A DNA stretch of 62,610 nucleotides, filler included, from Collodictyon triciliatum (taxonomy: Eukaryota): the NCBI GenBank assembly GCA_043381765.1. It is 12 parts of 12 records of this genome, joined end to end, with 100 filler letters (N's around TTAATTAATTAA, not from the genome) between each part and the next. Parts side by side here need not be neighbours in the genome. Positions count along the whole stretch, not along the records: positions 37,684 to 42,957 come from JBHJMP010005334.1; 11 more parts are not named here. One strand, given 5' to 3'. A model generated the notes under the pieces. That model did no database searches and was not told the origin of the DNA. It saw only the letters and a list, made by a program, of their open reading frames with translations. This document shows, piece after piece, positions 1 to 62,610 of the stretch (its first letter is position 1; each line of letters starts with the position of its first letter). Position numbers and translations under genes: made by a program.

Positions 1-105
1 TAAAAAACACAATAAAAAACACAATAAAAAACACAATAAAAAACACAATAAAAAACACAATAAAAAACACAATAAAAAACACAATAAAAAACACAATAAA
101 AAACA
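1..105. repeat. 12-bp tandem repeat (TAAAAAACACAA)n, probably intronic
   Basis: About 9 perfect copies upstream of the first DUF445 exon. Confidence 0.95.
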
Positions 106-147
106 GCTACGATCACAAAAATCAAGCCGTTAATATGCGATAAATAG

Positions 148-1936
148 CATAAAGCAAGAAATTGTCAACAAGGCCTGCGAAGATGTTCCTCCGTACGTAG
201 CTGACATCATGGAGGAAGCAAAAAGTAACTTTACAGAGGTCTTTGACATTAAAGACGTTGTAGTCAAAGCTTTGGTCGATGACAAGGTGCTTTTGCAACG
301 GCTTACCACTCTCCGCATAATTATAATATTCACAGAATGGTGTTAAATAAAGTTCTTTATGGTTTCCGCCACGCATTTATTTTGCAATTGCTTATATTCC
401 ATTATATATAAAAGGACCTCTTGAACCGTATTTTCCAAAAGTGTGGTGAAAAAGAATTTATCTTCATCGAGAGATCCGGATTTTATCTTGGAGGTCTATA
501 TCACCTGATATGATAAATTTGTAACTGTGCATTGAAGTTCAAATACACATCTCTTTCTTCAATTTTCAAGTATATATCGGCTTCATGCGAGAATACATTT
601 CTCCCACGATAAGGGGCCCAAGACTAATAGTAACTCTGCAGGTCTTTTGGGATTCATTCAAGCTGTTGTTTGGATATTTCATCGGGAAGTGTGGGTGCTT
701 CCAGTGTTTGGCCTTATCAACGGCTGGATTACAAACTATCTTGCACTTAAGGTGACCATTAAACAAATAAATAACCTGGATGATAAACACATTTATGTTT
801 TTCTTTTTTGAAATAAGTGTCTCTGAAAAAAAAAAAAACAGTGGAAAAATTTCATAATTACCAGTGGATAAATATTACTTCAGTTTTAAATTTAATACAT
901 TAATGATACCCCTCTCACTATGTACATATCTTAATTCTTCCAGATTATTTTCCTTCCCATCGAGCCCATTTACGTATGTGGGTTCAAGATTCAAGGTCTC
1001 TTCTTGAAGAGACAACAGGAAGTTGCTGACATCTATGCCCAACTTGTAGCCGCCGAGGTAAGAATTTCGCATATTTTTAAAAACTTTTTAAGTGTTAAAG
1101 CAATATATTAAAGGTGGATTACACCATATATTTTAATTTAGTGTAATGATTTTTTTTTAAACTGACGCATATATGCTGTCTTGATAACAATTACGATTAC
1201 AGTATTGAACCATATATTTTTATAAATTGAATCAGATTCTGACGCCGAAGCAAATTGTGGACGGCCTTATCTTCGGAAAGGGCAGCGATAACATGATGAA
1301 AATTGTCAGAAGACACGTTAACCGAGCTATTGACGCCGCCGGAGGCGCAGCTCGTCCATTCATCCAAATCAGCATGGGTATGCGATGTGATATGTTTTTC
1401 ATATTTTGAACCCACAGATAGTAGTTTTTATCTATGGATTTAAGTCTCCCATGCGCTCCCATCCCGCCCCTTTGTATGGCATAACCTCGCTACACTTTGA
1501 ATCGAATAAAGGAAAAAAAAATCTATGGATTTAAGTCATATATTTAAACCATTTCCGTTGCACCATATACCTAATCAGAACCAAAAGGCATTTTCCTGTG
1601 CTCATGCTTTCCAATCTTAATTTTCAATACGCTATATAAATCTTACCATCGTTATTTGCCACAGGCTCGAAGACGTATGAAAATATCAAGCGAAGAATCT
1701 GCGACAGCATCGTCGCTGACATGCCAAACTCCATGCCCTACATGCACAATGTTGTGGGAGAGTCTTTGGACATTGAGAATACGCTCCGAGAGAAAATGCA
1801 GTCGCTGAGTTTCGAGGAGTTTGAACAGGCGCTGCACCCGGTTTTTGAGGAGGATGAAATCAAGCTTATCATTGTTGGGGCTGTTCTGGGCTGTCTGGTT
1901 GGAATCGGTCAAATATTCCTCATAGATGTGATGTAA
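148..1936 (+). CDS. DUF445-family membrane protein, 5'-partial, 6 visible exons
   Basis: Spliced GT-AG exons give ...DLLNRIFQKCGEKEFIFIERSGFYLGGLLGFIQ...NGWITNYLALKIIFLPIEP...QGLFLKRQQEVA...EFEQALHPVFEEDEIKLIIVGAVLG...*; TAA ends at 1936. Confidence 0.85.
1430..1537 (+). mobile_element. 5'-truncated retroposon insertion (74 bp, 1447-1520) with a 17-bp target-site duplication, inside an intron
   Basis: ATCTATGGATTTAAGTC at 1430-1446 and 1521-1537 flanks an insert ending CACTTTGAATCGAATAAAGG-A8. Confidence 0.85.
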
Positions 1937-2414
1937 ATCAGCCTATTTCGGTTCGCTGATGTCACTTGATTCGATTCATGGCACAACCACAAAGATTTGG
2001 TCGATAAATGAGATTAAGGAGAAAAAAAGAAAAAGAAAACGATACAATTTATAATGTTAAAGGGTGTATCAAATGCCAATTGAAAGACGTCCTTTATTTA
2101 CTCACACCATTTGCAATGAAATAAACATGAAACAAGATATATATTTTTTTGTTGGCTATCGTTTTAATAATATAGTAATTAGCTTTTACATATCCCTCGA
2201 CATCATCAAATTATTTGAGCATAATCAATTAGAATACGACCTCAGCAACTATAATCTTGCCAATACGTATAACCCTGAGACACGTAATATGGATACAGCA
2301 AACAGCCAAGATGATTCGGGTTACCCAATACCTATGTTGTCGGTCTCATTTACGTCGTGTTTATTCTTTAGTTTTTTTTTATTTATTTTATTAATGGGAA
2401 GTAATCGAATCGGA

Positions 2415-3895
2415 CTACTCGTAAACAACGGGGTTTGTCAGGTGCCCAATGCCCTCTACAGAAACAGAGACAGAATCTCCGTGCTGCAGAAAGACGGGAG
2501 GTTCGCGCGTGTAGCCTACGCCCGACGGAGTTCCGGTCAGAACGACCGTGCCTTTGGCCAGTGTTGTCCCCTATGAGAAATCAAAACTTTGAATAGACGG
2601 GTTCTTGTGTCACAAACGAAAAAGACAAAGAAAGAATCGGGGCATTGGCCCTAAAAGGCGAGTTTTGTCCATATGACGGAGTGGCTACAAGGATTTCCTC
2701 CCCACTATCACTCTATCATATTTTAAAATGAATTGTCTGATAGAAAGAGCAATCGGTTCCGAAGGTAAATATAGACAACATCGCGAATCTAGCATTACGG
2801 TGAGGATATATCGCACGACATATCCACCATACACACCTGACTCAGATAGCAGATAAGCTCAGCCACGCCAAATATCATATCAGACGTGCTAGAGTCCTGC
2901 ATCAGCGTCCCGTTCAGATGGGTCCTTATGGCAAGCTCGTTCGGATTCACACGAGAGTCGGACAGGAGAAGGGCAGGACCGAGCGGACTTGTAAGAAAAA
3001 TATATGTGAATACAGACAGACTTAAATAAATACTCTGTGAATGCATGAGCCAAAGCCTTATAATGATATAGGAGGTAAACCAGAAAGAGTCAAAGCTCTT
3101 TGCTCGAGACCACTGGCCACCTCCACGCTTTCCTTGCCAACGCCGCGCAGATACATCGTTTCCCACTGTGTAACCCAAAACCGACAGCAGCGCGTCCTCA
3201 GGCGACTGCGCATTCTTTACGTCTCGGCCAAGAACAAACGCAAGCTCGGTCTCATAGTCGACTTCGAGCGGGCTTTGTGCAACACGTGGGACATAAATAG
3301 GATGGAAGGGATGCGTGACAGAGCGCGGGTTTTTCATCAGCTGAATGGGAGTTTGTGGGATGGCGTTCTTGGTCTCATGCGCGTGTTTGCGATAGTTGAG
3401 TCCGATGCAGATGACAGCTGGTGGCGGGAAGAGAGGGACGGGCGCACGCAGCTGTGCAGCTTGGATGCTTTCTGTCGCAGTCTCACCAAGCGCGTTTTCC
3501 ACCGTCTGCTGCGTTGGGAAGACCACATCAGCCGCGAGTCTCTTCACAGGGATCGACTCGGATGCACTTGTGCCTGGAGAAAGATATAGCATAAACATCT
3601 GATTGGCGGGTGCTTGTCAGGGGCTGCGTTGGGGAAGTGCACTTTTTTCTCTCTTTTGTTTGACAGGTTGGACTATTGGGCGTTTTGCCCCAAAGGAAGC
3701 GCGTCTGGGAAGTTGGTGATCGAAGCACAAACCAGCGCCGAGTGAGGCAGAGTCGCAGAGAACAGCCCAGCAAGCCGAGACCAGCGAGTCATGCGGCTGG
3801 AAGCGAACCAAGCGTGTTTGACAGACGCCGGACAAAGAGAGGTGGCGAGTAATTACTCCGTGGGGCTTGAGAGTGCGGCAATAAAGAGAAAACAT
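2415..3895 (-). CDS. Fumarylacetoacetate hydrolase-family protein (FAHD2-like), probably with a mitochondrial presequence, 4 exons
   Basis: Motifs [65 protein letters not shown]; Arg/Ser/Leu-rich N-terminus; TAG at 2415-2417. Confidence 0.92.
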
Positions 3896-4011
3896 GTGCT
3901 AGTATGCATGTGCGTTTGTGTGAGTTTGTTGTTTGGCGGGTGTAATAGAGTTTGTTTATTCTGTCTGATGTCTAAATGATGTCTCTGCCTGGCTGCTTCT
4001 ACGCGGCCTTC

Positions 4012-5166
4012 TTACTTGGCACCCAGAATGCCGTTCTCCCGCATCCATTGCACAGAGTCATGGATGGCGTCGGCTGCGCGAACTGGGACGTAGCCAAGGT
4101 CTCTTTGGGCCTTCGTGGATTGGTACCTAGAAAGGGTTGTTTGGCCCCTCGTCAAATAGCGTTCGAAACAAAGGGAAACACAAAAGAACAAGCAATTGAA
4201 TACTGGAAAAGAAGGCTTGGTATACGTGGATGTGAGGCTTCAACAACACGATTTGTTATGATTATCATTCTCATCAAAGCTTGAATTAACTAAACATATA
4301 AAAGAAATCCAAGAATTGCTGATTAAAATTGAAAAGAGAGAGAAAAAGGGGTTAATTACCACCAATAGCAGCAAGCAACGCATGTCTTTTCTCGGCCAAA
4401 GCCGCGAATCCCAAAGAGTTCACCAATGAATCCCACGAGTCTCACCACAAAGTCAGGCATTCGGAAAGATGGGGGCTGGGCATGTAGTATGTTTTCATAT
4501 TAGATGAGTGGGCCAAAATCAGTAGGTGTCATAGGTGGTTGCTCATGATTACTTCTGTGCTGCTTTCATGTGTATTATCAAACAGGGGCCCGGACGTATC
4601 CTTGTACGTGCGATAGTGAAGAACTTACCGGTACGTTGGCTTCTTTTGCAATCATGCAGAATAGTTGGTAAAGGGTGATGTTTTCTCCAGCAAGAATATA
4701 CCTTTCATTGGCCTTGCTATGTATGTCCAGAGATTAGGGATCCCCCATAAATCCATTTTCTTTCAATATAGATTGTGCCACAGCGATTCAAATATCAGTT
4801 AGAGTAGAGCCGGTATACCCCTTTAAATAAGCCTGCAGTATAGCTTCAACAGTGGAGTCTATACCAGCCACACTTACACCTCCGTTAGTGTAAAGAGGAA
4901 ATCTTCCTACGAGATTGAATGATATCGGTCTAACAAGTAACGATATCGCAATCAAAAGGACCGCTCCTTACTAATCAAGGACACTTATTATATCGAGTAT
5001 AAGATGTAGTTACAATATAGCACTTTCAGAACCTCTAGCTATCTTAATCTGTGTGGATCTTGAGTCCTTGAGGGCATCACCCGCTCCATATATTGTGGAT
5101 GGGCATAATATGACGACTCGAAGGCGGCCTGATTTACCAGCTTCTAAGACAATCTTTTCTGCTTCT
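4012..5166 (-). CDS. NAD-dependent epimerase/dehydratase (dihydroflavonol-reductase/HpnA-like SDR), 5'-partial, 5 visible exons
   Basis: Spliced EAEKIVLEA...VVILCPSTIYGAGD...GRFPLYTNGGVSV...NERYILAGENITL...YQSTKAQRDLGYVP...AIHDSVQWMRENGILGAK*; not in the ORF track. Confidence 0.85.
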
Positions 5167-5185
5167 CTAATAATTGGTGAAAACA

Positions 5186-5284
5186 AGATAATACAAGAGA
5201 TAATACAAGAGATAATACAAGAGATAATACAAGAGATAATACAAGAGATAATACAAGAGATAATACAAGAGATAATACAAGAGA
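5186..5284. repeat. 12-bp tandem repeat (GAGATAATACAA)n at the contig end
   Basis: About 8 copies; intronic in the epimerase gene. Confidence 0.95.
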
Positions 5285-5384
5285 NNNNNNNNNNNNNNNN
5301 NNNNNNNNNNNNNNNNNNNNNNNNNNNNTTAATTAATTAANNNNNNNNNNNNNNNNNNNNNNNNNNNNNNNNNNNNNNNNNNNN
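5285..5384. other. Artificial contig-joining linker (44 N + TTAATTAATTAA + 44 N). The same linker recurs at 10668, 16054, 21434, 26815, 32210, 37584, 42958, 48329, 53698 and 59067
   Basis: Identical 100-bp spacer with stops in all six frames, about every 5.38 kb; genes are cut at each one. Confidence 0.98.
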
Positions 5385-5960
5385 CTTTGTCATAAGTAAC
5401 GAGTGCATCATTCATGCATATTCCTCCAGGCTTTGTCCAGTTGACTTTGATTGGGGTGAAGTATTCGCTGCAGGCTTCGAAAATGTCAATCCGGCTGACC
5501 CCCAGCGGTATGTTAGACAGGTGCGCAACCTTTGTGACAGTTTTTGCTGGCATGAAAGTGTATTGGTGGTTGAGGAGCTGTAAAGACTCCTCCTTAATGA
5601 AGGCAGCTGCGTTTCTTTTCTTGGGAAGGCGATTCTGAGTCCGAGGGCAGGGCTGTCCACTATTAGATTCACATCCTTCTCGTAGCACTTTCGGGCTTCC
5701 ATTACAGCACGCAGTTGCTTGCACATATTCCTACGGTTTGCGAAAGAGAGAACGAGTCTTTGCTTTCCCCGAAGGCGGACAAAGCTGTCTTCGTCTTTGA
5801 AGAGTTCTTTCTCAATCGCAATTCTAAATCGTGGTACGTCAGCCACAAATGATCGATCGGGAGGTTCCGTTTCCCGATGCAAGCTCGACCGCGCACGAGG
5901 CTGACGGGCGCTGTCAAAATCATGGTCTCGTATATATTTTGCACTTTTTAACGGAACCAT
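5385..5960 (-). pseudogene. Frameshifted RRM-type ORF resembling ORF1 of a non-LTR retrotransposon, 3'-truncated by the contig end
   Basis: ATG at 5960 just after a long A tract. Adding one A near 5612 joins two ORF-track frames into GLRIAFPRKENAAAFIKEE...PAKTVTKVAHLSNIPLGVSRIDIFEACSEY; no introns. Confidence 0.45.
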
Positions 5961-5961
5961 A

Positions 5962-6002
<41 letters not shown>

Positions 6003-6302
6003 AATACACTCAATCATTCAAAAATGAAAATATTAATATTACAATTTATACTTTACAGGATAGCTTAATTAGCACGATTCCTTAAAATGATTAAATACAT
6101 GTCTAACTATCACTTCAACGTTTTCATAGTTTTGTATAATAATTTAATTGTATTTGCGCAGACTTTACATATTCTTTCAAAAGTGGCCACGAAAGAGTCT
6201 TAATGACATTTTATTTCAGGAGCAAATGAATATTAAAAAATGGTTGAAAAATGAGAGGAAAGTTGAAAGAGAATGAAGTAGCTTGAAAAGAATGAGAAAA
6301 AA

Positions 6303-9300
6303 TTAAAACTCTTCGACTACTTTCTGATTAGCAATATCATGCATTTCCACATCCTTGCGAAGTCTCATGCCCATAATTTTTCTGACAAAAAAATTCGAAA
6401 CCCAATTATAAACAACCAAATTCCAAATAGAGTTGAGGAAGGACAGAAATTGTGTTAGTAACAGCCTCACAACAACAGGTCCAGCCTTTGAAAGAAAAAC
6501 AATGCCTATTCCGCCGTTTAGAATGACAACCAAAAGCACCAACACAACTTCGGTTTTTTGGTTCAAATTGTTGTATCTGAAAAGCAGACTCAGCATCAAG
6601 GTGAAATAGAGAATCATGAGGGATTGCAACTGTGACTTTTTTAGCACATTTGATATGAATGGCCTGAAATAAATGGTCGAAGCAATCATCAGAAACAGCA
6701 GCCACAAGCCAAAGTATATTTGTAGCGAAGCAGGAAAGAACGTGCTTATCATTACAATGACTAACTTTTGCATCATCAAGACTACCTCCCAGTATTGACA
6801 CTTTTCAGTATATCCATCAATCAAGAATCTGAATAGCGCGTATGTTTTCGAAGTAGGATTCGCCAGTGCTCTACTTTTGCGAATGATTCTGACCAAAAAA
6901 AAAAACGGTCCGCCGATACAATAGGCAAAAAGGAAAACAAAAGAAATGTTTCTCCAGAATTGGTAAGTTTCATCTTCGCATAATATTGACATATCAGCCT
7001 TCAAATATCTTATATCCCCGAGTTTTTCGCAAGGAAATATTTGTGCAATGCCTGATGTGATTGAAGGATGGACAAAGAATAGCATGACCAGCATCGAGTA
7101 CATGATTTCTTCCCGAAAATGGTCAAATGTAAAATTGCTTCTTGAAATCTCATTTTTGTAAAGTCTCCTTAATTCTTTCATCAAAACGAAAATCAACATT
7201 ATTAAAGTCAATATTATAGGACTCAACATCGTAAACAATAATCTTTCGTAAATCGATAGTTCGAGTTGGCATTCAATTGGGTAGCTGTCTATTGAAAGAG
7301 AAAATGAAAACAGGGCTGGGATTTGCATAGCTGAAATTATGATTGAGCTCCATTTTACATCAAAGTTCGCCAAGTATGACAAAACTTGGAAATGTGTGGA
7401 GAGCGATTTCAGAATTTGAATGTTTCCTGTTCTCGTCTGTCTTGATTGTTCTGTCATGAAGAAAACAAAGGAAAGTGGAATAACAAAGCTCAGCAATATC
7501 AAGAATATGTTTACTCCTTTTGGTGGGCATTTAGTGCAGTAATAACCGGTTTTTCCGTACCCATTGTTGCAAACACTACATAAAGGACCAGTGTATTCAC
7601 CAGAACAAGTTTTGTTTCCTCCGTTACATGCGTTCTCATTCAAACATTTGTAAGCGACATATTCTCCATTTGAGCTTTGAGCTTGCCAATATCCAGGTGC
7701 AACAGAAGGCTGACTGGTTCCTTCACACTCAAACCCTTCTGGACAAGACTTGCATTGTTTGGTCTTCGAGTCGAGGTATGTGTTTGAAATGCACTTGCAA
7801 TCTTCAACTGATTTAGAGCCTGTCATGTTTGCGTATGAATTTATTGGACAATCTTTGCATAGGGTTTGTCCGTAGTTTTCATTGTAAGAGCCCTTAAAAC
7901 ATTCGTAGCATTCTTTTTGCTTTTCATACCAACCGGGTTTGCATTCACAAGTGGAGTTTCTCAATTCAAACCCTGTTTTGCATTCGCAATCGGTTGAAGT
8001 AATCGAGCCATTATTTTTTGTTGTAAATTTATCTCCGCATGAAAGGCAGAAATTTGTGTCGTTTGTTGATTTGTATGAGCCAAGTCTGCATGGAACACAT
8101 TTATTTCCATCCTCAAAATTTCCCGGGGGACATGTGCAAATGCCATCATATGACACATAGGAATCTAAGCACTTGCAATCACCTATTGATTTGGAGCCTT
8201 CTTTTATTGTGGTTGAGCGCGTAGGACATAGGTTGCATGATGCACTTCTTTCTGAGCTATAGCTTCCATTTGGACATGAAATGCATGATGATTGATTGGA
8301 TGAACCAGATATATTGTTGAATGTGCCAGCTGGACATGATGTGCATGATGCTTGGCCCTCTTTATCATTCCAAGTACCTTGTGGACAATTAATACATGAA
8401 ATGCTGCTATATGAGCCGGATTTTGAGTTGAATGTGCCTTTTGGACAAGCATAGCACGAACTTGAGTCTTTTGTGATTCCTTCTTTTTGATAGTATCCTG
8501 ATGAGCATAAGTTGCATGATGCACTTCTTTCTGAGTTAAAGCTTCCATTTGGACACGAAATGCATGATGATTGGTTATATGAGCCAGTTTTATTGTTGAA
8601 TGTGCCAGCTGGACACGATGTGCATGATGCTTGACCATCCTTATCATTCCAAGTACCTTGTGGACACTCGATACATGACGTGTTCCCATATGAGCCGGAG
8701 TTTGAGTTGAATGTGCCTCTTGGACAAGCGTAGCACGATTTTGCGTCTTTTATGATTCCTTCTTTTTGATAGAATCCTGGCGAGCACAAACTGCATGATG
8801 CACTTCTTTCTGAGTTAAAGCTTCCATTTGGACACGAAATACATGACGATTCATTGAATGAGCCAGTTTTATTGTTGAATGTGCCAGCTGAACACGATGT
8901 GCATGATGCTTGACCATCCTTATCATTCCAAGTACCTTGTGGACACTCGATACATGATTTATTGCCATATGAGCCAGAGTTCGAGTTGTATGCGCCTTTT
9001 GGACAAGCATAGCACGATTTTGCGTCTTTTATGATTCCTTCTTTTTGATAGCATCCTGGCGAGCACAAACTGCATGATGCACTTCTTTCTGAGCTGTAGC
9101 TTCCACTTGGACACGAAAAGCATGATGATTGATGAAATGAGCCTGTTTTGTTGTTGAATGTACCAGCTGGGCATGATATGCATGACGCCTGACCATCTTT
9201 ATCATTCCAAGTACCTTGTGGACATTCAATGCATGATTTGTATCCATATGAACCAGAGTTTGAGTTGAATGCGCCTTTTGGACAAGCATAGCACGATTTT

Positions 9301-10667
9301 GCGTCTTTTATGATTCCTTCTTTTTGATAGAATCCTGATAAGCATAAGTTGCATGATGAGCTTCTTTCTGAGCTGTAGCTTCCGTTTGGACACGAAAAGC
9401 ATGATGATTGATGAAATGAGCCTGTTTTGTTGTTGAATGTACCCGCTGGACATGATGTGCATGATGCTTGACCATCTCTATCATTCCAAGTACCTTGCGG
9501 ACATTCAATACATGATTTGTTTCCATATGAGCCAGAGTTTGAGTTGAATGTGCCTTTTGGGCAAGCGTAGCATGATTGTGAGTCTTTCGTAATTCCTTCT
9601 TTTTGATAAAATCCTGATAAGCATAAGCTGCATGATGCACTTCTCTCTGAGTTAAAGCTTCCATTTGGACACGAAATGCATGATGATTGGTTATATGAGC
9701 CAGTTTTATTGTTGAATGTGCCAGCTGGACACGATGTGCATGACGCCTGACCATCCTTATCATTCCAAGTCCCTTGTGGACACTCGATACATGATTTATT
9801 GCCATATGAGCCGGAGTTTGAGTTGTATGCGCCTTTTGGACAAGCATAGCATGAGCTTGAGTCTTTTATGATTCCTTCTTTTTGATAGAATCCTGGCGAG
9901 CACAAACTGCATGATGCACTTCTTTCTGAGCTGTAGCTTCCGTCTGGACATGAAATACATGATGATTGATTGTATGAGCCAGTTTTGTTGTTGAATGTAC
10001 CAGCTGGACACGATGTGCATGATGCTTGGCCATCTCTATCGTTCCAAGTGCCTTGTGGACATCCAATGCATGATTTGTTTCCATATGAGCCGGAGTTTGA
10101 GTTGAATGCGCCTTTTGGACAAGCATAGCATGATTCGGAGTCTTTTGTGATTTCTTCTTTTTGATAGAATCCTGATAAACATGAGCTGCATGAAGAGCTT
10201 CCGGCTGAGCTGTAGCTTCCATTTGGACATGTAATACATGACGATTCATTGAATGAACCAGTTCTATTGTTGAATGTACCAGCTGGGCATGATATGCATG
10301 ACGCCTGACCATCTTTATCATTCCAAGTACCTTGTGGACATTCAATACATGATTTATTGCCATATGAACCAGAGTTTGAGTTGAATGTGCCTTTTGGACA
10401 AGCATAGCATGATTGTGAGTCTTTTGTGATTCCTTCTTTTTGATAGTATCCTGATGAGCATAAGTTGCATGATGAGCTTCTTTCTGAGTTAAAGCTTCCA
10501 TTTGGACACGAAATGCATGATGATTGGTTATATGAGCCAGTTTTATTGTTGAATGTGCCAGCTGGACACGATGTGCATGATGCTTGGCCATCCTTGTCAT
10601 TCCAAGTGCCTTGTGGACATTCAATACATGATTTATTTCCATATGAGCCAGAGTTTGAGTTGAATGT
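6303..10667 (-). CDS. Large Cys-rich surface/receptor-like protein: ephrin-receptor-like (GCC2/GCC3-type) tandem repeats plus a C-terminal domain with about 9 TM segments; intronless, 5'-partial
   Basis: The frame appears open to the contig edge (1455 codons), beyond the ORF-track start. CxxCPxGT(W/F)N repeats, many N-x-S/T sites, YxGPLCSVC motif, then hydrophobic helices with YLKADMSILC and YWEVV. Confidence 0.9.
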   Translation of the reverse strand, partial: TFNSNSGSYGNKSCIECPQGTWNDKDGQASCTSCPAGTFNNKTGSYNQSSCISCPNGSFNSERSSSCNLCSSGYYQKEGITKDSQSCYACPKGTFNSNSGSYGNKSCIECPQGTWNDKDGQASCISCPAGTFNNRTGSFNESSCITCPNGSYSSAGSSSCSSCLSGFYQKEEITKDSESCYACPKGAFNSNSGSYGNKSCIGCPQGTWNDRDGQASCTSCPAGTFNNKTGSYNQSSCISCPDGSYSSERSASCSLCSPGFYQKEGIIKDSSSCYACPKGAYNSNSGSYGNKSCIECPQGTWNDKDGQASCTSCPAGTFNNKTGSYNQSSCISCPNGSFNSERSASCSLCLSGFYQKEGITKDSQSCYACPKGTFNSNSGSYGNKSCIECPQGTWNDRDGQASCTSCPAGTFNNKTGSFHQSSCFSCPNGSYSSERSSSCNLCLSGFYQKEGIIKDAKSCYACPKGAFNSNSGSYGYKSCIECPQGTWNDKDGQASCISCPAGTFNNKTGSFHQSSCFSCPSGSYSSERSASCSLCSPGCYQKEGIIKDAKSCYACPKGAYNSNSGSYGNKSCIECPQGTWNDKDGQASCTSCSAGTFNNKTGSFNESSCISCPNGSFNSERSASCSLCSPGFYQKEGIIKDAKSCYACPRGTFNSNSGSYGNTSCIECPQGTWNDKDGQASCTSCPAGTFNNKTGSYNQSSCISCPNGSFNSERSASCNLCSSGYYQKEGITKDSSSCYACPKGTFNSKSGSYSSISCINCPQGTWNDKEGQASCTSCPAGTFNNISGSSNQSSCISCPNGSYSSERSASCNLCPTRSTTIKEGSKSIGDCKCLDSYVSYDGICTCPPGNFEDGNKCVPCRLGSYKSTNDTNFCLSCGDKFTTKNNGSITSTDCECKTGFELRNSTCECKPGWYEKQKECYECFKGSYNENYGQTLCKDCPINSYANMTGSKSVEDCKCISNTYLDSKTKQCKSCPEGFECEGTSQPSVAPGYWQAQSSNGEYVAYKCLNENACNGGNKTCSGEYTGPLCSVCNNGYGKTGYYCTKCPPKGVNIFLILLSFVIPLSFVFFMTEQSRQTRTGNIQILKSLSTHFQVLSYLANFDVKWSSIIISAMQIPALFSFSLSIDSYPIECQLELSIYERLLFTMLSPIILTLIMLIFVLMKELRRLYKNEISRSNFTFDHFREEIMYSMLVMLFFVHPSITSGIAQIFPCEKLGDIRYLKADMSILCEDETYQFWRNISFVFLFAYCIGGPFFFLVRIIRKSRALANPTSKTYALFRFLIDGYTEKCQYWEVVLMMQKLVIVMISTFFPASLQIYFGLWLLFLMIASTIYFRPFISNVLKKSQLQSLMILYFTLMLSLLFRYNNLNQKTEVVLVLLVVILNGGIGIVFLSKAGPVVVRLLLTQFLSFLNSIWNLVVYNWVSNFFVRKIMGMRLRKDVEMHDIANQKVVEEF
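8220..10667 (-). repeat. Coding tandem repeat, 279-bp (93-aa) unit, about 9 copies
   Basis: The marker TTTTTGATA recurs at 279-bp spacing (about 8484, 8763, 9042, 9321, 9600, 9879, 10158, 10437). Confidence 0.93.
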
Positions 10668-10768
10668 NNNNNNNNNNNNNNNNNNNNNNNNNNNNNNNNN
10701 NNNNNNNNNNNTTAATTAATTAANNNNNNNNNNNNNNNNNNNNNNNNNNNNNNNNNNNNNNNNNNNNC

Positions 10769-10993
10769 ACGCCCTTTGCAAACAACTACCGGCCGCAGTT
10801 CTACTTCCGCACGGCAGATGTCACCGGGTCCATGGCCCTGCCCGAGGGCGTCGACGTCATCCAGCCCGGCACAAACATCAAGCTCACCGTCGATCTGCTC
10901 CACGCCGTCTGCATGCACGAGGGCCTGCGCTTTGCCATCCGCGAGGGCGGCCGCACCGTGGGCCACGGCGTCGTCTCAAAGATCCTCCAATAA
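10769..10993 (+). CDS. tufA: Elongation factor Tu, C-terminal 74 aa (nucleus-encoded organellar, probably mitochondrial)
   Basis: [20 protein letters not shown]...[24 protein letters not shown]; on the same contig as intron-rich KIN17. Confidence 0.93.
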
Positions 10994-11272
10994 AACCACA
11001 CACATACACATACCACTTACACATGCACATCGTGCTCCCTCGTCACACTCACATAACTCAATCATAATCACACATCATAATCATAATCACACATCATAAT
11101 CACAATCACACATCATAATCACAATCACACATCACAATCACACACCATAATCACACATCAATCACAAATCGCACATCGCATATCACAATCATCTGTCCAT
11201 TTTGTCAGAATCTTCGATTTATTCCAGAGCCCAACCGCGGGCTCGCACAAGTCGTGGAGGCGGCCCTCCCTT

Positions 11273-14200
11273 TCAACTCCCTCCACTCTTGCAGATTGCA
11301 TCATACGGGATGTTCTGCACAGTCTTTGGCTTCGGTCCGTCGTCCAGGCGCACGCTGTCGAGTGCTCAGGTTAGTTGGCTGGATTGGGATGTACCTTTTT
11401 CTTTTTCTTTTTCTTTTTTTCTTTTTGTCCGCTCCATGTTTGATTTTGTGCTTACTTACTCTACGGTTTCTGTCTCAGTGTTGAGTTTCAGCAGTCGCGC
11501 TGTAGTTCCTTGGAGCGGGCCTTTTACGATTTTCACTGGGTGCCCAATTTGCTACGTGTGTGCGTGAGTGTGTGAATGTGGAGAATAATATCGAAAGCAT
11601 TTTATCCCATTCCCATTTGTATTCCTTTTTTTCTTTCTTTCTCTTACTGAATCTGAGATTTATCAATATTAACTGAACATTCTGTCAAATCATTTATCTA
11701 GCGTGCCAAAAGTGCCGATGATTATATTAATTCATTATTTTCTTGGTGGGACTATGTCAAAGAAGAGTAATGCCATAAGCAAGTAATGACGGAACAGGAG
11801 GGAAAAAAGAATGAAAAGGAGAGAGAAAAAAAAGATGATATTGAAACTTACTGGAATTACTGTCTCTAGATCATCTTGGGATATCTTTATTTTTGTTTTC
11901 CTGTTATAAATGTTATCGTTAACAAATGATCTGGAAAAAACGAAAGCAATAATGAAAACTGAAATGCATGTTTATCCAATATAAAATTTTGCGTTTTTCT
12001 CTCATTCATTTACACAATCGTCCCATCAACATTTTTTTTTTTAAAAATAAAATAATTATTTTTTTTTAATTACTCGTCCAAGAGTTGAATGATAGATATT
12101 CCATTCGCATCTACCTCCTTTACAACGGCTACAAAATTAAATAATATTAATAATCCATAAGATAGCCACAATCGATAGTATTTACTCCCTTGCATCATTT
12201 TATTTCAATGATGTTTAGCAACTCTGATATTATGCTTTTGTTTGTTTGTTTGTTTGTTTGTTTGTTTGTTTGTTTGTTTGTTTGTTTGTTTGTTTTTTTA
12301 AAAAAAGAGGTGGCTAACTTAAAAATAATTTTGATGAAATCAGGCGGGATATATCCAACCTTTTTTCTTAAAGAAAGAACCATTCCCTAGCTTCTGGTTT
12401 ATTATTTTAACGATAATTCCTGGCATTGTCCACACTTTCTGTACTTGTGCCGAGCGTTTTTGCTTTTTCATCTAAATGTTTGGTTTTGAAAAAACGACAT
12501 CAGCAGGTAGATGGGTTAAAATCAGATAACGAGACGATGAAGAACAAAAAGATAAAGATAAAGATAAAGATAAAGATAAAGATAAAGATAAAGATAAAGA
12601 TAAAGATAAAGATAAAGATAAAGATAAAGATAAAGATAAAGATAAAGATCAAGATAAAGATAAAGATAAAGATAAAGATAAAGATAACTTCATCGGTTAC
12701 CTGCTCTTCTTGGATGAATTTTTCAAACTCAGATGGCTTTCTTTTCGATGCACTCGCTTCTCCTGCAGCAGGTTTTGAAGACTCTGGGACAGCAGACAAC
12801 TTGGACCCACCTGCAGAAGTGCTTAATCCAACGGGAACTTCTGGGTCACTGAATACAGTGGCAACTTTCTTTTTCATCTTTTCCTTCTGTTAAAAACAAA
12901 CTCAGTTAAAAAAAAAAAGACAGAAAGAAATAAAAGAAAAACGTTTGCCTAATCGCATCATTTCTCTTCTTTACAAGCCAAGGTGAGAATAATCTTCAAT
13001 ATATCTATGTTTATGATTTTTTTTTCATGTCTTCCTTCAAATTTGCTCGAGAATACACTTCGGTGATATACATTAGTTATATGTGTACTCATTTATATCT
13101 ATAACAAGTGTGTGAGATTACCTTTTCTCTTTCTTCTGGGTCCAATTCAGTGCTAAGTTTAATCGCAATTAAAATACCGTGAATTGCACCTTTTATGTAT
13201 TTTCCTTTTCCATTATTCAATACAAGAGATATATAATCTATATTTCTACAATTCAAAATGAAGCACGAAGCATAGAAACAATTAAAAAAAACATCTAAAC
13301 ACATAAATATGTATCAAGAAGAAAAAAAAAATAGGCATTCACGACACAAACAACATTTACTATTATCCGAACATAATCTGAATCGAATAAAGGAAAAAAA
13401 TGACCCGAACATAATCTCATCATCGTACTGTATATATTTACCCATCATTTTCATCACGACCTAAAGTTTTTTACCCATAAATCAGTTAGACCCATACCCA
13501 CTTTTTAAGAAAGAATTAATTAGAGGATTCATTATATAATTGAATTTTATTTATATCTTACATAGTTGAAGCCTCGCTTGAGCCATAAGGTTGAAAATGA
13601 TTTTCTCTTGCTCTTTTAGGCTACTATCTGAATCATCTTCCTAAATATCAATTTACAAAATTAAAACGAAAAATTAATTCTTTCTCAATAATATTTGTGG
13701 AAAATTATCATTTATAATAGTACATGGAAGGGGTATTGTTACTACAGACATCTTCTTCGTCATACGCCTCCCCCTGGTCATCTGCTTCATCACCATCATC
13801 ACCACTATCATCTTCTTCAACTTCATCTTCGTCACTTTCGCTTTTACGATCTCCAGGCTTCTCTTTCTTTCTAGCTTCTTCAAATTCTTTGGCAAGTTTG
13901 ATTTGCATCTCTATCAATTTTTCATTTCTTTCTGCTTCGTCCATTTCTGCACGCTCTCTTCGATTTCTAACTTCCTGTGGGGAATTTTAAAAGTATTTTA
14001 TATTAAAGAAAAGAAGAAAAGAAAAAAGAAAAAGAAAAGAAAAAGAAAAGCAAAGAAAAAAGGAAAGAAAAAAGGAAAGAAAAAAGGAAAGAAAAAAGGA
14101 AAAGAAAAAAGAAAAGAAAAGAAAAGAAAAGAAAACACAATTAAGCCCAGTTAAGGGTGTTATCAATACGTTCCTTTTAAAATTCATAATGATAAAAGAG

Positions 14201-15622
14201 TCAAAAAAAAAAAAAGAACCATTTTCGCTAGCATTTCAGGAGTGCGGTCGATATACTTCACATACCACCCTATCAATTATACATATTATTCTGTCACAGA
14301 TCCACAAAATTATATTATGCATAAAGAGATATAGTGAAAAGGAGAAGAGAAAATGTATACCTTTGGGGGTTTCATCTACTTCGCATTGGCCTGATCGACC
14401 AAGGTATCTATTTTATTTGATTTATTTATTAGGTTTATTATTTACTAGACTTTGTTGTATATTAACGAAGCTTTAATTATTTCGCCATTCGGTATTAGAG
14501 TGTATCGTAATAACACCTATTAAACGGAGCTTTTTTTTAAATATATGTAACTTAATGGACTACATATGAATCCATCAGATGTAATAATTTCAAATCATAT
14601 GAATGAGTGTGAGCATACTTGACAAATTCAGTCAATGTTTCCCACTTTGTTGAATTCATATGGACGTGGTGGCGGTCGGCAATAAACTCATTATAAACTG
14701 CAGTCGCACGAATCCTTTTATTTCGGTACCTGAAATCAAGACGTAAATCACCGTCCTCAGTTAATTAAATCCTCTTAAATCCATCTTGTAAATATAATGC
14801 TAATAACAATAACAATACGATTAGCTGCATTATTAGAAAATATTTAATTATTATATTTTATCGAAATATAACTCCCTGTATGTAGTCAAAAATGTCATTT
14901 CTTTCTCAAAATAATAACAATAATAATCTTGCGAATCGTTAAGAGTATGGGAGATGCAAGGAGGGGAGAAAAAAAGGGAGGAAAGAAGACAAACCGGACT
15001 CGAAGAAGGGCCATAAAATCATATTCAAATTTGTCAGAGTAGTTTGTAATCATCGTAGTGGGATTCTCAGAGAATATTTTCATTTGTCTCTGATGACTTT
15101 CAGATTCAATATGGCACTGCATGTCCACCGAATGTTACGCAATTTTCAAAAATGAACTCATGAAAAAAATATGTGGGCGATGATGGAAAAGAGATATCAA
15201 AGTGACATAATTTGTTCTTAAGGTATTCATTATATTAAAAAAATAATTATATGTTTGGATCATTTCGTACTTTGAAGCCGTTTGCATCTCTGCACTGCTT
15301 TTGACAGAGCTGACAATACCAGCGCAGCTTCTGGAGACCTTTCGCCTATTGTTGCAAATAAAATAAAACCAAATAAATATCTAAATTCGTTCTTCATCTC
15401 TGTATTGTAGATTTTTATGGGCAGAATTTAATGAAGATGCGATAGCTTATCATACCTTGATTCGATTGGCGATGGCCTTTGGCTATTATCACAGTAAGTT
15501 ATATACATATATATTTACTTTTTTAAAAATGCTTCAGTTTTTAATTTTCTTTGTGAGCTTATTTCTTAACTATTCCGTAATTATTACTTTGGGGAGTTTA
15601 CATTTTTTTTTCGATAATGAAT

Positions 15623-15678
<56 letters not shown>

Positions 15679-15797
15679 TTCTAAACATGTAGAACATAGT
15701 TTAAATATATAGTTAAACAGGAGGAATGTAAATAAAATAATGAAAAAGTCGTGCTTTGTAAGTTGGCAACTACCGTAAGAAAGTCCGCTTTCCCCAT
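11273..15797 (-). CDS. KIN17: DNA/RNA-binding protein KIN17, apparently complete, many small exons
   Basis: MGKADFLTPKAIANRIKAKGLQKLRWYCQLCQKQCRDANGFKCHIESESHQRQM...HVHMNSTKWETLTEFVKYLGRSGQCEVDETPKGWYVKYIDR...ISQDDLETVIPQIG...IPYDAICKSGGS*. Confidence 0.95.
12550..12686. repeat. Intronic microsatellite (GATAAA)n
   Basis: More than 20 copies in a KIN17 intron; explains the KIKI/IFIF ORFs. Confidence 0.95.
13367..13417 (+). mobile_element. Very short copy of the same retroposon 3' end with a target-site duplication of 13 bp or more, in a KIN17 intron
   Basis: CCGAACATAATCT at 13367-13379 and 13405-13417 flanks GAATCGAATAAAGG-A7. Confidence 0.8.
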
Positions 15798-16156
15798 ACT
15801 TTCAGAGTTCTTTCTTGAATACTAGGTGGGTGAACCTTCAAGGGTTTGAGCTTATAGCTAAATACCTGAGTTTGGGTTGAACGTACAGGAGATCAAAAAG
15901 AAAAAAAATCTTAGTTTCGTTTCAGTAGGGTTTGAAGTGTGATTGGCACTCTCCTGTTTTTTTGTTTTTGTTTTTGTTTTTGTTTTTGTTTTTGTTTTTG
16001 TTTTTGTTTTTGTTTTTGTTTTTGTTTTTGTTTTTGTTTTTGTTTTTGTTTTTNNNNNNNNNNNNNNNNNNNNNNNNNNNNNNNNNNNNNNNNNNNNTTA
16101 ATTAATTAANNNNNNNNNNNNNNNNNNNNNNNNNNNNNNNNNNNNNNNNNNNNTAT

Positions 16157-16247
<91 letters not shown>

Positions 16248-16258
16248 CTCATATGAAG

Positions 16259-17472
16259 GTGGACCAAACGGATGGGATCGACAGTTATGGAAGTACACAA
16301 TCATCACTTCAAGTGAGATTAAATTAATTGTTGATTCTTGTGACCAATGCCACTGATTCTCGCGCCAGATTGATTCGTTTTATTTTATTTCTTTCTAATG
16401 GTTTTCTCCATCAAAGATATATTACACCCATAAAAACTGGAATCATTTGCGCCACTTAGCTTTTTTTTGTATTGAGATATTTTTCTTATTGAAATTTTTC
16501 ATTTGCTTTTAGAGGATGCGATTACTATCAAGTTTACTTATCTTAGTCCCGATGGCGAAGAGTCTTACCCTGGATCCGTTAATGCTGGAGCCAACTATAC
16601 TTTAAAAAGTGATGGAACCCTTGTGATGGAATTCGTTGCCACTAGTGATGTATTGTACTTGATAACGCTAATCTTCCAAAGATCTGTGAAAGAAAAATCG
16701 TGAAAGAAACATCCATATTTATCTATTTAAGGCAGCCGGATGCTTTATATAGTCTGTCCACTATCTCCCATCATAAGAAATAACCTTCTCTTATGTATTG
16801 CATTTTAGGATGACACGGTGATTAACATGACCAATCACGTTTATTGGAATCTGACAGGGTCTCCCAAGGGTACCAGTGTCATGGACCATGTTTTACACAT
16901 GTCCTGCAAAGACTATCTCCCTGTAGATGAAACCAAAATCCCCACCGGGCATCTCCTGGCAGTGAAAGAGACTCCCATGGACTTTCACACTGCCCCACGC
17001 CCCATCGGTGAGGATACATATATGAATAATACAAAGCAAGTTGGTACACGCCTCCCTCACACCAACCTGACCATAATATGAATCAACCAAAAATGTGTTT
17101 TCCATAGGAAAGGAAGTTGAGCCAAGCGAAGGTGGATTCGACCATTGTTTTGTCATCGATTCATCATCGACTCAAGTTGGTCACGTATTGACCCTGGAGA
17201 CTGAGGGAAGCATGCCAATACCCCATGCTGCATCTGTTGTTGAGCCTGTTAGCGGTCGCACTATGAATGTGTATACAACACAACCTGGAATTCAAATATA
17301 CACGGCCAATCACTTTGATGCTGATAATACGGTTTATTTTCAAAAACACTCTGGTGTTTGCTTTGAAACTCAGCATTTTCCGGACTCTGTCCACCATCCC
17401 CACTTCCCAACTGTTTTACTGAAAAAGGGAGATTCGTTTCGACAGATAACTGTCCATACTTTTTCTTGCTGA
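16259..17472 (+). CDS. galM: Aldose 1-epimerase (galactose mutarotase), 5'-partial
   Basis: GGPNGWDRQLW, SPDGEESYPG, NMTNHVYWNL, GGFDHCFV, TTQPGIQIYTAN, GVCFETQHFPDS; TGA ends at 17472. Confidence 0.93.
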
Positions 17473-17490
17473 TGCATCAGATTCATTCAA

Positions 17491-18014
17491 TCAACTCTTG
17501 GGTACATCATGCCATTCAAAAATATGCCGAATACGAGCTACCCAGACACCCAAATTCTCCATAAAGAGCGTGCACATGAGAGAATTATGCTACTGTATGT
17601 ATGTATGTATGTATGTATGTATGTATGTATGTATGTATGTATGTATGTATGTATGTATGTATGTATGTATGTATGTATGTATGTATGTATGTATGTNNNN
17701 NNNNNNNNNNNNNNNNNNNNNNNNNNNNNNNNNNNNNNNNNNNNNNNNNNNNNNNNNNNNNNNNNNNNNNNNNNNNNNNNNNNNNNNNNNNNNNNNNNNN
17801 NNNNNNNNNNNNNNNNNNNNNNNNNNNNNNNNNNNNNNNNNNNNNNNNNNNNNNNNNNNNNNNNNNNNNNNNNNNNNNNNNNNNNNNNNNNNNNNNNNNN
17901 NNNNNNNNNNNNNNNNNNNNNNNNNNNNNNNNNNNNNNNNNNNNNNNNNNNNNNNNNNNNNNNNNNNNNNNNNNNNNNNNNNNNNNNNNNNNNNNNNNNN
18001 NNNNNNNNNNNNNN

Positions 18015-18107
<93 letters not shown>

Positions 18108-18271
18108 TTGTGCAAGACATACAGAAAAGAGAGGGTTATTTCACTTGCCGCCAGCATGAGAAGAAAGAGACACCAAGGGTCTCCGCAGATGCGAGGGAAA
18201 GGAGGTCCCAGAGCGGATGTTAAAAAGAGTGTAGGGAGTTATGCGCAAACCGAGTCCACGCCCCCGCAAAC

Positions 18272-18302
<31 letters not shown>

Positions 18303-18697
18303 GAAGAACATACACGAACCAACCAGAACAGCTAGCCTCTCCCCCACAAACGAGCCGTCCTCCCCGATTACACACCAGAGGCAAAGAATGTAGATATGCT
18401 CCCAAGCAAACCGCAAATCTTTGCTCCACGTGGGCGGCTGAATTGGGAATCATTTGTGGAGAGCGTTTTGTATGTGTGCGGAAAGATTCGCTGCGGGGAG
18501 ACCCGGTTGGACTGGGAGGGAAGACTGGAACGCAGCCGAAGCGAAAGGGAGGGCGACCTGATCTGCAGCGTCCTTTCTTGCTTGGAGCACACCGAAGCCA
18601 CGCTGGGAAATACGTGCGCTGATGGTGAAGATGCGCTGGGCGGCCCGGCCAGACTTTCAGTATGCCCGGGGAGGATGCGCAGCACACAGAGAAACAT
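17491..18697 (-). CDS. Possible spliced gene of unknown function spanning the internal N gap (17697-18014)
   Basis: Candidate last exon HNSLMCTLFMENLGVWVARIRHIFEWHDVPKS* follows an AG; a GC-rich 5' ORF lies at 18368-18709. The link across the gap is not demonstrable. Confidence 0.3.
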
Positions 18698-18999
18698 GCC
18701 AGCGATCAAATCGGCTCATGATTATATGCCGCACGCTTTTTGGTGTATTATGTTGTGCTGTTTACAATTCTTTTTCTTTTTCTTTTTCTTTTTCTTTTTC
18801 TTTTTCTTTTTCTTTTTCTTTTTCTTTTTCTTTTTCTTTTTCTTTTTCTTTTTCAATTATTTTATTTCCTTTTGTTTTCTTTTGTTTTCTTTTGTTTTTA
18901 TAGTAATGTATTCATTTATTTTTTTTCTTAATTAACAGGTGGGTTGCGCCGCCAAGATCACTTCATTGTGAGAGAAAGATCTTGATAAGAACAGGAGGA

Positions 19000-21016
<2,017 letters not shown>

Positions 21017-21080
21017 GTTCGCAATAGTTTACAGAATAGTCGGAACAACAATTACTTCTCTTTTCTCTTTTCCTTTTTTG

Positions 21081-21172
<92 letters not shown>

Positions 21173-21533
21173 TCTTTTTTTCTTTTTTTTCTTTTTTTCT
21201 TTTTTTTATTTTTTTCTTTTTTTCTTTTTTTCTTTTTTTCTTTTTTTCTTTTCCCCTTTTCCCCTTTTTCTCTTTTTTTCTTTTTTTTCTTTTTTTCTTT
21301 TTTTCTTTTTTTCTTTTTATCTTTTTATCTTTTTCTCTTTTTCTCTTTTTCTCTTTTTCTCTTTTTCTCTTTTTTTCTTTTTATCTTTTTATCTTTTTAT
21401 CTTTTTCTCTTTTTCTCTTTTTCTCTTTTACTCNNNNNNNNNNNNNNNNNNNNNNNNNNNNNNNNNNNNNNNNNNNNTTAATTAATTAANNNNNNNNNNN
21501 NNNNNNNNNNNNNNNNNNNNNNNNNNNNNNNNN

Positions 21534-21583
<50 letters not shown>

Positions 21584-21655
21584 CTCTTCTTTTTTTTTTT
21601 TTTTATCAACACATGGAATCACATGCCATCCCCTTTTGTTTTCATTTTCTTGCAG

Positions 21656-26399
<4,744 letters not shown>

Positions 26400-26923
26400 C
26401 GCAATTTGGGCGTATCTCTCTTGGAAGCAACAATAATCTACGCCGAAATAAAAACACCAAACCTCTGATTCCAGCATGAAACACTCCGTTTGGTCTCTGA
26501 TGCTTCTTGGTTGGGTCGGATCGCAAGCGCAAACGCCGAACAAGAATCGAGAATCGAGAATTCCGGTAAATTCCACATTCAGTCCCATCGCAGTTTTCCA
26601 TGCCAATTGTGGAGTATATTTTGTTTGGTGGGTTGTATTTTTCGAGTGTGTTTTGCTTGATTACATCCCGCAGCAAAAAGCGATTTTGTTCGCAGAAGAG
26701 CGGGTGAGTGTACCCAGTTTTTGAATAGAAGAAAACGAGTAAAACAAAACAAAATAATAACAATAAGATAAGTTGCACAACGTGGCCAGTTTGCTGGTAC
26801 AATGATTTTTCGGTNNNNNNNNNNNNNNNNNNNNNNNNNNNNNNNNNNNNNNNNNNNNTTAATTAATTAANNNNNNNNNNNNNNNNNNNNNNNNNNNNNN
26901 NNNNNNNNNNNNNNGTGTGTGTG

Positions 26924-26984
<61 letters not shown>

Positions 26985-26993
26985 AAACTGTAC

Positions 26994-29900
26994 GTTTCGA
27001 AGGTCTTGTATAAAAATGGGCAAAATTTCGTCCCTGTCAGCCGGATGCATAAAGTCTTTCAAGGATTTAATGATATGAGGTAATATAATCTGCAGCATAC
27101 TCTTCCCAAAGTAATCACTCGGTTTTTTCGGCTTTAGTTCAGCGGGCGCGAAGGTGTCGACAATTAATTATATATATATAAAAGTTAGTAGACTTTTCGA
27201 TGAAAAGAATTTGCACAGGCAAAACCTTTCTTGGCTCATATTATAGTTATAAAAAGGGGATGAAAGTTACCATAGACTTAAGATTAGTGGCAGAGTCCGA
27301 GACAAATTTGACCCACCTTTGCAAATAGAAAGCGAAGTTTGATTTTAGAATCGTCCATATCTTTGTTTTAACTTCAGAAGTAGAAGTAGAAATAGAAAAA
27401 GCAAAAGCAAAAGCAAAAGCAAAAAAAGCAAAAAAAGCAAAAAAAGCAAAAAAAGCAAAAAAAGCAAAAAAAGCAAAAAAAGCAAAAATATCAAAAATAG
27501 CAAAAGCAAAAGCAAAAGCAAAATGCGATGGTTGGTAAATATATACGCGATACAGAATTGAGGCACAAAAGGAAAGGCGATTTATTTTGACATTAGAGAG
27601 AAATTAAACTTTTGGTAATAAGTGCTGTATTGAGTATCTTCAGGAAAGGTACGGGCGTGCGTCTGTGGATCAGGAAGATCAAGTCCATTTGCAACTTTAA
27701 GGAGAGGTAAATATTATCAATCAAGTTACAACTTTTATGGTAAAATGCTGTACAGCGCACAAAATATGATACAGAGTACCAAGTGAATGATTACCTGATA
27801 CAAATGTTTTGCAGACCTTCTCCATTTGCAACCTTCTTGGATTTGAGCTCCGCTCCGAATACTTTTGTAGAACCAACTCTCGGATAATCTAAAAATGACA
27901 ATCAAACAAAAACAAAACGAAAACTCAGCGATGATTCAATCATTAAGGGATAAGAAGGAATCTAAATAATTTTATGGAATAGAGTCAAACCTGTGAAATG
28001 GTTGGAATTTCGTCTGGTTGGTAGGCAGGTTCGGATAATTGGACAGCCTTCCTCTCATCTGGGCGCTTCAATTTTATAGTGAAGGAAGATTTAGCTTTAT
28101 CATAAAAACAATCCGACACGCCAAAATCAATTATCAACACAAATCAAGATTTTGGGATGATTTTCCACTAGGGTGAGTTTAGATTTATGACAAACACGCA
28201 AATGGATGAGATGTAAACCTTCAACTTAGAAACATCCATCGCTGATTCCATCAGCTTCTTTTGCATGGGCCTCATGAGTTGGCTTTTTCGTTTTTGAGGG
28301 TTAATTCAACGTTGCTCAGTGACAGTATGTCTTCTTCTTTTCTTTTTAATGCCAAACGTTTAGCTGACGTGTAAATAATAATAATAAAATCAGAACCTCT
28401 TTAATTGTGATATCTTGTGCTGCCAGTCAGCCTTTTCCTCGGGTGGTGCTGTCTTTTCATGCTTAACTGCATTATTGAGCTCAAAAAGGAGATTTATCTG
28501 GATATTTTTAAGTAAAAGAAGATTACTTTCCGGTCTATTTATGTATATAATTATGAAATCTAAAAAATTTTTTAATACATATGTGCTTAAGAGAGACAAT
28601 AACCTTCCGGTCAAGTGTATCCTTGCTGCTGTTAAGGTCACCATGTTGCGATAACGAATGCTTACAAATCGAACAGGGTTCATCTTCTGGATCCATATTG
28701 AGCTGCCGGTGGATTACAATGACACCGAATAGTTTATCATTAATATCGTATTTACCCGATTTATTTCTGTGGCAGCATAATATAATGTAGTATTATTACA
28801 GCAGCTTGATTGGGGAGTCGAGATGTAGAAGGTCTCCAACCAACGCATTTGCATACAGATTCAACCTGAACATTGATTACATGCGGCATCAATCTCGGAA
28901 AATATGTTAAAAAAGGATATTAAATTAATGTCATTCATGTTCCACCATACACAAAGAGAGAGTAGCTCAATATAGACATTTGGCTATCCAATTTCAAAAC
29001 AGAAAAGAAAAGAAAAGAAAAGAAAAGACAAAGACAAAGACAAAGACAAAGACAAAGACAAAGACAAAGACAAAGACAAAGACAAAGACAAAGACAAAGA
29101 CAAAGACAAAGACGAAGAAAAAGAAAAAGAAAATAAGTGCATTAATGGCTTTGCCTTACTGATGAATCAGGAGATTTCATAATTTCGCAGCAGGGGAGAA
29201 GAGGACCAAGGAGTTTGAACTTCTGGGCTCTCGAGAGTTGGGATGGCGCAATATGAAGTCCGGCACTATCACCTGGTGGTCGCACAGATATATGTGAGGA
29301 CGGCAGAGCGAACGGCGATGGTCTGGGAAGTGCCGAGATGGAAGACACATCCATATTGATTCCGATTGGCGGGCCTCTGGACAATCCAATCGAACCACTG
29401 GAGGGCGAGGCAAAACCCTACAACATGAAGGGTATATATTCGTTTATGCATCATATTCACAGCAAGATACATAACTGCCTCTTTTTTTTTTTAATCAAGA
29501 TGGAGAGCGAAGAAAAAAAAAAGAGAATCGTAAGCAGAGAAGAGAATCCCAACGATGGTTTACTGAATTCAAAGGCATTAGGAGAGAAATGTAATTCAGC
29601 AAACAACTGACTATTGAGGATGCGGGCTTCCCATCAGCTGCGCCTTGGCTGTTGGGCAGGTGCGAACTGGCTGACGTTTGGCGATGGTGCAGCGGATAAA
29701 CAGAGGTGGTTGCTGTGCTGCTTCCCGAGGCAGTCAGGTTGCGGACAACCGAAAGAGGCCCCGGAATAGACAGATTGACGGCCGGAGGAGATTCTGGCAC
29801 GTCGGTGCGAACTGCGCTGATGGGATTGGATGGTCCGGCGCTGTTGCGAGCGGGTGTGAGTTGTGCGCAATTGACCCAGCGACATAAAAAAGACATGTTG

Positions 29901-30444
29901 TCGGGAGGTGATTCTTTCTGCCTCTTTCACGTAGGATGTTGAAAATATAAAAATAAAAATATGAAATGTAAAATATAAAATATGAAATAAAAAATATAAA
30001 TAGAAACCAAAAAGCCAATTAAAGACGAAAGCAAAAATAAAAACAAAACAAGAACAAAAACAAAAACAAAAAGTAAATTAAATACAAAAGAAATAAACAA
30101 AAACAAAAACAAAAGAAATAAACAAAAGCAAAAAGTAAATAAAAAACAAAAACAAAAGCAAAAACAAAAACAAAAACTAAAACTAAATATAAAATAAAAG
30201 AAATAAATAAACCAAAACAAAAACAAAAACAAAAACAAAAACAAAAACAAAAACAAAAACAAAAACAAAAACAAAAACAAAAACAAAAACAAAAACAAAA
30301 ACAAAAACAAAAACAAAAACAAAAACAAAAACAAAAAACAAAAACAAAAACAAAAACAAAAAACAAAAACAAAAGAAATAAATAAAAAACAAAAACTTAC
30401 TTAGCAGGTGGGTTTGCTCCGTTCTGCGGGACCGTCTGCTCCAT
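26994..30444 (-). CDS. PCAF_N-domain protein, probable GCN5/PCAF (KAT2)-type histone acetyltransferase; N-terminal part only, HAT and bromodomain not in the contig
   Basis: Spliced SRAQKFKLLGPLLPCC...VCKCVGWRP...EPCSICKHSLSQHGDL...EIPTISQIIRELVLQKYS...YSTYYQKWVKF...SDYFGKSML, collinear with the PCAF N-terminal domain. Confidence 0.75.
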
Positions 30445-30603
30445 GGCGTTTGTGCCTGGCTAAAATACTCAGAGTGATCAAGTGGATCTGTTGAAGCATG
30501 ATCGCGGGTGATTGCAAAGTGCTTCGTCGATTGTTGCTGCCTCGCCAAAATGATGACGTGTACATGCGGATTTTTTCTCTCGCAGAATTAACCATATTCG
30601 AAT

Positions 30604-31008
30604 CATAACATAACATAACATAACATAACACAACATAACATAACATAACATAACATAACATAACATAACATAACATAACATAACATAACATAACATAACA
30701 TAACATAACATAACATAACATAACATAACATAACATAACATAACATAACATAACATACATAACATACATAACATAACATAACATAACATAACATAACATA
30801 ACATAACATAACATAATATAACATAACATAACATAACATAACATAACATAACATAACATAACATAACATAACATAACATAACATAACATAACATAACATA
30901 ACATAACATAACATAACATAACATAACATAACATAACATAACATAACATAACATAACATAACATAACATAACATAACATAACATAACATAGCATACATAA
31001 CATAACAT
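30604..31008. repeat. Long (CATAA)n pentamer array
   Basis: About 400 bp, near-perfect; source of the MLCYV ORFs. Confidence 0.97.
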
Positions 31009-31237
31009 AGCATACAGCGTGAAAAAAAAGAATATATACATTTAAACAGAAAGGGCGAGCATCGGATGAAGTCCTTTAAAAATGAATGGAACCGCTTGAA
31101 TCTCTGAAAAACATCATGCGAAAAAGTATGTCAAACAGCGAAGTTGCTAGCATCAAACGTCATTGTTGTGGCTCTATCGCCATCTTTTATCTCATTCGCT
31201 GATTAACTACTTCTTCGGCGTGCAGCACTTTAAGATT

Positions 31238-32036
31238 ATGGTATGAATATTAATGTTTGCCTCGATTTCTTAGCCGTATGTGACCACCCCACTGCACAAA
31301 AAGTCGCCGTCCCTTCTCCCCTGGCGTTTCGCACGAAAGTACCAACGGATGAGATGCCTCAAGTAAAAGGATGCCCATTCATATGGAGTTATTTCGAGCT
31401 CTAGCTTTTGCTCTGTTTATGAACAGGCCTGCATAGACCCATGCGCGCCTCTTGAAAGTAGCAAAGCCGCCCAACACCAGAACCGTAAACCAACATGAGA
31501 CCAACAAATTCTCACGCACCATGATTTGCGCAATCTATAAACGCGCATTGATGTCACATCATCCATCTCTTCACATAGCAGCACGTCCAGAACAAAAGAC
31601 CCGACCAAAAGAAGAAACAAAGAGCGAAGAGAATGCGCCGTTTCCGAAGCCCGCTCCGTCCACCAACGTGAGACCTTCAAATGACAGGTGAAAACCGACC
31701 CAAACCCGCCTCGTTTGAATTTCCGTGATAATGTCACACAATCATCAAAGACGAGCCGTTTGACATCGCCGCACACTTTTTCCTTGGCTTGTTTGCAGAG
31801 GAAACCTGTCACTCGCTGTACTGCAAGGAAGGCTCACTGGCCACTCCGCTCCCACACACCGAAGTCCTCCTCTCCACCTTATCTACGGTTTGCACACAGG
31901 AAATGAGCTCAGCAAACGTCCAGTCTCTCGAATCGCTCACCCAAACGATGATGAGTCTGCCCGTACTTACGCCCGAGGAACTGCAGCGCCTGATCAAAGT
32001 CCAGGCAAACATCCGCCGCTGGATTGCCCAGATTCG
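31238..32036 (+). CDS. IQ-motif-containing protein, N-terminal fragment
   Basis: ATG directly followed by GT, then exons ending LIKVQANIRRWIAQIR (IQ-like); internal splice choice is uncertain. Confidence 0.5.
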
Positions 32037-32616
32037 GTAGCCACATCCTCCTCCTTCTTTCCACCTCTCCAGCGTGCTTTCTTTTGGCGTATGCCGATCA
32101 TCCGTCCCTCTAGTTTCGAAGCAAAAACATAAAAACATAAAAACATAAAACATAAAAACAAAAAAACAAAAAAACAAAAAAACAAAAAAACAAAAAAACA
32201 AAAAAACAANNNNNNNNNNNNNNNNNNNNNNNNNNNNNNNNNNNNNNNNNNNNTTAATTAATTAANNNNNNNNNNNNNNNNNNNNNNNNNNNNNNNNNNN
32301 NNNNNNNNNAAATATTATTTTTTATGGTCAAGTTATTAGCCAGCTTTCGTTCTTTTTTTTTTTTTTTTTTTGTCACTTTTCTTAGAAATTCACAAGCCTA
32401 TATTTTTCAAGATTTACATCCAAAATTTATCTCTACACGAAATCAAAAAAGTGCGGGAAGTTTTTTCCCCAATTACTTTGTTAATTTACAAAGGTTTTTA
32501 TGAATGATATATGTCATTCCGACCTATAGTCTACACCAAAATGTTCTATGTCATAAATCATTCTGAAAAGAAAAACAAGTTAATTCGAACATACCGGATT
32601 GACTTCAATATCTTAG

Positions 32617-34029
32617 ACAAAAGGTCAGCGAGACTTGCTCAGTTTGTTATCCACCGAGGCTTAATTATATCGATGATACAAGCAGTTTTCTCTGCGCTCT
32701 ATTATTATGCACCCGTAGCAATCTATAATGTGAGATACTAATTATTTGCATCTTTGTGGTATGCTTCTTTCCCTTTTGGTTGGTCGAATGATTTTTACAG
32801 ATTTATTTTACTTGTTCTTCAATTCTAATTTTTTTTTTTAATAATATCAGGGATGGTTGCTTGTAGGGTCAGTTTTTTTTTCATTAATAATATTATCATT
32901 GTTTATTTATATTTTTCATTTTCTGTTATTTATGTGATTCATATAGTTAATAATTTATCTCACAGAAATTATATAAAACAGTAGAAAAGTTAAAGTAAAT
33001 ATTTACATCCACCGCCATTAGAATAATGGTCAGTTTATTGTAAACTGAACAGGCTCTGAGTTGTTTGTTTTGTGATAGATACGCCACAGTTTATACTATG
33101 GCTCCTGTGTTCTCATTGGTCCTAGATGAGGATGTTGAAGTAGAAACAGTATTTCTTTACCCTGAGTTGTACCGAGAGCTCCAGAAGGTGTATTTTTTGT
33201 TAGTAAATCATATGACCTACTTTATACCTATGTTTCATGAAAATAATTAATATTAGTGTTGCCTTATCCGAGCCGTATTAAACTGCACTTTTCATAACTC
33301 CATCCCATCTTGCTTTCGGCGATTAAAGAATATTTTCTCCACCTTTATTTAAATAGAATCTCAACAATATAAATAGTTAATTTTTGTAACCATGTTGTTT
33401 ATCAGGGAAGAGCCTTGTCGGATAAAACCTTTTTCATTTGGGTTTTTAAAAGGCAAGTCATCTATCCTTGAGGGTTGATAAGACTTCATACCATATATAT
33501 TGAGTATCGGTGTTTATGGATGACAGTGCCGAGCTCACACAGAGAACAGGATAATTGAAACTAAACTAATGTTTTTTTTTTATCTTTTCTTTCGTAGCAT
33601 ATACCAAGGCGGAATCATCATGATTCTTACAATTATGCTGTTTGAATCTTCGTTTATCTATATTGTGTCCATCACCTTCACGGTGCTTGTCTTTACTGAA
33701 CTGCTCAATGTGGCTCTCGAAATCAATACTTGGCACCGTCTGATGGTTTATGCTGAGGTTGCTTCTGTGGTTGTCTACATCATCAGCATGGTTGTTCTGC
33801 AAGAGTACTTTGGTATGTTTTAAGTCACCAAGGAAGTCAATATTTGGCAACCAACTCTCCCCACCCAAACCAATATCTTTTCTCTTCCTGCGTAGATGCA
33901 CGTTTCATTTCGTCATGGACATTCATTTGGAAGATATGCGTCATCACACTCAGTAGTTGCCTCCCAATATATATCGCAAAGTATGCCATGAAGAGGTACA
34001 ACCCGCCAGCTTACCTGAAGCTGCGCTAA
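32617..34029 (+). CDS. NEO1: P4-type ATPase (phospholipid flippase), ATP9/NEO1 subfamily, C-terminal part
   Basis: [81 protein letters not shown]. Confidence 0.93.
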
Positions 34030-34534
34030 GGCTGGTGTCTCCCAACACCCGGCCCCTAGACCTCTGGCGTGGGTACACTACAATTCCTATAAAAGACAAA
34101 GACAAAGACAAAGACAAAGGAAAACGCCGAACCTAATTTCCAGAAAAAGATGTACCATTCTCAGAAAGTGATTCCAGAAGCGGCACAATCGCCACTTGTT
34201 CGAGGAAATCGGCGCCCCACAAAGCCACACTGACCAAATGCGGATGAGAGTGGTTTGTTTAAATAGTGGACGACACAAGACCGCCATTAAATGGCTCCGA
34301 TCGACGCGCAGCAGATCAACAGCACAGACAGGAGGCAAAGCTATAGATAGATCACAGGCAGAAGCGGAGCGTTGAAAAGAGAGGCGCGCAGAGACCCCCT
34401 GCTGGGATGACTCAGCGCAGAGACAAACAACCAGGCGCTCCCAGCAACCCACCACCACACGGCTCACACAAACACCCGCAGATCCACGCAAACCGCACGC
34501 CGGAAAGAGACCGGCACACGCGCAAGCAGCAGCC

Positions 34535-36224
34535 ATGGACACGGAGCACATAGCCAGCGTCGAGCCCGTCACGCTGCACCTGACAGCAAACCATGCGTAA
34601 GCGAGCCCTCTCCCGCCATAGACTCTTCTCCCGCCATAGACCCTTCTCGCTCACCGGCGCTGCCCCGCACAGAATCGCCGTCCGCGTGCTTCTGAAGCGC
34701 ACGCACTGCCCGCTGGGCGATCCCAACCAGGTTCTCACGGACCCGGCGGGCGGCCTCAGCCTGGTCGCCTTCTCCACCGAGAGCTGCCCCTTCGAGCTGG
34801 TCCTGGCCATCGACTCGGACCGCCGCATCCGCAAGGACATTGTGGCCAGCATCTCCCTCCACGATGCGCAGCACGGACGTGGGCACGACGACGGACACGG
34901 TGATGACCATGAGGATGGCCATGGGCATGAGCACGAGGCAGACGCGCCCCTGGCTGGAGGGCTGCGCGAGGCGGACGGAGCAGCCGTGGTTTGTCTTTCC
35001 TGCCCATCGCCCCACTTCCCTGCCCATCGCCCCACTGACCCGCCCATCGCCCCGCAGACCCACGTCCGCTTTGCCGGCCAGAAGCGCCGCCTGCAGTCCC
35101 CAAAGTTTGGGCTGGGCCGCACCAGCTTTCGCGCCGCAGACTCTGCGCCCCACGCCATGCGCCTGCAGATTGCCCTCGGTGTGGACGGCAACGCCCCGCA
35201 GGCCGTCCTGTTCACCCCGGCCTTCTTTGTCCTCTCCAAGATCCCACCCGACCTCCTCGCAAAGGACTACATCCTCCGCCACCTCCGCACACGCGCAGCC
35301 TCCCTCCGCTTCCACGTCGACACTGCGGCCAAGCGCTATCACCCCTCCCAGAAGAGGGCCACCGTCTTCTTCCATCTCGCCTCCTCCTATCTCCGCTTCC
35401 CATTCGCGCACATGCACACGGCTGGTGCGCCCAATCAGCTACCGGCCTCCCTGCTGGGCGATGTCCCGCGCTCATCGTCGCCGGGCAGCAAAAGGCACAG
35501 ACCGGCCCACGCGCACACTCGCACCCCACCGCTGACTCTCGATGTCGAAGCCGATGACCCTGCGGACATCCCACTGCATGCGCATTCCAACCAGCCGGTC
35601 GATAGCTGCGGTTCCGAGTCGATGCACGACACTAATGCGTCACTCGCACCCCGTCGCATGGTCGACGTACCCAAGCCAAAGCATGCAGACGACATGTTCA
35701 TTTATCAACACGCCCACAGCAACACAGGGACAGAGAACGAGGCAGAGGCAGAGGCAGATACAGATACTGAGGCAGAGACAGAGACCGACACGGCCAGTGA
35801 CAACTTTGAAGAAATCATACACAAACATACATGCAAGTTGCATATGGTAACACCAAACAGTGTGGCTTCCTCCTTGGAGGCCATCTCCCCCAACTCCAGT
35901 AGCCAGGCAGCACATTTGCTTCTCAACCTTGCCTCCACAAACGCTACCTCGTCCTGTCTGCTGCCATCCAGTTCGTCCCACTATGTCCCCCAGACGGCAT
36001 TCAAAAGTGGCTTGCCTGTTCTTGCACTCATTGCCTCGGCCTCTCGGGTATATCCGCAACTCGAACTCCACGCACACCAAGGCTACTTCAACAGCCTCGA
36101 TTCGGATTTTTCGTCTCCAACTACCCCATTCTCTTTGCCCCCAATCATATCCTTTTCCTCAGAGAGCCCTTCTGTAGACAGTTTACATTCTCTGCAAGAG
36201 CACGTCCTACGGCATATGGTCTAG
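34535..36224 (+). CDS. Uncharacterised GC-rich protein with a His/Asp-rich loop and a possible Ig-fold DNA-binding domain
   Basis: ATG 34535 plus intron 34597-34672 splices in phase into the 543-aa ORF; probable in-frame intron 34989-35057; low-complexity Ser/Pro/Glu tail. Confidence 0.7.
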
Positions 36225-37685
36225 AATTCTGATGGACACATCTTCTCAGAGGAGAAAACGTACCTGACTCCAGCCTCTCGTTTATGAAGCACTCAATGTG
36301 CAGCTTCTTGTCCTGTACACATGCCTTTCGTTCTTTGGGGGTTTCTCTGTTTCCTTTCCCTTCTTTCGATGTTCATTGTCCCTTCAAAGTCACACCCCAG
36401 TTGATATCACGCCCACATCTTGTCGCTCCCTAACTCCTTCTCTACCTCAGTCTGATGGGGGTTTCAGCCGCAGTGTTGTTCTCTCATTTCATTTGATGTC
36501 TTTTCATTTGCACCACCCTGCACGGATTGGTGAAGATAGTCTTTGCGTCTGCTCCGGTGTAATACAAAGTCATTAAACCACACCACAAACTAAATGACAG
36601 GGCCGACTTGGTCACGATTTGCATGGGTTCTGTGTGCCTGTTTGTCTCTCTTTTTTCTCCTGGAGTATGCCGTGTACATCACAGAATGGAGGGTTGCTCG
36701 TTGCTTCTTTTTCAATCCCACAGCTTTTTATGCGCCTAGAAAACTATATTTATTCGATGAAGGTTTCCGCTGCCGCCAACCCTGCTTCTATGGTGGCTCT
36801 GTGGATAAGGGGTTCCCTTGCCCCACAGGCGTTTGGTTTTGATGGTTGCACATTTTCTCGTTTTTCTTTTCTCTTTTCGCTTTGGGCATAGCGGAAGCAG
36901 GGGAATTATAATTAACAACGGGAAGGGCTTTGGATGAATTGGTTCGTCAGCACTTCTACAATCCACTCATACAGGCTGCCTGACATCCTCTACGGTGGAC
37001 AGCTCGGCTCTGGTGCTGGCTGTTTGTGGGGGTGCGGGTGATTCGTTGGCTGGCGCGGTGGCGGCTTTCTTGCCAAATTTCAGCCCGCAAGCATTGCACA
37101 GCCTGAAAATATTGGAGATGTTGTGACCAGAGCTCTATGCGTAGCATTATCACCGATGGCAATTGCAAAAAACAGTGACATGCACAGAAGGTGCTTTTGT
37201 CTCGGCACGTAAGTCGGATGAAATACCGCGGGGCACTTACGAAGCCTTCCCGTCCGGGCCCCTTCTCCATGCCGGAGACGATGTAGCACCGCAGTGGAGG
37301 CATGCTTGGTCGGTCTGTGCACGACCGACAAGTTTTTTTTTTAATAAATAGATGACTTTTTCCCCAAAAATATCATTACTTGACGTATAGAAAAAAAATG
37401 AGAGAGAAGAGAGAAAGAAGAGAGAAAGAAGAGAGAAGGAAGAAGAGAAGGAAGAAGAGAGAAGGAAGAAGAGAGAAAAAAGAGAGAGAAAGAAGAGAGA
37501 AAAAAAAAGAGAGAAAAAAAAAGAGAGAAAAAGAGAGAGAGAGAAAGAAGAGAGAAAAAAAAGAGAAAAAAAAAAAGAGAAAANNNNNNNNNNNNNNNNN
37601 NNNNNNNNNNNNNNNNNNNNNNNNNNNTTAATTAATTAANNNNNNNNNNNNNNNNNNNNNNNNNNNNNNNNNNNNNNNNNNNNGG

Positions 37686-37757
<72 letters not shown>

Positions 37758-37777
37758 GAATTGTCTCCTCTTGAAAC

Positions 37778-38984
37778 CTTTTTGTTGGCTGCAGCAAGTT
37801 GAGCGGCAAGTTGGGCAACTTCGGCCTCTTTATCAGCAATTTTCTTTTGGCTGTCGCGAGCTGAATCATTATCATATGTGAGTGGGAAAACGCAGCCAGA
37901 ATATACTTAACATGATGGCACTTACAAACAGATGCATTTTCGCTCTTCTCACGTGCGACCGATTCCTCCAGAAGTGAAATCTAAAAAGAAAAAGTAAATA
38001 TATAATATGATAAGAGATCTCAGAAATCATGTGCATCAAGACAGAAAAAATGCTTGGAATAGAATGGACTCATTAAATCTACACCTTGGCCCTAAGCTCG
38101 GTGACGTCATTGTCTAAGCGAGTAATCGTGTCGGATTTCTAGAAGAGACACTCATGTTATTGTTGTATACCTTAATTCTCCTTCAATAGCAAAAAGCAGG
38201 ACATAAAGGAATAATATGCGTATATTTCGAGTAAACGAGGTAATGTTAACCTCCTTTTTATCGCGCTGGGCTTCTTGTGTAACCTTCGTTATTTCACTCT
38301 TCAGTCGGGAAATCTCTGCTTGGTCATCGTCGCTCTAAGATAAATTAAACAAGCAAAAAATAATAATGATAATTAAACATATCAAGAAGTGGTGCGGATA
38401 TGGCTAGCTTTTTTTTTTCTTCCACTTCTTCGACTTATTTAACGTTGTGTATTGTATCTCACTTGAAGTTTCAGAAGCCTGTGCTGGTTTTGTAATTCTC
38501 TATATTTTGCACTCCACGAGTCCTCCAGTTCGCTGGCCTTGTCCTATTAAATTCAATGTCCAAAAGAGAGAGGAAAATTTGTTACATTTGTTTGTAGAGT
38601 AAAAGCTACGAAAGACATGTTATGCTAATATTTAGAGGAGAAATCATGCCTTGTCTGATTCAAACTGGTATAGTAACTCTTGAATCTAGTAGAAACCGAT
38701 GAAGTACATTTTACAAGGACAAACGATTGAAATACTGACTTGCTATTGACATGAATCCAAGCCAAGAAATTTTAAATGATGGGTTTAGATACTACGTACA
38801 CGTGCTTCCAATTGCTCCCGACCAAGCTGCGCATCCTTTTCAGCATCTGCCAGCTTCCCTTTGAAAGTCAGCTCTGCGTTCACGTACCGACTTTGCAGGC
38901 TATCCACCTGGGAATAGAAATCATGACGACAATGTTTATTCATAACATGCAACAACAAAAAAAATTTGCTTCGGCGGCTAAATC

Positions 38985-39081
<97 letters not shown>

Positions 39082-42000
39082 GACTCTTCATCAAGTAAAA
39101 TTTATGACCTCTTTCTTCAGCTGCTGCTGTGTTTTTTGGAGTGCTGTGTTCTCGTTGTGAGATTGTTGAAGCTGCTGCGTTAGCTCGTGGTTCTTCTTTT
39201 CCAGCTCAGCAATCTGCATCAAATTGAATATATTGGATGAGTAGACCGCATTTGGCATATTCTTGATTCAAAATCCTGAGTGAGACGAGAGAGAGAGCTA
39301 CTTTCTTTTCCATTGAGGACTTCATCGATGCCATCTCATCCTTTTCTCTGGACAACTATTGCAAATCAATTTCTTGAACATCATACACGAAGTCACATAT
39401 AATATGACACTTATACTTTGAAGTAACGTATAGCTTATTAATGAATACAAACTTCGTTGTCTTTGGCCTTGAGTACGCGCTGGTGCTCTGCTTCGAGAAG
39501 GACCTTGGCGGCAGAGACTTTTTTCTCTATCTGCTCCTGATTTTTTCTTTCTTCTTCCTCACGCTATGATATATTATTGAGGGGAAAAATGCAGTTGCTA
39601 ATCCGCCAAAAAGAAAGCTTAAATACGAATGAAAACATGCTTTATTCTAGAAATGTATATAGAAAAATATGAAAGTAAAGTGCATACTAATATCTTATCT
39701 TGAGCTTCTTTTCTGCGTTTTTCTTCTTCGAGATTCATGAGCATGCGCTCCATATCTTTGCGCTTCTGCTCTGCGCTGAGAAGCCTTCTTTCTGCTCTTT
39801 TCTTGGCCAAAATCGGTCCCGAATACTTTCGTACCTTATATCCTCGCCAATTTTTCTGCAAAATACCGATGCTTACCATTTTTTTTCTGATTCTTTGGAT
39901 TCTTGGAAGCAAGAAGCGACCGATACGGATTAGGATTTTCGAAATAAGGTGAATGGCTTTGAAGTGGCGAATGAGTGCTATCTTGTGCGCAACTATAAAA
40001 CGAATGGGGAGTGTTTTTCTTAGCACAAAACACAATAATCACATCAGAGATACATTAATGGGGCAATGTGTTCGAATCAAATGCCTGATATGAAGCAAAG
40101 GTAGTCGTGTGGGAATAGCATAATACGTTTGATTGTGGAGATTGCAGTCCAGATAGCAAGGCGGAAGTTTTTCCGCCTTACCCATTTGACGATTTTCCCG
40201 ACAACGTTAGCCGAATGTGCAACACCCGATGATTTCAGTTCATCCAAGAATGCAAGCTGTTGCAACGGCACCATTGTTTAGCATTACCCACAGAAAGACA
40301 AAGTTAAACATACATATCGGATAATCACGCACATATATAGGAATGAGAGAAAGTATCTTAACATTAAATGCATTTTGTATCAGAGGCCCACCTTCCCAGA
40401 ACGGAAAAAGACTTTCGAGATTCCCATAGCGAAATCCTTTCTGTCGAATTCCAGTGTCATCAGGAGAGCTTCGCAAAAGTCTTTTGTCTTTAGTTTAAGC
40501 AGGACTTCAGGCAACATAGACTTGAACCTAAAAGAAAATAGGGTCGTAAGTTATCTAGACACGAGTTCGTTGGAAAAACACACCTTCTCGTTCCTCGGAT
40601 ATATCTTACTATTTAACATGAAATTAAGAATGAAGCATTAAACGGTCGGGTTGCAGGGGGTAAAAAAAAAAACTACCTTTTATGGAGGTCGTCATAAGGA
40701 GAGCGTGTTGGATACCCTGCATGCATAAGTTGCAATGCGGCCATCATTCCGTTGCAGCGCAGTTGATTGAGAATGATATCCCCCTCAAAAACGCCCTTTG
40801 ATTATGGGAAGAAAAAACCTCAAAATTTGAATTATAATACTTTCATAATGCATATACTTGCTACTAAAACGTTAGTCATTCTACTTGAATACTAACCGGT
40901 TTTTGTTTGGTCGTTGGCTTGATACAGCGGATAAAGTGAGACTCTGTCTTTCTCAAATCCTCCATTAGTTGAGTTAGAGATTTCTGTGTACAAAAAGTAT
41001 ATGATGAGCTTTTTTCTTTCTTTTCTGCAGAATTATAATGATAGAAATCAAAATTTAATCATTTCATGATAAAAAAAAAAAAGAACAACTTCAAAATAAG
41101 GTTTTCGTATGTTGAAATTACCACAAAATCAGAGGCGACACTGTTAAATCGGTTTCCGGATGCTGGATGGTTGATTGATGTGGTTAGTTATTTAAAGTTT
41201 TATTATGCGAGATGTAATCGTATGCATATGCGTATAATAGCTATAAATTACTCTGTGAACCATCAGACACCGGGAAAAGAGCCTTGAGTGTATCGTTTGT
41301 TGTCGAAAAGAGAAGAGACTGGTGGTCTGGATGAACCATATTGGTGTTCTTTTCTAGAAATCCAGCAGTTGAATAGCATACCTAGACGACAGTTGAATGT
41401 ACCATTAGGAACAGCTTCACTGGAAAGGTTACGAAGGACCATAATGTTAAACAGTTTGTCTTTCTTAAAAGCAAAAGTGCAGTTTATTGAGGTTGGGAAT
41501 GGAAAACTTACATCGCCAGCGTAGTGTCTCACTACAAAAGCCTCAGACGTAGTCAGTTTACGAGGAGGTTTGCCTAGTTTCGAGTGGTTTCCGTGCGCCT
41601 TGTAGACTATGGAATTACCGTGTTCATAATGAGACAAGAAGAAACACGCAGTAATCACTCTGCTAAAATTTCGATGTTTATACAAAGACTAACAAACTTT
41701 TTTCAGTAAACGCAGAGTCCTTGGAGTTCGGCAACTTCATTTCCTCATCCAGTATCGATAGAATACCAGCCGGTGATTTTTTCTGATGTATATGCAGATT
41801 TTTTTTTTAAAAAAAAAGGAAACAGAGAACCCAGATGAAGCAAAAGGAGGATTTTTTTTTTATGTTTTGTTTCGAGAACCTCATCAATCAAACTAATGCA
41901 ATCTTGATTGTCTTGGTATTCAATTTCTGGTGCTTTGATGCCCTCACGCTTGTATAAATCAAGTTCCTATGAAGAACAAACGATTAATAACGAGGAATAA

Positions 42001-42826
42001 TGACTAGCCACAGCTTATGGTACCTATTAACATGGAGGGAATCTGTAAAAGAAACATTAAGTGGAAGAAGACCTGTATAAATATGCATGAATTGAAATAT
42101 TGTTGGAGAGTTTCGTTGGTGTAGTTAATGCACAGCTGCTCAAATGAGTTGACCTGAAGAGCAGATATGCATAAATAATCGAAGGCCAAATGATATTATT
42201 GAATTAAAGTCTGCAATATGATAGATTACATCGAAGCTCTCGAATCCGAAAATATCCAAAATCCCAATGTGCGAAACTGGCTCTTCAGTCCTGTTCGATT
42301 AATCATATATATATATATATCACCATTCTATTAACACAGGTAAATGTTCAAATACATGATTCAGGCTTTTATGTTCAAGTAACACACGATTTGTTTGACT
42401 TTGTTGGTGATGGGTGTTGAGTGAACTTACGATAAGAGACTTTTATTCACAACGGATACAACCCAGTCAAATAAATTACTGTAAATTGTCTTTGCGAGGA
42501 CGTCACACAAATCACGAGCCTAACATGTGATAATTGCAAAAAATTAAATAAAGAATAAGCAGAATGGCTCTTGATATGCGAAGGTGTTTGAAAATTGCAG
42601 AAGCATAACAATTGGAACATAAATTACTTGTGTGGCAGTCAAGGGACGATCGAAAGTCTGTTGCTTCGTCACAATCTTTCGGTGAGTGAGCACAAATTCC
42701 TGCGGAACCGATGATGAGAGTTGTATGAATAAATGATGCCTGCACAAATATAAATGTCGTATGAAGCTTTCAAGCATACCAATTTTTCTTCACTCAAGCC
42801 CAAAAGAGTCGCAGCCCGTTTAAGTT
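37778..42826 (-). CDS. Myosin heavy chain, myosin VI-like: C-terminal motor half, converter, insert-2-like helix, IQ, coiled coil; partial at both ends
   Basis: [99 protein letters not shown]. Confidence 0.95.
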
Positions 42827-43232
42827 CTAGATGTTTATAAGTTTAAGAAAGATAGAAAGATAGAAAGATAGAAAGATAGAAAGATAGAAAGATAGAAAGA
42901 TAGAAAGATAGAAAGATAGAAAGATAGAAAGATAGAAAGATAGAAAGATAGAAAGATNNNNNNNNNNNNNNNNNNNNNNNNNNNNNNNNNNNNNNNNNNN
43001 NTTAATTAATTAANNNNNNNNNNNNNNNNNNNNNNNNNNNNNNNNNNNNNNNNNNNNATGTATGTATGTATGTATGTATGTATGTATGTATGTATGTATG
43101 TATGTATGTATGTATGTATGTATGTATGTATGTATGTATGTATGTATGTATGTATGTATGTATGTGGTGCATGCTTGAATTTGTAGTAAACTAATCTGTT
43201 GATATAAATTTCACCAACATTATACCTCTCAG

Positions 43233-47306
<4,074 letters not shown>

Positions 47307-47887
47307 AAGAGAAAGAAAAAACAGAAGAGAAAGCGAGAGAAAAGAAAGAAAGAAAGAGAGAGAAGAGGGAAGTGTAGATTCATTTCAATATTACTACTCT
47401 CCATTTCATTTTACTACACTTTAACCTCTTCCTTATTCTTTTATTTCTATTCTAGTAGCAGGATGGCTCTATCGAATAACCATAATAACCATATTATTAA
47501 TAATAAAAAAAAAAATGAAAATTGGCCAGAAGAGAAGGAGGTTGAGGGGATAGCATGAGGGCACTCAACCTCGCTGCTCTTGCATGTTTTTCTATGTGCC
47601 AGTCACGAACTATCCAATTTATTTTCTTGGTGACCTTATCATCATGAGGCCCGTTTCTGTTGCTCGTGGGTGATAACAACTTTTTTGCATCTTGAAGAAG
47701 AAAAAAAAAGACTCAAGTACCAGAGCTGTTTCAGCCCTTTTTTTTTTTTTTTTTCTGTCCTGCTGTCTATATGCAATCAGGGAGGTATTGATATCTAGAA
47801 GAATGCCTCTCAAACGACACAAACACTCATCGAGCAACATATCCTACGTCTTTGTTTCCTTTACTGTCATTCACGCGATCGTCTCCA

Positions 47888-47941
<54 letters not shown>

Positions 47942-48256
47942 TATCATTACTACTAGAACTATTATAATTGATTCGACTTGGTATATGCTTATTTGTGAGT
48001 CTTGTCAGATCTTGCTATAAGCGAAGTGCCGGTTGGTTTTACAAAACCAAACATCAAAAGGCGCGATAAGTGTGATCGCACAACTTTTAACAGACTGTAA
48101 ACAGAACAATACAGCAACGCGTTGGCTTCTTTTCTGACTCTACTGACTGTCATTTTTATTTCGTATTGGGCCAGTAACCCCTTCGATCATTCTATATATC
48201 CCCACCTGCTCCTCTCCTGCTTCCCTCCTTCTTTCCTTTTCTTCCTTTTTGCTCCT

Positions 48257-48328
<72 letters not shown>

Positions 48329-48441
48329 NNNNNNNNNNNNNNNNNNNNNNNNNNNNNNNNNNNNNNNNNNNNTTAATTAATTAANNNNNNNNNNNNNNNN
48401 NNNNNNNNNNNNNNNNNNNNNNNNNNNNAAAAAAAAAAAAA

Positions 48442-48502
<61 letters not shown>

Positions 48503-48521
48503 AAATCGAAAATGACGATAC

Positions 48522-49607
48522 TTTGACATCACCCGAACTCCAGAGGTCGAGAAGCTCCCCGCAGTCTCAAAGTCATGAATCACAGATTCAGCCTGCTCTG
48601 CCGTCTCAAACTCTACAAAACCAAATCCTTTCGGAATTCTTGTGACAGGAAACTTTGGGACGCTCGTATATAGTATGTTTCCATAGTGCCCAAACAAGAG
48701 TCGGAGTGATTCGTGACTTATTTGATCGGGAAGTCGCTCCTTATCACCCAACATAAAAGAGTAAATACACAGGGAAAAATGGCTTCAGCTGAGACTTTTT
48801 TTTAAAAAAAAACTTTAAAACTATTAAAAAAAAAAACCTGCTCACATATGTTTAAATTAATAGAAAACAAACAACGTATATAGTCCTTTCATCTGCATGC
48901 GTGTCTTTTGGGATTGGATCTGTCCGACGAATCCTTTTCTTGTTCGGAGAGACTTCAAGCTTATCGGAAGTTTGTGCAGCTGACACTATATCCTCCAGAA
49001 GATTGGTAAGGACTTTCACCTTATTAAACCTGAGAAAAATGTTTACCGGAACCCCTATGTCGCATATGTACATATTTAATTAAGAAATCATTAAAGTTTA
49101 CCATTGAATGATGCAATCATATACATATTTATAAAATAAACGATTAACCCGACTATGTGACATGGTATCTAGACGCATATCACATATAAATTGGCATTGA
49201 CATAAAACAAAAAAAAAACCAAGGAATACAAAACAAAACAAAACAAAACAAAACTAAATACAAAGCAATACAAAAAAAAAGCGAAGCAAACCAAAATAAA
49301 ATAAACTCAATAATATTCACGGACAGCCTTTGCCCGATTGATCCTGCTGCACAAGCTTGCCAAGATATCTGTCCTTGCAGAGGTTTGCATTCCCAAAGTA
49401 AAACTCCAATAAGTCACGTATTGCATCCCGTTTACTCTCGGAGGCGATTTGGGAAGCTTGCTCTGCGCCTTGTGTTTTGTCCAACTCCTTTGGCAGGTCA
49501 CTTTTGCATTTGCCTTTGCTTTTGTTTGTCGCCGGAATCACCTCCGCTTTGGCCGAAAACTGTGCTGTTTCGCACGAAGACGAAGACACTGCATTGGACT
49601 CGGCCAT
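48522..49607 (-). CDS. LARP7: La-related protein, LARP7-like (La motif + RRM1), 3'-partial
   Basis: LEFYFGNANLCKDRYL, FNKVKVLT, DERTIYVERLP, LFGHYGNILYTSVPKF, PKGFGFVEFETAEQA. Confidence 0.75.
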
Positions 49608-49976
49608 TTCTGATCGCGCCTGAACAAAAGTGACCTTTTGCAGTGCACTGTTAGAATAAAAAAGAAAAAGAAAACAGAAAAAGAAAAAGAAAAAGAAAAA
49701 GAAAAAAGTGGTTGGGGCGCACCCGAAGACAAGGAGAATCAGTTCATATGATAATACAAAATAGTCTCTTCTAGCTGCCTTTTCTTTATCGGTTTTTCTT
49801 ATTATTATTATTTTATTTTTTTTGTGAGCAGGTTAATACGATTATGAGGAGCGCTTGGAGGAGGTTGTAATTTTATTTTATTTTATTTTTTCTGCCAAAA
49901 CCCAAATGTTGCGAATATGTTAAGTACGAGGTAAACATACTCTCCCATAGCCTCGTCACAGGACTTTCATCCTTGT

Positions 49977-51262
49977 TTATTTTTCGTCCAATGAGACATT
50001 CCCTCGGTAATCCGGCTCAGAAAAAAGCTGAAGCAGGCGCGCTGTAACGACATCCTCGGGATTCTCATCAAGGTACATCCGAATGCACTCCCCAGGTATC
50101 TTTCGGTCATGCGGGTGCTTTGACACCATCTCATGTAGTTGGTTGCCCATTGCAATTTTCGACAGCATCCCTTGCACTTGTGGCGAGCTCTCGTCTTGCT
50201 CTGACATGCACCCAAGAAGCTCGTACACTTTTGTCTGCGATTTCCTATGATGTGGATGACCATCCAATATTTATCAATTAATTACAAATACACATATAAG
50301 AGACTGCAATTCGATGTTTCACGCTTGGATTCGAGAGTATATGCCACTTTTTTTTTTGTTCATGTGTTGAATTCTTCAATGCCTCATTTGGTGTCGATTG
50401 AAACTGGTCTGTCTTACCTCCCTTTGACTGCGACCGACTCAAGATGGCGTGCATACACTTTACTTTTCACGAGCTCAAAAGTATCTTCGCTTATCAATAT
50501 TCGCGACTGATATCTCTTGTTCAGCGCCTCCAACCTGCGCGTTGTAATATGTAATCCTGCTCATGTTCTCATGCAACCCAGCAATTATAAGAAGCACGTT
50601 ATGCCTGTTGAACACATATTTTTTTTTTAAAAAAAAATAAACTTTTCTTTAAATCGATTAATTACCTCGATGCAAGGTTCATTGAATCTCCAACTGCGTC
50701 GTATTTCATACGATTCTCAGAGCCGATGTTTCCTGCCATTACATTACCAGTATTGAGTCCTATACGGACACGGAGTGGTGATGATATCAGCTTTCTTGCC
50801 ATCCAGTCTTTGTTTAGCTGCTCTATCGCCATCTATGAGTAATTCAAGGGAATATATGCTTTTTAACCACCACCACCGCCAAGGCATAGTGTCGTAGTAT
50901 TTCTTACAAACCATTCACGCATATGAAAACATAATTAATCACCTGTTGCTTAACTGCACACAGCACCCCACACATAGCATGGTCCGGAACATCAACAGGT
51001 GCATTCCATAGGGCCTTTAATTTAATATATCACGAATGGGGCATATTACTTCATATGGAGTTTCTGCATTCGCATGCCATATCCAAAAAGCCTTTACGAT
51101 ATTGGGATGAGGATGATGATAATGAGAATGATAGTGAGAATGATGATGATGATGATGATAATGAAAATGATAGTGAGAATGATAGTGAGAATGATAGTGA
51201 GAATGATAGTGAGAATGATAGTGAGAATGATAGTGAGAATGATAGTGAGAATGATAGTGAGA

Positions 51263-51296
<34 letters not shown>

Positions 51297-53627
51297 GAAT
51301 GAGAATGAGAATGATGATGATGATGATGAGAATGAGAATGATAGTGAGAATGGTGGTGATGAGAATTTGATGATGATGCAGTGTTTACATTACACGTGCA
51401 CCGGTGACATGCAATTCATGTGGATATGTTGTGTTTTTTTTTTTTTTGCCTATATCTAGGTTGTACTGACTGACTTACAACTATCGCATCGCCGATAAAG
51501 TCGAGGACAGTTCCGCCACTTCCCAGGATGAGCTGTGACATCTCATTCAGATACTCTGACAAAATAACCATCAAAACGTCGGCACTCAGCCTCTCAGACA
51601 GCTCTGTGAAGCCCTCCACATCTAATAACAGCATACGAAAGACATTATGAGTCATTTAAATTATGTTACGAAAAAAATTACAGACTCGAAACAAATAATC
51701 AGAAGAGTACAGCTTCAATTGTATGAATGGCAAATAGATTGGGCTAGGTAGATGAGGAAGAGCATTTGATTCCATTTGTAGTGTTATGGTTATTTATGAA
51801 CATTCAATTTTAAGCTCGTGGCAACCCTGCACTACGGAATTAAATCTCACCAGAGAAAAGAATGGTCACCTCTCGCTTCTCTACAAACAACTTTCTCTGG
51901 TCGTTCATGTCGTGGACAATTCTTTTGACCACAGCCATCGGTACAAACTTGCCAAAGGACCGAAGCGCTGTGTCCATGGCCTAGACATACAATCATATCA
52001 TGGGTTTTCATCATCCGAGAAACGTTAGAATGATAGAATGGAAAGAAAGTCTTAGATTTTAATTTATATCCACAAGTTTCGCACATAATGTCAAGATACC
52101 TGAAATGATGACTCTATCATACTGATTTCTCTGAGATACGAGTTCTTGGAACTTACCTGATATATTATTATTAGTTTCGGTTTTAGGTTACATATTACTC
52201 CGGTTTTCTTTATTTTTAAAAAAATTATATACTGCTTCCTTACAAGGTCGACTTGGTCGAAGTTGAGCCGTGAGATGTTTTGCATAGCTAGCGCGACCTT
52301 GTTGAGTGGTCTGTCGTCGAATAATTAAGTTTGAAAACGGCATGAATGTGAAAAAACGACCAGAGGCATGCTCTTGCATAATCATAACTATCATCATCTT
52401 TTAGCTTTATTATACGCTAGTAATCGATTGTAATGAAATATCGATTGTCAAAACAACATTGCATTAAAGGTAAGAGAGGAATAAAATAGATTGCAACATT
52501 GCTCGTGTATATGCTCACCTGGTCACATAGATACCGAATCCAAGAATTCCAACCGTCAGTCCCGCGATAATGCAAAAGACTGTGATGATGGTCTTTTTGT
52601 TATTTTGTTGGATATCCCCCAAGAACTTTTCTTCTGGCACAATCGTCACTAGTGTCCAGGTGACATGCGGTCTACGGATACCAGAAAAATTGATGATGTA
52701 TCTCGTTCCGTCAATCTAATGGCCAACCGAGTATGCTATCAGTTTTTTAAGGTGGTCCGTGTTTCCATCCGATCACATGTTTATGTAAAATATAAAACAC
52801 GAGTTCTCTGAATATTCTTTGATTGGGCCATCTTTCTAGATATGTGCATGCTCTAAAGCACGTTGAATCCTTATAGTTTATATGTGTTTTTCTTTTTTGT
52901 TCTTTTTCTGTTTGTGCAAAATGGTGGAAGTTTCGTACATCATGTCGTTGTTACTTACAGATAACGTGACTACTCTCGTTTTCTCATCCAATGTGCTCCA
53001 ACCTGAATAGTATACAGTAAATCTACAAATGTGTAACGTGATACATCACAGTGTATCTTGCTTCATAACTTGATGATTATTTATACGCCCCAGCAACTGA
53101 ATTCTGCATATTACACATTCGTAAGGTAGAATGAGATTGTATACCTCCGCTAGATATTCCCCTGACGTAGCGGTTGATACCCCGTACAAGAGTGTCCCTC
53201 ACGTTCTCGATTTGTGCTGGGACGATTGTGCATGAAGGGCTATCAACAGGTACGCACTCTTGAATAGGGAATCCAAGGGATGTGCCGATGACCTGACCTT
53301 GCTCGTTGACTACAATCGTGTCGGATTCTCTACGCTCCTGCAGAATGAAAGAGAGTGATGCATAATTGGTGAGAATATTGAAAGAAAGGAAGAAAAAGAG
53401 CGGATGCAAGGTGAAACAATCACATCGGTGAAGACGACTTGCGCAACTCATTTTAAAGAAGGCTGGGGCATTCGGTTGTGCGATTTTTAGTTTTGGATGA
53501 TGCATCCGTTTATAATTTGTCCAAGAGTACCTTGATATCCCCAAGCAAGATGTTGACGAAGCCAAACTCCATGTCTGAAGTCACTACGCCCAGCCACTTT
53601 CCATCCCAACTGTATGCACCTCGTGAA
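49977..53627 (-). CDS. Membrane class III nucleotide cyclase with a Cache-like sensor, TM helix and HAMP-like linker; 5'-partial
   Basis: WLGVVTSD, WTLVTIVP, TM, PLNKVALAMQNISRLNFD...[89 protein letters not shown]. Confidence 0.92.
51108..51376. repeat. Compound intronic repeat (GAGAATGATAGT)n/(GAT)n
   Basis: Lies between cyclase exons IGDAIV and ALWNAP. Confidence 0.9.
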
Positions 53628-53657
53628 CTGTGAAACGACATTTAGCGAAAAATAAAA

Positions 53658-53697
<40 letters not shown>

Positions 53698-54250
53698 NNN
53701 NNNNNNNNNNNNNNNNNNNNNNNNNNNNNNNNNNNNNNNNNTTAATTAATTAANNNNNNNNNNNNNNNNNNNNNNNNNNNNNNNNNNNNNNNNNNNNTTA
53801 TTCTTTTTATTCTTTTTATTCTTTTTATTCTTTTTATTCTTTTTATTCTTTTTATTCTTTTTATTCTTTTTATTCTTTTTATTCTTTTTATTCTTTGTAT
53901 CCTTTGCATCCTTTGTATCCTTTGTATCCTTTGTATTGCTTAAAATTTTCCATTTTATTTCAGAGAATTGATAGCTCATGTATAGCACCGAAGTGAAGAG
54001 ATATTAAGGGAAAACATGTATGTGTGTCAAGTAGCAAGATAAGTTCACGATTTATGAGTGATAGATATGCCGTTTTTTCGATACACCATGAAGAATGACT
54101 TAAATCGAACCATCATCTTATCCAGGATTATTTTTTTTGAAAAAAAAAAAAAGAAAGGTTGTTCAATCCCCTTTGGCATTGCTGAATGTACGAACTATAA
54201 ACTGAAAATTTTATCAATATCCGATTTATCATAGAAGTATAATTTCCCTC

Positions 54251-55340
54251 CTATTTGGCCTCATGAGGGTCATTTTGTTCGTCCGGTCTTATAGAACTTT
54301 GCCGATCAAATTCACCGGGACATGCTAAAAAGTTTGAATCGGAGTTGAAAATCAACAGCCCGTCTTCAAAAATTTGGTAATCTGGTGCTAGAACATCATT
54401 TGGGGTAATCTGGTTGACATAAAAAAAGTCGAGGCCCTCTGATACTCTCCACTGATCCGTAATGAATAGCGTTATCTTTTTATCAACTGTCGAAGGCGGG
54501 ATATAACATATAATGGAAAACTCTGAAACATATGCCGCCTCTAAAGTCTCCTGAATATCACCTGATGTAGTTGATTCAAAAGCTACGCAAGAACAGTCGG
54601 GCGTAAAACCACATCCTATAATCTCAATAGCTGTCTTTGTAGTAGGAACATATATGAAATCATCAGGTTTGAATCCCTTCAATTGTATCGGTGGTAGGGT
54701 TCTGTGGGTGTCGTGTTGTTTTTCAGAACTACAGATGAAAGATTATTCAAAGTATTCCAAAAATATAATATCAACGTCACGTATTGGCAATTATTTTTGT
54801 TATTTTTACCTATTTATTGAAGCTTCTGTGACTACCGGGTCTTGATCTGTAAAGGATGTTAAATAGTGGCTCTGTTCAAAATCGCTCATTCCGAGAGAGA
54901 AACCACTAGGGCTGAAGTCAAGGAAATCTGAGCTTTCGTATAGGCTACCAAGTTTCTGGTATGACTTATCCTCCCAAAACTCTGATTCATTTGATAATCT
55001 GCAGACGTCTATGGGTTTTTCTTGTGGCGCTGTGCTGGTTTCTGTTTCAATCGATGAATCATCTTCATTTGATGATAGAAATCTCTGATGAAGTTTTCTG
55101 ATGCATGACGTTACTCTGTGAATATCCCTATTCCAAAATGCTATCTTTACTTTGCTATTCCAAATTTATCAATAAATCACCATATACTTACGCCTCTGCA
55201 TCCAGAATATTGCTTCGTTTCGATGTCTTTTTTCCAATTTTCCTGCTCTTTGACGAGATTGAATTGTTGATTCTTGAGTAATTGTGCAGGGGCTCCGGCG
55301 GTGGCTGGTATGTGATTAAGTGAGGCAATTCATGGTCCAT
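54251..55340 (-). CDS. IPT/TIG-like domain protein with a low-complexity N-terminus, 3 coding exons
   Basis: Phase-consistent exons starting MDHELP; C-terminal IEIIGCGF...AAYVSEFSIICYIPP...ITLFITD...SEGLDFFYV pattern. Confidence 0.65.
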
Positions 55341-57515
55341 GGAATCAACCTCCTAAATGGTGTGTGACACGGTTTAGTTAAAGAGAAATCTGTAAATTGA
55401 CAATTTTTTATTTACTCTATGGAAAATGAACTACCCCGGTCGTAGAGTCTATCACTTCCTTGATGAGTTCCTTGTGAATTTACCAAAGTGAATCTTTAGT
55501 ACCGATATTCATTCCAGCATCAAAATTTTTGAGAAACTAGGAAGTTCGGGAGGCGATGGTCCTCGATGTGATAAAGATTACAATTGTCGTCGCTGTCATG
55601 AGAGTTTCGAAATGATGGCACGTTCCAGCAAGGCGAGAAATAAACTCTTTTGCAAGGTCGACCGCGTAGATAACAGCGTGTGATGTTCTGGTGGGCATTT
55701 TTGGTTCAGTTGATTTCAAAACAGCTATATTTTCTGTGCATGTGAGCAAGTGCTTTCTTCGCGGATTCATCGGGGGCTGCTTTTCATCGAGGTACTTGAG
55801 TTGTCTGGTTCGATGTTGGCCTAAATAATCCAGCACGTCGAATTTCCGAACGAAGATAATCCCATCGTATATGAATGACTGCACAGGTCTTTGAAGCTGG
55901 CGATGTGCTTGGACTCTGCGATGCCCCATTTCTATCAAAGTTTATACGCCATGAATTATGTTGATATGATTCTTTAAACTGTTGAGAAAAGCTCGGGCTA
56001 TTATTTCCTCTTCAATTTTTTCAAACCCCGCGGAATATTTACTCATTTTAACTTATTCTTTTTTTTCTTTTCCTGGGAGAAAGGAGCAAGTAAGCTTGGT
56101 AACTGCTCTTTTACAACTCTTGAATATAGTTTCTCAAAAGTGTTCGCCATCATTTTATTCTTGTGATGATTAATTTATTGTGATGGCGGCCTTGTGATTG
56201 ACCTCGAATTTCCAATTTATATGTGCCCGCTTTCTGGACTTGGACAAGCGGTCATTCCACTCACCAGAAGGATGGTAATCACACTTCCCTTTAGAGAATC
56301 TTTTCATTCTTTCTTCTTTTTTTTTTTTTTCCTCCTCCTCATTTTTAGATTCTGTGATTTAATGGAAAATAGTTGTCTTTGTTGCGTAGAATGCCTTTCG
56401 CCAATGTTAAGAATAAGGGGATGTCTGTGGGGTTACATTTAAATCATGCGGTCAGTCTTGGTTTGCATATGTAGAATAAGATGAAGAAAAAATCCAAAGA
56501 AAGGCTGCGTGTTCAAAGTCATAATCACCAACTCTTTGGCATAATCACAAACAATCACAGGAACCGCACCAATCATTAGATTTGTTGGAGCGCAAGTAGG
56601 TTCGTTTTTGTGGTGTTGAATCAAAGACAATCGAAAACAAAACAAAATAAAACAAAAATAAAATATATATATTTCAACAGAACATCTATGCTACACAAAA
56701 GACTCTGTATTAGTCACATTGTCGTCCAACTTGTCACGTTCGTGCTTCTGGAAGTGCTGTGCTCAGGTTTTTAATACTCCAAAGCGACTCCTACCAACCT
56801 CACTTCCTTCCTTTCAGAAAACCACACCCTCCTATTTGCTCCTACCTTCCTTTCTGTGTGCTCCTCCTGCATTTGTCCTGATACTGACATGTCCGTGAGG
56901 AAGGCGACACTGGCGAAGATGAAAGCAGCCTCCGCGGGCTGAAAAGCACTCACCAAGCAGCTGGCGCTGGTCTGGCTATTATTGCGCTTGTCGCTGTTGT
57001 TTGGACCTACTCCCACACGCGAGGCGAAACACGTCTCCCTGACTCTGATCCTCCGAATCGCATCAACTTTGGACGCAGATACACTCATCAGCCGCCGCGC
57101 GGGGTTCAGAGCCGGCATTGGCCCCAACACGATCGCTCTTGGTACTTGAGGCAATGGTGGACTTGACACAAACAATGGCATCTCACTTTCCTTCGCTCAA
57201 TGTCTCGCTTGGAGACTTCTAGGCACATTTTTTTTCTTCTTTTTTTTATATCATTATTGATATCGTCACTTATTATTGACTAGTTTTACATGTCACCGAT
57301 AAAAGCTTTGAAAGTCGCTTGAGGAGTTTAGCATGTATCTGATATGATTTATCTCTTGTCTGGCGGGTTCGTAATGCCTATGGTTTCGGTTCATCGACTC
57401 ATTTTTTCTGGTTTGTAAGGATTCGGACTGGTGATTTTATATCGAAACAGCTTGGAATATGCCATGACCATCGAGAATTGCGGAGAATCAGGTGCTAAGG
57501 ACCGCCTTTGGTTCT

Positions 57516-57926
57516 TCAGGCGAAAGAAAAATGGCGACGGCGCTCCGTATGAGATGGGGCGACGTGAGCAGCATCCTCCTTTGTTGTCCAGGATGGCTGT
57601 GGTTGGGGTTGCATTCGAGGAGTGGAATGCCGATGCATTTTTCGGCGGTGCGAAGCTTTTTTTCTCTTAGGAAGGTGTAATCGACAAAAGAAAAAAAACT
57701 CCAAGGGGTGACGCTAACATCTTTCCTTTCATTTTCCATCATCTCTTCCTTCTTTCGGCGGAGAGCTTGATTGTTATATGGTTCAATGATGTGGATTTGT
57801 CCTTGTTCGTACGATTTGCGTGATGTATGCGAAATCTTATAAAAAGAAGAAAAAGCGCGCAATGTTGGGAAAATATTGCAGAACATGTACATAGCCTGTA
57901 TCCAGTAAGCTATTTTTTTTTGTCAT
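57516..57926 (-). CDS. Small basic protein of about 100 aa, unknown function, 3 exons
   Basis: MTKKNSLLDTGY|ISHTSRKSYEQG...MENERKD|RKKASHRRK...HFSFA*, joined by two phase-0 GT-AG introns. Confidence 0.45.
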
Positions 57927-58088
57927 GATTATCAGGCTTTGTGGATTAATTATGGATTATTCATTTAATTCCTAACCAATCGTGCGATTGGATGGATTGA
58001 TAATAGCGGCTTATTATGTAAAAGGGAGAACACAAGCGAGACAAAGCGGAGGCGAAGCCGGAGGGTTGAAGAGGGGGTTGAAGAAGCT

Positions 58089-58820
58089 CTACGCCGCTCC
58101 AGAAACCATATTGCAGAATTTAGCATAATCGACCTGGTCTGGTGTGGATTCAAAGTGTGGCCAAAGAACTTCATAGTCTCGTGTAGACATCGGAATCCTG
58201 GTCAACCCGAGAGCTCGCTGGAATTGGGCTCTAGGGGGACAGAGCAGCATCACCAATTATTCATGGCGCATACAAATATGAAACAGTATTCGAATGAATA
58301 ACATATATTCCAAATTAAAGATAGAGTGCAAGAGATACTGAAACAGTATTATCACAATCTGCCTATATTGATTGGTCTTCATGAATTGAGCAGCTTGGTA
58401 TCAATAAGAAATCCCAACCTTGATATGCGGCTAATGTTCGAACGGTCGTAATCCTGGAAGTACTGTTTCGGCATGATTCGCCCTCGTGTTATGTCACTCG
58501 AAATGCGAGAGAGAAGTTGCTTAATTGCACCATCAGGAAGGGAAGAGATGCTATCGCCGGAGGGCGTATGTGTTTGTGTGGTTTTCGGAGGGTTCGAAAT
58601 GACGTTTTCCACCGTTGATTCCAAAACAGATGCTCCTGTGGGTCGATATTTTATTCGTATTTTTTATGCCATCTTCTGTGAATGGGCATGTCATTTTTGC
58701 AAAAGATATAGGGGAAAAAAATACCCTTATTTCCATCAATTTGGCGCTGGAACATGACCCAGTCCACATTGCCAGGATGGTTCGTATGGGTAAATCTGGT
58801 GGCCAGTGCCTCTGACTCTC
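58089..58820 (-). CDS. Multi-EF-hand protein (EFCAB6-related type, often cilium-associated), C-terminal part
   Basis: GNVDWVMFQRQID, FQDYDRSNISRISRAQFQRAL, DQVDYAKFCNMVSGAA*. Confidence 0.7.
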
Positions 58821-58896
58821 TGTAAATACCGAAAGATTAAATGGCATGGAATGCGCTCGGTTGTAAGGTGGAAAAGAAATATATGCATTCTTTTCT

Positions 58897-59066
58897 ATTC
58901 GGTTTTATTCGGTTTTATTCGGTTTTATTCGGTTTTATTCGGTTTTATTCGGTTTTATTCGGTTTTATTCGGTTTTATTCGGTTTTATTCGGTTTTATTC
59001 GGTTTTATTCGGTTTTATTCGGTTTTATTCGGTTTTATTCGGTTTTATTCGGTTTTATTCGGTTTT
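58897..59066. repeat. 10-bp tandem repeat (GGTTTTATTC)n at the contig end
   Basis: About 17 copies upstream of an EF-hand exon. Confidence 0.95.
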
Positions 59067-59166
59067 NNNNNNNNNNNNNNNNNNNNNNNNNNNNNNNNNN
59101 NNNNNNNNNNTTAATTAATTAANNNNNNNNNNNNNNNNNNNNNNNNNNNNNNNNNNNNNNNNNNNN

Positions 59167-59208
<42 letters not shown>

Positions 59209-59296
59209 AAAAAAAAACAAAAAAACAAAAAAAACAAAAAAAAAACAAAAAAAACCGATACTAAATGTCTTGAAATAAAACAATTAATTTACGCAC

Positions 59297-62200
59297 TGAT
59301 AAAGCTGTTCTTCGATTATCAAAGTTAATGAGGTAAGCCCTAACAGATAAAAAAGAATTGTGATTCCCCCATTAGCATTCTGATATCAGTAATAATAATA
59401 ACAATAACAATAACAATAATAGAAATAAAATAGTAGTAATATTAACACTAATTGTGATGATAGTAGTGATAGTGATAGAAAGCACCATAATCATAGAAAT
59501 GGAAGGTTTTATATAAGTGATTTCATGTAGATTTGAAGCTGAAGAAATACTTTCTGCTCCTAAGAAACACTTCAATAGCAGTATAACGCAAGATATATCT
59601 TCGATGGTGAATAGCAGTAACATCCAGACTACTAAATCTTATTTCATTCGTTTTTTGCTTTGCTGCCCTGATTATGATAGGTGAGAGTTCAAAATTACAT
59701 ATAAAGTTACATTTATATTTCTTTTAGAAAAAAAAACTTATTTCAAAAAATCCTATAAATAAAGCTTGTGAGTGATAACTGTGTAAAAAAAAAAATACCA
59801 AGAGGGAATATTAAAAAAAAGTTATCCTTTAAAGACAAAGAACAAGAAAATTTAAAAAAACAAGGAAAAAAAAAGGAAAATCATGTGCAAATTTATGGAC
59901 ACGCTACTCTTCTGAACTTGGAGTAAAAACGACAGAGTCTGTAATGATATCAAGTTTCCCTCCCAGCAATCTACTTGCAGTGACAAAGGAACACGGTATG
60001 GCAACCAACTGTTTTGTTAGAATCGATTTTTTTGCCTGGAAAGTTGTTGCCTTTGGATTATCAAGGGAATTTGTCAGTTGAAAATCCTCCTCTTCATCGA
60101 CCAAAAACTCTAGCTCATCGACTTCCCTTTTATTTATTTATTTATTTTAAAAAAATAGAGAAATTATTGTAAGTTATAATATTCAAGTGGGGACAAACAT
60201 AAACTATTTCATAAACTGTAGTATGCCAATTTCAAATCTATTACACTAATTTATTTATCTTTTTTTAGAGCTAGAATGGGGGTTCACTACCTCTCTTTCA
60301 TTTTAGGCGTAATGTGTAGTTTTGCTAATGTCTCTTCCAACTTCTCGCTTATTCCACTTGACCGTATACTTTCGTGTGCATTAGGCATCAAGTGTGTCTG
60401 CAGCAGAGTCTTATGAATCGGCTCGTCAGATTCTTTCAAACGAAAACGCATTCTCATGCTTGTCTCACTCTTATCTAGCTTAGAGTAAAGCCCTTTTTTT
60501 GTCGATGTTTGGCTCCATGGACCCATTTCAGATAGCATAAACTTGTTCAATTTCTTTACACGTTCACTTCCCTACCGATGTATTGAGTTTATATATAATT
60601 AAGGAAAATCATGGCGAATATTTTTTTCCTTTATTCGATTCAAAGTGGAAATCATGGCGAATATAAAAAAATATTTTAAAGAACAAATTGAAGAACCTTA
60701 TCCAAAATGTGTTTAAAAGAGTTGATGTGGCTTATATATTTCGAATGCTTCTTCTCACGGCTTTGTTGGCGTATGTTACTGCATTGAGACAGTAAAAAAA
60801 AAATAGTAGTTATGCGATACATCTCATTTAAGAAAGATGGCATTACATGTTCAAAATATAAACAAATAATACAAATAATTGGCTCTGTTTTGCAAGTCTT
60901 CATCTTCAAGGGCTCTTCTCCTTATCAAAGCATTGGCCCTTTTCTCTTTAAATTTATAGAAAGCCGCTTTTCTCATTTCTCTGACCTGCTCTGTGAATGA
61001 GTTTTCTATTTGTTCCACCTAGTAAAAGGATCATCAAAATAAATAACAAAAGATGTTATTACAAGTACCAATCGCACCATGTCAAATTTTGATTCAAGCG
61101 TTTCCCTTATCAGACTGTAGCTAAACATGAATTATTTATCAAATGCGGGACTATAATGTGCTTTGAGTACGAAGGAAACGAAAATAAAAGGATCTACTTG
61201 TGCCTACCTCATTGAACCTTTTTTTGGTAAGTTCTACAAACAATTCATGCCAATCTGGAAGAAAGTGATGACCTAGAAATAGAGAAATGGGGCTGGCTAT
61301 ATCTAAAACTGAAATGTAGTCTGCATTATACATGTTTTTTGGAATTTGTTGAAAATGTTGATGCAAATGCAGCTTTTTCTTGGACATGATGTGCTTCATC
61401 AGACTTGCTATTTCATTCTTTCCGGATGAATTTCCTTCAAAAACTGATAGTAAATGGTTTTTTTAAAATAAATCAAAGACATATAATTTGTTTCTAAAAC
61501 ATACATACTGCGTGCATACTGAATACTTAAATCCCCTTCCATTATAGAATTCTTTTCGAAAAAAAAAACATGTTAAAAAACATCTAAAAATACCGAGTGC
61601 AGACACAGCTCGGTCTAGTTGGTACAAAATGGACAGAAGTACGACCGAATTGTCATTTGATGAGTTGAGTAGAGGCTCCAGTAGGGACTTAAGTCTGCTT
61701 GATTGACGAAGCCAAAACTGGTCATTGACAGCGATAAGTTTTGTTTGTATCCCGGCGATCTTTTCAGGAGAGGACGGAAGAGGCTGTGCAATATCAAGCT
61801 ATTCAACAAAGAGGTTAATCAAGGCTCTTCAGTTATCTACCACATTATTACTTCAAGTGGTATTATGACTTTCAAATTCTGAATCTTATAGCGAAAAATG
61901 TGTTATAAAATACATGTATTGAATGATCCAATCTGTTTGCTGAAGAGCGATTTCGCTCAGAGTCTTTTAGTTTTGCTTTTTTCTCAATTAGCTTTTCTTT
62001 TGCCTCATTGATGCAAAATAGCACAAATCTTGAAAATATTCTTGATAATCCACCATCTTTTATCTGATTGTGCAAAGCTCACATTAATGTTACATTTGAT
62101 CATAAATAAATATATTTCTTTAATGGTATGCATAAAAAAAAAAAAAAGACTCACGTGAAACTGGTCATATTGCTTCAATGAACTTCCATTGTTCTTGTCA

Positions 62201-62399
62201 AAAAAAAAAATAATAATACATGAGTGAAAAGGTCTTGTAGTATATTAACATGAGGTGACCTAAATAATATTCAATAGTTTTCACTTACAGTACTGGAAAG
62301 CATTCTTAAGCCGATAACGTCAAATAAATCGAGCATAATCATAAGCAAGCCTTTTACAGGATACGTTTTATCGTGATCGGAGAATATAGTATCGGACCT
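59297..62399 (-). CDS. BEACH-domain protein (neurobeachin/LRBA/Lvs family), internal fragment ending in the BEACH-type PH domain
   Basis: KLDKSETSMRMRFRLK, IPCSFVT...GKLDI...VVF, AIHHRRYILRYTAIEVF, KAYLINF. Confidence 0.85.
60606..60664 (-). mobile_element. Third copy of the retroposon 3' end with a 16-bp target-site duplication, intronic
   Basis: AAATCATGGCGAATAT at 60606-60621 and 60649-60664 flanks the reverse complement of CACTTTGAATCGAATAAAGG-A6/7. Confidence 0.85.
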
Positions 62400-62610
62400 C
62401 TGTTCATTATAATGAAAGAAGTCAGGCCAAAATCATTCAATAGTCGACTTTTCAAAATCACTTGAAATTGGGCTCTAATAAAAGAAAATGTGAGCATATT
62501 AATATTAAAAGAAAAAGAAGAAAAAAAGAAGAAAAAAAAACGGGGGGGGGGGGGGGGAAAAAAAAAATTTTTAAAAAAAAGAGGGCTGGGGAATATGAAA
62601 TATGTTTGTT

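Follow-up and report, generated by a model that had tools for sequence, protein, structure and literature searches.

A class VI-like myosin gene with a putative homologue of the reverse-gear insert in the CRuMs protist Collodictyon triciliatum

To our knowledge, minus-end movement has been measured for no myosin other than myosin VI. A 53-residue insert (insert 2) is described as the sole determinant of this reverse movement in the available part of PMC2635068, which, together with the available part of PMC5762158, supplied the features of insert 2 used in our analyses. Two protist myosins, the apicomplexan PfMyoJ and PfMyoK, likewise end their converter with insert-2-like sequence, according to the available text of PMC13448217, where PfMyoJ is reported to be 28% identical to insert 2 of MYO6 and AlphaFold-3 models of both proteins align with minus-end motors over the converter and neck. 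Both were assigned to class XXIII in the available text of Sebe-Pedros et al. 2014; they are likened to the present gene by published description, none of the sequences (rows) used here being known as apicomplexan. The age of class VI is disputed: as far as the available text of each classification goes, the class is confined to Holozoa by Kollmar and Muhlhausen 2017 (PMC5583752) but includes RUN-tailed apusozoan and haptophyte forms (Thecamonas and Emiliania) in Sebe-Pedros et al. 2014 (PMC3942036). The word Collodictyon is absent from the available main text of both, the Collodictyon paper mentions class II as its sole myosin, and a literature search for Diphylleia or Collodictyon myosins, or for a class VI-like insert 2 in them, returned no description of CRuMs myosins.

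The gene lies in a window of 62,610 nucleotides, the whole stretch of Collodictyon triciliatum DNA that was analyzed (GCA_043381765.1), in which 11 linkers artificially chain contigs of about 5.3 kb each. Because linkers flank the contig at 37684-42957 on both sides, its neighbors in the window are not its genomic neighbors, and because the contig ends within the gene, the fragment lacks its 3' end as well as the 5' part (the N-terminal ~340 residues, including the P-loop and switch I). Microsatellites occur at either end of this contig. The fragment starts at the equivalent of residue 343 of an orthologue from Diphylleia rotans (transcript P0001); of the PF00063 motor motifs it contains switch II and the SH region, with the P-loop and switch I beyond the contig end. 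Each of the 24 exons has an AG acceptor and a GT donor, and the joined frame is free of stops. The features, from the contig down to the individual exons, are the following.

37684-42957, no strand assigned: contig with the myosin gene, 5.3 kb, with an N44-TTAATTAATTAA-N44 linker on either side
37778..42826, minus strand: myosin heavy-chain gene fragment, 24 exons, 766 codons
40897..42826, minus strand: 11 motor-domain exons, with GT-AG at each junction
42826-42780, 42699-42628, 42519-42431, 42290-42230, minus strand: motor exons 1-4, the last with switch II (DIFGFE)
42153-42073, 41966-41880, 41782-41698, 41606-41512, minus strand: motor exons 5-8
41381-41252, 41162-41122, 40983-40897, minus strand: motor exons 9-11, the last being the region of the SH helices
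40677..40795, minus strand: exon with the start of the converter, its junctions bridged by RNA contigs from runs X1, X2 and X3
40392..40527, minus strand: exon with the remaining converter, to the VFFRSGK strand; gapless, via P0001, against myosin VI residues ~715-762
40236..40256, minus strand: final helix of the converter (LAFLDEL), opening the insert exon (40256-40127); helix 737-745 in the P0006 model is its equivalent
40206..40235, minus strand: Gly/Ser-rich linker of 10 residues, matching the proximal, helix-breaking part of insert 2
40127..40205, minus strand: putative amphipathic helix with W...F...W aromatics, matching the distal, calmodulin-binding part of insert 2
39979..39992, minus strand: end of the insert-2-like segment, completing I-K-L-x-x-K-I; junction 40127-39992 bridged by X1 and X2
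39865..39978, minus strand: putative basic and hydrophobic helix of ~38 residues, none of them acidic, between the insert and the IQ motif
39823..39864, minus strand: IQ motif with the core L-Q-x3-R-G-x3-R; PF00612 at 18.2 bits and E 0.002, below the Pfam cut-off of 20.3
39688..39813, minus strand: start of a Glu/Arg/Lys-rich putative helix, 54-68% charged, running on into exon 39563-39453
37778..39563, minus strand: nine tail exons, the first continuing the charged helix and the others with heptad-like spacing to the contig end
39563-39453, 39355-39302, 39213-39109, 38907-38800, 38543-38463, minus strand: tail exons 1-5
38334-38251, 38138-38085, 37980-37926, 37860-37778, minus strand: tail exons 6-9

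A minus-strand frame at 43006-43305, considered as an upstream myosin exon, was rejected: it falls on the next contig, where the plus strand encodes a P-type ATPase.

This region belongs to an expressed gene that encodes an unconventional myosin in a protist related to Diphylleia (CRuMs). All five introns in 39400-41000 are bridged by RNA-type contigs at the exact coordinates of the model, with evidence from four runs of three studies (5 of the 5 introns in X1, 2 in each of X2 and X3, and 1 in X4). These spliced contigs differ from the genomic sequence by 0-3 mismatches, they contain the junctions 40983-41122 and 40897-40795, and their loose ends at 39453 and 40984 run on into the adjoining exons; one of them, record 2 of run X1, reaches about 1.3 kb further upstream. 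A 21-base in-frame GT..AG stretch inside exon 39992-39688 was rejected as an intron, the RNA contigs reading through it. The spliced peptide quoted in the initial annotation is present where that annotation placed it, on the minus strand, and spans four exons (40795-40677, 40527-40392, 40256-40127 and 39992-39688); a single residue was misread, the one following GYPTRS being Pro rather than Leu, and the remainder is correct. Other elements of that description also hold: an IQ motif is followed by a highly charged stretch, and the coding sequence beyond has the heptad-like spacing of the long coiled-coil tail that had been claimed.

The insert exon retrieves a single protein from the database, the Diphylleia transcript P0001 (1 match for 1 candidate), at 74% identity. 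Over its whole extent the gene is 60% identical to P0001 across 787 aligned positions, rising to 81% over 381 columns of the motor part, and the two align without gaps across the four exons of the quoted peptide. P0001 itself matches PF00063 at 787 bits.

The motor belongs to a clade holding class VI and "VI-like" myosins. In a motor-only tree of 91 rows and 686 columns (LG+G4; all trees are LG+G4 or FastTree), from which the post-converter region was left out and for which the rows were picked after viewing a first FastTree, the gene is placed in a clade of 65 class VI and VI-like rows with UFBoot 99 / SH-aLRT 93, and the SH-aLRT support is 99 in the quick tree. Within this clade the gene belongs to a CRuMs branch of 11 rows (88/98) and lies outside a 24-row amorphean branch (100/99) that unites class VI proper with Apusozoa and PH-tailed forms, and both branches lie within one 46-row clade (89/92). 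Forcing the CRuMs branch to class II, which joins next outside the 65-row clade, lowers the log-likelihood by 119 units and is rejected (p-AU 3e-11, the groups of the AU tests having been named after the tree was seen). Diphylleia has at least six paralogues of this gene family, one of which, P0007, groups with RUN-tailed forms. Most of the RUN-tailed rows (Rhodelphis, Picozoa and metagenome proteins) lie inside the 46-row clade, with Rhodelphis P0014 joining at a 50-row node. The basal branch of the 65-row clade has close relatives named Plasmodiophora, Spongospora, Bigelowiella and Amorphochlora, which we take to be rhizarians.

Judged by sequence comparison, the segment that follows the converter is truly homologous to insert 2 of myosin VI, with a likeness beyond chance. 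Scored on an insert-2 profile that drew on 19 class VI proteins (Pfam-confirmed or named), the 46 post-converter residues reach 31.7 bits, compared with 10.0 bits for the best of 1000 shuffles and -2.0 to 8.7 bits for outgroup levers (II, IV, V/XI, VIII, MyTH4 and an unclassified IQ-only group). Scores above 10 bits are reached by 58 of the 65 clade rows and by none of the 22 outgroup rows scored, and gapless identity of the segment to insert 2 of mollusc, insect and tick is 33-35%. The initial annotation had claimed an insert-2-like segment with corresponding Trp positions and an IKLxxKI ending, citing animal myosin VI: the sequence it cited agrees with the solved myosin VI chains, the aromatics (W, F and W) and the I-K-L-x-x-K-I ending line up, and the profile match is specific. 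Aromatic residues occupy the W/F/W positions in 61, 48 and 33 of the 65 clade members, respectively, and the post-converter linker is rich in G, S, D or P across these members. A helix-breaking linker and then an aromatic and basic helix, directly past the converter, are traits of the wider VI/VI-like clade and are found in this gene. Named rows from Amoebozoa, Apusozoa, Filasterea, choanoflagellates, Cyanophora, Rhodelphis and Picozoa carry this motif, and it recurs in the branch whose close relatives are named Plasmodiophora and Bigelowiella. The conserved aromatic and basic positions are only suggestive of calmodulin binding.

A partial IQ pattern, I-x4-R-x4-R, can be traced in the middle of the insert helix as well.

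Among solved families, class VI (MYO6; 2BKH, 2BKI and 2VAS) is the best match for the whole orthologue at 610 bits, ahead of class XI (592), Va (573) and II (569). Its lead is much larger over the converter and lever, where solved myosin VI chains score 87.5-90 bits and the next class, myosin Va, 60.7, with a gapless alignment of 130 residues to myosin VI that runs through insert 2. Searched alone against the solved chains at E up to 10, the 43-residue insert exon is too short to find any myosin, the one match being a chance hit to a fimbrial protein (E 0.7).

A model of the lever is available for the Diphylleia paralogue P0006, which is 49% identical to P0001. This AlphaFold model (mean pLDDT 82.3) has two helices here, one at 737-745 and the other starting at 753, separated by a break at 746-752, and in Foldseek searches its best 26 rows are all myosin VI. 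With the lever path judged from the ranges aligned by VIA-align, all 11 myosin VI rows superpose as far as model residues 763-776, but none of the 39 rows of other classes goes beyond residue 757. The modeled post-converter helix of P0006 thus follows the insert-2 path of myosin VI and not the levers of classes I, II, V, X and XI, although the model shows likeness rather than an independent fold, because its alignment held animal myosin VI and AlphaFold saw the structures of those proteins. The straight IQ lever that the initial annotation had named as the contrary outcome is not what the model gives: the chain breaks for 7 residues and then superposes on insert 2. All three computational checks of that annotation, on motor phylogeny, on the path of the lever and on the profile match of the segment, favor its reading.

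The tail was modeled on the matching part of the orthologue. Two copies of residues 900-1130 yield a parallel, in-register dimer with an ipSAE of 0.52, the best of 3 controls scoring 0.00, and three runs agree in at least 93% of contacts with a partner pLDDT of at least 87. In a microbial calibration the pass mark let through 21 of 30 solved homodimers and none of 23 single chains, and it let through 17 of 29 eukaryotic homodimers; only 1 of the 7 eukaryotic homodimers lacking an older solved relative passed, so the result for the tail may reflect memorized structures. The long coiled coil probably makes the motor a dimer, and the basic and hydrophobic helix at 39865-39978 may be a further light-chain site.

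The resemblance to class VI thus comprises a motor in a common clade, a colinear insert 2 with the same aromatics and ending, and an IQ motif with a charged helix after it. The gene differs from class VI in lying outside the amorphean class VI branch, in its ~38 extra basic and hydrophobic residues between insert and IQ motif, which are absent from animal myosin VI, and in a tail that forms a long coiled coil instead of a short coil with a globular end. At E up to 0.1, neither the MYO6 lever (PF21521) nor the cargo-binding domain (PF16521) is detected in the full-length orthologue, the gene's own tail being cut by the contig end, and exon 39992-39688 yields only a weak IQ match in Pfam. Insert 1, a stretch of about 22-26 residues close to switch I, is absent from P0001, and its site lies beyond the contig end in the gene. 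Among the rows used, insert 1 occurs only in P0075, P0042 and P0064, which are named animals, and in P0141; it is also absent from the Capsaspora MYO6 row and from a Pigoraptor row that bears the cargo domain. The RUN-tailed rows, comparable to the RUN-domain "myosin VI" of Thecamonas and Emiliania, carry the same post-converter motif, whereas a Pfam search finds no RUN domain in the gene fragment or the Diphylleia orthologue. Classes V and XI share the motor fold and have similar overall scores, but their first IQ motif directly follows the converter helix with no Gly/Ser break, and the insert-2 profile gives the segments after their converter -0.9 to 8.7 bits.

In the mechanism that we infer, the steps of which include calmodulin binding, lever reversal, minus-end movement and dimerization, the Gly/Ser-rich linker would break the helix past the converter and lead into an amphipathic helix whose aromatic and basic positions are conserved. 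If animal myosin VI is taken as the homologous guide, calmodulin would clamp this insert helix against the converter, and the lever would be turned by roughly 120 degrees through the clamped insert. Beyond it lie the basic and hydrophobic helix, one IQ motif, the charged Glu/Arg/Lys helix and the long coiled coil. Movement toward the minus end is likely on this analysis, with a probability of about 0.65 that we also assign to the account as a whole, that of a VI-like myosin gene with a true insert-2 homologue in a CRuMs protist.

The chief competing account is that this VI-like motor moves to the plus end, its segment being a divergent IQ-like light-chain helix on a straight lever whose likeness to insert 2 reflects ancestry only. 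The fit of part of the helix to I-x4-R-x4-R means that, on sequence alone, an ordinary light-chain site is possible, and in multiple alignments the segment pairs with the first IQ of classes V and XI in a block of equal length; the orthologue has no match to the Pfam model of the MYO6 lever, and non-animal members have no measured direction according to the available text of PMC13448217. Such a lever is at odds, however, with a Gly/Ser-rich linker that breaks the helix exactly at the insert-2 turn, with the gap between the outgroup levers and the 31.7 bits of this segment, and with the modeled paralogue helix, which tracks insert 2. Direction is, moreover, set by the insert alone in animal myosin VI in the available part of PMC2635068, and plus-end movement appears unlikely. 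Far less probable still is a pseudogene, assembly artefact or contaminant with a biologically meaningless reading frame: the contig is short, has microsatellite ends and is artificially joined to unrelated contigs, and the gene is incomplete at either end, but 766 codons over 24 exons contain no stop, and near-identical spliced RNA contigs come from runs of three studies.

A VI-like motor with a reverse-gear insert could also be a strict class VI orthologue, the CRuMs branch being sister to amorphean class VI and deserving the name myosin VI. Constraining the two branches together costs 7.1 log-likelihood units and is not rejected (p-AU 0.073), they share the 46-row clade at 89/92, and RUN-tailed apusozoan and haptophyte forms already count as class VI in the available text of PMC3942036. 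Yet the free tree does not recover the grouping (joining node 3/25), the orthologue is without cargo-binding domain, MYO6 lever match and insert 1 in our searches, and a class 6 limited to Holozoa, as in the available text of PMC5583752, would leave no room for it; strict orthology is accordingly rather doubtful, if a little less so than plus-end movement.

A clear, if predicted, insert-2 homologue on a class VI-related motor is now at hand in CRuMs. A bolder and distinctly tentative extension, somewhat more plausible to us than strict orthology, is that the reverse gear is an ancient eukaryotic module, predating the split of CRuMs, Amorphea, glaucophytes, Rhodelphis, Picozoa and Rhizaria, and kept and multiplied in Diphylleia-like protists; the present gene would then be a dimeric, long-levered minus-end transporter, and backward walking would be ancestral and widespread. 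If these motors do move backwards, minus-end actin transport would be old and common, and the CRuMs proteins, with their simple coiled-coil tails, would lend themselves well to testing. In the opposite case the insert would not suffice by itself, and the accepted view of how myosin directionality is set would need revision.

The sequence supports placing this minus-strand gene among the known class VI-related myosins, as a new CRuMs member with a homologue of the "reverse gear" (insert 2, between the converter and the IQ motif). The exon model, drawn from a three-frame translation of the minus strand, comprises 24 exons, each preceded by an AG acceptor and followed by a GT donor, and introns of 65 to 256 bases; the joined exons give 766 codons and zero stops. 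The fragment begins in the middle of the motor domain, at residue 343 of P0001, the Diphylleia rotans orthologue, and passes in coding order from switch II through the SH region and the converter to a long helical tail, which continues until the contig ends. The peptide quoted in the initial annotation matches the translation of four exons, apart from one residue after GYPTRS, which is Pro and not Leu.

Exons encoding the quoted peptide (minus strand, spliced translation)
40795-40677
40527-40392
40256-40127
39992-39688

Introns bridged by RNA contigs (CT..AC on the plus strand)
39563/39688
39992/40127
40256/40392
40527/40677
40795/40897

The RNA runs (X1 to X4, from 3 studies, two being freshwater metatranscriptomes) were picked by an index search, in which they contained 0.39, 0.20, 0.18, and 0.13 of the words sampled from 39400-41000. 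Their contigs skip exactly five modelled introns in 39400-41000, of which X1 bridges 5/5, X2 and X3 2/5 each, and X4 1/5, and loose ends at 39453 and 40984 extend into the flanking exons. The contigs of X1 and X2, for which the RNA label is a guess, are hardly genomic DNA, since the introns are missing from them. A 21-base in-frame candidate intron within the largest exon is retained in the RNA contigs and was rejected.

The window is split into pieces of about 5.3 kb by 11 N44-TTAATTAATTAA-N44 linkers (at 5329, 10712, 16098, 21478, 26859, 32254, 37628, 43002, 48373, 53742, and 59111), and because it consists of joined contigs, gene adjacency across a linker is meaningless. The myosin gene is located on piece 37684-42957, which has microsatellites at both ends that probably caused the assembly to break there. 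Within the intron that separates exons 39213-39109 and 38907-38800 lies a roughly 95-base perfect (ATT)n microsatellite (38985-39080). The P-type ATPase fragment on the next contig lies across a linker and is thus not a genomic neighbor of the myosin gene. On one contig, G+C content reaches 0.61 (34001-36000), vs 0.28 to 0.47 elsewhere in the window; this contig has a 546-codon plus-strand open reading frame (34584-36221) that matches no Pfam model, and its other strand likewise carries long open frames.

Other features in the window
37684-37755 and 42843-42957, (GA)n and (AAGAT)n-type arrays at the ends of the myosin contig
43203-47060, plus strand, multi-exon P-type cation ATPase fragment, cut at the contig start, with Cation_ATPase_C and HAD-type hydrolase matches
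2798-3616, minus strand, fumarylacetoacetate hydrolase match (E 1e-41), long exon on another contig
17077-17469, plus strand, aldose 1-epimerase match (E 5e-18), long exon on another contig
49320-49832, minus strand, initial part of a La domain (E 7e-7, under the cut-off), long exon on another contig

A word-indexed search of 5.8 billion proteins with the 43-residue insert exon gave P0001 as the sole match (1 candidate; 74% identity). This protein is a complete open reading frame of 1425 residues from the Diphylleia rotans EukProt transcriptome. The spliced fragment is identical to it at 474 of 787 positions, gapless from the converter through the IQ motif, and at 81% across 381 motor columns. 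Motor paralogues of the VI-like type number at least 6 in Diphylleia (P0001, P0004, P0006, P0007, P0009, and P0010) and at least 2 in Rigifila ramosa (P0005 and P0022), and every one of those listed has an insert-2-like motif; P0007 clusters with RUN-tailed forms, outside the main CRuMs branch. P0001 and the paralogue P0006 serve as stand-ins for the spliced window protein in several analyses.

Against solved chains, the whole of P0001 places myosin VI on top narrowly, at 610 bits vs 592 for XI, 573 for Va, and 569 for Dictyostelium II, and from the converter onward (268 residues) myosin VI scores 87.5 to 90 bits vs 60.7 for Va, the next class. The alignment of P0001 with myosin VI runs for 130 residues without a gap and finishes where insert 2 ends in I-K-L-x-x-K, bearing out the earlier claim that the gene shares this ending. 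Myosin VI constructs ending ahead of the distal insert score 77.5 bits, so the distal insert is worth about 10 bits. The two tryptophans said to line up do so in the solved-chain alignment, where Trp 787 and Trp 798 of 2bki_A stand opposite Trp in the window protein, and Trp 793 stands opposite Phe. The insert exon alone had no myosin match among the solved chains.

An insert-2 profile was built from 46 post-converter residues of 19 proteins with a class VI cargo domain or lever model or with myosin VI as the source name. The window segment scored 31.7 bits and P0001 28.5 bits; the highest score among 1000 shufflings of that window segment was 10.0 bits. Segments at the matching position in classes II, VIII, IV, MyTH4, V/XI, and an IQ-only group scored -2.0 to 8.7 bits, and none of the 22 scored outgroup rows exceeded 10 bits, with 4 further outgroup rows unscored. 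Classes V and XI have a regular IQ motif in place of an insert-2-like segment. With mollusc, insect, and tick myosin VI, the window segment shares 33 to 35% gapless identity; for PfMyoJ, 28% identity to MYO6 insert 2 is reported (PMC13448217).

Motor phylogeny was based on the best 120 of 7997 matches to P0001 residues 1-800 (word-indexed search) and the best 150 of 7304 matches to P0006 (full HMMER search, E 1e-30). Duplicate isoforms, the majority of near-identical plant XI and animal VI proteins among P0044-P0122, and incomplete motor matches were left out, and proteins were trimmed to the motor, ending at the last converter helix, such that the insert was excluded. Every protein with the post-converter motif already fell into one group in the first FastTree (184 rows, 665 columns). 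In IQ-TREE (LG+G4, 91 rows picked after viewing the FastTree, 686 columns), with clade labels from Pfam tails, the gene falls within the clade of class VI and VI-like motors, as the myosin VI-like reading predicted; branch order within the 46-row clade lacks resolution.

Clades in the LG+G4 tree (bootstrap/SH-aLRT)
All class VI and VI-like rows: 65 rows, 99/93
Class VI proper, Apusozoa, PH-tailed amoebozoan and holozoan, RUN-tailed, Cyanophora, and CRuMs: 46 rows, 89/92
Class VI proper, Apusozoa, and PH-tailed forms: 24 rows, 100/99
CRuMs branch with the window's gene: 11 rows, 88/98
The window's gene and P0001: 2 rows, 100/100

Class II is the next to join outside the 65-row clade. Among groups named after viewing a tree, constraining the CRuMs branch with class II was rejected (log-likelihood difference, 119; p-AU, 3e-11), and constraining the CRuMs and amorphean branches together was not (difference, 7.1; p-AU, 0.073).

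The AlphaFold model of P0006 (1042 residues, 44-row alignment; mean pLDDT, 82.3; pTM, 0.72) has, past the last converter strand, a helix at 737-745, a 7-residue break at 746-752, and a single long helix from 753, with pLDDT of 86 to 92 for residues 751-790. The 26 top-ranked Foldseek chains were myosin VI. VIA-align Z-scores fail to split the classes, with the best myosin VI chain at 48.2 and myosin Vc at 46.1, but the superposition reaches P0006 residues 763-776 in 11 of 11 myosin VI rows (chain residues 788-801, within insert 2) and goes past residue 757 in 0 of 39 rows of other classes, several of which include levers. The modelled helix thus appears to track myosin VI insert 2 and not the levers of other classes, and the predicted lever path is that expected of reverse-gear geometry; as independent evidence the model is weak, because it represents a paralogue, animal myosin VI is in its alignment, and AlphaFold was trained on myosin VI structures.

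The insert is followed by about 38 basic and hydrophobic residues, zero of them acidic, a segment that animal myosin VI does not have. The IQ motif downstream matches PF00612 at 18.2 bits (E 0.002; cut-off, 20.3, not reached), and after it comes a Glu/Arg/Lys-rich stretch that is 54 to 68% charged, in which a 28-residue span has as many as 11 i,i+4 pairs of opposite charge. The tail, about 210 residues up to the contig end, has heptad-like hydrophobic spacing, and P0001 matches no Pfam domain beyond the motor. Modelling of two copies of P0001 residues 900-1130 gave a parallel dimer in register (ipSAE, 0.52 vs 0.00 for the best of 3 controls; contact agreement between runs, at least 93%; partner pLDDT, at least 87), which together with the spacing is consistent with the long coiled-coil tail proposed initially. 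In a microbial calibration the dimer pass mark admits 21 of the 30 solved homodimers and none of the 23 single chains; in eukaryotes it admits 17 of 29 homodimers but only 1 of the 7 that have no older solved relative, so this pass may reflect structures memorized by the model.

These results confirm the initial observation and support its myosin VI-like reading; the gene is not filed as class VI proper, because several strict class VI features (clade position, lever extension, cargo domain, and insert 1) fail or lie beyond the reach of the fragment. Sebe-Pedros et al. 2014 (PMC3942036) count RUN-tailed forms from Apusozoa and haptophytes in class VI. Kollmar and Muhlhausen 2017 (PMC5583752) limit class 6 to Holozoa, and the word Collodictyon is absent from the main texts of both papers. 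A literature search found no description of CRuMs myosins of this kind. Reviews (PMC2635068 and PMC5762158) attribute the reverse movement of myosin VI to a 53-residue insert alone (761-814), to which a structural calmodulin binds and which swings the lever through 120 degrees; they also describe another insert, of 22 residues, close to switch I. Sequences resembling insert 2 are reported for PfMyoJ and PfMyoK in a 2026 paper, which aligns both with minus-end motors in AlphaFold-3 models and has a motility assay of neither (PMC13448217). By homology with animal myosin VI, the product of the gene probably moves toward the actin minus end, at odds of roughly two to one.

Throughout the 65 clade rows, a stretch of 6 to 9 residues enriched in Gly, Ser, Asp, Pro, and Glu separates the last converter helix from a further helix. 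In this further helix, the first aromatic position holds an aromatic residue in 61 of the 65 rows (Trp in 49), the second is aromatic in 48 and hydrophobic in all 65, and the third is aromatic in 33; the basic triplet is basic in 52 to 57. An animal-only insert-2 profile scores 58 of the 65 rows above 10 bits, the other seven being three labelled "other," one PX-tailed, and three of the basal branch. The motif occurs in named Amoebozoa, Apusozoa, Filasterea, choanoflagellates, CRuMs, Cyanophora, Rhodelphis, and Picozoa and in a branch with CH and PH tails whose close relatives are named Plasmodiophora, Spongospora, Bigelowiella, and Amorphochlora, all rhizarian genera. The same head of motor and insert bears PH, RUN, PX, CH, CAP-Gly, BIR, BTB, or WD40 tails or plain coiled coil.

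Insert 1 is confined in the alignment to four rows (P0075, P0042, and P0064, named animals, and the unnamed P0141) and is missing from the cargo-domain-bearing Pigoraptor row, P0143, Capsaspora MYO6, Thecamonas, and all CRuMs and other VI-like rows; it therefore looks, on this distribution, much younger than insert 2. The wide spread of the insert-2 motif suggests that the reverse gear may be much older than animals, and this spread is a more interesting lead than the single gene.
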